Source of the DNA: Pachysolen tannophilus NRRL Y-2460
Taxonomy: Eukaryota
Length of the DNA: 64,000 nucleotides
Assembly: GCA_001661245.1 (NCBI GenBank)
Contig: KV454016.1
Span: 792,648 to 856,647, forward strand
Direction of reading: 5' to 3'
The position numbers were made by a program, and so were the translations under genes. Below the pieces are notes generated by a model. That model made no database searches. It saw nothing but the letters and a program-made list of their open reading frames with translations, and was not told the origin of the DNA. Shown here in pieces: positions 1-64,000 of this stretch; position 1 is the stretch's first letter, and the number at the start of each line of letters is the position of its first letter.

Positions 1-330
1 ATTATCAGTTAGAATTTAAGTTTAGATTATTTTTTTCTTGAATTTTTAATACCACTAGAGTTAAATTATAATTTTTTTTTGTTGAATTGATTTCATTTTA
101 ATTTCAATCTTTATATTATTGTTCTGCTTATTTTTTCTTTATTTTTTTGACGGGGAAAATCTTGATTACCCACAGTCGTTGAATAAGAAGAGTTTAGGAC
201 TTTAATTATATATATTGTTTTCATTTTTTTTACTTTTTAAGATAGGATCTGTTGTATTACAACGTTATTGCTGTTGTAATACATCAAATTTTAAACTTGG
301 AAATCAATTACAACTGTTAATAGGAGGAAT

Positions 331-2067
331 ATGTTTTCTAGCGGAATTCCATCATCTCCAGTTTTCGAGATTGAAAACTTTATGAACTATAACAGTAACA
401 AGAATAACAATGGAGATTTCTTTGACTATGATAATAGCTTTACATTTAACGGTTCAGACTATGGCTTGAATGTCATGATGAACCAGGTTTATGTGAATCC
501 TAGTTCTATCCCATCGAAACTTTCCACAGCTACTACAACAGTTGCATCAACACAACAAGGTGATTATTTTACTGAGAATTCAATTTTTTTTGATCTGCCA
601 CCATCTATAGATGAGATTCCAGGAACATCGATTTCTTCTGCTTCATCTTCAACAGAGCTTGAATCGTTAAATTTCAAGTTCATCCAACCACAGGATATAG
701 TCAATGCTTTCCCATCAGCATCTGCTTGTACACCACCACTTGGTGGTCAATCGAGTAGTTCTCCTAGAAAATTGAGTGTTCCAAATTTTTCATTTAAAGA
801 ATTGACTGAATTCGAACTTGCACATCACCATAACCAAATACAACAACATCAGCAACAGCTCCAACAACAACTGCAACAATTGCAACAAAAATTCTCTTCT
901 TCAGTTGAATCCACACCTGTACTGTCGGAATTGGGTCGTTCAATAAGTTCTTTGGTTGATTTGGATGAGGCGCAGTTGTTGTTTTCAAATGAAGACTTGA
1001 TGAAGTCTGAATCATTTGGTGACGAACAAGAAGATATAGATAGCCAACAATGCAGTAGTGGTCTTGATGATCATGAACAAAACGAAGTTGTTGATGCTGA
1101 TGATGAAGGCGAGATCCCAGACATTGTTGAAATTAAAAAATATAGAGTTGTTAGAGGTGTTAGTTCAGGTGGTTGTGCTACTAGACCACCAAAGGAAGCA
1201 AAAAATTCTACTTCTAAATTTGTTAAAGTTAAATTACATTTATCAAACGCTGATGGTAATGAATTATGTTTACCTGAATGGAATCTTTTAGAAAGAGAAG
1301 ATGGTAGAAGAATCATTAGAGTTGAAAGAAGACAAAATAGAGAAAATATAGTTGCAAGTTTCTCTGTTGTTGGTTCTGCTATTGATCATCCAGCCCCTGT
1401 ACCTGCACCTGAAGGTGTTGACGTTGTTGAGGTTTCATGTTTGGAATGCATTGTTGATGAAAACTATGATGATTTCGAAGATGTTTCTTCCGAGCTTGGA
1501 TTATTGTCTGATAATGGCAGTGATCTTATCAACCACAATAATAATCATCACAACAACAGCAACAGCAACATTAATCAAGAAAACTTACTGATGGAAGACT
1601 TTGGAATGGACAAGGAGATAAAGCCATTGGAATCACAAATTCAGCAGCAACCACAACAACATTTAAAAACCGCTAAAAAACTTGCAGGCAAGAAAAACGG
1701 ATCAAAGACAGAATATTACATAACCAGTGTTGAAGTTATTAAAATTGTTGAATTATTAATAGGATCTCAAAAAGCTGATGGTCCAAATAAACGTCGTGAA
1801 AGAGGTAGAATTAGATCAAATTTAGTACCATTTTGGTCAAGAAAACCAGTTTCATCCAAAAAAGGATTATCACCATCAGCTTCACCAATTGAAGTTAGAG
1901 ATTTTAGAATTGAATTGGCTCAAAGAATTATGGGTTACGAAACCAGAAAACCTAGAGGATTTGATAAAGAAGTTAGAATTTTGAAATGGGATAAACTTGT
2001 TCCAGCTCTTAAGAGAGCATTACAAAGCTACTATATAGAAATTCCGGAACTAGAATCATCTGTATGA
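331..2067 (+). CDS. MedA/Medusa-like fungal developmental transcriptional regulator
   Basis: 578-aa ORF with an S/Q-rich N-terminus. C-terminal blocks WNLLEREDGRRIIRVERRQ, YITSVEVIKIVELL, ERGRIRSNL and IMGYETRKPRGFDKEVRILKWDKLVPALKRALQSY resemble the conserved MedA C-terminal domain as recalled. Confidence 0.65.
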   Translation: MFSSGIPSSPVFEIENFMNYNSNKNNNGDFFDYDNSFTFNGSDYGLNVMMNQVYVNPSSIPSKLSTATTTVASTQQGDYFTENSIFFDLPPSIDEIPGTSISSASSSTELESLNFKFIQPQDIVNAFPSASACTPPLGGQSSSSPRKLSVPNFSFKELTEFELAHHHNQIQQHQQQLQQQLQQLQQKFSSSVESTPVLSELGRSISSLVDLDEAQLLFSNEDLMKSESFGDEQEDIDSQQCSSGLDDHEQNEVVDADDEGEIPDIVEIKKYRVVRGVSSGGCATRPPKEAKNSTSKFVKVKLHLSNADGNELCLPEWNLLEREDGRRIIRVERRQNRENIVASFSVVGSAIDHPAPVPAPEGVDVVEVSCLECIVDENYDDFEDVSSELGLLSDNGSDLINHNNNHHNNSNSNINQENLLMEDFGMDKEIKPLESQIQQQPQQHLKTAKKLAGKKNGSKTEYYITSVEVIKIVELLIGSQKADGPNKRRERGRIRSNLVPFWSRKPVSSKKGLSPSASPIEVRDFRIELAQRIMGYETRKPRGFDKEVRILKWDKLVPALKRALQSYYIEIPELESSV

Positions 2068-4194
2068 AATGAAATGAAATGAGCGAAAAAAAAAAAAAAG
2101 AAAACAAATTGGAAAAAGTACGAGATGTTTTGAAAGAAAGGTTTTATCATTCAAAAGTTTTGATTGATGTTGCGGACGAATGAGGATGTGTTTTTTTTTT
2201 TTTTTTTGAATCTGATGTGAACACAATTTTTAAATTTTTATTTTTATTTATTTTTTTTTTTAATTTTACGTTTTTTAAGGATATTTGTTGTCTGTTCTTT
2301 AGGGTTGTTCCTTTGATTAAAATAAACTATGTTGTTTTTTTATTGTTTTGTGTTTTTATACATTTTTTTTATTTTTTATTTTTTATCTTTATTATTGTTA
2401 TTTTCGTTGCGTTTTTTTTTTCTTCTTCTACATATTCTATTCTTTTTTTTTTGATGGATTACTGAGTAAATCCTTTTGGTGTATAATTAAAATTATTTTA
2501 TAACTTACCTTTTAATGGATAGGTATTTTTATTTTACTGTGATCTCTTTTATTTTTTTTTTTTTTTTTTTTTTTCTTTATTTAAATGTTGCAACAATAAA
2601 TGAAATAAATTTATATGCGTTTTCCGTAATTAACTTGTCCGTGCGTAAAGATGGTATAATTGAAATAATATTAAACGAACGAAAAAGAACAAATAGACTA
2701 TTTCTTACATAAGTTTTAAACTAAATAAATCAAAGTTATTTACTACTGCTGAAAGGGAAAATTTTTTAATGTACTATTAGTAAATGTTTGCCTATATGTA
2801 GCTATCACATCGCGAGGCATGTCAATAATTTTATTTTAATTTTTAAATTTAAATTTATTTTTATTTCCTAATATAACTTCTTTATAGCATTGTGGTACTA
2901 AAGAAAATAAAATAAAAATAAATAAATGAAAAAATTAGTTCTTCAGCATGGCATTGAATGGCATATATAGAATAGATAGGCAGGAGTATGAGTCTGTAAG
3001 TAAAATTAAAACTAAATTGATTATTAAAAAAAAAAAATATTTGTTTTCATTGTTCTGCGTCTAATATAGCACAGCAAGCATTCATAAATTGAATTGATCT
3101 ATCTATAAATATGTGTTGTAGAATACTAATTATCTTTAAAATCAAAAAAGATAAAAAGATTATTAAGCACTAAATTAGAAGAGAACTTGAAAGCATGGAT
3201 ATTTAATTAATAACATAAGCTTAAATCAAATATGCAATTAATATAGCGGATTCCCATATATTGGGATAAACAAAAGATTTTTTTAAAAAAGAACCAAAAA
3301 ACCAAAAGACAAAAAAAAATTTTTATTTTATCACGTAGATCAATGCATATTTTAAAAAACTGATTTACAATTGAGTTAACAAATGCAGTTGTTATAAAAG
3401 TTGTAAATTCTAGAGATCCTTATTATCAGAGTAAACTCAGATATACTTCTTCACAATTATTCAACTAAAAAACCAGCATGCTTCATACCTCGAAGGAGGT
3501 TTTTCTTTTGATTTAAATCAATCTAAAAATTAAATTTATGCTTATTGATAAGGGAAAGAGCAATCAAAATAAAAAATTAAAAAATAAAAGTCTTTTTATT
3601 TTTATTTTAATTTATAATGTGGAATATAAGAATAAATTTGAAACTGCTAAAAAAAAATTCAATTGATGGAAATTCTATAAAAATTCTCTATGAAAATAAA
3701 AAATCATCAATTGTTTAAGAAAGCTTAATTAGGTCAATTAATTGCGTGCATACGATGTAGGTGATCTATTTTGTAGTTAAATAAAAGAGATATAGTTTTA
3801 GTTTTAATTTTTTCAATATTTTAATAAAAATTCATTTCTGCTGCAGGTCTGCCATTTCAAAATTTTTTAGTTTCCAGTCTTTTCCGTGACGTGCAATTAA
3901 CAAGCTACTATCAATTAGTTATTTTTCAAATTAATGATTTCTCTATGTTCTTCCGAAAGAGGAAAGTCACAAGGCAATTGTCACAGCCCTTGAAAACTTG
4001 CAAAAAAAAAAATTAAAAAATTACTGTTTTTTTTGCAAGTTTAAAATAAAATTCCTGTTTAACAAAGAGGGTTGTGGTAGAAATGAGAAATGAAAACATG
4101 AAATGCTTTTTATTTTTTTAATTGTATTTTTTTTTTTTTTTTTTTTTGATCATCATATATATAAAATTGCAAATTTGTAAATTTCAGTTAAGCT

Positions 4195-4924
4195 ATGAAT
4201 CATAGCGCTAATATTAGCAATAACAACAATAGTAACAATAGTAACAGTAGTAATAGTAATAGTAGCTATGCACGAAATGTATTTAAAGTCAATGAGTCAA
4301 GATTTGCTAAAAATTATAGAGATAGGTTTGCATCAGCGGCATCAGCGGCTACATCAGGGACAGTAGGGACGCCAGTTAATGGTGGAGGAATAGGAGGAAC
4401 GGGCGCAGGACGTACTGGTAGGCCTTTGGTGTTTTCTCAAGATTTGACAAATTGTGCTACAATAACTATTGGGAGGCGCGGTGATAAGGAAAATAAAAAT
4501 TATTCAATTCGTGATGACGTAAATTCAAATTCAAAGAAATCAGGACTATTTATTACTAGAAACTCAGCCAGTGATTATGCTTCCGCCAATGGTGGTGGTG
4601 GAAGTGGTGGTAGTGGTGGCAGTGCTGTTAGCAACCGTGCTGATAGAAGTAGCGGGGTTGTCGCTGATAGTAGCGCTCATGGAGAAAATGATACAACGAG
4701 TAACTCAAGGGTAAACGATGCTTCATTTTATGAGCCAGTTCAATTGACAGTAAAGTTCCATGAATTGAAGACTTCGTCACTGGAAATCTTGATTGATTTA
4801 TCAATGCTACCTGGATCCAAAGAAGGAGATGTTGCTGAATTGGAACCATTGGAAGGTTCTTCTAAAAAATTTTATTTCATAGTGAAATCGTTATTAGACC
4901 CAGCGGTAGTCAATCACAATAATA

Positions 4925-4959
<35 letters not shown>

Positions 4960-7900
4960 CAACCTCTTTCTACAACAACAACAACAACAACAGCAACAAA
5001 TAATGGTAATGTAAATACAATGAATTTTCAACAAAAAATCTCAATTCTTTCTGGGCCATTACCATTGTTGTTGAACTTGAAACCGAGAAGTCCGGTATTG
5101 ATCAGGTTAAAACAGAAAAAGGAAATAGAAGCAGATGTGGTGGAATTATATATTCGAGATATATATCTTTCTCGTGGTGATATGTGGAACTTGAACTTAA
5201 TGCTTGTGGGGAAATGTATATATAAATCACAAAGAGTTACATTCATCGATAACGCTATAAGAGGTTCAGTTAATGGGATTTATAGAAATGGTAGAAAAGT
5301 ATTTTCAGCTTATGTTGGTGAAGATACAAAGTTAGTAATAAGATCAGAGTCAGCTAGATTGACTTTTTTAATTCAAATATCAAGAGAAATGTGGAATTTT
5401 GAAGAAAGTGGAGAAATTATTTTTCATAAACTGATTAATTCATTATTTCCTAAAATTTTTAAAAAATGGCAAGAATTAGGAACACATCATTTAATAACAA
5501 TAGTATTATTTACAAGTGTAGACCTTGGTGAAGAAAATTGGAAAAAATTGGACCATGGTGAACGCCCAAGGAATACAAAAGATTATTATAGAGTAGTTGT
5601 TGATCAAGTCAATATTGTATTATGGAGTGAAATTATGAGTAGTTTAAGATATGAATTTGCTAATTTCATGAAAGATATTATATTCCAAAAAAATGATGGA
5701 ACAGATGAAAATCTTAAAGATGAGGGAAACAAAGATGTGGATATTATGAATTTAGATGATGCTGCTAAGAAGCACGCTCGTTATGTTATCAAGGGAAGGT
5801 TTTTACCTGCGATAAAGGGTAATATATTAGAAGCAATAAATCTTGGAACAACCTTAGTGACTGATCATTTCCGTGACCCAGATTTGAGGCATACGACAAA
5901 TCATTTTGTAGTCATAACAGCAAGCGCAGGATTGTTTGATGTAGACAGAGACTTAATGGTGGAAACGAGTAAGAAAATGTTAAGTATAGATGCAGCATTG
6001 GATATTTTTTGCCTCAGTCAACCTCCTTTACATGCGGTTCCGCTATTTAGATATAAAGGTTATCATTTGGAGACCCAACATTGTATTCCATCATGGGTAG
6101 ATATATCATTTTGGAGTGATGGCAATCAATCAATCAATCAATGGATTCCACGTTGTAAAATATACGAGATACAAATGATGGGTGTTATGGAAAATGAAAT
6201 TAGTGATACTAGCATTGAAAATCTAAAAGAAACAAAGGCAAAAACTATTCTCGAATATATGGATGAATACGATGAAGGTATTTTCAAAGTTACAGACGAC
6301 GACTACAATAGTGTTGCTGGTTACCCATTAGATGATTCAAATCATAGATTAAGACGAAGTTCTTCTGAATCATCTTCATCATTGGATCCGTATGAGATAA
6401 ATTTCTTTAAGAAAAATTTCAGTAATAACGCTAAACAAGTTGAACGATTTGGCTCGTTTCAAAGTTTGACACCACTAACACCAGTATCTACTTTGAAAAT
6501 GCCTGTTGCAAGCGATAAGCCAATAACTGCAGCTACAATTTCAGATGTTGTATTTGGTGTCACTAGTTCTAAATCAAATATGACTGCTTTGTCTTCTTTG
6601 TTAAATTTAACGAAAAATCCAACAACCAGTCCTTCTTCTGGAACTGATATCTCTAGTATTATTAACACGAGAAAGAGGCAAAACTCTTCGCCAATTAGGA
6701 CCAATCACTCAAATGATTCATCCTTATCGACCAACGGCAAAACTGTGAATACATCCAGATCTCATTCTTTGAATTTGGGACAAACAGCTTCAACATCTGA
6801 GAAACCCCATACCAATGTTAGTCGTGATAATAACGATAGGAAGCCATCAGATTTTATTTCTGCAAAAATTCCCTATCCATCCGAAATTCCTCAAACGGCA
6901 TCTTCTTCTTATTCGAATAAATCCATGAATAGATTGCACACTTTGGGAATGACGGGGTCTTCCCCTTCGAATTCTTTGAATAGTTTATCACAACAATCAA
7001 AGAAGGCATTACCAGAAATATTTTCTGAAGAAATGTATGCTAAAAGCATGATGTGGACTCAAATAGATAACCCTTCAACAACTGTTGATCCTAATTCGGT
7101 AGTCTTATTAGTTAATGGCAGATGGGAGCATGTATTTCCTAAGAATGCCAAGAGAAGAGCAATTAAATGGACTTCTTTATCATCACCTGCTGCCTTGCCA
7201 ATTACAACTACACATTTCCCGTTTGATTTCCACTCAAATTTTACTTTTAAATTATATGATATCATCTTAAATTCAAGTACCGCCCATGAGGATATTAATA
7301 CTGGGGATTTGATGAGGGAAATGATTTCTTTGAGATTAACATTAGGCTTCCAAATATGTGTTGGAGAAAAAGTAAAGAAAGTCGAGAGAAAAAGAAAACC
7401 TGGCGGAGACGCTAATTTATTGATCAAATTTGTTCAGCATAACAAGTTCGAAGGCTCCAGGATATATATGTCGTACAACGATGAAGTACATAGGATTGCC
7501 GCTGACTTTCATGGCAGTATTAATGTTCAGATTTATAAACGGTCAAATTCTACTTTTTTGCCTGTGACAAATGGTCCTATAAGGGAGTATTATCCTAAAA
7601 TAAGGACGCGTTATGACGAACAATATACGACTGCGAAAATTGATGCCTTGAATAACGAACCAAAGAAGTATAACTGGAATTACTTGGATCAGATATTAGC
7701 AGGCTATGGGGATTCAATTGATGATGAGTACCAAGTGTGCAATAAAGTGAAATTTGTCATCTTACCTGCTGAAATTCCCGAGAATTCTTATAACTTTGGT
7801 GTGCAAGATTCTGGGGGCGCTAATTCCGGCACTCAAAAGGATAGGTTAAACGGTGAAGAAATTAGATTAGAAGGTTTACGTAGATTAATAGCTACCTTAT

Positions 7901-9465
7901 ACAAAGGTAGATATAGATCACCAGAAGAAGTTAGAAGGTTAGGAAATGTAGTCAAAAAAGAGGAAATAATACCAGAGATAAATTTTTATACTGGAAATTT
8001 GTTCAAATTTTTAAACCAACAAGCCGAAAATTTGGATTTATCGACAGCAAATAACAAAGAATCATTGTTCGTTAAAGAAAATTCATTAAATTTAAACCGT
8101 GATATAAAGTTAGTTCAATTAGCATCTATTCTTCAAGGTCCTAAAGGTATTAAATTTGTTGACAGAAAATGGCATTGGAAAACTCATCCTAATTGTTTTC
8201 TTGGGTTAGAATTTGTTAGTTGGATAATCAATAATTTTGAGAGGATTGACACTAGAGAAGACGCCGCTGCCTTCGGAAATAAATTGATGCAAGAAAATCT
8301 TTTTTCTCATGTTGAGAGCAGACATACATTTCTTGATGGCCATTATTTCTACAAATTAAATCCAGAATATACAGTTGATAAGTCGGCAACAGCGTTGCAA
8401 GCTAATGAAGGGTCATCTTCGATAACTTCCAATAACAATGGCACTGAAATTGACTCAGAAAACCGCAATACTGGTTGGTTTGCTAAAAGAACGAGTGTGG
8501 ATGCGAAATCACCTCTTTTATCACATAATGACTCTACAAAGTCACCTAAATCTAAGATACCAGGATCACAGGTACTATCACCACAGTCGGAGAATAGTAT
8601 CGATAGTAATTCTTTAATTAAACAATCGTCTAACAATTTTCAAAAAGTCAATAGTGGGCCTTCTAACAATACAACCTCTAACAGTGCTACAGATGTCAAG
8701 AGGGTCATGTTGAGTAGGTCACTTATTTACGATGTGGACCCACAGAAAAAGTCCTACAGACCAGAATTAGTAACTGTTCATTACGACAGGGTACATAATT
8801 TGGAACACTGTTTTCATATTAGGCTTGAATGGTTGAACACTACTTCCAAATTGATTGATGATACCATCAGTAGTTGGTCTAGAGTATGCGAAAGATATGG
8901 TCTTAAATTAGTTGAAACTCCCTGGAATGAGTTGTGTACTATACCAACTAAAAATCCATTTCATTCTTTTGTTGATATTACTTTGGCGGTTAATCCATGG
9001 TATGACAGTGAGTTTTGCGAGGGAAACGGAAAAATAATTTTGTTTGAAAATAAATTTTTTTACCATATGTTTTTGTTAGAAGTGTCTGGTTTCTTGTTGG
9101 ATAACAGAGCCGCTTTATTTTTTCAAGATGACAGTTTTGAAGTTCATTATTCATGGGGTAAATCTAGTTTTAAATATGTTCAGTATATCCATAAGACAGG
9201 TGCATATATTGCAGAGGTTAGAGACAGCGGTGATTTATTTTTGGCCCCAAATAATACGCATATTGCAAGGGTTAATGTGCAGAAAAATCAACAAAACAGT
9301 TCTAAAAATGAGAACTTTATATTAGACTCACAAAGGATTATGTTGGAGTTCAGAGCCACTTGTAAAGATGAAGTGAAGTTAAAGCAAATTTTTAGAGAGG
9401 CAAGGTCGAGATGGGAACTCAGAAGGGACATTGATGATGCTTTATTCAATGACGTTGGCAGTTAG
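4195..9465 (+). CDS. IML1: SEACIT/GATOR1 subunit Iml1 (DEPDC5 orthologue)
   Basis: 1756 aa. IML1 domain (YLSRGDMW, RSESARLTFLIQISREMWNFEESGE, KDYYRVVVD), DEP domain (DRKWHWKTHPNCFLGLEFVSW) and C-terminal HYDRVHN. Adjacent to HOM6 as in S. cerevisiae. Confidence 0.97.
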
Positions 9466-9619
9466 GGCCAATATTTTATTTACGATATATTTTATGTTTA
9501 TCATTGAGGCAAAGTTATGAATAATTGTAATTTTAATAATCTATAATGAAGGAAACAGGAAACACTAAAAGCTATGTATTTGTTATTACTTTAAAAAAAT
9601 TTAAAATGTAAATTCGTAA

Positions 9620-10804
9620 CTATTTAGCAATTCTTTGAGCAATCTTAATGGTATCTGCCAACACACCGGCAGCAGTTACTTCAGCACCAGCACCAGCACC
9701 TTGTATAATTAAAGGATCACTATATCTTGTAGTCTTGATAGAAATGACATTAGCCGATCCTTTAAGTGAAGCAAAAGGATGACTTTGATCATATTTCTCA
9801 ACACCAACAGAAACAATTTTCTTATCCATATCAATCTTACCTACAAATCTTAAAACTTTCTTTTCTCTTTCCACTTCTTCTTTCAAAGCTTTCATGTCAT
9901 CATCATAACTTGGCAATTTCTGCATAAATTCAGAAGTTGATTCAATAGATTCCAAAGGTTTTGGAATCAATGATTGAACTGGGAATGAAGTTGGTGATTC
10001 AACATCAAAACCAGCGAGTCTGGCCAATATAGTAACTTTTCTGGCAACATCTAAACCATTTAAATCATCTCTTGGATCAGGCTCAGTATAACCCAAGTCT
10101 TTAGCAATTGAAACAATCTCTGAAAATTTTGTATCATTTGGAACAACTGTTGAAAACTCATTAAAGATGTATGAAAGTGTACCAGAAAAAATACCTTCAA
10201 TTTTTTCAATCTTATCTCCAGTTTCAATCATGTCACGTACAGTACCTATAATTGGCAATCCAGCACCTACTGTGGCTTCATGATAAACCAATCCACCATT
10301 TGGTGATGAAGAATTAGCAAAAATCTCGTTCCATGTTTCCAAATCGCTAGAGAAAGCCTTTTTATTTGGAGTTGCTATAGAAATACCATGTTTAATCAAA
10401 GTTGGATAAAACGAGGCCAAATTAGCATCAGATGTGTTATCAACTAAAACAGTTGGCAATGGAGACTTCTCCAAGAACGATAACAATTCACCATTTGATA
10501 ATGAAGGTGAAGATGAAGATTTAACAATATCTGACCATGACGTCAAATCAATAGGACGGTAATCTTGAGAAATCAAAGCTTTACTTGATCTTGAAATAAG
10601 AATAACATTATAAGCAATGCTTTTAGATTGGATGTTTTTCAATTGGTTAATGAATGCCGATCCAACAACACCGGTACCTAAACTCGAGCAATTTTGGTTA
10701 GTTCCTATTAATTTTATAGCAAAACAAAAAATATTATTAAAAAAAAAAAGAATACAAAATCAATGAAACATACCAATAATAGCAACATTAATTGATTTGG
10801 ACAT
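9620..10804 (-). CDS. HOM6: Homoserine dehydrogenase; exons 10804-10774 and 10677-9620 (362 aa)
   Basis: Splicing restores the Rossmann start MSKSINVAIIGTGVVGSAF. Motifs HEATVGAGLP, GYTEPDPRDDLNGLDVARK and GAGAGAEVTAAGV are present. Confidence 0.97.
10678..10773 (-). other. Spliceosomal intron in HOM6 (96 nt, phase 1)
   Basis: GTATGT donor, AACTAAC branch-like site (10697-10703) and TAG acceptor; removal fuses the frame. Confidence 0.92.
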
Positions 10805-11130
10805 ATTTTAACAAATTAAACACTAATATTATAGCTATAACAACTTTCTGTCTATTCAAAAACTTGAGTTGGAATTAGATAATTACTATAGATTAAGTTG
10901 ATTTCATTCACTAGTTGAAAAGTTTAAAAGTTGAAAAATTCATTTAAACCAAGTTGAACGAAATTTACTACACGACTTAATTATTATAAAAACTAAACGG
11001 ACAAAACTTTTATTAAAATATCATCTCAGGTCATAAGTGAAAAGTGAGGAAACTCACAAAGGATCTAAATATAAAAACTGTATTAAGGTAGAAAAAAAGT
11101 GTTGTATCATATTATAGCATATTATTGCTT

Positions 11131-12558
11131 TTAATATAAACCTAATTCTTTATCTGTCATTTCGTATCTAACCCAGTTAGATACGCAATTTTGATCGTAC
11201 AAATGAGGAAATGAAAACTTTCCTACTTCACATACAGGTCCACCTAGTTTACCTGATTTTGGTCCTGGTTCTCTTGTGTTGCATTTGTCACTATTTGGGC
11301 AGTTGTAGTATGGATAATGTTCGTATCCTATATCTCTGAACCAATGAATTTTAGATTTATCTTCAAATAATCCTAAACCTACAGAATGTACAGGTGCATC
11401 CCCCCATCTTTCATAATAAAATCCCCCTTTAGAATCCAAATATTGGAACCAATTATCATAAGGTTCTGATCTAAAGAAATCCATATTTCCTATTTCAAAA
11501 TTAGACCAGAAATGACAAGTTGAATAACCACCTGTTTCAGTTGTCTTTTTTTTATTCATAAAATCTTCAGTCAACCAATTAAATGCTCCATTTGGATGTA
11601 AATATTGCGGGTTTTGACTTAAAAATTCTAATGTTGTAGGCCACAAGGTTTTTATCGATTGCTGAGCATCATACAAACTTATGGTAAAACCATATGTCTT
11701 ATTATTCATTTCCATAAATTTAAATAAATCATAATCAATTTTACAAAAATAATTTGTTCCAGGTTCAAATCTCCAATACCACTTAAATTTCAGTAATCTT
11801 GGATGTTTATAAAAATTACCAGAATAGAAACGACACATGTTATGGTAACTCTCCATTTCCGAATATCCTATCTTTTCTTCTTTTAAATACAGAATTCCTT
11901 CACGTTCTTTTTCTTTATCTATTGTAGAAGGTTTTTTCCAAATTTTAGGATCAATAGCTTCAAAATAAAGTTCTCTACCTGGTAATAACAGCTTAATTCC
12001 ATTAATAAATTTTTGAGAAAATTCTGCATCATTTAAAAAAGTATATGGATAATGATATTTATTATTGAACTTATCTTCAATTTGTTGAATAGTAACAATA
12101 ACTTTATTTAACTCTCTATTTCTAGCTAATACCAATAATGTCGCATTTGCTCTATCATAATTAGAAGGATCCAGAGGAGGTTTCACCAAATTATCAACTT
12201 TTGGTTCATCAATTTTTTGAGTCAAATATTCATCATATTCACGCATATTCCAATTTATTATTTCATCTCTTGACATATCAGACTGTGGTAATTTCCCACT
12301 AAAAATCTTCTTCTTGATTAACCTTTCCAAAATAGAAGGCACCGAGAGCCCAGAAAGCTGCTGGTCCCCATTCTTAACACCACCCAGAACAGGTGATTTA
12401 TCATTTATATATTCGGACACGTATCCCGTCAACGTTTGAACTTGTATATTATATTCTGGGAAATAACTTTTATTAATGAAAAAACCCAAACCTACAAGAC
12501 AAATCAGCACCAATACCAACGTGAAAAATTTAATAAACTTTTTATTTAGTTTCAACAT
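11131..12558 (-). CDS. KRE2/KTR family (GT15) alpha-1,2-mannosyltransferase, type II membrane
   Basis: N-terminal TM segment; ANATLLVLARN, SYHNMCRFYSG, CHFWSNFEIG and GGFYYERWGDAPVHS motifs. Confidence 0.95.
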   Translation of the reverse strand: MLKLNKKFIKFFTLVLVLICLVGLGFFINKSYFPEYNIQVQTLTGYVSEYINDKSPVLGGVKNGDQQLSGLSVPSILERLIKKKIFSGKLPQSDMSRDEIINWNMREYDEYLTQKIDEPKVDNLVKPPLDPSNYDRANATLLVLARNRELNKVIVTIQQIEDKFNNKYHYPYTFLNDAEFSQKFINGIKLLLPGRELYFEAIDPKIWKKPSTIDKEKEREGILYLKEEKIGYSEMESYHNMCRFYSGNFYKHPRLLKFKWYWRFEPGTNYFCKIDYDLFKFMEMNNKTYGFTISLYDAQQSIKTLWPTTLEFLSQNPQYLHPNGAFNWLTEDFMNKKKTTETGGYSTCHFWSNFEIGNMDFFRSEPYDNWFQYLDSKGGFYYERWGDAPVHSVGLGLFEDKSKIHWFRDIGYEHYPYYNCPNSDKCNTREPGPKSGKLGGPVCEVGKFSFPHLYDQNCVSNWVRYEMTDKELGLY

Positions 12559-12611
12559 ATCGTCTTCCTATACTTCTTGATATTCATTTGGAATGATACT
12601 TTATATATATT

Positions 12612-12648
<37 letters not shown>

Positions 12649-12915
12649 GTCATTTAATATAGTAAAATAAAATAAAAGAAGGGTTCAGCTTCAGCTTAGC
12701 CCTACTTTGCCCATATTTATTAGTGCATTTTATTTTCTTTTAAAAATTTCGCATTTTTTAAAGGAAAAAATCAAAATCAAAATAAAAAGCAAAACGCGGT
12801 ACGCAATATGCGCACAATATACACAACAATATGCGCACCACACATTTAACTTCATCTACAGCACAACTGCGGACTTATCAGCGAGCTCATCAGCGGACTT
12901 ATTCACTATTATTAT

Positions 12916-14070
12916 CTATATATACAAGTAACTAACATTCCAAAAATTCAAGTGTTGCAAGTCTTGTGGCAACCTATTATTATTTTGAGTAATTTCTTGA
13001 AGAAGATCTTCAACAACAATGGAGGGGAAATATAGTGGCTCAAAATTGTTGAACTGCTCATTGGCATTTTCAGTGATAAATTTCAAATCATGATTAAACA
13101 TAATCTTTAAACAATTTTCCCTAATTTTACCTTCACTTTGATTTGTTATATTTATTCCAAAACTAAAGATCCATAACACTAGTCTAATTATTTCGTCATT
13201 TTTTTCATCGTAAATTTTGAAAAATCTTGAAGCATTTGAATTTATTGAATCAATTAAAACGTTAAAACTATGATAATAAGGTCTAAAAGTTTCTTTATTG
13301 TTCAATTTAAAATTCCATTTGTATAATTTAACAAGCTTATTATCCGATTCAACTTTCCCCAATTGACAATGACATTTAAAACATATTGGTATAGAATCTA
13401 CTATAATTAATGATTCAAAATCTTTCATGTTGATCAAAAAATAATAATTTCCTATAATTACTGAATTTTTTGAAGGCTTTAAAACGCTATACCTTTTCGA
13501 ATTAAATGTATGTTCATTTTTACCATTTTCACTATCTGGCTTGTGGCAATGCCAAAAATCCATCATCTCAGACCATGATTCACTGGGCATATCGTTTAAC
13601 TTGTTGATTTTATCAGAAGAAATAATTGTTTCTCCACATTCGGCACAACTTAAACAAAATTGAGAATTTTTATTGCCCTGCAATAAATATTTTTTTGACC
13701 ATATCTCGTTATCGTTGAAACTATGCATTAAAAAATTTATAGATCTATCGTTTCTATTTTGAAAATTATCACCTCGACCACGATTTATCGAAGAGGGCAA
13801 TTTGAACGATACTGTCATTACTCTTTCCTTTTCATTTTCATTTGTGTTCAAACTTGAAAATAAATCGGTATTCACTAGCCTTGAAGGTACACCATGAGAC
13901 AAATTTATTGTTTCGTTTTTAGTATTATTAAAAGTTATCAAGATACTATTAGCTGAATCTAGTTTTATCCCAGTAATCGTATAAAAACTATGAAACTGTA
14001 TACAAACTGATATACTATTTATCCTAGGAAGATACTCTGCATAATATTTCAAGTCCAATGATGATACCAT
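12916..14070 (-). CDS. IPA1: HECT_2/UBE3D-like protein Ipa1
   Basis: YYAEYLPRI start, CAECG, MPSESWSEMMDFWHCHKP and CFKC...KLYKW. Close to IML1/HOM6 as in S. cerevisiae. Confidence 0.85.
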   Translation of the reverse strand: MVSSLDLKYYAEYLPRINSISVCIQFHSFYTITGIKLDSANSILITFNNTKNETINLSHGVPSRLVNTDLFSSLNTNENEKERVMTVSFKLPSSINRGRGDNFQNRNDRSINFLMHSFNDNEIWSKKYLLQGNKNSQFCLSCAECGETIISSDKINKLNDMPSESWSEMMDFWHCHKPDSENGKNEHTFNSKRYSVLKPSKNSVIIGNYYFLINMKDFESLIIVDSIPICFKCHCQLGKVESDNKLVKLYKWNFKLNNKETFRPYYHSFNVLIDSINSNASRFFKIYDEKNDEIIRLVLWIFSFGINITNQSEGKIRENCLKIMFNHDLKFITENANEQFNNFEPLYFPSIVVEDLLQEITQNNNRLPQDLQHLNFWNVSYLYI

Positions 14071-14372
14071 TGGAACAAAAATTATCAGTCTATCTTGAAG
14101 TAAAAAACCAAAGAACTTAATTATGTCATATTCTTAAAAAGATATTTCATTATTTCCTTTATTATTTTTTTTCGATCTGAATTGAAGCTAAAAAAATAAA
14201 AGAAAAACAACTTCTCCTCATCTGGAGAAGTTTTAAAAACATATTTCCAATTTGGAGAAAGATAAGTTATTTTTTATTTTCTCCGGAGAATATTCTTTTA
14301 GGTTTTTGATCCATCTGCATTTTCATACAGAAGTTTTATCGAGTCAAAAGGTACCGACGTTACCAAGAGTAG

Positions 14373-14381
14373 AGTGGCAAA
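14373..14381 (+). promoter_or_regulatory. Rpn4/PACE-like element AGTGGCAAA
   Basis: One mismatch to GGTGGCAAA, about 170 bp upstream of the UFD1-like gene in the divergent promoter shared with IPA1. Confidence 0.45.
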
Positions 14382-14546
14382 AATAATAGTAATCATAACA
14401 ATAATATTTAAATGGTTCTCATGGTTGTATAATAAGAAAAGGGGTAGGGAAAGTGATAAAGGTTTTTTTTTTTCTTTTTTCTTTCTTTTTAAAAAAAAAT
14501 TGGAAAACGGAAAGCGAAAGCATAGAGTTCAGAGAATAGAATAATT

Positions 14547-16697
14547 ATGTCTGATAGAATATACTTTGCTGATACTTTGCTTCATTGTTCAAATATAGAT
14601 GAGGTTAAAGAACGATTTGTGGATCAAGATATTAGAATTGGTAATTTAGATAAATATTCAGATAAAGTGATATTGCCGTCATCGGTTTTAGAAGATTTGG
14701 TTTCGCAACAACTGAGATTATCTTTAACTTCTTTGCCACAACCGTTAATATTTAAGCTTTCGGTAAGTAAAACAAAGTTTTGTTATGTTGGGGTCAAAGA
14801 ATTTTCAGCACCTTCAAATTATGTCTTGTTACCATTTTTTGTTCAAAAAAAATTAGATTTAGTTAAGGATAATAATGAATCAGTGGTGGAAGTTGAATTG
14901 GTTAATAATATACCAAAGGGTAAAGCACTTACTTTGAAACCTTTGGATATCGATTATAAAGTAACCGATTGGAAATTCTTCTTGGAGGCCAAATTGAATA
15001 ATCTATATGTGTGTTTAACAAAAGGAGATATCATTTATATCTATGATGACGTTAGCGATCAAATTTGCAAGTTGTTAGTTGAAGATGTTAAACCTCTGTC
15101 TACTGTTTGTATAATAGATACAGATATTGATTTATCTGTAGTTCCCTTAGATGATTCACATGCTGAGGCGATTTTGAAAGAAAGAGAATTTGATAAAAAT
15201 GAAGCTAAAATAATAAATATGAAACTTGAAGATTCTGTCTCAATAAATCAATTGGAGCTGGAAATGGATAAACCAATATATCAAATTGAAAATATTCAAA
15301 ATTTGAAAAAAACAACAAAAACAATTTACGTTCAATTTGTACTTAGTGATCCTGAATTTGATTTAAATTTAATTGATTTATTCATATCAAATGATAAATT
15401 TATAGATAAGCAAACTTGGATATGGTCAACATTCAAATATTCAGATACTATTAGGACAGAAGGTGTACTACAATTAGAAATACTTTTAGATTCTCCATTC
15501 ATAAATGATGAATTATCATTTTTACCATATATTTGGCAGGGCAAAACTTTTGGAGAACTTAGAATTTTATCAGAGGGAAATCACGGAATATTAAATAAAA
15601 ATAACGATGATAATAGTGGACTAGGTGCAGATCAAGGCTTAACAGCAGAAGACAAATTGAACTATACAGTATGTTCAAATTGTGGTTCCAAGATATCAAA
15701 ACAGTCTCAAATGTTACATGAAAATTTTTGTTTTAGAAATAACGTTAAATGTGATAAAGGCTGTAATAAAATTTTCCGTAAAACTATACCAACAGAACAT
15801 TGGCATTGTGACATCTGTTTTTCAGAACACAAACAAATAGTTTTTGGAGATTCATCTTATTTATATCAGCACCATAATAATATTTACCATCAGGAATATG
15901 ACTGTAAATGTGGGGGACATTTTACAAATTTATCGAATCTTGCATTTCACAAGGCAACTGAGTGTAAATTTAAATTGCACGAATGCAAATTTTGTCATTT
16001 AATAGTACCTAGAGGTGAACCAACACTGGAAAGTTTTATTTCCAATTTATCTAGCCATGAAAGTTCTTGTGGTTCAAAAACTGAAAATTGTCCAAAATGC
16101 GATAGACCTATAAGGAGAAGAGATTTAGAGAATCATTTAAAACTTCATGATTTGAACAGATTAGATCAGGCTACTCCACAAAAATGTTTGAATGAAAACT
16201 GCATTAGGACAAAGAAGTTAAATGAATTTGGATTATGTGAAACTTGTTTTGGCCCATCTTATTCAAGTGTATATGACCCTGATAATTCCAGACTTAAATC
16301 CCGTTTTGAGCGAAGATATGTTATTCAATTAACAAGAGGCTGTGGCAATACATGGTGTAAGAACAAAGAATGTAAATCTTCCGGTTTAATACCACCTGAG
16401 AAGTACAAGACAACTGGTGATTTAATCAATCATGTTAAAAATGATTTATTGACTAAGATTCCAAAAATTCCAGGAACTGAAATTACAAATTTAAATGATG
16501 GAGTTTATGAATTTTGTGTTGATTTTTCAATTGTGAAAAAGAAGTTCATAGCTGATTGGCTATATGAAGAAGGAGAATATAGTTTGAATTGGTGCTGTGA
16601 AGCAGTTAATCAATGTAATGATGAACAAAATGCTAGAGCTTGGTTACAAGAGAATGCTATCACTTTAGACGAAGAGGTTAAAAATTCAATTTTTTAA
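14547..16697 (+). CDS. UFD1-domain protein with TRAF-like zinc fingers and an AZUL-like C-terminal motif
   Basis: UFD1-like N-terminus (SDKVILPSSVLE, YVGVKEFSA, LTKGDII, CIIDTDIDL), several CxxC/HxxxC zinc motifs and RRYVIQLTRGCGNTWCKNKEC. Confidence 0.8.
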   Translation: MSDRIYFADTLLHCSNIDEVKERFVDQDIRIGNLDKYSDKVILPSSVLEDLVSQQLRLSLTSLPQPLIFKLSVSKTKFCYVGVKEFSAPSNYVLLPFFVQKKLDLVKDNNESVVEVELVNNIPKGKALTLKPLDIDYKVTDWKFFLEAKLNNLYVCLTKGDIIYIYDDVSDQICKLLVEDVKPLSTVCIIDTDIDLSVVPLDDSHAEAILKEREFDKNEAKIINMKLEDSVSINQLELEMDKPIYQIENIQNLKKTTKTIYVQFVLSDPEFDLNLIDLFISNDKFIDKQTWIWSTFKYSDTIRTEGVLQLEILLDSPFINDELSFLPYIWQGKTFGELRILSEGNHGILNKNNDDNSGLGADQGLTAEDKLNYTVCSNCGSKISKQSQMLHENFCFRNNVKCDKGCNKIFRKTIPTEHWHCDICFSEHKQIVFGDSSYLYQHHNNIYHQEYDCKCGGHFTNLSNLAFHKATECKFKLHECKFCHLIVPRGEPTLESFISNLSSHESSCGSKTENCPKCDRPIRRRDLENHLKLHDLNRLDQATPQKCLNENCIRTKKLNEFGLCETCFGPSYSSVYDPDNSRLKSRFERRYVIQLTRGCGNTWCKNKECKSSGLIPPEKYKTTGDLINHVKNDLLTKIPKIPGTEITNLNDGVYEFCVDFSIVKKKFIADWLYEEGEYSLNWCCEAVNQCNDEQNARAWLQENAITLDEEVKNSIF

Positions 16698-16751
16698 ATC
16701 AAAAAAAAAAAATTTTCATATATGAATATATAAATCAACAATAGAATTTTA

Positions 16752-17165
16752 TTATAATCTTAATCTTTCTTTAACAAATCCAAATTTATCTATGATAAAT
16801 GTAACAAGCACCGCATAAAAAAATAAGCTAAAAACTAATAATATAAAACCGTATACAATTAACTTATCTTTCAAACTCTCTCGTTGGAAACAAGATATCG
16901 ATATTGTGTCTTGAGCACTATTACTACCACCAGTACTAGTATCACTCCCACTTGATTCTGGAAGCTTGCAATATTTATTATCTATACAAAACTGTTTTGT
17001 ACACATTAAACATATATTGTTACCTACATCTTCCTCAATACTATTTTGATCTAATTTCACAATTGTATAATCACTTGCAGAACATTCACATTTACAAAAA
17101 GTCTGGTAACAAAAAACACACTGAATAACTAAAAATAGCACTAATACCAACCTTACTCTATTCAT
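16752..17165 (-). CDS. Small Cys-rich single-pass membrane protein of unknown function
   Basis: Signal-peptide-like start, FCKCEC, CLMCTKQFC, CFQRES and a C-terminal TM helix; 137 aa. Confidence 0.8.
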   Translation of the reverse strand: MNRVRLVLVLFLVIQCVFCYQTFCKCECSASDYTIVKLDQNSIEEDVGNNICLMCTKQFCIDNKYCKLPESSGSDTSTGGSNSAQDTISISCFQRESLKDKLIVYGFILLVFSLFFYAVLVTFIIDKFGFVKERLRL

Positions 17166-17188
17166 CTCTATCCATCATTAATTGAGTT

Positions 17189-17219
<31 letters not shown>

Positions 17220-17330
17220 CTAATACTTTTATGTTCTTATCTGGTTAAAATATAAGAGAAAGAAAAAGGGTCGTGTCTTTAAAACTCAAAAGGTTTCTTT
17301 GAGTTTCAAAAAAGTTGAAATCTTTATTTT

Positions 17331-17339
17331 GATGGCAAA
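17331..17339 (+). promoter_or_regulatory. PACE-like element GATGGCAAA upstream of RPT6
   Basis: One mismatch to GGTGGCAAA, 130 bp upstream of a proteasome gene. Confidence 0.45.
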
Positions 17340-17460
17340 TAAGAAGAAGGTAACAATAAAGTAATTGAAAAGAAGTATAATAAATCAATCTTAATTAGTG
17401 ATAAGAATCATAAATTTTTCCAGTTTTTTCAAAAGAAAGAAAACAAAAAAATAAAAAAGA

Positions 17461-18657
17461 ATGGCTGCTGCTACAACACATGAAGGTGGTATTAGACCTT
17501 TTTTTGAGCAACGAATTCAAGATTTAGAAATTGAGATTACATCTCGTACTCAAAATTTAAGAAGATTAGAAGCTCAACGTAATGGATTAAATTCTAAAGT
17601 AAGGGCGTTAAAAGATGAGTTGAAGCTTTTACAAGAGCCTGGATCATATGTAGGGGAAGTTGTTAAGGCGATGGGTAAGAAGAAAGTTTTGGTTAAAGTT
17701 CATCCTGAGGGTAAATATGTTGTTAATCTTTCACCTGATATTGATATTAAAAAGATTACCCCTAGTTTAAGGGTTTGTCTTAGAAGTGATACTTATGAAT
17801 TACATAAGATTTTACCTAATAAAGTGGATCCTTTGGTATCTTTAATGATGGTTGAGAAAGTTCCTGATTCTACTTATGATATGGTTGGTGGATTAGATCA
17901 ACAGATTAAAGAAATTAAAGAAGTTATTGAACTTCCTGTTAAGCATCCAGAACTTTTTGAAAGTTTAGGTATTGCTCAACCAAAAGGTGTTATATTATTT
18001 GGGCCACCTGGTACTGGTAAGACATTATTGGCAAGAGCAGTTGCACATCATACTGAATGTAAATTCATTAGAGTTTCTGGTTCTGAATTAGTTCAAAAAT
18101 ATATAGGTGAAGGTTCAAGAATGGTTAGAGAATTATTTATAATGGCAAGAGAACATGCTCCTTCAATTATATTTATGGATGAAATTGATTCTATTGGATC
18201 ATCAAGAGTAGAAGGTTCTTCAGGTGGAGGTGATTCTGAAGTACAAAGAACAATGTTAGAATTATTAAATCAATTGGATGGTTTTGAAAGCACAAAAAAT
18301 ATTAAGATTATTATGGCTACAAATAGATTGGATATTTTAGATCCTGCTCTTTTAAGACCTGGAAGAATTGATAGAAAAATTGAATTCCCACCTCCAAGTG
18401 TAGAAGCACGAGCAGATATCTTAAAAATTCATTCAAGATCCATGAATTTAACAAGAGGAATTGATCTTAGGAAAATTGCTGAGAAGATGAATGGATGTTC
18501 TGGAGCAGATGTTAAAGGTGTTTGTACTGAAGCAGGAATGTATGCTTTGAGAGAAAGAAGAATACATGTTACTCAAGAAGATTTTGAATTGGCAGTTGCA
18601 AAAGTTATGTCAAAAAACGACGAAGGTGCAATTTCATTGGCAAAGTTGTTCAAATAA
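17461..18657 (+). CDS. RPT6: 26S proteasome AAA-ATPase subunit Rpt6
   Basis: [38 protein letters not shown] and [18 protein letters not shown]. Confidence 0.98.
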
Positions 18658-18728
18658 AAAAAAAAAACTATTTTCACTTTATATAGTTATAATTTATACT
18701 TATAGTTAAAATATATACTATATACTAC

Positions 18729-18771
<43 letters not shown>

Positions 18772-18825
18772 GGGGTCTACCCGTTCTAAGATTTACCTGT
18801 AAAACACAAACTAACGCAAAATAAT

Positions 18826-18906
18826 ACACACGACACACGACAAATACGGACACACGGACACACGGACATATACGACACAAGACAAGAGACACATAGAAAC
18901 ACACAT
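18826..18906 (+). repeat. Degenerate tandem repeat (ACACACG/ACACACGG-like units)
   Basis: acacacgacacacgacaaatacggacacacggacacacggacatatacgacacaagac... Confidence 0.75.
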
Positions 18907-19464
18907 AAAGGTGCGCACGACCTTTCTTCAAATTCTGTTTTCATCATTATTCTCTCTCCATTTTAGAAAGAACTCAAAATAAAAAAAAAGATTTCACTGA
19001 TTTCATAAAGTAAAACCCTCGTTTCAAACTGCTTTGTACAGCGCACACGACCTCTTTTTTTTTATTAAATTTTTTTTTAAATTATTTTTTCTCTTGTTCA
19101 ACGACATTTTCAATTTTTCAAAGAAAATTTTTAAAAATTTTTTCTTCGCATCACTTCACTACTTTCTTCGGAAGTTTTATTGAAAGACAAAAATTGGTTA
19201 AAAAAAAAAATTCCTTTAATAAAAAGGTATTTTGTATTTAAAAATACTTTTTTCAATTGGCGCTTAAAGAAATTATATGTAATATATATATATATTTTTA
19301 CTATTATCATTAGTAGAATATAAGATATATATTTCTTGAGTTATTTGGATAGGAAGAGGTATTAATTTCAATTTATTTTGAAATTAAAAAATTTACTTCT
19401 TGTTCTTTTTGTTCTTGTTTTGATACATATATATATATATATATTAAAAAAATATATATAATAT

Positions 19465-20030
19465 NNNNNNNNNNNNNNNNNNNNNNNNNNNNNNNNNNNN
19501 NNNNNNNNNNNNNNNNNNNNNNNNNNNNNNNNNNNNNNNNNNNNNNNNNNNNNNNNNNNNNNNNNNNNNNNNNNNNNNNNNNNNNNNNNNNNNNNNNNNN
19601 NNNNNNNNNNNNNNNNNNNNNNNNNNNNNNNNNNNNNNNNNNNNNNNNNNNNNNNNNNNNNNNNNNNNNNNNNNNNNNNNNNNNNNNNNNNNNNNNNNNN
19701 NNNNNNNNNNNNNNNNNNNNNNNNNNNNNNNNNNNNNNNNNNNNNNNNNNNNNNNNNNNNNNNNNNNNNNNNNNNNNNNNNNNNNNNNNNNNNNNNNNNN
19801 NNNNNNNNNNNNNNNNNNNNNNNNNNNNNNNNNNNNNNNNNNNNNNNNNNNNNNNNNNNNNNNNNNNNNNNNNNNNNNNNNNNNNNNNNNNNNNNNNNNN
19901 NNNNNNNNNNNNNNNNNNNNNNNNNNNNNNNNNNNNNNNNNNNNNNNNNNNNNNNNNNNNNNNNNNNNNNNNNNNNNNNNNNNNNNNNNNNNNNNNNNNN
20001 NNNNNNNNNNNNNNNNNNNNNNNNNNNNNN
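19465..20030. other. Assembly gap (N run) flanked by (TA)n
   Basis: Run of n. Confidence 1.
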
Positions 20031-20080
20031 AATATATAATATATATAAATTATTTAATTTTTTTATTTTTATTTTTTATT

Positions 20081-20121
<41 letters not shown>

Positions 20122-20176
20122 TGCATTCAGATCAGATAAGAGTGGAAGTATCTAGGTTGATAGAACTATATTCAAG

Positions 20177-23100
20177 ATGAACAATAGCAATATTCCGCCA
20201 CAACCACCGTCGTCGACTGGTGGTACTCCGCAACGCGCTCCGACTGCAACTTCTAATAGCGGTAGTGGTGGTACTTATAATAGTAACCGCCATCATCATA
20301 ATAATAATAATAGTAATAACGGTAACAACAGCAATAGTAATAAGACTTATAGGAAGAATTATAACAAGGACGGTGGTGCACTGTATCCTCAACAGATGCA
20401 ATATTTACAAAGCGCTTATTATCAGCATCCAAATATGTACGCCTCCGGTTATCATCAGCAATATTTTTATCCCGGCTCGATTCAATTGCCTCAATATAAT
20501 TTGGAACAGTATTCGAATTATTATCAGCAGCAGCAACAGCTGCTGCAACTGCAACAACAACAACTGCAGCAACAACAGCTGCATCACCACCACCATCAAC
20601 AGCTGCAACAACAACAACAACAACAGCTGCAACAGCTGCAGCAACAAATTTATCAGAATCACCTGCTCAACAAGTCTTTAAGTGGCAGTAAAGTCACATT
20701 GACCAATAAGGACGGTAAGCCACTCGATATAAAGCAACAACAACAACAACAACTGCTGCTGCTGCTGCTGCTGCTGCAAAGAGGAGGAAGTATACCATCA
20801 ACTCCTCAACTATCTCAGGCTCAACAGTTTCAACAAGTGAATTCATCGTCACAATCAACAACGGTGCTGTCTTCAGCAAAATCTTCTGTGGTTTCCACCC
20901 CGGTGGCTAAAGATGCACATGCTCAACTTTCAAGGCCAACTGGTCCTTCAACTCCTTTAAGACCAGATGCCACTACTCTGACTAGTTCTAAACCAATTTC
21001 TTCTCCATCAAAGATATCGGATTCAGAAAAGAAAGATGCTGCTGCATCATTCAAAGCTGCTATTGCTGCAAAGCTTGCCGCTGCAAAGAAATCTCAACAT
21101 CAAAGTAAAACAGCTTCTACAACACCAGTACCTGTCTCAGCAAGTACCACAACAGTATCTGCATCGTCTTCAGACCCAGCTAAAGATCCATCACAAGAAC
21201 CTGTTTCAAAAGAAGGCACTCCTGCATTTGCAACAATAGCATCTCCACCCTCATCTGCATCACCTGCACAGGAACAGGCACAGGTACTGGCACAGACTCA
21301 GGCTTCAAAACCTGTTTCTCAAGAAAAACAAGTTATTGAAGAATCTGTATCAGAGACAGCTAGAAACGATGGCTCAGAGGCAGTTGTTGCAACTTCAACT
21401 GTCGTAGACACAAAGAAAGAATCACCTGAGGTCAATGATACAAAACAAGAACCATCTACTATCTTAGGAGAAGAAGCTAAACCTATACCCGAAAAGGAAG
21501 AAACTGAAGTTAAAACTAAGGAAACAACTCAAATACCTCATGTTCCACATTTACCAAAGAAACCTGAAACACATCCAGCTCTTGAAGATCCAAAGGTAGA
21601 AAAGGTGAAAGAAGTTATATTAGAAAAACCTGAAGCTGTTAGTACTTTGGAAGCAGAAAAAGCTTCTACTGTTACTGATGCTACTGCTACTTCTGATGTT
21701 ACCACAGATGCTGTATCTACTTCGGTACCACAGCCATTGAAATCAGAAACTATCTTAGAAGAACAATCTGATGATGCGGCTGCTAAGAAAATTCCAGATA
21801 TCCCAGAAGTACCAAAGTTTACTATTTCAAAATTGATGGGAAAATTGAGATTTGCAAGAGTTGTAAATGCTTATGATTTTACTTATCCAGAGGGATTTTC
21901 AGGACCAGACTCTAAATTCAAGAATTCTGATAAGATTAAATATGATCCACCTTTCCTTTATCAATTTCAAAATAAATTAGAATTACCAAAAGATAAAGAT
22001 TGGGATACTAAATATGGATCTAAAATTGTAATCCCAGATCAACGTTCCTCGAATAAGAATAGCAATAGTGGTAATTACCAGCAGAGAAACAATAACGCTG
22101 GTAACAACAATGCTGGAAGCTCACAACAATTTGGTAAAGGATTTGTTGGTGTCAATGGTTCCAACGGTCCAATGCAAATAAGATCAGGTTCAAATATGAG
22201 AACCGCGGACTTTAATTCGCGTAGTGGTTCAAGACAAAATTCTAAGAGAAGAGTTGGTGGTGCAAATGTTAGTGGTGCTCGCGAAAAATCTACAAGAAAT
22301 AGAGATGGATCTAAGAGACACAATACCAAGTTTGGTGACAGACCTGAAGATGAGATGAGACAACATGATCAACCACCTCCTGAACCTGTCAAGCCTTTGG
22401 AAAAATCAGCTAACAGGTGGGTTCCAAGATCGAGAGTAAAAGCAGAGGCTGAAGTTAAAACAGCACCTGATGGTTCAGTAATATATAGCGAGGAAGATGT
22501 TGAGCGTAAAGTTAAATCACATTTGAACAAGTTGACATTAGAAAAATTTGATTCTATTTCAAATGAAATCTTGAACATTGCTAATCAATCTAAATGGGAA
22601 AAGGATGGAAAGACTTTAAAGCAAGTGATAGAATTGACTTTTGCTAAAGCGTGTGATGAACCACATTGGTCGAGCATGTATGCAAGATTCTGTTTTAAAT
22701 TAGTTACAGATATCTCTAAAGATGTACAAGATGAGACTTACTTAGATCCTAAAAACGGAGTACCGTTATCTGGTCCTGTCTTGGTTAGAAGATATCTATT
22801 AACAAGATGTCAATTAGAATATGAAAAAGGATGGACAGACAAGTTACCTACAAACGCTGATGGTTCTTCTATAGAACCAGAAATGATGTCTGATGAGTAT
22901 TATAAAGCTGCAGCTGCCAAGAGAAGAGGTTTAGGTTTGGTCAGATTTATTGGTGAATTATACAAATTAGGTTTATTGTTGGACAAAATTATTCTTCAAT
23001 GTTTAAATGCTCAAGTAACTAATATAACAGATCCTTCAGAGGACACATTGGAGAACTTGGTCCAATTATTAAGAACTGTTGGTGAGTTATTAGATAATTC

Positions 23101-23878
23101 TCCAAATCCACATTGTGTTCAATGTATGAATCTTGTTTTTCAAAGAGTTGAAAAAATTATCAAAACTTGTAATATTCCTTCAAGAATAAAGTTCATGTTA
23201 ATGGATGTTGTTGATTTGAGAAGGGGTAAATGGGTTGGTAACGATATTAACAAGGGTCCAAAGACCTTGACGGAAATTCATGAGGATGCTGAGAGGAAAA
23301 GACTTGAAGATGAAAGAGCTAACCAAGAACGTCGTCAAAATAGTCATAGAGGTGACTCAAGATCCAATTCTTCAAGAGGTGGTAGCAATAACCAATGGGG
23401 TTCAAATTCTAACAGAGTTTCTCAAAATGATATCAAGAATGTGGGTGTTGTTAGAAATTCTGACAGATCTTTAGGACCGATGAACAATTTCCAGAGATCT
23501 AGATCGACCAAGCAGGGTAGCAATAAGAGCAATAGTGGAATTAATCTTAATAGTGGTTTTACTCAAAACATACAATCAAGTAACAATAACACTAGTAGCG
23601 GCAGCAATATTGCAGCCGCTGGTAATATTTCTTCACCATCTTTGTCCCTGGTTAAGGATAATGCTGGTAGAGAGAATTCAAAGAGAGATACTCCAGCTTC
23701 TAATATGTTTGCTGCGTTGGAAGGACACGGTGGAGATGAAGAATCGAGCGATGAAGAAGTTGCTTCAAAAGAAGCTCCAATTGAAGGAAAAGAATCTATA
23801 GTGTCCACCCAAGCCACAGTGAAAGAGGAAGAAAGTGAAGGAAAAGTGAGCGCCAACGGTTTGGAAGGAACAAATTAA
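20177..23878 (+). CDS. TIF4631: Translation initiation factor eIF4G
   Basis: eIF4E-binding KYDPPFLYQF, KSANRWVP and MIF4G domain (LNKLTLEKFD, KACDEPHWSSMYARFC, RRGLGLVRFIGELYK). Next to RPT6, like TIF4632 in S. cerevisiae. Confidence 0.95.
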   Translation: MNNSNIPPQPPSSTGGTPQRAPTATSNSGSGGTYNSNRHHHNNNNSNNGNNSNSNKTYRKNYNKDGGALYPQQMQYLQSAYYQHPNMYASGYHQQYFYPGSIQLPQYNLEQYSNYYQQQQQLLQLQQQQLQQQQLHHHHHQQLQQQQQQQLQQLQQQIYQNHLLNKSLSGSKVTLTNKDGKPLDIKQQQQQQLLLLLLLLQRGGSIPSTPQLSQAQQFQQVNSSSQSTTVLSSAKSSVVSTPVAKDAHAQLSRPTGPSTPLRPDATTLTSSKPISSPSKISDSEKKDAAASFKAAIAAKLAAAKKSQHQSKTASTTPVPVSASTTTVSASSSDPAKDPSQEPVSKEGTPAFATIASPPSSASPAQEQAQVLAQTQASKPVSQEKQVIEESVSETARNDGSEAVVATSTVVDTKKESPEVNDTKQEPSTILGEEAKPIPEKEETEVKTKETTQIPHVPHLPKKPETHPALEDPKVEKVKEVILEKPEAVSTLEAEKASTVTDATATSDVTTDAVSTSVPQPLKSETILEEQSDDAAAKKIPDIPEVPKFTISKLMGKLRFARVVNAYDFTYPEGFSGPDSKFKNSDKIKYDPPFLYQFQNKLELPKDKDWDTKYGSKIVIPDQRSSNKNSNSGNYQQRNNNAGNNNAGSSQQFGKGFVGVNGSNGPMQIRSGSNMRTADFNSRSGSRQNSKRRVGGANVSGAREKSTRNRDGSKRHNTKFGDRPEDEMRQHDQPPPEPVKPLEKSANRWVPRSRVKAEAEVKTAPDGSVIYSEEDVERKVKSHLNKLTLEKFDSISNEILNIANQSKWEKDGKTLKQVIELTFAKACDEPHWSSMYARFCFKLVTDISKDVQDETYLDPKNGVPLSGPVLVRRYLLTRCQLEYEKGWTDKLPTNADGSSIEPEMMSDEYYKAAAAKRRGLGLVRFIGELYKLGLLLDKIILQCLNAQVTNITDPSEDTLENLVQLLRTVGELLDNSPNPHCVQCMNLVFQRVEKIIKTCNIPSRIKFMLMDVVDLRRGKWVGNDINKGPKTLTEIHEDAERKRLEDERANQERRQNSHRGDSRSNSSRGGSNNQWGSNSNRVSQNDIKNVGVVRNSDRSLGPMNNFQRSRSTKQGSNKSNSGINLNSGFTQNIQSSNNNTSSGSNIAAAGNISSPSLSLVKDNAGRENSKRDTPASNMFAALEGHGGDEESSDEEVASKEAPIEGKESIVSTQATVKEEESEGKVSANGLEGTN
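20753..20776 (+). repeat. In-frame (CTG)8 run directly after (CAA)6 in eIF4G
   Basis: caacaacaa ctgctgctgctgctgctgctgctg caa, in frame with the ATG at 20177. Confidence 0.95.
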
Positions 23879-24905
23879 AGGGGTACTTTGTAAAGTGTTT
23901 AATTTGTCCTATTGATTACAAATAATTTTATTCTTCTATAGTTAGGGTTTTTTCAGGCATTTTCTAGATGAGAGAAAAAAACATTCATATTAATAGTTAT
24001 TGTTAAAAGTTTCTGTTTTATTTTATCATTATTACTACTGCATGTGATCGAAAGAGAAAACCAAAAGATTTCGTTTTGTCGTTTATTTTTTATTTTTATT
24101 TTTTATTTTTTTTTTTCTGTTTATTTTTATATTTTTTTCCTCCAAATGAAAATAGTTGTTAAAATTGGATTTTTTTATATATCTTTTAATATTATTTTTA
24201 TTTTGTTTTTGTGTTTTAAAAGTGTTCGACGATTATAGCCTTTTTAAAGACTAGAGAACTAATCTACTAGTTTAACAGTCATATTTTTGCACTATTTTTT
24301 TTTTTTTTATCCATTTTTTAATTAAACTATCCGGTCCTATATATTTATTTAGCAGCAAGTACCTAATGTGTTCGATAAGTTCAAGGAAATCATATTATGA
24401 TTAACTCATTATAATATTTAGAGACTTAATTTAACCAAGAACAATTTTTTTTGAAAATGATCAATGAAAATAAAAATAAAGTAAAATTGAAAAAAACTCG
24501 ACAAAGTAATGATATTCTCCAAAACGTAAGTTAGGAACAATACATAAGAATCTAATAAAACCAAAAAAAAAAAAAAAAAAAAAAATTAAAAAAGAAAAAA
24601 AATCTAATAGAAAGAGAAGAACTGAAAAAAAATAATCCTTAAAAAACATCCAACCAAACACTAAACACTAACAAAAAAAAAAGTTCTCAATTTTTTCATT
24701 TTTTTTTTCTTTCTTTCACGGAAACCAACTAGACAAGAATAACAAAAATGAAACGAAAACGAAAACGAAACCAAAAATAGAGGAATGAACCTCAAATAAA
24801 AAATAAAAAATAAAAAAAAAAAAAAAAAAAAAAAGCAACAAAAATAAAACCTTCAATAAGCTAGCCCCTCTTCCTTTACATTAACCACCTTAAAAGTTTT
24901 TATAC

Positions 24906-27011
24906 TTAAATTGTTCCCTCATCATAAATACCTAAATCAAACCAGTGGTGATTTAATGCATCAATGGCCTTCAATCTTTTATTAGGATCATAAGTGAGAG
25001 TTTGTTTAATCAAATCAATGAAATAATACCAAAATCTGTACTTGTCCTTGCTTAACCTTTTGATATTATTAACTGTAAAATTTTCCTCTAGCGTTAGTTC
25101 ATAATTTATTTTCATACCTATCTTGGAACTTATGAGTTCATCAAGACTTAAAATAGAATTAACTGTCTTCAACGATCTAACTGGAGTCTTTTTGTTTGGA
25201 AACAACAATTTCCCTGTTTTTGGATCAAAACACAATTCAACATTTGTTTTCTCTTTCAGAAGTTTTTCATTCTTGGAATAACACTCATTTACCAAATGTA
25301 ATGGCATTGGCTTGTTTAAAAATTTTTCCATCATTGCCAAATGTTCCAAATCTTCATGAGTTCTAAACAAAGTTTCACCTGTAGCCAATTCAACCAAAAT
25401 ACAACCAAGTGACCACATATCACAAGGAAAAGACCAACCAATATTCAAGACAATTTCTGGAGCTCTGTAATGTCTTGTAGAAACCACTTGAGAATGATAT
25501 TCATCATCAAAAATTGCCGATCCAAAATCGATTATTTGTATCAAGGGGTCCTTTAAAATCTTTGAATATGCACTGTTATTGTAAGGCTTCTTTGAGAAAG
25601 AAGAATCGTGCAATAAAATATTTTCAGGCTTCAAATCAGTATGAATCAATTTCAAATCATGTAAGAAGGCAACTGATCTAATCAATTGCTTTGCAATAGC
25701 CTGTATATGAGATCCTGGGAAAGGTATGAAATTATTATTTTCCATAAAGTCAAATAATGAGATTTGTAATAAATCCGTAACAATGCAAATATGTTTTCTA
25801 TAGTCAAAACATTCACGTAAATGAATACAGTGATTTTCATTATTTGGGTCATGTTTCTTTATAGTCGACAAGACTCTTAATTCAATTTTACTGGCTTCAC
25901 GATATTTTGGAACAGCACGAATAATTTTTATAGCAACTGTTTCATTATTCTTATGATCATGAGCACTAACAACTTTACCAAAAGTACCTTGACCCAACAT
26001 TTTCTTAATTTCAAATCTGTTATTTGCAAACAATTCACCAGGTCTAACAACGTAATGTCCTTCTTTATCATCACAAGAAGTATCAGCTACTTCCTTTGAA
26101 GTTGATGCCCCATTACTAAAAGATGGTCTCCTCGCACTTTGACCAGAGTTTGAAAAAGTATAATTATTATCCCTAGCATCAGGATATGGAATATAATTTG
26201 TCTTAATTTCACCAATTCTTGTACCCATCAACTCACGCAAATTCGGCGGTGGCTGATAAGATACTTTTGCATGTGGTAACTGTGGCAACGACTTGGTTCG
26301 TGGTTTCTTTGAAGGTTTCATTGGAGGTGTTCGTAAGCTATACTGGCTGAAACTATGACTATTGTAGGCATTGCGATGACGAAGAGGAAATTCCTCATTA
26401 GCCCTGTTATTTCCAACAACGACATCATCATCATCATCATCATCATCACCATCGTCATCGTCATCCTCAACTTCGTCGTACTCGTTATCATTATCATTAT
26501 CATTATCAATATTATGGCCATGATGACGACGCCGAGGATGGTGATGGTGATCATCGTCGTCATCATCATCGACAGTCCTTACAACATTTGAACCGTAGAG
26601 CTGACTTGGCGGTGTGGCAATAATACTTAATGGTTCATTATTACCATCAATATTCAAGCTGGTATTTTTAGTTAATTCATTGGAACTAAGATGGTGATGT
26701 TCTTCTAAAATTATAATATCTGAATCATTGTCAGAAATTAAATTATCATCATCCTCATTGTCTCCATCGTCTGTATTACTGTTGTTCCCATATTCACCTT
26801 CAAAGCTATAATGTTCGTCATCTGAATCTAAAACGATAATATCTGTGGCTTGAGGATTTGCTGCAGAAATATTTGTAGGAGATGCATCATGATAATTAGC
26901 AGAAGTAGTATAACTATTCCCATTACCACTTGAGCCAAAAACATTCTCATGACCCCATGCTGAAGAGAGCTCTCTTGGTCTCTTCCGATTAATTGGTTCA
27001 AGCATTGACAT
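24906..27011 (-). CDS. KNS1: LAMMER dual-specificity kinase Kns1/Lkh1
   Basis: GQGTFGKV, HTDLKPENIL, IDFGSA, STRHYRAPE and EHLAMME. Near COX19 as in S. cerevisiae. Confidence 0.96.
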   Translation of the reverse strand: MSMLEPINRKRPRELSSAWGHENVFGSSGNGNSYTTSANYHDASPTNISAANPQATDIIVLDSDDEHYSFEGEYGNNSNTDDGDNEDDDNLISDNDSDIIILEEHHHLSSNELTKNTSLNIDGNNEPLSIIATPPSQLYGSNVVRTVDDDDDDDHHHHPRRRHHGHNIDNDNDNDNEYDEVEDDDDDGDDDDDDDDVVVGNNRANEEFPLRHRNAYNSHSFSQYSLRTPPMKPSKKPRTKSLPQLPHAKVSYQPPPNLRELMGTRIGEIKTNYIPYPDARDNNYTFSNSGQSARRPSFSNGASTSKEVADTSCDDKEGHYVVRPGELFANNRFEIKKMLGQGTFGKVVSAHDHKNNETVAIKIIRAVPKYREASKIELRVLSTIKKHDPNNENHCIHLRECFDYRKHICIVTDLLQISLFDFMENNNFIPFPGSHIQAIAKQLIRSVAFLHDLKLIHTDLKPENILLHDSSFSKKPYNNSAYSKILKDPLIQIIDFGSAIFDDEYHSQVVSTRHYRAPEIVLNIGWSFPCDMWSLGCILVELATGETLFRTHEDLEHLAMMEKFLNKPMPLHLVNECYSKNEKLLKEKTNVELCFDPKTGKLLFPNKKTPVRSLKTVNSILSLDELISSKIGMKINYELTLEENFTVNNIKRLSKDKYRFWYYFIDLIKQTLTYDPNKRLKAIDALNHHWFDLGIYDEGTI

Positions 27012-28731
27012 CTTTGCTGATTAAAAACAATCAATAATCGGACCGATTATTAGACCAAATAATAAATCTCTCAAAATTAAATAAATGTAACTAGCAGCAG
27101 CTGTTTTAAAAAAATAACTATGAAGCAAGCGTCTTCTTTCCTATGAACAAGTGATGTTTTGAAACCGCAATGCTTGATGCTTTTAACTTTTTTTTTGCAA
27201 TCAACTTGAATTAATTTAATTTAGCAACCTCAAGCAAAAAATGATGAAACCGATCAAAGCAATATTAAAAAAAGAACAAAAAAAAAAAAAAAAAAAAAAA
27301 ATAAATCAAAACTTCTGCTTATAAAGTATGATTGATACCTGATCAAAAAAATTAATAAGTCAAAAGTCAATAAATTTAATTAGAAACTAAAAAATTAAAC
27401 TAATTAATAGACATTCACTGAAAGCCTATTAAACAGTAATTGGGGGAAACAAAAGCAAAACAAAACAACAACACTAACAAAAAAAAAAAAAAAAAAAAAA
27501 TAAAAAAAAAAAAAAAAAGAAAAAAGGTTCAATAATTATAGACAAAAACTTGGATTGTTTTATGACTATTTCCAATGAATAGTATAAACCTTTGATAGAT
27601 TTGAATAATAAGTTTGAGGTTTATTTTTTTTTTTGTTTTTTTTTGTTTTTGTTTTTGTATTTGATTATATATATATATATATATATATAAATATATGTTT
27701 TAATTAGATTCTAATTAAGTTAAATATTATATAGATTGATTTCTAGATTTTCGTTATCAGCAAAAAAAAGAAAATAATTGCAGTAGTAAAAATCAGTACG
27801 GGCATCGCAGAAGGAAAGATAGCCCAAAGAATACAAGTTTTAAAAAGCGGGTTTTCTTTTATACAAGTTGAATCCGTGAAACCTTCAGCGCTTTATAGAG
27901 ACAAGATTTCTCTTTTATATAGATCAAATCATATTTTAAATGGAATAACATAGCTTAACCGCTGATATAAATTTGTTTTGTTATTAATGTTGAACTGGGG
28001 GAAACGTGCACATCTTCTACAAAGTCGCAGTAAACTTGAGCACTGGAGATCATACCTCTGCCACAGTGCCCGCAGAAAACAAAGAGAACCCAGAAACTCT
28101 TTAGTTTAGTAGTGAGAAACGTTTATTGTAGTAAATGAGCAATACATATTTTGAAACATAAGTTATATATACGATCTTGAAATACTTCAGATACTTGAGC
28201 TACTTACTTGACTTGAAATTGGTTTTTTTTTTTTTTTTTAAATCACAATTAACAGTTAACAGTTGAACAATTGTACCATACGTTGTTGATTTTAATTAAT
28301 ACTTTATCGGTCATAAATATGATCTAGATTTGCAGTTTGAACCAAAACGTTTTCATTAATCTTATGCACAATCAAATTGCCCAAAAAAGTAAAAAAAAAA
28401 AAAGTTAACCAAAACAGTAGTGTTATTGAACACCAAATAATAATTAATTTCGTATTATGAAATAAAAATTCCCCCCAAAACAGTAGTGCACTAATACACC
28501 GATAAAATAGCAAAAAAAAAACAAACAAAAAACTCGTATCAAATAAAAGTAGTGTCAGCGCGTAACAAAAATGTTTTTTTTTTTTTTTTAATTTTTTTTT
28601 TTTCTTTTTTTTCTTTTTCTTTTAAGAAACTCGCCACGAAATTTATCAGCCATTTTTACTCAAGTTGTTGTTTACTTTCCATTTGTAGAGTTGCGGTTAG
28701 TTATAGAGGTTAACGATCAATAGGAATCAAT

Positions 28732-30096
28732 ATGTCAGAATCGAATTCAGTGGTAGAGTTCTACCAGCAGCAGCTTACTGAAGTTGCTATGGCCATATCG
28801 GCACAGCATGGTGAAAGTGATAAACATGGGGGCCGAATAGATAATAACAATGATAGTGGTGGTAATAATAATAGTGGCGGTCGTGGAGACGGTAGTAGTA
28901 GAGGCAGCGGTAGTGGAGGTAGTGGTGGAAATGGCGAAAGTGGCGGAAGCGGTGAAAATGATGATGATGATAATGATAATAATAATAACGGTGCTAGCCA
29001 TCGTCATAATGCAGATGATGATCATGATCATGATCATCATATGGTTTCTTCAGACAATAATGATGATAAAAGTGGTAAAATCTTTGCGTGTGATCACTGC
29101 GATAAAATATTCACTAGAAAACATAATTTAGAGACACATAAATTGGTACATTCAGAGTTTAAGCCATATATTTGTTCAATGTGTAAATCTTCATTTAAGA
29201 GATCTCATGATTTGAAAAGACATCAAAGAATGCACACTGGTGAAAAACCACACCCATGTGATAAATGTGGTAGAAGTTTTGCAAGGGCAGATGCACTATT
29301 AAGGCACCGTAAAAATGGATGTTCTTCAAATCAAAAATTAATCCTGCTGCATCTTGAATCAAGGAACCCAGATGAAATAAATTCAGCATCTCCATTGGCA
29401 GTGGCGGCAATGAATAGTGATGTTTTGAACAATAATGATAGAAATAGGAGAAGTTATGAAACTGTACATTGGAAGGCATCAATTAGTCAGCCAATTGATA
29501 AAGTTCAGTTGAATCAACAATTTGCAAAGACATCCTCGGCTCTTTCAAATTCTCCCGTTGGTGCTAATAGTGCCAGTGGTGTATATGATCAGAATAACCA
29601 ATTTGCACAGGAAACTTACGACTCAACTGCATCAACAAATTCCACTTCAACTTCAACAGCAGCAGCAGCCGCAGCCGCAAATGTTTCATCATCAGGATTA
29701 GGGCCACACACTTCACTGCCATCCACTGCAGCACCTACAGCAGCATCAACGTCAGCATCAGCTTCAGCCTCAAATGCAAATGCAAATGCAAACTCAACAA
29801 CCCATAACAATAATATTAGGAATAACACTAATACCACTGCTAACAAAAATACCAATAATAATAGCCAATTATTAAATAACCTAACAAGAATTTTTCAAAC
29901 CAATATATCATCCTCTTCTCATAACCATCAGGGAAATAGACTTTCATCAAAAGAGACAAATACGTCTTTAGAAGAAAGAGTACTAAAATTAGAAGAATTA
30001 CATAGAAAAGATTTACTGAGATTAAAAGAAATGGAAGGCAGGTTAAGCGGTTTAGAAATGTTGTTAGAAAACACTAATAGCTCGGCAAGAAATTAG
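28732..30096 (+). CDS. Three-finger C2H2 transcription factor (Crz1/Crz2-like fingers) with C-terminal coiled coil
   Basis: CDHC..FTRKHNLETH, CSMC..FKRSHDLKRHQRMH-TGEKP and CDKCGRSFARADALLRH. Confidence 0.9.
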   Translation: MSESNSVVEFYQQQLTEVAMAISAQHGESDKHGGRIDNNNDSGGNNNSGGRGDGSSRGSGSGGSGGNGESGGSGENDDDDNDNNNNGASHRHNADDDHDHDHHMVSSDNNDDKSGKIFACDHCDKIFTRKHNLETHKLVHSEFKPYICSMCKSSFKRSHDLKRHQRMHTGEKPHPCDKCGRSFARADALLRHRKNGCSSNQKLILLHLESRNPDEINSASPLAVAAMNSDVLNNNDRNRRSYETVHWKASISQPIDKVQLNQQFAKTSSALSNSPVGANSASGVYDQNNQFAQETYDSTASTNSTSTSTAAAAAAANVSSSGLGPHTSLPSTAAPTAASTSASASASNANANANSTTHNNNIRNNTNTTANKNTNNNSQLLNNLTRIFQTNISSSSHNHQGNRLSSKETNTSLEERVLKLEELHRKDLLRLKEMEGRLSGLEMLLENTNSSARN

Positions 30097-30346
30097 AAAA
30101 AGTTAAAGTTAAAGTTATTTAGACTATAGATTTAGTTAACATATGTAAATTAGTGTTTTTTTTTTTTTGCTTTCTTCTCTTTTTCATTTTAACATTTTTT
30201 AGTTTACTTGGCTGATTTAAATAACTTTTATTAAAAAGTAGTGTGAATTTTTTATTCAATTTATAAGTTGATTTTTTTTTTCACCTTTTCATTTCTCTAT
30301 CACTATCTCTCTAATCAACATTATTAAAACATTATTGGAGTAATAG

Positions 30347-30710
30347 ATGTCAGGTAATCCAGGTATGTATTAATTAATAGCTTCCTTGTAACATATTTAT
30401 GTGAATTAAAAGCTGACAAAATTTTTTAGGCAATAAACTATCAGCATGGAGACCAAATCCACCTGAAAGAGGCTCATTCCCTTTGGATCATTTTGGAGAT
30501 TGTACTGCTGAAATGGAAAAATATTTGAACTGTCTTAAAATAGTCAAGAATGAAAATGCTCCAAATTGTAGGATATTGGCAAAAAACTATTTAAATTGTA
30601 GAATGGAAAATAATTTGATGGATAAAGTATCTTGGAAAGAGTTGGGGTTGCCCGAAGATAAAAAAATTATTGTTGAAGATAAAGTAGAAGAAACGGTTAA
30701 TAAAAGTTGA
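30347..30710 (+). CDS. COX19: Twin CX9C cytochrome oxidase assembly factor; exons 30347-30362 and 30430-30710 (98 aa)
   Basis: Spliced product [30 protein letters not shown]...C...[14 protein letters not shown]. Confidence 0.96.
30363..30429 (+). other. Spliceosomal intron in COX19 (67 nt, phase 1)
   Basis: GTATGT donor, AGCTGAC branch-like site (30411-30417) and TTTTTTAG acceptor. Confidence 0.92.
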
Positions 30711-31221
30711 AAAATTACCACAATTATACAGTATAATGTCTGTTGAGAATCATGTAAATAATTAACAGGGTAGGATCGATTTTGGTTGTTAAAGATGAAA
30801 AAAAAAAAAAAAACTTAAGGCGGGTTGTATTTATGCTTATATATATACATTAACAGTAATGATAAAACGGGAAAAGACAATCCCATATATAATCATAAGA
30901 TTTCAAATCTTTAACTAAATAGAAGTAAAGTAAAAAGAGTATATATAAAAAAGAATTAAAATTAACCGTACTCTGTAGATAGTTTACAAAACAAAATATA
31001 ACCAAAACCAAACACTAACCATGAAAACATCAAATAAAAAAAATTTCCATATCTCGCAATAACCACATTATTACCTACCACCTTAAATCCAATATCTGCT
31101 TGACTTCAAAAAAAAAAAAAAAACAAAAAAAAATAAAAAAATAAAAAAAAAAAAAAAAAAAGTTCAGGAGACAAATAGTTTTTGAAAAAAACAAATTACT
31201 AAAACACCTACTCAGTAGGTT

Positions 31222-33235
31222 TTAGGATCCAAATTTACTTAAAAGATAACATTTCACGTTTAAAAGGATACGATTAGCAGCTTTGGAAGACGAATTTAAA
31301 AATTTGTTGAAGTCAAGTTTTTGAGCACGATTATAAGTTCTAATTAGCCCTATCCGTGCTTCCTCAATTAAAACTCTACTCATATCAATACTCTTATTTC
31401 CCCATTTCTTTGAATTGCTGATATAAAATTTATGAATATGATTTAAGTTTTCTGAAGCATTTGAAAAAACTGTAGATAGCTGAGTAGATAGCTGGCCTGT
31501 CAATTTCCTTAATTTGGAAGCAGAAAAATCAAGTTGGTGATTTAAATGTTTACCAATTACTGTAAATTTCTTACTCAAGATTTCTGAAACTTGATCGTAT
31601 TTTTCATCAAACTCCACTAGAAACTTAATCATCAGCTTATTAGATTTCTTTGAAAGAATAACACTTTTTTTCTTTAAATCTTTCCAATGATCTGCAAGCT
31701 TATAATCTTTAGCCTTCTTAGAAATCAAAATCTTATTGCTTTTGTAAAAATTTATACTTTTCAATTTCCCTTCTTCAAAAAATTCTAGAGAACGCCTCTT
31801 CAGTTCATTAATGTTATCTGAATTATCTTCTAACAAACATTGAACTTTACTTTTTAAAGTTTCAGAGTTTTGTTCCACAAAATCAGCAAAATCAGCCGCA
31901 ATATTACCTAATAAAACAGAGCCTGTTTCTGCATATCTTGTAAAATCATTCAATTGATTAACTAATTCTTCAATGAAGATCTCTTGTTGTGACTTAAGTT
32001 CCTCTTTTAATTTATCCAAGTCCTCATTGGCTACAACGATGTTAGCATTCGAAGAAACAAGTTTACCTAGATGATTTAAATTAAATAATTTTTTAATATC
32101 CAGTAATTTCATCAAAGTTTTTCGCCTCTCAGGTATATTACTGAAAGACGATATATAACTATTGGACTTTGTACTATAACGAATTATGCCTCTATCTTTA
32201 ATTTTTTTGCTATTATATTGACAAAAATTTACGATAAATTCTGAATATTCATCAGTACCTAATTCGGGATTAACGTTAATAGAAATTTTATCTTCTTTGA
32301 AATCTCTAGCTAACAATTCGTCATTCAATAAGATGTTTCTTGATAGTTCTTCAATTTCATTTTTGGAGAAATCATTGTATTTTGCAGGAATATACAAGAT
32401 CAAATCTACCAGATCAATGTTTGAGATCTTGTTATCATCCAATTTTTCTTCTGAAATAGACCGCGTAACAATAGTTTTAAATTCTTCTTCAACGCAATGT
32501 AAAATAGTAATTTTCTTATCAGAATAGTACGTATCACGAATGTTGAAAAAAACAGAAGGTGGATAAGAATCAACTGAATCAATCAACCCCTTATTAGAAA
32601 TTTGATTAACACCAAAACTATAAGTTAGGTAAAGTAATAATGAAGTCAAAGCAATTCCTGCAATACTCAGGCCATTATACACAACTCCATGGAATTCTTT
32701 CTTAATTAACATTTTTGTTTTAACTTCTTCAAAAGCATTTAATGAAGCATAAAAAAATTCTTTGATGGATTCCATTGTAGAATTTAAAGAATTATTAAAT
32801 TGTTCCAAAAAATAATCAAGAATTTTTTCTTCATTTACAAAAGAATGTTGAGAATTATGATCGATATTAGTAATGTTATCCATTTGTTTATCATTTTCAA
32901 TATCATTTTCAACATTTTTTTTTGGGAAACTTAGTTTTGGTAAAGTTAAAGATGAATCCACCAATGGAGTAACCTCCTTTTGGGATTTAAGAGTTGAAAT
33001 AGAAGCCTCGTTATTTGGGGCATCAGCTGAAAGGCGCTCTCCGTCATTACCATGGTCATTTCCATGGACATCACCATGAGAAGTTCCATGTTCAATCACA
33101 TTCAGATTGTTATCGTCAAATGAGTTTGAATCGTCTGTCGAATAAATAACCGACCACGAATCATCTGTTTCATCTAATTCATCACCAGCTACCAAAACTG
33201 TATTACTATTTCTATTATTCCTTCTACTATTACTA

Positions 33236-33266
<31 letters not shown>

Positions 33267-33492
33267 CATTATTATTATTAGTATTGGTATTATTATTACT
33301 ATTATCTTGATCACTCAGATTCAAAAGACCACCAATATTTTTTTCAGAATCACTGCTATCATCGTTATTATTGTTATCGGTAGAAGGAGTTAAGCCTCCA
33401 CTTGAAGATGAAGATAAAGATTTCAAATCTGTTGGATGTTCATCATCCGATGGCCCACCATTACTGTCATCACTGATTTGATTCGAGGACAT
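31222..33492 (-). CDS. Orphan single-pass membrane protein with acidic N-terminus and helical C-terminus
   Basis: Long ORF with first ATG at 33492 (the ORF track starts at a TTG). One hydrophobic segment SIAGIALTSLLLYLTYSF. Family not recognised. Confidence 0.8.
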
Positions 33493-34179
33493 TTTTTCCA
33501 AAATAACAAACTAAATACTAACTGGGAGTTTGAAAGTTTGAGAGTTTGGGAGTTTGTTTCTTGATGAAAATAATTAATCCTTGACCAACAAAAAAAAAAT
33601 AAAACCCTTCGATAGATTAAAATCAAAAATTCTATTTTGAATCCTAGAAACTGATTGTTAGTCACTTGATGATTTCAAACCAAATATGAAACTAAAAAAT
33701 AAAATAAATTAAAATAAAGTAAAAAAAAAAAAAAAAAAAATAATAATAATTTATTCGACTGGATGGCTGATGATGATAATACAAATTATAGATAAGATAA
33801 GGTGAGAATATATTTATTTATACATACAATTTTTTTGAAAAGAATTTAAAAGGTTAACAATCAATTATATATAATTTATTAATTCATTCAAGATATATAA
33901 TCAATTAAATTTTTGAAAAGAATAATCAATAAATTACTTTATCGTTTTGATTATATCAATTGATTTCAATTTATTAAATAATTATAGTTAATTCCACTGT
34001 TATTGGTGGCAATTTTTAAATTTTTTTTTTAAATTTTTTTGTTTTTTTCCTGTTTGAAATTTTGGTATTTATTTAAAATTTTTTGGTAAATGCTACAAAT
34101 ATTTATAGATTGTAAAATGATTGTAAAATAATAAAACTATTTATATAAATAAATATATATATATATATATATATTTAAA

Positions 34180-35679
34180 TTAAAACTTATCTTCAGCGCC
34201 TCCCATCTTTTTAACTTCATGATGTAATTCAGCCAAATTATTGGATAATTCCATGAATAAATGGAATTCTTCTTTTAAAGTTCTAACTATGAGATCTAAA
34301 CCACCAACATTATTTAAATCAACTAGTCCATTGATAGATATTTTATCCATATTATTCACAGTATTTTCTATTTCTTGTAAAATTGATTTATATTTTTCGA
34401 TATTATTTACGAAATCTTCAATTTTAAGGATATAATATTGATTCAAGATATTTGTTGCATTTGCTGATACAGATGAATTATATCTACCTTGTTGTTGATT
34501 TCCAACTGGACTAGCACCATTACCTGAACCTAATCCATTATTACCTTTTAATAAATCTTGATTTGTCAATTGAAGATATAATTTCAATAATCTTTCAACC
34601 CAATCGTTAAAAGTTTCCAAATTTTTTGATTTGAAAGAATCTATAAATTTCAAATCACTGCTTAATGCTTGATTCACAGAATAGTATTTATTTTCAAGAT
34701 ATTTGATATCTCTAGGTATGCTATCAATAAGTTCTTTATGGTTTGCTTCTTCATTTTTTAAACCTTCAGCAATTTGCAATTGTAGTTTGATGTACTTATC
34801 CAATTCTTCAATCTCTTTTTGATAAGCCTCTGGTAAATCACTTACTCTGGTCAATGAAGTCAATTGAGGAATTTGTTGTTGCAATTGCTGCTGTTGTTGT
34901 TGCTGTTGTTGCTGCTGATTAACATTTCCAAAAAGTCCTCCACCGGTACTGCCAAAATTCGTACCACTGGCACTATTATTAGTATTAATGTTGTTATTGT
35001 TATTATTACCAAGACCGAAACCTTGGAAAGGGTTTTGTTGAGTGTTATTACTGTTATTATTGCTATTACTAGTGTTGCCAAGATTGAAAGCACCACCAGA
35101 CGTACTGTTTCCAAACAAACCACCTCCCGTTTGAGTTTGGGTTTGGCCACCAGTGCCAGTGCCAGTACCAGCACCAGTTCCAGCTGCAGCGGGCTTCGAC
35201 ATACCAAACCCAAACCCAGACCCAAACCCAGATCCTAAACCGCCTAAACCACCTGAACCACCTGCGGCCCCTAAACCGCTCGTGCCAGCCATTGTATTTG
35301 TACTTGGGTTATTACCGGTCTTGAGAGAAAATCCACCTGGAGCATTACTACCGCCAAACATACTTCCAGAATTCGTATTACCACCACTACCACCACTAGC
35401 ACTACCACCACCGAAACCTCCAAAACCTCCCGTGCTACCAAACAGATTCTGCCCACTTTGCGAAGAAAACGGATTAGAAGCCTTTGCCCCAAATCCTTGA
35501 CCACTAACACCTAAACCGCCATTATTATTACTATTATTATTATTATTAATATTATTATTCAATCCAAAACCAGTCTGCCCAGAATTTGTATTGGTATTAG
35601 TATTCGCGTTATTGTTACTACCAAAACCAAATCCCATCCCACTAGATGCATTTTTCGAAGAAGCCAAACCTCCAAACAT
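34180..35679 (-). CDS. NUP49: FG nucleoporin Nup49
   Basis: FG/GLFG repeats, then LTRVSDLPEAYQKEIEELDKYI and a coiled-coil C-terminus. Divergent from XRN1 as in S. cerevisiae. Confidence 0.88.
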   Translation of the reverse strand: MFGGLASSKNASSGMGFGFGSNNNANTNTNTNSGQTGFGLNNNINNNNNSNNNGGLGVSGQGFGAKASNPFSSQSGQNLFGSTGGFGGFGGGSASGGSGGNTNSGSMFGGSNAPGGFSLKTGNNPSTNTMAGTSGLGAAGGSGGLGGLGSGFGSGFGFGMSKPAAAGTGAGTGTGTGGQTQTQTGGGLFGNSTSGGAFNLGNTSNSNNNSNNTQQNPFQGFGLGNNNNNNINTNNSASGTNFGSTGGGLFGNVNQQQQQQQQQQQLQQQIPQLTSLTRVSDLPEAYQKEIEELDKYIKLQLQIAEGLKNEEANHKELIDSIPRDIKYLENKYYSVNQALSSDLKFIDSFKSKNLETFNDWVERLLKLYLQLTNQDLLKGNNGLGSGNGASPVGNQQQGRYNSSVSANATNILNQYYILKIEDFVNNIEKYKSILQEIENTVNNMDKISINGLVDLNNVGGLDLIVRTLKEEFHLFMELSNNLAELHHEVKKMGGAEDKF

Positions 35680-36158
35680 TACTCAAGTTCAAACCAACTA
35701 AACACAATTCACACTTCAACAAGAATAATAACCACGTCCTTCCAAATTCAAAACTTCCACACTTATTATCTTATTACAATTAATTGTTTTCCACTTGTTT
35801 TATCTTGTTTTCACTTTTCACCTTCAACCAAAAATTTTTTTTTTGTTTTTTTCAGATATCAAACATTTTTTGAGTTTTTTGTTCACGACCTGTTTTTTCT
35901 TTCATTGGCGGTTAAAAAATTATTCAACGAAAGCTAGATAATAGATATATATATATAAATATATATATATATATTAGTTTATTTAAAATTGATAAATTGT
36001 TTTCACAAAATCAATCATTAGGTGTGATTTATCTTATTGAGGTAAAAGGAGAATTTGTGTGTTGGTTGTTTTTGGTTTTTTTTTTTTTTTTTTTATTTTT
36101 TTATTGTGCTTTGGAATAAAAGAAATCAAAAGAAAAGAAAAGAAAAAAAGAGAGAAAG

Positions 36159-39100
36159 ATGGGTATTCCCAAGTTTTTCAGATTCATTTCAGAGAGATGG
36201 CCGTTAATCAGTCAGTTGATTGATGGAACACAGATTCCTCAATTTGATAATTTATATCTTGATATGAACTCTATCTTGCATAATTGTACTCATTCGAATG
36301 ATGATGTTTTGTCATCTCCATTAACAGAAGAACAAATGTTTATTGCTATATTTGCATATATAGATCATTTGTTTAATACGATAAAGCCGCAAAAGACTTT
36401 TTATATGGCTATTGATGGAGTTGCTCCAAGGGCTAAGATGAACCAGCAAAGGGCTAGAAGATTTAGAACTGCGGTTGCAGCAGAAAAGAATTTAGAAAAA
36501 GCTGAGAAAGATGGAATGGTACTTGAAAAAGAAAGTCAATTTGATTCTAATTCTATTACTCCAGGAACAGAATTTATGGCAAAATTAACTAAAAATATTA
36601 AATTTTTCATTCATCAAAAAATTTCTTCTGATTCAAATTGGCAAAATATTAATGTTATATTAAGTGGTCATGAAGTTCCAGGTGAAGGTGAACATAAAAT
36701 TATGGAATATATTACTACTATGAAAGCTCAACCAGATTATAATCTGAATTTACGTCATTGTGTATATGGTTTAGATGCAGATTTAATTATTCTTGGACTT
36801 GTTACACATGATCCACATTTTGCACTATTAAGAGAAGAAGTTACATTTGGTCGTCAAGCTTCTCAAAAGACAGATGATTTATCACAACAAAAATTTTTCT
36901 TATTACATCTTTCATTGGTGAGAGAATATTTAGAATTGGAATTTAAAGAATTACAAAGTGAACTTACTTTTGAATATGATTTTGAAAAAATCTTGGATGA
37001 TTTTATTTTAATTACTTATGTTATTGGTAATGATTTCTTACCAAATTTACCAGATTTGCATATAAATAAAGGTGCTTTCCCATTATTGTTAGAAACTTTT
37101 AAACAAGCATTAAGAAAATCAGATGGATATTTGAATGAAAATGGTACTATCAATTTGAAAAGATTAGGTATATGGTTAGATTTATTATCCAAATTCGAAT
37201 TAGAAAATTTTGAAAGAGTTGACGTTGATCTTGAATGGTTTAATAAACAATTAGAAAATATTTCTATTGAAGGTCAAAGGAAAAGAGACAGACAGGGGAA
37301 ATTATTATTAATTAAACAACAGAAAAAATTGGTTGGTTTAATCAAACCTTGGATTTTGAAAGTTTACTCTACTAAATTTTCTGTTCAAGATTATATGGAA
37401 GATGATTCTAAAATTCCAACTTTAGAATTACCAGAAGAATTAATTTCTTCATCACAAGTTAATTTGCAGTTCATAAGACAATTTGCATTAGACATTGGTA
37501 TAATTATTATTCATAGTAAGACAAATGATACATACACGGCTAAATTGGACGTTGACGGTATGGATCCAAATGAAACCAATGATGAATTTGAAAGTAGAGT
37601 TGATGAGTTACGTAGAATCATTAAAAGGTATCAAGCAGCAATTATAGTTGAAGACGAAGAAGTCTTTGAAGAACAAAAAGATATTTATAATCAAAAATTC
37701 ATTAAATGGAAGGATGAATATTATAAAGAGAAATTAGGTTTTAGTATTGATGATGAAGAAGAAATGAAAAAATTAACGGAAAACTATGTTGAAGGTTTAC
37801 AGTGGGTTTTGTATTATTATTACAGAGGTTGTCCATCATGGTCTTGGTATTACAAATATCATTATGCTCCGAGAATTTCTGATGTTAAATTAGGATTGAA
37901 CGTTTTGATAAATTTCAACAAAGGTACTCCATTTAAACCTTTCCAACAATTAATGGCCGTGCTACCAGCAAGATCTCGTACTTTGATACCTGTTTGTTAC
38001 CGTTCTCTCATGACAGATGAACATTCACCAATTATAGATTTTTATCCTGACGATGTTGAAATTGATAAGAACGGTAAGACGGCAGAATGGGAAGCTGTTG
38101 TTAAATTATCATTTGTAGATGAAAAGAGATTGATTGACGCTATGGCAACATATGACCTCAAACTAACAGCAGAAGAAAGAGAGAGGAACAGTTTTGGTAA
38201 AGATTTAATTTTCCAATTCAATCCTCAAGCAGATAATGTACTTCATTCCCCTGCTCCTTCTCTTATTCAAGATTTATCTCACGATCATTGTTACGAAGAA
38301 GTTTTTACTTTGCCTTCAATGAATGGTTTAGATTTCAAATTTGGATTATGTGAAGGTGTCTTGTTGGGTAAAAATGCATTGGCAGGTTTTCCAACTTTAC
38401 AAACAATTCCATTTAAATCTGAATTAGCAGCAGAAGGAATTGTTGTATTTAACCAACCTTCTAGATCAAAATCAATGATCTTGACTTTGGAAAATCCTTA
38501 TCAAGGATTAACTGTTGAACAATTTGCCAGAGAAAATATTGGTGAAGTTGTTTATACCAGATGGCCATATTTAAGAGAGGCCAAGGTTGTGAATGTTTGT
38601 GATAATTTGATGAGGTATGAAAAGTTGAAAGGAAACAACAAGTCATCCAAATCGTTCATTGCTACACCTTTAGAACATTTTGAAAGAGATGATTTTGAAA
38701 AAACCTGTGCTAGTATTTACAATGCTTACCATAAGACTAAAGGTGTTGTCATAACTAATGGCGACGAGGAGAATTCTAATAGAAATAAGTCACGTTCTCC
38801 GATCGAAGGTTTAGTTTATGTAAAACCGGTTACTGGTTTGATTCGTAATAAGAAAGGTGCGTACGTCAAGACTTTTAGCGATCAAGTTGAAATTTATCCG
38901 GTTCAATTGGTGGTTGAAGATGTTGTTAATAAGGACATTAGATTCAAAGAAAGACCGCCATTACCTATCAATGAAGAATTCCCAGTTGATACAGATGTCG
39001 TATTTTTGGGATCATTTGCATATGGATGTCCAGCCAAAGTAATTGGTTATTCTTCTGATAGTACTTTATCAGTAAAGGCTTCTAAAATTTCAAAAGTGAA

Positions 39101-40793
39101 AGAACCAAATTTTGGTGTAGAACAAGCAAAAATTGAAAATGAAACTATAAAATATTATTCATCAAGGGAAGTTTGCAGAATTTTGAAAATTTCGCCTTTA
39201 TTTTTATCGAAAATTACATCAAGCTATATGGTTGAAAATCTTGATGGTAGAAGGGTTAACATTGGTTTAGAATTAAAATTTGAAGCAAAGAAGTTGAAAG
39301 TATTAGGTTACACAAAACGTAATGAAAGAGGTTGGGAATATAGTGCATTAGCAATCGGTTTCCTTCAAGAGTATATGGCAAAATTTTCAAAATTATTTTC
39401 TTCATTAGCTGGGTTAGGTTCATCCAGCTCTATCCCTAATATTTCACAACTTTTCAGATCGAACGATCCAGAAACTTTGAGGGAAAAATTGAAGGAAGTT
39501 ACAAGTTATTTGAAAGAGCGTAAATCGCAATTGATTGCAGTCTCATTAGAGTCCGAATCGTTATCTAGAATCAGTATTGCTAAGATTGAAGAAAAAATTG
39601 AAAGATATGTTCAATCACCTCCAGACTTTGAAGCTAAAGGTATTAAAGGTATTCCAAGAACTGCTGTTTTGGATCCTTCATCTTCGTTTCAACTTTTGAG
39701 TAAACAATTTTTCAAATTAGGTGATCGCGTTGTTTATGTTCAATCTTCCGGTAAAGTTCCTGTCTTCTCTAAAGGTACTGTAGTGGGTATCAGATCTTTA
39801 GGTACAAAGGTTTCTTTACAGGTTATTTTTGACTACTCAGTAATTAGCGGAAACACTTTAGAAGGAAGATTGAAAACCCACAGGGGTATGAGTGTTGATT
39901 CTAGTGTTTTGTTAAATTTAACTAATAGACAATTGGTTTATCATTCCGAGGCTTCGCTGAAGCGTGAAACAGGTAAGAATACAGGTGGAAGCACTCCGGA
40001 AGCTATTGCTAAAGCAAAGGAAAAGGCTAGATTACGCAGAGAAAAAATTCAAGCCGAAAAACAAAAGCAAGAACAAGGTAAACAAGAATTGTTATCGCTT
40101 ATTAAGGGAGACAAACTGTCTTCTAAGAAGAAAGAAGAAAAAGAAAAAGAGCTCCTGCAAGAGCAACAGCAGAGAGCAAGAGAAGAAAAACTGCAAGAAG
40201 CTTCTATTCGTCATGATAACAAAGCCGTTAACAATATTTACTCATCAATTATGGGTGGTATGCTAGGTACAGCTACTGCTCCGACTCATCCACATAATTT
40301 TTATGTGCCACCAGTTGTTGATGGTCAAATTCAAGGTTTCCCTCAACCACCACTGCAGGCACCTCAAGCGTTTAATCCTCAACATGTTCCATTACAGCCA
40401 CAGCCGCAGCCACAGCAACAACAACAACAATATGATGTCAATGAAAAGGCATCAAATGAGTTAAAATCATTGTTACAAAGTGGTAATAGATCGAATATTA
40501 ACAGGAACAATAACGGTAGCGGCTACAAGAAACAAAACAGTCAAAATAACCAAACTAACGGAAATACTTATCGTGACAATGACCATAAGAGTTCAAGAGG
40601 AAGCTCTAACAGCAGTCAAAGAGGAGGTCACAGTGGTCATTCTCATGGCCACGCTAGGGGAGGTGCTCGAGGAGGTTTTAGAGGGGGTAAAAAAACTAAC
40701 GAAAGCACTAGAGGCCAACACCCATCTTCAAAGAGCACAAACATTAAAACTGTTCCTCCTCCAGCTCCATTATCAACAGAAAAAGCTAAATGA
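36159..40793 (+). CDS. XRN1: 5'-3' exoribonuclease 1
   Basis: MGIPKFFRFISERWP, FDNLYLDMNSILHNCTH, AIDGVAPRAKMNQQRARRF, PGEGEHKIM and YGLDADL; 1544 aa. Confidence 0.98.
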   Translation: MGIPKFFRFISERWPLISQLIDGTQIPQFDNLYLDMNSILHNCTHSNDDVLSSPLTEEQMFIAIFAYIDHLFNTIKPQKTFYMAIDGVAPRAKMNQQRARRFRTAVAAEKNLEKAEKDGMVLEKESQFDSNSITPGTEFMAKLTKNIKFFIHQKISSDSNWQNINVILSGHEVPGEGEHKIMEYITTMKAQPDYNLNLRHCVYGLDADLIILGLVTHDPHFALLREEVTFGRQASQKTDDLSQQKFFLLHLSLVREYLELEFKELQSELTFEYDFEKILDDFILITYVIGNDFLPNLPDLHINKGAFPLLLETFKQALRKSDGYLNENGTINLKRLGIWLDLLSKFELENFERVDVDLEWFNKQLENISIEGQRKRDRQGKLLLIKQQKKLVGLIKPWILKVYSTKFSVQDYMEDDSKIPTLELPEELISSSQVNLQFIRQFALDIGIIIIHSKTNDTYTAKLDVDGMDPNETNDEFESRVDELRRIIKRYQAAIIVEDEEVFEEQKDIYNQKFIKWKDEYYKEKLGFSIDDEEEMKKLTENYVEGLQWVLYYYYRGCPSWSWYYKYHYAPRISDVKLGLNVLINFNKGTPFKPFQQLMAVLPARSRTLIPVCYRSLMTDEHSPIIDFYPDDVEIDKNGKTAEWEAVVKLSFVDEKRLIDAMATYDLKLTAEERERNSFGKDLIFQFNPQADNVLHSPAPSLIQDLSHDHCYEEVFTLPSMNGLDFKFGLCEGVLLGKNALAGFPTLQTIPFKSELAAEGIVVFNQPSRSKSMILTLENPYQGLTVEQFARENIGEVVYTRWPYLREAKVVNVCDNLMRYEKLKGNNKSSKSFIATPLEHFERDDFEKTCASIYNAYHKTKGVVITNGDEENSNRNKSRSPIEGLVYVKPVTGLIRNKKGAYVKTFSDQVEIYPVQLVVEDVVNKDIRFKERPPLPINEEFPVDTDVVFLGSFAYGCPAKVIGYSSDSTLSVKASKISKVKEPNFGVEQAKIENETIKYYSSREVCRILKISPLFLSKITSSYMVENLDGRRVNIGLELKFEAKKLKVLGYTKRNERGWEYSALAIGFLQEYMAKFSKLFSSLAGLGSSSSIPNISQLFRSNDPETLREKLKEVTSYLKERKSQLIAVSLESESLSRISIAKIEEKIERYVQSPPDFEAKGIKGIPRTAVLDPSSSFQLLSKQFFKLGDRVVYVQSSGKVPVFSKGTVVGIRSLGTKVSLQVIFDYSVISGNTLEGRLKTHRGMSVDSSVLLNLTNRQLVYHSEASLKRETGKNTGGSTPEAIAKAKEKARLRREKIQAEKQKQEQGKQELLSLIKGDKLSSKKKEEKEKELLQEQQQRAREEKLQEASIRHDNKAVNNIYSSIMGGMLGTATAPTHPHNFYVPPVVDGQIQGFPQPPLQAPQAFNPQHVPLQPQPQPQQQQQQYDVNEKASNELKSLLQSGNRSNINRNNNGSGYKKQNSQNNQTNGNTYRDNDHKSSRGSSNSSQRGGHSGHSHGHARGGARGGFRGGKKTNESTRGQHPSSKSTNIKTVPPPAPLSTEKAK

Positions 40794-41147
40794 ATGAATA
40801 AACAATTATTTTGTGTAATTTTTTCCATCCGCCCTTCCTCCCTTCTACTATTTTTTTTTTCCTCTCTTTTAGTTTCTTTTATTTTCAATAGTAATTTATG
40901 TTTCTTAGTTTGAATTAGTTAGCTTTAGTTTTATTTTTGTATTTTAAAAGAGTTTTTATTATATAGTTCTTGGTTGTAATTTTTAAAAAAATATCAATTT
41001 TCCATCCATTTCAACTAGGGTATTTTCTTTTTTTTTTACTTTTTTTTTTAATTGTACACTATTTTAAAAAATACATCATCATCACCTTAAAATTAGAATT
41101 GAAATTAAAATTATATTCATAGTTAGTTGCCTCATTTTAATTAGAAT

Positions 41148-42152
41148 ATGTCATCTTCTCTAGCTGATTATTTAGCTAAAAACTATCTAGGGACGGATTC
41201 CAAGAAAAAGAGAAAGACGCATAGGGATAAAGAATCTAGAGATGAAAAGAAGTTAGCAGATACAACGATAATTACCACTGAAGATAGAGCACCAATAAAT
41301 AATATTCATAATAATTTACAAGAGGAAGAATCACAAGTGATATCTGGTGTGGTTGATAATGATGGTGATGAAGATGAAGATGAAGAGGGGCCTTTAAAGA
41401 TAAAGTCCAGAAAGATTGTTAAAAAAAATTTAGGATGGAAAAAAGTTAAAAGTGGTGATGATCACGATAATAAGATTATAAGACCAAAAGCTGATGTTAC
41501 AACTGAAATTTCAGAAAAGGCAAAACCAAAACTAGAGTCTGGTGCACTGGCTGGCTTACATACGGGTCTGGAGGTTTCTGAGGCAATTAGATTGAAGCAA
41601 GATCAAGAGTACAATCAGTATTTGGAAACTCTTGGAGACGTTGATCATAATAATGAGGAAACAATACATAGAGATGCAAAAGGTAATATTATAGATATAA
41701 AAAAATTAAAGGAATTGAGGAAACAAGAGATTTCAGTTAAAAGAGCAAAATTATTAGAAGAACAAGAACAAATTAAATCATTAAACAAAGATTTATTAAA
41801 AGATTTAGATCAAAGACAAGAATTTGAAAAATTACAAAAATTAAAATCGATGAATGTATACAAAGACGATTTGGAATTGAACTTGAAGCAAACCTCGCAG
41901 TTACGAACAGATGACCCATTGTTAATGTATGATGAAACCAAGCTGAAAGAATTACAAAAAGGAAGATATAGATCAAGAACAGGTAGAAAATTGTATAAGC
42001 ATCCGTACCCTGAAAACAGGTTCAACATTGCACCCGGTTGGAGATGGGATGGTATCGACAGATCCAATGGATTTGAGAGAAAGTGGTTTGACAAGCAGTC
42101 TGAAATAAATACCAAGAAAATACTAAACTATACAATGCAAGAAGACTACTAG
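41148..42152 (+). CDS. BUD13: RES complex splicing factor Bud13/Cwc26
   Basis: SLADYLAKNY start and PENRFNIAPGWRWDGIDRSNGFERKWF. Confidence 0.95.
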   Translation: MSSSLADYLAKNYLGTDSKKKRKTHRDKESRDEKKLADTTIITTEDRAPINNIHNNLQEEESQVISGVVDNDGDEDEDEEGPLKIKSRKIVKKNLGWKKVKSGDDHDNKIIRPKADVTTEISEKAKPKLESGALAGLHTGLEVSEAIRLKQDQEYNQYLETLGDVDHNNEETIHRDAKGNIIDIKKLKELRKQEISVKRAKLLEEQEQIKSLNKDLLKDLDQRQEFEKLQKLKSMNVYKDDLELNLKQTSQLRTDDPLLMYDETKLKELQKGRYRSRTGRKLYKHPYPENRFNIAPGWRWDGIDRSNGFERKWFDKQSEINTKKILNYTMQEDY

Positions 42153-42365
42153 AAATTGTATTATGCAAAAATTTTTATAAAATCATTAATTAATTTAAAA
42201 AGAGGTACCAATTTTTAACAAATACATACATACATACATAAATCGATAAAACTATTAAACAAACCTCATCTCAGATTAACGACTCATCTCACTTACAGGT
42301 CTTCTTCTTCTTCTTCTTCTTCTTCTTCCTCTTCATCTCCTAATATTTCTTCCACCAAAAATTTC

Positions 42366-42393
42366 ACGCGTAAATCACTATTTCCTAATTCGG
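42366..42393 (+). promoter_or_regulatory. MCB (ACGCGT) plus ECB/Mcm1-like site (TTTCCTAATTCGGA) upstream of SWI4
   Basis: ACGCGT at 42366-42371 and CCTAATTCGG at 42384-42393. Confidence 0.55.
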
Positions 42394-42770
42394 ATTAAAT
42401 TGAGTTTTCCAAAATTTCTTCTTGCATGATTTTGTAATATAAGTAATACTTTGTTTCCTACTATTCTTCTTCTTTTGATAGGTAATTGAGAATTTAAATT
42501 AGAAAGAAATTAATTTAGAAAATTGTTCTATTTTGTGTGTGGTCTATTAATTGCTAATCTGATAAGTTAATTTTAGAAAAGAGAAACAAGAATAGTGATA
42601 CTTAATTTCAGTTCCACATTGTATTTCTTTTTTTTTTTCTTTCTTTTTTTTTTTTTTTTTTTTTTTGAGGACATTTATATATATCTCGAGTAGCGGTATT
42701 AAAGATTTTTAAGTCTTCAAATAGAGTACCATTCAAAGAAAGAAACAGAATTCGGAAAGATACTTTGAAT

Positions 42771-45700
42771 ATGGATATTCATCAGCAGATATACATAGCT
42801 ACATATAGTAACGTAAGTTTACAAAAATTCAATGGAATTTACATTTTCCGTTAAAACAACGCGTCTTCGTTTATATCAATGGTAGAAAAAAAGAAGAAGA
42901 AGAAGAAAAAAATTTTTTTTTTCTTATTTAATTATATATATATATATACTAATATACTAACCTGAAATGATGTATTCTGTTGAAATAGGTTGATGTTTTC
43001 GAAAGTGTCATTAATGGTATTCCTCTTATGAGGAGGTGTTCTGATGATTGGGTGAATTCTACTCAGATTTTGAGGATTGCCGATTTTCCAAAAGCTCAAA
43101 GAACAAAGATTCTTGAAAGAGAAGTTCAAATTCATACCCATCAAAAGATTCAAGGTGGTTATGGTAGATTCCAAGGAACTTGGATTCCGTTAGAAGTTGC
43201 TAGGAAGATAGCGTTAAATTATGGAATTGATGAAAATGTTGCTCCAATTTTATATTATAACCCTGAGGATAATCAAGGTATTCCTTTAACTAGAAAGGGG
43301 AAACCAGGTAAGAATTTAGGTGCAAATAATGAAATAAATCCTTCTCCAACAAAGAAAAGAAAAGAAAATCCAAAGAAGGAGAATAAAAAATTGAACAAGA
43401 AGGATACAACTCCTCAGAAAAGAGGTGTAACAGCGGAATTACAACACCAATACCAATTACATATTCAGCAACAGCAACAGCAACAGCAACTGCAGCAGCA
43501 GCAACAACAACAACAACAACAACTGCAAGTTCACCAACTGCAAATGCATATCTCAACAAATACACAAATGATACCGCAGAACTTGTTACCTCCCCAATTT
43601 GTTGTTTCTTCTTCAATTCCAACTTTCCCACAACAACAAAATGATTTTAGAACAAATCAAATTCAAGTACAACAGCAATTTGTTATGGCTGCGCAGTTTC
43701 AACAAAAACAAGCACAACAGCAATTTCAAATACAACAACACCATCATCAAGCTCAATACCCACAGGATATGCAGTATCCTCAGATGCAGCACCTGACTCA
43801 AGCTGAAATTGTGGATTATCAACAGCATAATCAAAAATATTCACAAGGATCTCTTTCCACAACTGAAAATTGGTCCCAGGATGATAGAAGAAATTCAGAT
43901 ACTTCGTTGTCATCAAATGCCTCTTTACATTTAAAGGAAGATTTACACCAAAAGCAGTTACAACAACAACAACAACAGCAACAACAACAGTATAATCATT
44001 TCCCACAAGAACATTTTGCTATTGCGGAAAATATGCAAGTTGGAGATATGAGTTTTGAAGATCAACATCAAAATGGCGATGAGGAAATAGAGGAGGAAGT
44101 ATCGATTTATACTACTCAATTATTAGATTTTTTCGAAAAAGACAATGCAGAAATTCCAAGCTTTTTATATAATATACCTTCCGATTTCGATGTTAATGAA
44201 CAAATCGATGACGAAGGTCATACCCCATTACATTGGGCCTCTGCTTTAGCCAACTTGCCAATTATTGAATTATTGGTCAAAAATAATGCAGATCCTTTGA
44301 TTCCAAACAAGAAAGGGATTAATTGTTTATCTAAGATGATTTCTTTTAATAATTCTTTTGATTTACAAAATTTTCCCAGAATCTTGGAATTATTTAAAAC
44401 ATGTTTAGTTGTTCCTGATTGTAATAGTAGAATTCCTTTACATTATTTAATGGAATTGGCAAAATTTGAAAAAAATTTTAAAAGTTTAAAATACTATGTA
44501 ACTGAAATTTTTAAATTTGCAAAGATGAATGATGAGAATCAACCTCAAGTTGATGAAAATAAGAAATTATTGAAAATTCTTATTAATCATCAGGATATCA
44601 GTGGTGATTCTTCTTTACATATTTGTGCTAGGATTGGTAATAGAGAATTCATCAAGATGTTATTATCGAATGGTGCTGATATCAACTTGTGCAATCTTTC
44701 TGGTCAGAGTTGCAGAGACTTGATATCTATTGAGATTTTGGAAGAATTTCAAAGAGACATAATGTTGAAGAATAGAGGACCTGGATCATTAAGTAAAAGA
44801 GGAAGAAAAAAGAAAAATTCTCCTAAATCGCTATCTATTGATAGCAACAGTAATGAAGAGGATTTGGAATTGGAATTGGAAAAGAACAAAATGAGGGTGG
44901 AAAATAAGGTCTTTGTAGGGAACACAGATGAAGAAAATAAGGAAAACATTTTTTTCAATAGAGGAGGGGAACATGTTTCAGTTAACAATGCTAATGTTGA
45001 AGCTAATGCTGAAGCTAATAATGGGAATAGTGATAACAAGGTTAGCATTAACGGTAGCGTGGGCATTAATACAACAAACAAGAAAACGTCGTCATCATCG
45101 TCGTCATCGAGACGGAAAACTCGTATTACGATGAAATCTTTATCTAGCATACGCTACGGGTTTCCTGACTTGTTTACATCGTTAGAGGAAAAAATTGATG
45201 ATGAAATCAAACAGGTTGATGATGAGTATCAATATAATTTGAGTGTTTATGAGGATTTGAAAAATGAAACTCATGATTTGATGTTTCAAAATAGTAAAAT
45301 TATTCATAAAGTGTTATCACCTGAAGAAATAATTATAGAATCACCAAACTCTTCATCACATTCTGTGCAATCTAAAAATTTAGCTGTTGTTTCAGAAAAG
45401 TTAAATCAAATGGATGAAAAAGTTGAACTTAAAGCTCAGTATTTGCATAAAATTTGGGAAAGATCTCAATCTTTACAATTAGCTAAATTGGCCCATAAAG
45501 AAGAAGAAGCAATTTGCGATGAAGAAAGAGAACAAGGAGCGGATGAAGATGAATCCAAACTTACCGTTGGAAACGTGAAGCTGGCTATAGAGTTGACTTT
45601 ATTACAATTAAGAAGAAAGAAATTGGTTGATGATATCATTCGCAGATTGAGCCATAACGCCAATTTTAATAATGAAAGTGATGTTTCCAAGCATAATAAA

Positions 45701-45802
45701 AACATCGAGAAGTATAAGAGGTTGATAAGTCTTGCATGTGGAATTGATGACATTAATGAGGAACTATTAGACGGCATACAGAATGCTTTATTTAAGACTT
45801 AG
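42771..45802 (+). CDS. SWI4: SBF/MBF DNA-binding subunit (APSES + ankyrin), Swi4-like; exons 42771-42812 and 42989-45802 (951 aa)
   Basis: Spliced start MDIHQQIYIATYSNVDVFESVINGIPLMRRC; KIQGGYGRFQGTWIPL; ankyrin motifs GHTPLHWA and GDSSLHICA. Swi4 versus Mbp1/Res assignment is not certain. Confidence 0.8.
42813..42988 (+). other. Spliceosomal intron in the SWI4-like gene (176 nt, phase 0)
   Basis: GTAAGT donor, TACTAAC at 42955-42961 and TAG acceptor; restores the APSES N-terminus. Confidence 0.93.
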
Positions 45803-45843
45803 TTTACATATATATTAAAAAAAAAAAAAAAAAAAAGTAACAT

Positions 45844-45884
<41 letters not shown>

Positions 45885-46229
45885 NNNNNNNNNNNNNNNN
45901 NNNNNNNNNNNNNNNNNNNNNNNNNNNNNNNNNNNNNNNNNNNNNNNNNNNNNNNNNNNNNNNNNNNNNNNNNNNNNNNNNNNNNNNNNNNNNNNNNNNN
46001 NNNNNNNNNNNNNNNNNNNNNNNNNNNNNNNNNNNNNNNNNNNNNNNNNNNNNNNNNNNNNNNNNNNNNNNNNNNNNNNNNNNNNNNNNNNNNNNNNNNN
46101 NNNNNNNNNNNNNNNNNNNNNNNNNNNNNNNNNNNNNNNNNNNNNNNNNNNNNNNNNNNNNNNNNNNNNNNNNNNNNNNNNNNNNNNNNNNNNNNNNNNN
46201 NNNNNNNNNNNNNNNNNNNNNNNNNNNNN
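45885..46229. other. Assembly gap (N run)
   Basis: Run of n flanked by (TA)n and poly-T. Confidence 1.
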
Positions 46230-46912
46230 TTTTTTTTTTTTTTTTTCTTATTATTTTTCTTTTTCGCTTCATTTTTACATAAACAATTAACTATCATTGA
46301 ATTTTAATCTCATCTTTTAGTATTTATATATATATATATATATATAAATATATATGATTATATTTGTAACTTATATTTGGTATATGTCGTCTTATGACCA
46401 TACTTGGGGGCGACACAGAAAGAAAAAGCGACACAATCCCAAAAAGCGCCCTACCAAAATAGGATTTCTTGCTTCCAAATTATAGTGAGATGTCACAAAG
46501 TTCGAAAAAGAAAAAGCCAAAAACTCGTACAAATCATACCTACACTCATCACCAACAAAAACTGGAATTCAGTACACACAACTTCCAGATTGGGCAATCT
46601 CTCCAAAAACCGGAAACATTTAAAGTTTAAAGATGAGGAGATGCGGGACAATATCTTTTCCGGGGTAACAAAAAAAAACAGAATATAGATCGTCATTCTC
46701 CCAAAGAACAAATAAGTTTCCTGTATTCTTATTGGCTGTTTTTCGCTGTTTGGTATCACTTGTAAAACAATTTTGTATATGAACAGAACAATTGGTAGAA
46801 GAAAAAAAAAAAGAAAATTAAAATTCACTTTTTATATGTTAAACGGTGCACTTTGTATTAGATCTCAAAAATTTGTATTCTACTTTTTATTACCATTTTC
46901 CTCTATAAAAAA

Positions 46913-46944
<32 letters not shown>

Positions 46945-47297
46945 GAGGAAGGAAAATTTTTTTTATTTATTCTTTTTTTACTTCTATTTTTTATTTAATT
47001 TGTATTTTCTTTATTTTATTTGAACCATTTTACTTGTTAAAAATATTTTATTTTAATAGCGTTTAAGTTAACTTTCCATCTATGGTCAGCGCTTGGCTAA
47101 TAATTACATATGAATATATTGAAATTATATTTTCTGTTGTTTATTTATTTTAATATTTAAATATTTAAATTATTTATTCCTTCTTTTATTATTCTTCTAT
47201 TTATTATAATAGACAAGCAAATGTTTTTGAAATTTAAGGGGGTTTTTTAAACAAGATATTTATTTATTTATTTTTATTCTTATTTATATGGTGGGCC

Positions 47298-49751
47298 ATG
47301 ACAGATCAATTTACCAAGAATAATAATAGTGATGGTTCCAGTTTAACTCAAAATCGTCCTTCATTAACTTCATTAACTTTAAACAGAAATTTTTTAAAAA
47401 ATAAAAGTATACAATCAAATATTAAAAATGTTAATTCAAATATTTTAACTCAGATTTATTTTGAGAATTCTACAATTGATGCAAGACTGGAAGAAAGATT
47501 GTTGAATTTTAAAAATTTTCAAAAATTATTTGCCAATAATGACGGTAGTATTGGTTTGTTGTATTTAATAGCTGATAGGGATAGAAAAGGGTTTTTAAAT
47601 TTAGAAGATTGGTTGGTTTTCACAAAATCATTTTTAGACTATAATAATAATAATACGCTGAATAAATTGGTATCAGAATTGGAAAATGATAACAAATTGA
47701 TGTTCAAATTATTTAAAATCTTGGAAAATGATTATTATAAACCAAAAGTTTCAAATGAAAATTATATTGATCGTCAAAGGTTTATTGAAATATTGAAAAA
47801 AATTAATTTAGGTTCTATTAATGATACTAAGCAAGTTCCAGAAGATGAAAAAGATGAAAAAATTGAAATTGTTTCTGGAATTGAAAAATTTCTTGAAGAA
47901 AATAAAGAATATTTAATAAATGACAAGATCGATTTTAAATTATTTCAAAAATTGTTTCAAAATTTACCAATTATAAAATTTAATATAGAATTTGATAAAA
48001 AAATTGATTCGAATCAAAATAACAAGATAATTTCTTTAGAGTTTTTCAAAAAATCAATCGTTAATGTTTTTGATAATAAATTACCAATTCAACTTTTAAA
48101 TAATATTGATCAACTTGTTGGTTCAAATAAGACTTTAAATTATAATGAAGCAGTGATAATTATCAATTTTTTGAAAAATTTACCAAAATTTAATTATTTA
48201 TTAATGAGTAATGTCTTTTCACAAAATCAAACTACAAAATCTGATTCTATTTCTTTAGATGATTTCTTAAATTATATTAATAAAAATTCTACTGAAAAGG
48301 CCCAATTGAAAGAGGTTGAACTTTATTTCTATTGGAATTGGTTGATTTTGAAAAAAAATGGCGTTACTGAAGCAAATAAAAAATCAGTTAATAAATCCAA
48401 TATTATATCTTTATTGAGTAATACTACTGATACAAATGTTGAGACGGATAAAGCGGTAAAAACATCTAATAGAAATAACTTATATCCAATTTTCCATTCG
48501 TTATATTCATTTGTTCTTGGTTCTGCTGCAGGTGCATTTGGTGCAACAATAGTTTATCCAATAGATCTAGTTAAGACAAGAATGCAAGCTCAAAGACACT
48601 TTAACAAAGTATATAATGGATATTTGGACTGTTTCTATAAAGTTCTCAAAGGAGAAGGTTTTAGAGGAATGTATTCTGGTATTGTTCCACAATGGGTTGG
48701 TGTACTGCCTGAGAAAGCTATTAAATTAACTGTTAATGATATTGTAAGAAAATTAGGCACTGATAAAAATAGTGGTACTATTCCTTTGTATTGGGAGATT
48801 TTAGCTGGTTGTTCTGCTGGGGCAACTCAAGTCATCTTCACCAACCCTTTAGAAATTACTAAGATTAGGTTACAAGTCCAAGGTGAAGCTTTACAAAAAT
48901 TGAAAACGTCTTCAGATGCTGTTACTGCAACAACTGCAACAACTGCTATTCGAAAATTGACCGCATGGAATATTGTTAAGAGTTTAGGTTTTAAAGGTTT
49001 GTATAAAGGAAGTTTTGCTTGCATTTTAAGGGATGTTCCTTTTAGTGCCATCTATTTCCCCACGTATGCTAATCTAAAGAAATATTTATTTGGATTTAAT
49101 CCAAACGAACCAAGAAAGATTCAAAATTGGCAACTTTTAGTTAGTGGCGCATTGGCTGGAATGCCAGCAGCTTTCTTGACAACACCGAGTGATGTTATCA
49201 AAACCAGATTACAAGTGGAAACTAAAAAGGGAGAAACCAAGTATTTAAATGTTAGACATGCTTTCAAGACAATTTTGAAAGAAGAAGGGTTCAAAGCATT
49301 TTTCAGGGGTGGTATTGCAAGAGTATGCAGATCATCACCACAATTTGGTTTTACATTAGCTTCCTATGAAATTTTTCAAAAATATCTTCCATTTGACCTG
49401 ATTTATGATGTCAGTAAAAATCTTAATACCGATCGTTCAAACAACATTACATGTTTAACACCTGAAAAGGTAGAAAATTTTTCCGTCCAATCTCCAAATA
49501 AATATAATGTTGCAAATGTATTAAATTATTATTACTATTTTGGTGACTCGAATGCTATTAATAATACACAACTGTTGCAATTTATTTCAAAAAATAGAAT
49601 CCAGAATAAGCATAATACCGAAGCATTTTTAAATGAAAAGTTAAGGTTAAACAGTCAAAAATTTTTAAATCATTGTTTTGAGTTTAGTGGTAATTTTAGA
49701 AAATTCAATTATTTTGATTACATGAAAAATGTTAGAACTGATACCATTTAA
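47298..49751 (+). CDS. AGC1: Mitochondrial aspartate/glutamate carrier Agc1 (aralar/citrin family)
   Basis: Long N-terminal domain and three carrier repeats ([33 protein letters not shown]), plus [22 protein letters not shown] and [10 protein letters not shown]. Confidence 0.95.
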
Positions 49752-50058
49752 CTTAATAGACTTATCATTTACTTTATTTTTTTCAATGTTTTTATTTTTA
49801 TTTTTATCTTTTTGTTTATTCTGCCATTCATCCTACTATTATATTAATGAGTTTAGTATTTATTATTTTCATTTATTTAGATTTTACATTTTCGTTTTTT
49901 GCTTTTCTTTTTGTTTACCATTTTTTCTCTTTTTGTTTCGATGCCCCGTTATGATTAAAACATGTTACTTCATTTGAATTTATCTTCGATTTAATTTATT
50001 ATATTAATTTATCATTGATTTATCGTAATTATTTATTATTATATGTGATTTCTAATAC

Positions 50059-52094
50059 TTAAACCTTGATATTTTTCATTTTTTCCCTTTGCTCTTTTAC
50101 GAATTGTTCTTGTAAAGCTTCTAGCTCTAAAAATAATTTCTCATCTATTGTGAAACAACCATTTTTAACTATATCATTAAAAGTAGAATCTTTGAATATA
50201 AATCTTCCAATTTGTTCAATCTTATTGTCAATTAAACTAGTGTTCAAAACAGCATCCCTTAACCTGTCTAACATTTTTGCCTTTTTCAACATAGCAGATT
50301 TTTTCTTATATTCTTTAATTTCAGGGGTTGATGGGAAATCAGACCTGTGGAAGCCAGGTGGAGATACTGGTCTATCCCATATATTGGTCCTCGAAATGCC
50401 ATGTTTAGTATAATAACCAATTCTCGGGTCGTTATTATTTGGCCTGAATCTGCTCATTAAATTATCATCATTTTTTTTCTTTTTTTCATTATTATCCCAT
50501 CTAATACCTCCTGAAGTTTCAGGCATAGGTCCAATCGCTTCGGAAAATTTTAGGCATTGTGGACATTTACAATGTTGATCCTTCTTATTATGATTGAAAT
50601 GTTTGAAGAATTCCGTTTGTCTGTTTTTCCCTCTTACAGTTCCTGTATATGCAATATCCAATCCATTATTCACGAACGGATTTGGCTGAAAATCCTCTAA
50701 TATCCATTCTCTGGTTTTAAGAAAGTTCCATGATAAATCAACAGTTTCTGACATGTGGTTATTGTTGTTTTTTCGGCGCTTTGACGGCGTTATATAATGA
50801 TTGTCAGGCGTTAATAAAAGATCACTCTGTTTTGTCAATTTTTTAATCTTTTGATCATGGGTCTTTGAAGTCGCGTTAATATCTTTGTTTTTCAGTAGCA
50901 AAACATTTGTGTCTTTCTTGAGGTTATCAGTCAGCGGTGTGGGTAGACAATTAGTGATTTCGCTGAAATCGTCTTGCGAATCATCGATAAATGAATCTTG
51001 GAGGGGGGTTCCCTTCCGTTCATCTTCAGTGTTCTCTTCAATTCTTGGCTTTTCGGTATGATTTTTTTTGGTTTTCATTGGACTAGACAATAATTCAATT
51101 TCTTGAGATTCTTCTACATCACGGAAATCGTACGAGTCATCAGTTTTGACTGAGTACTCTCTATTTTCAGTGTCACTTTCTCTTACATGATCCAATTTTG
51201 CATCCATTTCCATATCAATACTGGCTGGGAAAATCGGTAATGAAGAATTGCTTTCATCAGAAGTTTGAAAATTGAAGCTATCTCTACGATTAAACGGAAC
51301 TTTAAATTCACTATTCTCAGCTCTAGATTTTCTCTCTGTATTGAAAATAGTTTTTTGATGTACATGCTTGTTATTCTGTTCTTCTTGAGATTCAACATCT
51401 GATGAATATTGAGTTGGAGACATAAAATAGTTGTTCTCTTGTGTGCTTGAGTTCTTGTTCATAAAGTCCAAGTCTATATTTTCTTTATTTTCCTCGATAT
51501 TTTCTACTTGACCCTCATGATTCTTTAAAAAGTCTAAACTTCCCAAATCCAGAGATGTGTTATTATTCTGTTTATTTTCTGTGTTAGATGAGGCTTGCGA
51601 ATTTCCTCTTTCCTTTGAATTTATAAGGTCAAAAATGTTGTGTTGTGTAGTAGAATTTGAATTTGAATTTTTTGAGCTTTTATTATTGGTTAGATTCAGT
51701 ATCTGGGCCTTTAAGCTGGAAATAAGCTTTCCATTATTATCATTATCATTCTTGTGACTCTTGACTTCTTGTAGATATTTTTCATTTAACAGATTAAAAG
51801 AAGCCGCGTATGAAGATATTTTACTGCCATTAGCGGACTGCCTCAATTTTATTTCCAATTTTTCATTAGTCTTCTCTAATCTCTTAATCTTTTCAAGGAT
51901 AGCCTTATGACTTTCAAGCACTATAAAAAATTTCGTTATGTTAGCTCGACTAAACTTCATTGACTTTAAATTCTAATCTTGGAAAATAACTTACAATCTT
52001 GGTATTTTTTGTCCTTTTCTTTGAAATATTTTTCCAGATCCAGGGCCCACAATAAAAACCCATTCAAAGGTGAGTCACTATTCTCCTTATTCAT
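50059..52094 (-). CDS. SAE2: DNA end-resection factor Sae2/Ctp1/CtIP; exons 52094-51995 and 51920-50059 (653 aa)
   Basis: N-terminal coiled coil, WILEDFQPNP, CPQC and SPPGFHRSDFPST. An open 100-nt upstream exon joins in frame. Lies in the NUP49-XRN1-BUD13 neighbourhood as in S. cerevisiae. Confidence 0.85.
51921..51994 (-). other. Predicted spliceosomal intron in SAE2 (74 nt, phase 1)
   Basis: GTAAGT donor, AGCTAAC branch-like site (51940-51946) and TAG acceptor; the join preserves frame. An unspliced ATG at 51960 is an alternative start. Confidence 0.8.
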
Positions 52095-52487
52095 AACTCA
52101 TCGGCCTCATCTAGCTAATCACAGGACAACAAAAAGCTTTTATATTTGATGATTAAATGAATAACCTTATAAACATCATTCCCTCTTTTCTGTAAACAAA
52201 TAACACGTCCGAAATGTAGTATTTCCTAAAACAAAGTATTTGCGTCTGATGCACTACAATAAATTTCTTAACTATTTCAATTTCAAACTACGACTATAAG
52301 ACTAACTAAATAATAGTTAAATCAATTGAGTTCAATTGGCAAATATAAATATCGGAATAAATAAGAAGTAAAAGAAATTATTAAATAAATTAGTAAATAA
52401 ATATAGTAGTCAAACAATGGTTCTTTTTTTTTTTTTAATTTTCGTCTTCGTCTTCTCTTTTTGCCTTCCTTCGAATTTGGTCATTTC

Positions 52488-55265
52488 TCATTCTGTCTTT
52501 TCTCTGTTATTATACATATTATCACATATCTCCACGTTGTAGCCCAGACTTCTTTTACCGCAGTGGTAAATTAATCTGGCGTTTTCACCTGCAATTTCTG
52601 AAGGAGCTCTACTTAATGTTTTATATAACAATTTGCATAACCCAAGCATGTTTCCCTTATTTGCAACTTTATCGATATTAAATGCGTACTCAATCAAGGT
52701 TTGATAATATTCTGATCCTGTTACATTAGAGTCAAATATATGAATTTTTCGCTTTGTCAATCTGAACAAATTACTTCTAATTCTTCTTAGATAGGAAAAT
52801 CCTTCTTCTCTTTCTTTTAAATTGTCCAAGTCTACGTCTTTCCCTTCTGGACAATAATTGGATTCGGGACCTTCTGCAATGAAGTTATAATCCCATATAT
52901 ATAACATTGCAACGCCAATAGAGTAAGATCGATTGAAAACATCTTTCACGGGATCATATAAGCGATTTGCATCAGTCACAGAATCGTGAGGTGATAAAAA
53001 CATTTCCCATAAGAGTAAAAAACAATTGATCAAACAAATTTTTGAATCCAAAGTTTTTAAACAAAATCTTTTAAATCTGTCCAATATCTCTAATCTATCG
53101 CTATGATGCGGTTTAACATTCATCCACCATGGTGCCCCTGCTATGATAAAAAGATCATAATGTTGAATCCTCAGGTATACATGCGTTGTATGAAATGAAG
53201 TCAATTTACAGCTGGAGTCAGTGTCAACAAATTCAGGTATTAATCCATTGGAATTGGCATTTCTATAAGCATTGCTAACTAAAGAATTTGAACATCCTGC
53301 ACCAATATCATTCTTCCAATACAGTAAAGCTTTTGTAATAATTTCTTTCCAATTTTTGTTGTTTTTGTTGTTTAATTTTGCTCTTTCATCTTCTAGGCCA
53401 AATGATAATTGTAAATCTCGTTGTTGCATTTGGAATAATACGGCAACGAGTCCAGCAAAAAGTATTTTCTTGTTGAAGTATGTCAACTTAGAAAAATATT
53501 CACTCATGTCTTCCTTAATTGCACTTTTCTTGCTATTATAATTTAGCAATTTTTTCAAACTAGTCAAGAAAACTGGTTGAAGCGGTATAATTTTTTCACT
53601 TCCAGAAAGCTTCATATTATCCCACAACTCGTCATTACATGGTAATTGGGATTGAATCTGATGAGCAAAAATAGAGACCAAATGGCCATAATGAATCAGA
53701 TCAATGGTATCCAAATAAAATACAGTGAAAGTAATCCTTTTCATTGATTCCACCTCCACCCATCTTTCATAAATTTCCTTATTTGATAATCTATTGCCAT
53801 CATTGTTATGGTTTAATTTGATTGGATTACCTCCCAAGGTTGGAGATCTTCTCAATAATTGAATTACGGTACCATGATGCAAATGAGCTCTCTCATGTAA
53901 TTTTCTAGTAGAGCAAGATTTTTCATAATATTCTAACATTATCAAACTTTGGAACACCCAAAGTTTAGCAGGCAGTACAAACTCTGGATCTAAAAAAATT
54001 AACCACCTTAAAGGCACTGCAATCAAATCGCCAATTACTTTATAAGTAGATTCTGTAGATTCCAGATCTGCAGAAAAGGCGGAATTATATGAAAAATTAG
54101 TTCCCAACATTATCATTGAAAGTAATAAAATATGAGGTGCCTTCAATGTATTAAAAGAAGGTTTATGCATAAAGGGAAATTGAGGATGGAAACATTTCCA
54201 ATAATTAATTAAAAATTTTGAAACATTTTCTAAATTAAAACTTTCCACTGTGGCCAATGAAGGAATAAGTTCAACCAACTTGGTAATTGTAACTTGATCA
54301 ATTTGATATAATCTTTGATCTTCAAACTGTATGTTTGAATTATTTGAAGTATTTGAAATATTGAATTTGTTATTGGCAGCCATACTATTCCTATCATTAA
54401 TAACAGTTGTATTGGTATTGGTATTGTTACTATAAGGTGAAAATAATGTTTGATCGTTGAACATGTTCAACAATTGCGAATTAGGTGATAAATCGTTAAA
54501 ATCATCAAAACCAGGATATTCAAAATTTAAAAATAACAGATCGAGATTATATGCATTGTTGCTTGTAGAAGTGAACATATCGAAATTATTTGAATTTAAT
54601 AGATCTGAATTTACCGAATCGTTATTGTCTTCGTTCAACATCCAATTCAAAAAATTCGAACTATGTTGTTGCCTAGAGGTTCGTTGATGGTTTGAATAAG
54701 GAGAAGCTTGCCCTGGGGAAACTTCCGAAATTGTTGATGTTGTAGTTGGTATTCGGGCCAGTGAGCTTGTTTCTGAAGGAGATGAAGATGACGATGTAAA
54801 AAGTGAAATGCTCGTACTGTTTTTACTTTTAATATTTGAAATTAAACTTTTATTACTCGCATTTTCTGTAACGGTATCGTTTTGGTCTTGTATAATTTGT
54901 GTTTCCTCCAGTTGTTGGTCATCATTATTCAAAAAGAAAAAAGACGATAATTTTTTCTTATAGTTTCTTTCATTCCCCAACTTTCTAATATTTTTAAAAT
55001 CATTATTTGTAATTTTTGATGATCTCAACTCATGCCTTTTCAAATGGCGCTTTAATAAATCATTTCTAACAAATGTCTTAAAACAATTATTGTACGTGCA
55101 TTTATAAATGACTTTCGGGTTATGATTTAGTCTATGTCGATTTAAATGCTCACTTCTTGAAAACACCTTAGAGCAATTAGGCTCATTGCATCTATATTTC
55201 TTTCTATTATCGTTATCTCCTTCTAATTCTTGTTTCATACTTTCATCAGTATCAGTCCCAACCAT
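52488..55265 (-). CDS. SDD4: C2H2 zinc finger + fungal transcription factor middle domain, Sdd4/YPR022C-like
   Basis: FSRSEHLNRHRLNHNPK...FVRNDLLKRH, YWKCFHPQFPFMHKPSF and PAKLWVFQ. Near AGC1 as in S. cerevisiae. Confidence 0.75.
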   Translation of the reverse strand: MVGTDTDESMKQELEGDNDNRKKYRCNEPNCSKVFSRSEHLNRHRLNHNPKVIYKCTYNNCFKTFVRNDLLKRHLKRHELRSSKITNNDFKNIRKLGNERNYKKKLSSFFFLNNDDQQLEETQIIQDQNDTVTENASNKSLISNIKSKNSTSISLFTSSSSSPSETSSLARIPTTTSTISEVSPGQASPYSNHQRTSRQQHSSNFLNWMLNEDNNDSVNSDLLNSNNFDMFTSTSNNAYNLDLLFLNFEYPGFDDFNDLSPNSQLLNMFNDQTLFSPYSNNTNTNTTVINDRNSMAANNKFNISNTSNNSNIQFEDQRLYQIDQVTITKLVELIPSLATVESFNLENVSKFLINYWKCFHPQFPFMHKPSFNTLKAPHILLLSMIMLGTNFSYNSAFSADLESTESTYKVIGDLIAVPLRWLIFLDPEFVLPAKLWVFQSLIMLEYYEKSCSTRKLHERAHLHHGTVIQLLRRSPTLGGNPIKLNHNNDGNRLSNKEIYERWVEVESMKRITFTVFYLDTIDLIHYGHLVSIFAHQIQSQLPCNDELWDNMKLSGSEKIIPLQPVFLTSLKKLLNYNSKKSAIKEDMSEYFSKLTYFNKKILFAGLVAVLFQMQQRDLQLSFGLEDERAKLNNKNNKNWKEIITKALLYWKNDIGAGCSNSLVSNAYRNANSNGLIPEFVDTDSSCKLTSFHTTHVYLRIQHYDLFIIAGAPWWMNVKPHHSDRLEILDRFKRFCLKTLDSKICLINCFLLLWEMFLSPHDSVTDANRLYDPVKDVFNRSYSIGVAMLYIWDYNFIAEGPESNYCPEGKDVDLDNLKEREEGFSYLRRIRSNLFRLTKRKIHIFDSNVTGSEYYQTLIEYAFNIDKVANKGNMLGLCKLLYKTLSRAPSEIAGENARLIYHCGKRSLGYNVEICDNMYNNREKTE

Positions 55266-55695
55266 TTTTTATTTTTTTTTTTTTTTTTTTTCTTTTTTTC
55301 AATTTTTTTGAAATTTTTTTTTATGTCCTAATTGCCTCAACAATTTCAGAACATCCTCCCAACTTCTGATGATCAATAACCTCTTCAATGACTTTTATCT
55401 CAGATAATAAGTTCCAATTATATTTAATGACAATTATTGTTTAGTTTTTACTCCAAATTTGGCAAGTTAAGTCAAATAAATTGATGACACTTTTTAGGGG
55501 CGGTCTAATGTACACAGTATTAATTGAAACCCATAGATAAGAAGAAAGATCAGAAACTAGATATAGAAAACTAGATATTTTATCAAAACGCCAGTGATAT
55601 GTGTATATTATAACTATTGAAAATGCAGCAGAAAAACAAGGGAAAGTGGTAAAAAGGTAAAAGGTTAAAAAAAAAGAAAAAAGAAAAAGAAAAAT

Positions 55696-56571
55696 TCATA
55701 CTAATAAAACAGCATTAACGCACCCATCTCTATCCGGTTCATTTGTAATTTGAGCATATTTACCCCATACAACCTTACCACCAGCAGTAACTAACCCCAA
55801 TTCAGAAACATTTACTTCTATTATAGTTCCTTTTGTTAAGACTCCCATCTGGGTGTACATTGGAGATTGTGGATTTTTCTTAACTGCTAATATTGGTAAG
55901 AAAACAGTAACTTTCAATTCTGGATGTGTTACATTTGCCTTTTTCTGCCTTAAAGCTGCAGGTCTAATAATTCTTTCCATCTTTACTGGTCTTCTTGTAA
56001 ATCCTTCTCCAACAAAAGTATGTTTTGTAATCATTCTTTTCCAAGATTTTGATTTTGATTTACCAGTCTTGATAACTTTAAACATTTCTTCTTCACTAAT
56101 ACCTCTTACTTTTGGTAACGGAACAGAAAACTTATCCGCCTTCTCCATTCTCTTTTGCTTAATCGACGAAGAAATCGCCTTTGCAGTATTGTTGGTCTGT
56201 CTATCCAATAAATAAGTTGGTAATGCTTCTCCATCATCTTCTCTTGGTTTCGAAGGTCCATTCAATTTACTCTCTTCATGAGCCTTAATCTTCTTCTTCA
56301 TTGCAACCTTCTCAGCATAACGCTTCTTGGCAAACTGCTTACCTCTCCAACCAGTTAAATTCTGAGCATCTTTAGCAATTCTATGACCTTCTCTAGCCTC
56401 CTTCTTACGTTTTCTTTCTTCATGGTCTAATCGTTTACCATGTTGTTTAATATGTTGCTCAATATATTCGTTTTGAGGCTAAATCAATATACAAAAAAAA
56501 AAATGGTTAGTAACTCAAACAATTCTTTAAAAACAACAACAACAACAACAAAAATCATATAAACTTACCAT
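55696..56571 (-). CDS. NSA2: 60S biogenesis factor Nsa2; exons 56571-56569 (ATG) and 56478-55696 (261 aa)
   Basis: Spliced [22 protein letters not shown]...; C-terminus [23 protein letters not shown]. Confidence 0.98.
56479..56568 (-). other. Spliceosomal intron directly after the NSA2 start codon (90 nt)
   Basis: ATG|GTAAGT, TACTAAC at 56506-56512 and TAG|CCT. Confidence 0.95.
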
Positions 56572-56631
56572 CTTGATTAATTTATCTATCAAATATATTT
56601 TAATTATATATGATAAAATAGATAAAATATA

Positions 56632-57007
56632 TGAAAAATTTTTCAGCTAGTTAATAAAAAGAAACAAAAAGAGGAAAAAAATTTTTTTTATTTAATACCT
56701 AAAAAAGGTAGTAGTGCGCTCGAAACTCAAAAAATTCATTAGTACCGTTTAAAATTAAAGAAAGGTATTAAACAAGATAAAGACAGATGAAGAATATATA
56801 TGTTTTATTGTACTGTTGTTAGAGGTTATTAGAGGTTGTGGAAGTGAGTTGGAGAAAGTAGGAAGATCTGGGTTTTTTTATTGTTGTTTTATTGTTTTTT
56901 TTTTTTTTTTTTTTTTGGTAAGTATATATCTTAACGGTTAACATTTTAAACTCATCTTCTCGGTTCGATTACATAATAATACCTGTGTGAGGCAGAAAAA
57001 TTTTTCA
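56632..57007. promoter_or_regulatory. Ribosome-biogenesis divergent promoter with RRPE and PAC-like elements
   Basis: TGAAAAATTTTTCA (56632-56645), CTCATC (56951-56956) and GAAAAATTTTTCA (56995-57007) between NSA2 and LCP5. Confidence 0.7.
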
Positions 57008-57113
57008 GTACAATATAATATATATATATAAATATATTTATATTTATTTAATTATATGGTCAATATAACAAAGCAAAGATTTGTTCATATTGATAGATAG
57101 ATCAAGAGTTGAT

Positions 57114-58202
57114 ATGGTTGAGACACAGTCAGAGCAGAGCTTGGATAGTATTTTGTCTGTGATTGGACAGTCTTTGGACTCGTTTAAACAGGCGGTGGAC
57201 AAATTGAATTCAGTTCATGATAATTCTTTAGATGAAGAACAAGATTTCCCAAATTTAATTAAAGAGTTATTACTGAAAACGTCATTGAAATTTCCTGAAG
57301 GTGTTTCTCTCTTGTCTTTGAAGAATTCATCATTATTATCTTATGTAAATAATTTACTTTTAATTGTACTTTTAAATTTACAAAGGATGAAAACAAATGA
57401 ACTTGAAAATAAGTTGAGAATTAATGCTATTGAAAATACTATAGTACAAAGAGTCACCATTGAAAGAGGTGTTAAAAGCTTGGAAAATAGGTTGAGTTAC
57501 CAGGTAGATAAGTTGGTTGGTGCTTATTTGAGAATGGAAAACGAAGAACGCTCATCAGTATCGAAACTTGATGGGAATGTTAATAATAAAAATGGTAAAA
57601 TAAAAGATAAAGGTGATTCAGATGAAGAAAGTGAAGCTGAGGATGATGAGGATGAAGATGCTTTGGCTTATAGACCAGATGCATCTTCATTTGCCACAAA
57701 GGCATCACTGGCAGTGAAATCACTGTCAACTTCTGAACAACAAAAGAATGCTACAAGTACACAAGAAAAATATAGACCACCAAAAATTGCAGCTATGGCT
57801 CCTCCTTCTGTTACTCATGATGGTGAAAAGGGATCAAAACCAACCTCAAGGTTTGGAAAATTACAGTCTATGGAAGAATATCTCAAGAGTTCTTCAGATG
57901 CTCCATTGGTAGAGGACAGTATAGGTGCCACAATTGTTGCAAATGGTAGAGGAGGTGTCAAGACATCAAAAGATAAACAAAAAGAAGAAGAAATCAAAAG
58001 ATATGAAGAGGAAAATTTTACAAGATTACCAACAGTATTAAGCAAACATGAGAAAAAATTGAAACGGAAACAACAAATGGATAGTTTTGGAGGAGAAGAT
58101 TTTGGTATTTTTAATAATTCAGGTAAAGATATAGATTCAAGCTCTTCTAGAAAAAAGAAACCAATGAGTTCTTGGGATAGAGCCAAGAAGCGTCGTCTTT
58201 AG
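57114..58202 (+). CDS. LCP5: SSU processome factor Lcp5 (Sas10/Utp3 family)
   Basis: First ATG at 57114; EGVSLLSLKN, RLSYQVDKLV, KYRPPKI, YEEENFTRL and WDRAKKRR. Divergent from NSA2 as in S. cerevisiae. Confidence 0.93.
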   Translation: MVETQSEQSLDSILSVIGQSLDSFKQAVDKLNSVHDNSLDEEQDFPNLIKELLLKTSLKFPEGVSLLSLKNSSLLSYVNNLLLIVLLNLQRMKTNELENKLRINAIENTIVQRVTIERGVKSLENRLSYQVDKLVGAYLRMENEERSSVSKLDGNVNNKNGKIKDKGDSDEESEAEDDEDEDALAYRPDASSFATKASLAVKSLSTSEQQKNATSTQEKYRPPKIAAMAPPSVTHDGEKGSKPTSRFGKLQSMEEYLKSSSDAPLVEDSIGATIVANGRGGVKTSKDKQKEEEIKRYEEENFTRLPTVLSKHEKKLKRKQQMDSFGGEDFGIFNNSGKDIDSSSSRKKKPMSSWDRAKKRRL

Positions 58203-58428
58203 TTAGCTAGTACTAGCTATAGTTAATTAAATATACATACAATATATATTATTATTCTATCAGTTATATCTGTTAAACCATCCTTTCCGAGGGGTCGGCA
58301 TTAGCCCCGGTTTTGTTTTTCGTTTTTTAATCTCGGGAAAACTAACCGGGTGAAAAAAATAACAAAAAAAAATACGCAGATAACAGGAGCTTGCAGGATA
58401 TGCAAGTTGAAGTGGTGAAAAACAAAAA

Positions 58429-58444
58429 TTTCCTTTTTAGGAAA
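58429..58444. promoter_or_regulatory. Mcm1/CArG-type site TTTCCTTTTTAGGAAA
   Basis: Matches CC(A/T)6GG with symmetric TTT/AAA flanks. Confidence 0.5.
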
Positions 58445-58998
58445 CCAGACTCAATTTTTCGGGGCTTGCAGGAAATAAATATGATGCACTAAAAGTCTGG
58501 AATCTCAAAAATCAAACAGTTAGTTAAAGCCTTGAAGTATATAGCAATTTTATTCATATTTTCTATTTTTTTATTTTCCTACTACACAAGAAGAGGGTGA
58601 ATTCAATTTATATATAGTCTTTTTATTTGTCTTTTTTTTACTTTTTTTTTTTTTTTTTTTTTTTCATTTCTACATTCATCTTTTACTAAGTAAAATTTTC
58701 ATTACTTTCTATTACTTCGATAAGTTGTAGTTCATAATCGAAAAAAAGAGTATATGTATATAATCGCACAATGATAAAAACAAATAATAAATGAAATTAA
58801 TTAAGTTGAAAGTAAAAATGAAGTTTGACAAATACAATAATATACTATTATGAAAAATGATGACATAACCAGGCAGCGACATATGAATGAAGAATTGAAA
58901 AAAATTAATGGTGAAGTTTTTTGTAAAATCCATAAACTTATTGAAATCGATACACCGAATTCTCACCAAATCAATAATACGATACAAGCTGTTGTAGA

Positions 58999-59238
58999 AT
59001 GATATTTAATGATACTAAATTTGTGCTTTTGTTTATTTTTAATCTTCCAGTTTTCCTTATTTCAATTTATATTATAACTCTAATTCTTTTCGCATTCAAA
59101 TATTTTCTTTTGTTTTGTCTTCCGCCCATCTTTTACTATCAAGAAATATATGATGATATTCAATATTCAATCAAACCAGAATATAGAAAATACATAAATA
59201 AAGAACATAACCTCGCACCTGAAAAAATGAAAATTTAA
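58999..59238 (+). CDS. Possible small membrane protein (79 aa)
   Basis: ATG start, hydrophobic N-terminal half and charged tail, downstream of promoter-like DNA. May be spurious in T-rich sequence. Confidence 0.25.
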   Translation: MIFNDTKFVLLFIFNLPVFLISIYIITLILFAFKYFLLFCLPPIFYYQEIYDDIQYSIKPEYRKYINKEHNLAPEKMKI

Positions 59239-59373
59239 AACCGAAACAAAAATAAGAACTTGGAACCACTGTTTTTGGATTTTTATATTTTAGGATATAT
59301 TTTCTTTCCTAATTTTTTTGAAGTTTTCACATATTTAGCCTAACTTTTGAAAACGCTTTCTTTTTAAGTTTTT

Positions 59374-59404
<31 letters not shown>

Positions 59405-59544
59405 CTAGTAACTAGATGATACTGCAACGTACATTTGATGACAACTTCAATAAAACAAACAATAGACAAAAACGAAACGTGCTATAACCGTTGGTTTGAT
59501 TGTATACGGAGATAAAAAATATAAAAACTGAAAAATATAACTAT

Positions 59545-62112
59545 TCAGACATAATAATTATTAGGAGCATTAACATTTGAAGTTTGCTGCTGCAAAGGGT
59601 TAAACAAATTTAAAGATTGGTTAAAATTGCTATTATTGTTGTTAGCACCAAAATTCATGTTTGGTTTACTGAAACTTGAACTATCAATATAACCATTACC
59701 AGAAGGCATCTTACGTTGGCTTGTATGTTGCTGTTGTTGCTGCTGCTGCGATTGATAACCATCTCCATTAATTAAAATGTTGTTCAAATTATTGTTACTG
59801 TTTAAAATAGTAGATATCTTTGATTGAATTCTTCTACCAAATGGAGTCGTTTTGATAACTGGAATCAAAGGTTTAATAGACTGAATTAACTTTAATTTGT
59901 AGTCATCATTGGAGATATCCAAAGAAGTTTGAATAACATAGTTACCAAATTGATCTTTGATTAAAGTCTGTAAATTATTTGGTTTCAAAATCTCATCCAA
60001 AATCAAACATCTTGCATGATCATTTGGGGAATTCTTTAAACATTTCTCAACAACATTCGAAGAAAATTTTTGAATTGATAAAATCGTAATTGATGGTAAA
60101 ATCTTGATAATCAAGTTTTCATTGATGGTCAAATTGTTCATCGATAATAAGTATTGAACTACATAATTACCAAACTGATCTTGCATTAAGGTAATTGATT
60201 TATTGATGATTTCGTCACCTAATTGGACCAACTGGTTCTCGTTACAATTATTGAGACATTTTTGTAAAACACAACAACCATGCTTATGCGTGGAGATTTT
60301 AACAATATTAGAACATATTGAACCAATAATAAATTGGAAATCATTATTTGCAAATTTATTGATACATTTTTGAATAACATGGTTACCATTTAAATCTTGG
60401 ATTAATTCAACAACGTAATTTTTCAACGAATCTCTAATTATTGAAATTTGATAATCGGTTGAAATACAATCAATCATTTTCTGTAATGCCCTAGTACCAT
60501 GCTGATTTAAAGCAATCGAATACAAATTTTTCGAAGCATTTTTAATCAACATATCTTTTTCCATATTGGAACAATAATCCAAGATTTTTTGGATAAGATA
60601 ATTACCAAAAGGATCAATCATAAGTTCAAAAGAATGCAAATAAATTTCACTAAAGATGACTTTAAAATTTTCCTTATTGTCTTCATCAATCTTTTTTTGT
60701 AAAAAACGACAACCATATTGATCTTTAGATAAATTCAAGATTTCTTCCCTCAAAGATTCAAATGGAACTGAATTTAACCTGAAAATCAAATCTCTTTCAA
60801 TATTTTTCTTACTTGGAGTCGTTGCAGTAGCAGTGTTTTGATCAATGTTACTTAAAACTGAATTTGATCTATAAGGTAATGGTTCAGTTGATCTTCTTCC
60901 AGTACCATTAGCACTAATCATGAATGGGGTACCAATTCCTCCCTGTTGAGCAAGAATGTAACTGCTATTTGGAGCAGGTTGATGATGTTGTTGATGTTGT
61001 GACTGTGACTGAGACTGAGACTGTGCAGGGGTCAGAGGAGGGGCCTGTTGCAGCTGTTGCAGATTTTGTTTTTGTTGCAAATGTTGATGCAGAGCATGCT
61101 GAGGTTGTTGTTGTTGCTGGATAGGAAGTTGATAGTTTAAATTCATCGATGCAAATTTATAATCCAAATCAATATTAGATTGTAAATCGTTCATGTTCAT
61201 ATTATTATTTGGAGTAGCAGTTGCAGCACCAGTTGCAAAATTAATACCAGGTTGTAATTGGGGCATTGACATAACTCTTTTTTGCTGCATAAACGATGGA
61301 GGTGGTTGTGGGATAGCTTGACCATCGTTAGAATTCATAAACAAATCAAATTTTGAAACCGATCCAGATCCGGAATTATGATTATGGGTATTATGAGGAT
61401 GAGAATTATAACTATAATTATTCTCATTTGTGGTGAAAATATTCATATTTTGTTGAAGTGCAGCTGCAGCCGCGGAACTGTTATATAATGGTGGTGATCC
61501 ATTATTGCTTCCGCCATTAGTATTAACATTTCCATAAGTATACCCATTTGCAATTCCGGTCGTATTTCCGGTAATAGTGGTGTTACTTGGAGCATTATTA
61601 CCAAATGGGGAGATATTGCTAAAAGAACCAAATCCACCATTATTCATATTGCCATTACCGCCGCCATTAGCGTTAGCGCTAGCGCTAGCACCAGCACATG
61701 TATTTGCAATGGCATTGTTCAAGCTATTGTTACTCGAAACTAACAAATTATTACTTGAATTTGAATGTGAATGTGAATTGGAATTGGAATTGGAATTAGA
61801 AATGGAAATAGCGGTTGGTTGTACATTCCATGGTGAACTATACTTATGATTACCCGTGGCGTTACCATTGCCTGCAATATGGCTAACACTGGACAAATCC
61901 GGTGGAGTTAACGGCTCGACCATATTTGAAGATTGAAACGACTGGATCGAATTGACCGACAAGTTAGGCTGATGATGTGAGGTATTTGGGTTTGTTAACA
62001 ATGCATCATATTCGTACTATCATATTAATTTCAATGAGTAAGTGAATCGGTTAGTATGGGGGTGGTTCTTCATTCCAACGGCGCTTGTTCAAATCAGATC
62101 ATAACTTACCAT
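59545..62112 (-). CDS. MPT5: Pumilio-family RNA-binding protein Puf5/Mpt5-like; exons 62112-62110 (ATG) and 62016-59545 (824 aa)
   Basis: Eight PUF repeats (DQYGCRFLQK, FGNYLIQK, HGTRALQK, NGNHVIQK, HGCCVLQK, FGNYVVQY, FSSNVVEK, FGNYVIQT) of the Puf4/5 type. Neighbourhood and start-codon intron favour MPT5. Confidence 0.82.
62017..62109 (-). other. Spliceosomal intron directly after the MPT5 start codon (93 nt)
   Basis: ATG|GTAAGT, TACTAAC at 62050-62056 and first downstream AG at TAG|TAC, in frame with the long ORF. Confidence 0.92.
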
Positions 62113-62973
62113 ATTGGCCTATCTTATAAAAGAACTAAAGAGGAAAATATGAGTGACTATGGTAATAGTACTAAATATAATAAAACAAGTAATGATACAA
62201 AAGAAACCAAACAAAAGAAGAAGAAAAAAAAAAGGTAAAGTGAATTGCTCAAACGCTGATGGAAAACAAAAAGGAAAAAAAAAAAAAAAGAATAAAATTA
62301 AAAGTGTTTCTCTATAATGATTATGATAATGGTAATTGAAATGGAAATGGAAATGACAAGTCTCTAAAAGTTATTGTTATTATTAGCGGTTAATTAATAA
62401 GGGGTAGTATATATATAGTTTATATATATATATATATGAGAAATATATATATATATATGCCTATAATATGTGGTATATATCACTACTGCTTTTTTTTTTT
62501 TGTGTGTGAGTGTGTGTATGTGTATATGTGTTTATGTGTGTGTGTCTGCTGTCAATATAAAGAGAAGAAAGAAGTTAAAGAAATAATATAAAGTAAATCA
62601 AGTGGAATGCAAATGATCTTTATATATATATATAAATAGAAGAATTAATCTAGAATCTATGATTTCTTAAAAAAGTTTACTTGGAGACAATTTGGCTTGA
62701 TTTGAGGAATATTAAAAGAAGAAAAAAAAAAAAAAAAAAAAAAAAAAGATTAATCATATTACCTTATTATTTACCATTGGTAAAACCTTTTGAATAGCGC
62801 AGTACAAGAATGTTTTAGAAATTTTTAGTTTACTCAGTGTTTTCTTTTTTTTTTTTTAATTTAACTTTTACGTACAAGTATATTTATTATTATTATTATT
62901 ATTGATTTTAAAGGTTTTCGTTTTTTTTTCTGTTTTACCCTTACGTAAATTTATACGAAAGGGCAAATACAGT

Positions 62974-63007
62974 TACAGATTGTACAGATGGTACAGATGG
63001 TACAGAC
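62974..63007 (+). repeat. Short tandem repeat (GTACAGATG-like, about 4 copies)
   Basis: ttacagattgtacagatggtacagatggtacagac. Confidence 0.7.
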
Positions 63008-64000
63008 AAAAGAAATTGGCAGAGTAGTTAGTTAGTTTATTAATTAGTTAGTTAAGTTAGTTGTAAAAAAAAATATTATTATTATTTTATTCCAACGTGC
63101 TTCAAGATAAGATCCTGGAGATGGGTGACATACGAATGAAAAGGACAGACAGATTTGATTAATTATTTGGTATTATCAGTTTTTAAGTCTTAAGAGAGAT
63201 AGACTGATTTTTTTTTTTCTTTCTTTCTTTTTTGTCACTTTACTAGCTTGGTATTATAATTTGAAAACATGTATGTCCTAAAATGACAGAAAAAGATAAA
63301 AACCTCTCTTAAAAATAATACAATAGAAGTTAGTTAGTACTGTGCGATTTTCTTTCGAGCCCATAAAAAAAAAAATTTTTTTTGTTTTTTTTTTTGGTTT
63401 GGAGATTTTGATCTGTCCCGCACTACCATCATATATATTGAATTTCTGCTTTTTTTTTTTTTTATTTTCGCTCACGGTCCCATAAAACCGTACATATAGC
63501 AAATCTCTCTCTGTACATAATTTTTTTCTTTGTAAAAACTGTTGTAGTACGATTAGATCCCTGGTTTAAAGTAAGCAAAATAAAAAATAAAAAAAATAGG
63601 TTGGATCATATATAATACAATACCGGTTGTATCAGTTTGTTTGTTTTTTTTGTTTTCAATCTGTTTTTTATCTGTTTTGCAACACTTGTTAATAGCCTCT
63701 CCATGACTTGAATAAAATCAATAGATAGCTTAAAGTAAATCATTTAATCCCGAAAAAAAAATGTATGCTGCTTAGGCTGCATATAAGTAAAGCTACACAT
63801 GTCCAACTCCATGTCCATGTTGTATGTCCATCATGTCCATGTCGTGTCTTATGTCTTATGTTTAATGTCAGTTTTGAATCAAGTAAGATCCAATTTAATT
63901 AAGTCATATCCTGTGATTTCCTGTCTTTATTATTTCTCGCTCATCTTCTGTTTGGTCTTTTTTTTTTTTTTTTTTTTGTCTTTTTTACAATCATGAAACT

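Follow-up and report, generated by a model that had tools for sequence, protein, structure and literature searches.

CTG codons at alanine positions in a 64-kb window from a yeast very probably of the CUG-Ala clade

The window analysed here, a 64-kb stretch of yeast DNA, has a G+C content of 30.2% and contains 911 Ns in two runs of 566 and 345 bases (positions 19465-20030 and 45885-46229, respectively). Twenty-two open reading frames (ORFs) of at least 150 codons start with ATG in this region, and the Pfam content is that of ordinary budding-yeast genes, comprising IML1, KTR, XRN1, eIF4G, BUD13, SWI4/MBP1 and LCP5, as well as a PUF protein, RPS8, a proteasome ATPase and others. One of these frames (45799-46272, minus strand; 157 codons) lies almost wholly within the second of these runs and does not represent a gene, and its codons are included in the total of 14,864 used below. 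For three further ORFs (31222-33492, 34180-35679 and 50059-51960) no Pfam family was found at E-values up to 1, and their 13 CTG codons lie outside the assessment that follows. ARAGORN, run with introns allowed or not, detected no tRNA gene within the 64-kb window.

CTG occurs 91 times among the 14,864 codons and at least once in 17 of the 22 ORFs. It is commoner than either CTA (58) or CTC (26), an order that would be odd in a genome of 30% G+C if CTG were a leucine codon. The eIF4G gene (20177-23878, plus strand) carries 22 CTG codons, 21 of which are located in a Gln-rich, low-complexity N-terminal region (20381-21289), including eight in a row right after a Gln run (20753-20776). Read with CTG as Ala, this tract becomes Gln/Ala-rich with a poly-Ala block, while with CTG as Leu it would hold an unusual poly-Leu block (the eIF4G CTG codons, codon 1158 among them, were kept outside the tally described below).

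The CTG codon under study lies in an AGC1-like mitochondrial aspartate/glutamate carrier, encoded by an 817-codon ORF at 47298..49751 on the plus strand. The predicted protein contains three mitochondrial-carrier repeats (Pfam PF00153, E 2.6e-70) and, among the homologues listed, its closest named relatives are yeast AGC1 proteins. The frame includes five CTG codons (64, 121, 470, 701 and 759), and that at codon 470 (48705..48707), in the local sequence GGT GTA CTG CCT GAG AAA GCT ATT, is in frame and falls exactly on the Ala of the carrier motif G-V-A-P-E-K-A-I-K-L. The preliminary description had placed a CTG at this conserved Ala, and the alignments confirm it: in a query-anchored BLAST comparison with 119 listed homologues, the unfiltered column holds 118 Ala and a single Leu, and once a filter for local context was applied Ala was present in 118 of 118 homologues. 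The lone Leu belongs to P0006, a misaligned beetle fusion protein. Across the 18 AGC1 columns in which Ala makes up at least 85%, Leu is rare (7 cells, from 4 of the 119 homologues), which indicates that the match to Ala at codon 470 exceeds chance; four of those seven cells belong to one protein, P0024, a likely CUG-Ala relative.

The AGC1 ORF is fully covered, with zero mismatches, by contigs from three public sequencing runs of two studies (X1, X3 and X5), and this identity makes an assembly error unlikely. X1 and X3 derive from the same sample and are flagged as near-identical, and that sample, as well as X5 from the second study, is a possible source of the window's DNA, so that their independence from the window is incomplete.

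To place codon 470 in a wider frame, we tabulated the residues aligned to CTG codons in four families: AGC1, a C2H2/Fungal_trans transcription factor (TF), a KTR4-like mannosyltransferase and a UFD1-like zinc-finger protein. The TF is encoded at 52488..55265 on the minus strand (925 codons, nine of them CTG), the KTR4-like alpha-1,2-mannosyltransferase at 11131..12558 on the minus strand (475 codons, six CTG), and the UFD1-like protein at 14547..16697 on the plus strand (716 codons, four CTG). The last of these combines the UFD1 N-terminal subdomains with XAF1/TRAFD1-type zinc fingers and an AZUL zinc-binding domain, and has 1103 relatives at E-values up to 0.001 in the representative library. 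Homologues numbered 119 listed for AGC1, 119 listed for the KTR4-like protein, 150 representatives for the UFD1-like protein and 64 of the 68 found for the TF (its own record and the three weakest matches were excluded). CTG was masked as X in each query, and every homologue was aligned to the query by BLASTP; cells entered the count when the 10 positions around them had no gap and at least four identities, and columns when at least 10 such cells remained. This procedure yielded 1537 query-anchored columns, each supported by at least 10 homologues, in which 11 of the 24 CTG codons of the four families were usable (the remaining 13 fall where the sequences did not align, and were dropped).

Ala was the commonest residue at four of the 11 CTG columns and tied with Val at a fifth, while neither Ser nor Leu was commonest at any. 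In addition to AGC1 codon 470, TF codon 523 (53697-53699, minus strand) occupies an Ala column (A 44 and Y 9 of 56), UFD codon 184 (15096-15098, plus strand) has an Ala plurality (A 15, E 8 and S 7 of 37), KTR codon 129 is led by Ala over acidic residues (A 7, E 6 and D 4 of 22), and UFD codon 494 shows A 5, V 5 and T 3 of 21. Others are polar or mixed: TF codon 648 aligns with D 24, A 13, S 5 and T 3 of 45, TF codon 431 with P 44, S 8 and T 3 of 58, and KTR codon 223 with E 13, K 10 and Q 5 of 44. KTR codon 256 had been put forward as a small-residue site, a proposal that does not survive the alignment, since Lys and Gln lead there (K 43, Q 36, S 9, R 7, L 5, A 3 and M 1 of 104). Two of the 11 columns are hydrophobic, namely TF codon 698 (M 24 and L 4 of 28) and TF codon 907 (I 7, L 6, V 3 and M 2 plus others, of 27).

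We then converted the tally into a Codetta-like score, defined as the summed log-odds of each amino acid's column frequency over the CTG columns. At the 11 sites Ala scored +6.46, followed at a distance by Ser (-5.72), Met (-9.4), Lys (-11.15) and Leu (-15.69). To calibrate it, we scored 37 other codons in the same way with draws of 11 sites each; the correct amino acid came out in 99.3% of draws, and for the worst codon in 91%. In the three families that contribute nine of the sites, the mean frequencies at CTG columns were 0.28 for Ala, 0.06 for Ser and 0.05 for Leu. Tabulating residues at CTG codons in this style had been suggested as a check on the proposed code, and it puts Ala first, with no column dominated by Leu or Ser. 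On these alignments, the CTG codons thus sit at Ala-rich columns rather than at Leu or Ser columns, the distribution that NCBI table 26 predicts. An empirical substitution-matrix score over nine sites disfavoured Leu, whereas Ser and Ala came out too close to tell apart (Ser -28.7, Ala -30.3, Leu -36.3; Leu fell outside the ten best, and its value was taken from the per-site scores); since Ser, Ala, Thr and Met are unseparated by this measure at so few sites, it served as a control and not as the main score.

Further CTG codons were compared with solved structures, reading the alignment partners by eye. The partners are S, A and K for KTR codon 190, P, Q, P and P for XRN1 codon 196, and E and A for BUD13 codon 266, while in LCP5 they are F for codon 54, S and L for codon 199, and E and N for codon 204. 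None of the CTG sites aligned to solved structures coincides with a conserved Leu position. Structural coverage of SWI4/MBP1 is restricted to the N-terminal and ankyrin parts and does not reach SWI4 codon 852, which the preliminary description had named as a counter-example resembling a Leu position; codon 585 of the CLK-like kinase falls in an unaligned insert. IML1 codon 413, which had been cited as another small-residue position, fits this description in part: human DEPDC5 has Ala there, whereas S. cerevisiae Iml1 has Met. BUD13 codons 134 and 141 lie inside a duplicated SGA.AGL / TG. motif whose register against human BUD13 is ambiguous, and were left out of the count; likewise, IML1 codon 196, which pairs with an Asn of S. 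cerevisiae, falls where the domain match is not significant, and was not counted. Such a mixture of partners is the pattern published for a captured codon: according to PMC4937558, CUG positions in P. tannophilus correspond to conserved Ala where they are conserved at all, and are otherwise scattered.

The window's own protein records are already present in public collections. Compared with translations under table 11, P0002 (AGC1) differs at five positions, all CTG and all L to A; P0122 (TF) differs at nine, all CTG and all Ala; and P0191 (KTR) differs at four, which are all of its covered CTG codons and again all Ala. In total, 18 of 18 CTG codons are rendered as Ala with zero other differences, so that the genome has evidently been deposited with CUG=Ala. 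The Ala in these records is a curator's choice of translation table and not independent evidence. P0002 and P0122 are present in NCBI, UniRef, nr and MetaClust, each alone in its cluster. P0191 (381 amino acids) begins at codon 95 of the 475-codon ORF (11131-12558, minus strand), which means that the deposited KTR model begins further downstream than the longest ORF would. Among the listed AGC1, TF and KTR homologues, the only match named as P. tannophilus is P0232, a KTR paralogue that is 54% identical. Beyond the window's own masked records, these lists contain no AGC1, TF or KTR4 orthologue assigned to P. tannophilus, and many other yeast species are represented in them; such an outcome would be expected if the window is from P. 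tannophilus, to which it points indirectly and at the level of the species only.

To locate the window among the yeasts, we built a tree of AGC1 proteins, a single gene with 24 rows, in which the named taxa carry the clade labels that we take them to have. The window pairs with P0024, a Logan protein, with an SH-aLRT support of 97, and this pair is nested in a clade (SH-aLRT 100) with eight Pichiaceae-type rows from Komagataella, Kuraishia, Ogataea and Brettanomyces. A nine-taxon CUG-Ser1 clade (SH-aLRT 100) is separate from the window, and Babjeviella also stands apart. As far as one gene can tell, the window therefore sits beside the Pichiaceae and outside CUG-Ser1, where a member of the CUG-Ala clade would be expected. 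This position matches the published one, the Ala/Leu2 split being described in PMC5951914 as a deep division within the Pichiaceae. The NCBI taxonomy places Pachysolen in the order Alaninales.

P0024 itself has Leu at four of 17 conserved-Ala AGC1 columns, the highest value among the 288 sequences scored, and these positions differ from the window's own CTG codons. The protein was apparently translated with the standard code, and its pattern is the likely signature of a second CUG-Ala yeast whose CTG codons arose independently. In 19 of the 288 homologues Leu appears instead at conserved-Ser columns, as would be expected from a standard-code translation of CUG-Ser yeasts; the window does not have such a pattern. 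P0024, P0069, P0076, P0077, P0267, P0300 and P0308, together with others, are yeast proteins that seem to have been mistranslated with the standard code. P0288, a KTR-family mannosyltransferase with 51% identity to that of the window, bears an NCBI label of an Asgard-group archaeon metagenome-assembled genome and has Leu at a conserved-Ser column, which suggests that its bin was contaminated by a yeast of a CUG-Ser clade.

Taken together, these observations are best explained by an origin of the window in the CUG-Ala clade of yeasts, the order Alaninales, with Pachysolen tannophilus as the most likely species and with nuclear genes that follow table 26, in which CTG is Ala; we hold this reading with high confidence. 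The preliminary description had arrived at a CUG-Ala yeast, with Ser considered less likely, and this view gains support from the tally, the public records (18 of 18 CTG codons as Ala) and the AGC1 tree. According to the literature, CUG would be decoded as Ala by a tRNA with the anticodon CAG that bears Ala identity elements, the ancestral tRNA-Leu(CAG) having been lost. The present CTG codons would then be new Ala codons that arose by mutation where Ala was accepted. Some of them would lie at strictly conserved Ala residues, AGC1 codon 470 being one; many would occupy variable sites on the protein surface, and a small number hydrophobic sites that tolerate Ala. In P. tannophilus, the tRNA(CAG) has G3:U70 and A73 and lacks a long variable arm, and of 907 CUG positions with full support, 97.2% read Ala by LC-MS/MS (PMC4937558); that the same tRNA and peptide-level decoding operate in this genome is what we infer from these published data.

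Under a first alternative, CUG would be Ser (NCBI table 12, as in CUG-Ser1 or CUG-Ser2), and AGC1 codon 470 would represent a conservative replacement of Ala by Ser. Ser does rank second in the log-odds tally and is marginally first in the matrix score, and some Ser is present in the polar CTG columns (8 of 58 at TF 431, 9 of 104 at KTR 256 and 7 of 37 at UFD 184). Against this, Ser leads in not one of the 11 columns, and its mean frequency of 0.06 is well below the 0.28 of Ala, so that the alignments do not show the Ser-rich CTG columns that table 12 would produce. In the calibration, 3000 draws of true Ser codons never exceeded an Ala-minus-Ser margin of 2.3, against the observed +12.2. True Ala codons gave margins with a mean of 27.0 (sd 6.8, minimum 3.0), and the observed value falls inside their range, towards its low end because the CTG columns are less conserved than ordinary Ala-codon columns. 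The AGC1 tree, which sets the window outside the CUG-Ser1 clade and apart from Babjeviella, and the public records, which give Ala, also argue against Ser, and we regard this reading as very unlikely.

A second possibility is ambiguous decoding, in which Ala would be the main reading of CUG beside a substantial fraction of Leu or another residue, much as Ser and Leu are both inserted in Ascoidea asiatica, where the decoding of CUG is stochastic. The existence of dual decoding in another yeast clade (PMC6041473) lends this idea some plausibility, as does the minority of CTG codons at hydrophobic positions (TF 698, TF 907 and LCP5 54). On the other hand, the 97.2% of Ala in P. tannophilus comes with deviations that are no commoner than those at AUG (PMC4937558), and Ala is tolerated at many hydrophobic positions; we regard this explanation, too, as very unlikely. 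There is also only a slim chance that CUG is mainly Ala with a meaningful Leu or context-dependent share, or that the window represents an unrecognised CUG-Ala lineage with a different origin of its tRNA(CAG); if partial Leu decoding or a separate lineage were real, the CTG codons at TF 698, TF 907 and LCP5 54 would be functional rather than tolerated.

The standard code, with CUG as Leu and AGC1 codon 470 as a lineage-specific substitution or an assembly error, is next to impossible to reconcile with the data, because the hydrophobic columns at TF 698 and TF 907, the Phe aligned to LCP5 codon 54 and the Met of S. cerevisiae at IML1 codon 413, which speak for it, are outweighed by a mean Leu frequency of 0.05 at CTG versus 0.61 at the other five Leu codons (117 columns), by an Ala-minus-Leu score that was reached in none of 5000 draws of true Leu sites (three families, nine CTG sites), by the score of -15.69 for Leu in the tally, by the identity of the AGC1 ORF in run contigs of two studies and by the excess of CTG over CTA and CTC at 30% G+C. 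In these alignments the CTG columns do not resemble those of other Leu codons, as the standard code would require, and Leu is rejected.

With Ala as the preferred reading, the consequences for annotation are direct: a standard-code translation misplaces Leu for Ala at 91 codons in 17 of the 22 ORFs of the window. Mistranslation of this type does occur in public collections, as illustrated by P0024 (four of 17 Ala columns) and by the 19 homologues with Leu at Ser columns. The change of CUG to Ala is a textbook example of how a sense codon is captured once its tRNA is lost; it was reported by Muhlhausen et al. (2016), and Krassowski et al. (2018) widened it to a clade. Since the code has already been described, novelty hinged on the species, as the preliminary description had cautioned, and the window adds no new lineage, mechanism or exception.

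Among known systems, CUG-Ser1 (Candida/Debaryomyces, table 12) and CUG-Ser2 (Ascoidea/Saccharomycopsis) share with the window a codon taken from Leu and the absence of CTG at conserved Leu positions. They differ in that their CTG codons lie at Ser columns, whereas none of the window's 11 columns is led by Ser, and its tally comes out for Ala. The resemblance is closer to the CUG-Ala clade, or Alaninales, which according to PMC5951914 contains Nakazawaea and Peterozyma in addition to Pachysolen, every reassigned clade having its own novel tRNA(CAG); as in that account, the window forms a separate branch in a clade that contains the Pichiaceae, a comparison made with a single-gene tree. Finally, no difference was detected from the code of Pachysolen tannophilus (table 26; PMC4937558), a comparison drawn from the window's genes, alignments and public records alone: CTG falls at a conserved Ala and at other non-Leu positions in both, the public translation is Ala, the genome is AT-rich, and the presence of CTG in 17 of 22 ORFs compares with the published 80% of genes. 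The observation is correct, the assignment of CUG to Ala is supported, and the phenomenon is already known; the species is a member of the CUG-Ala clade as described, and probably the one that typifies it.
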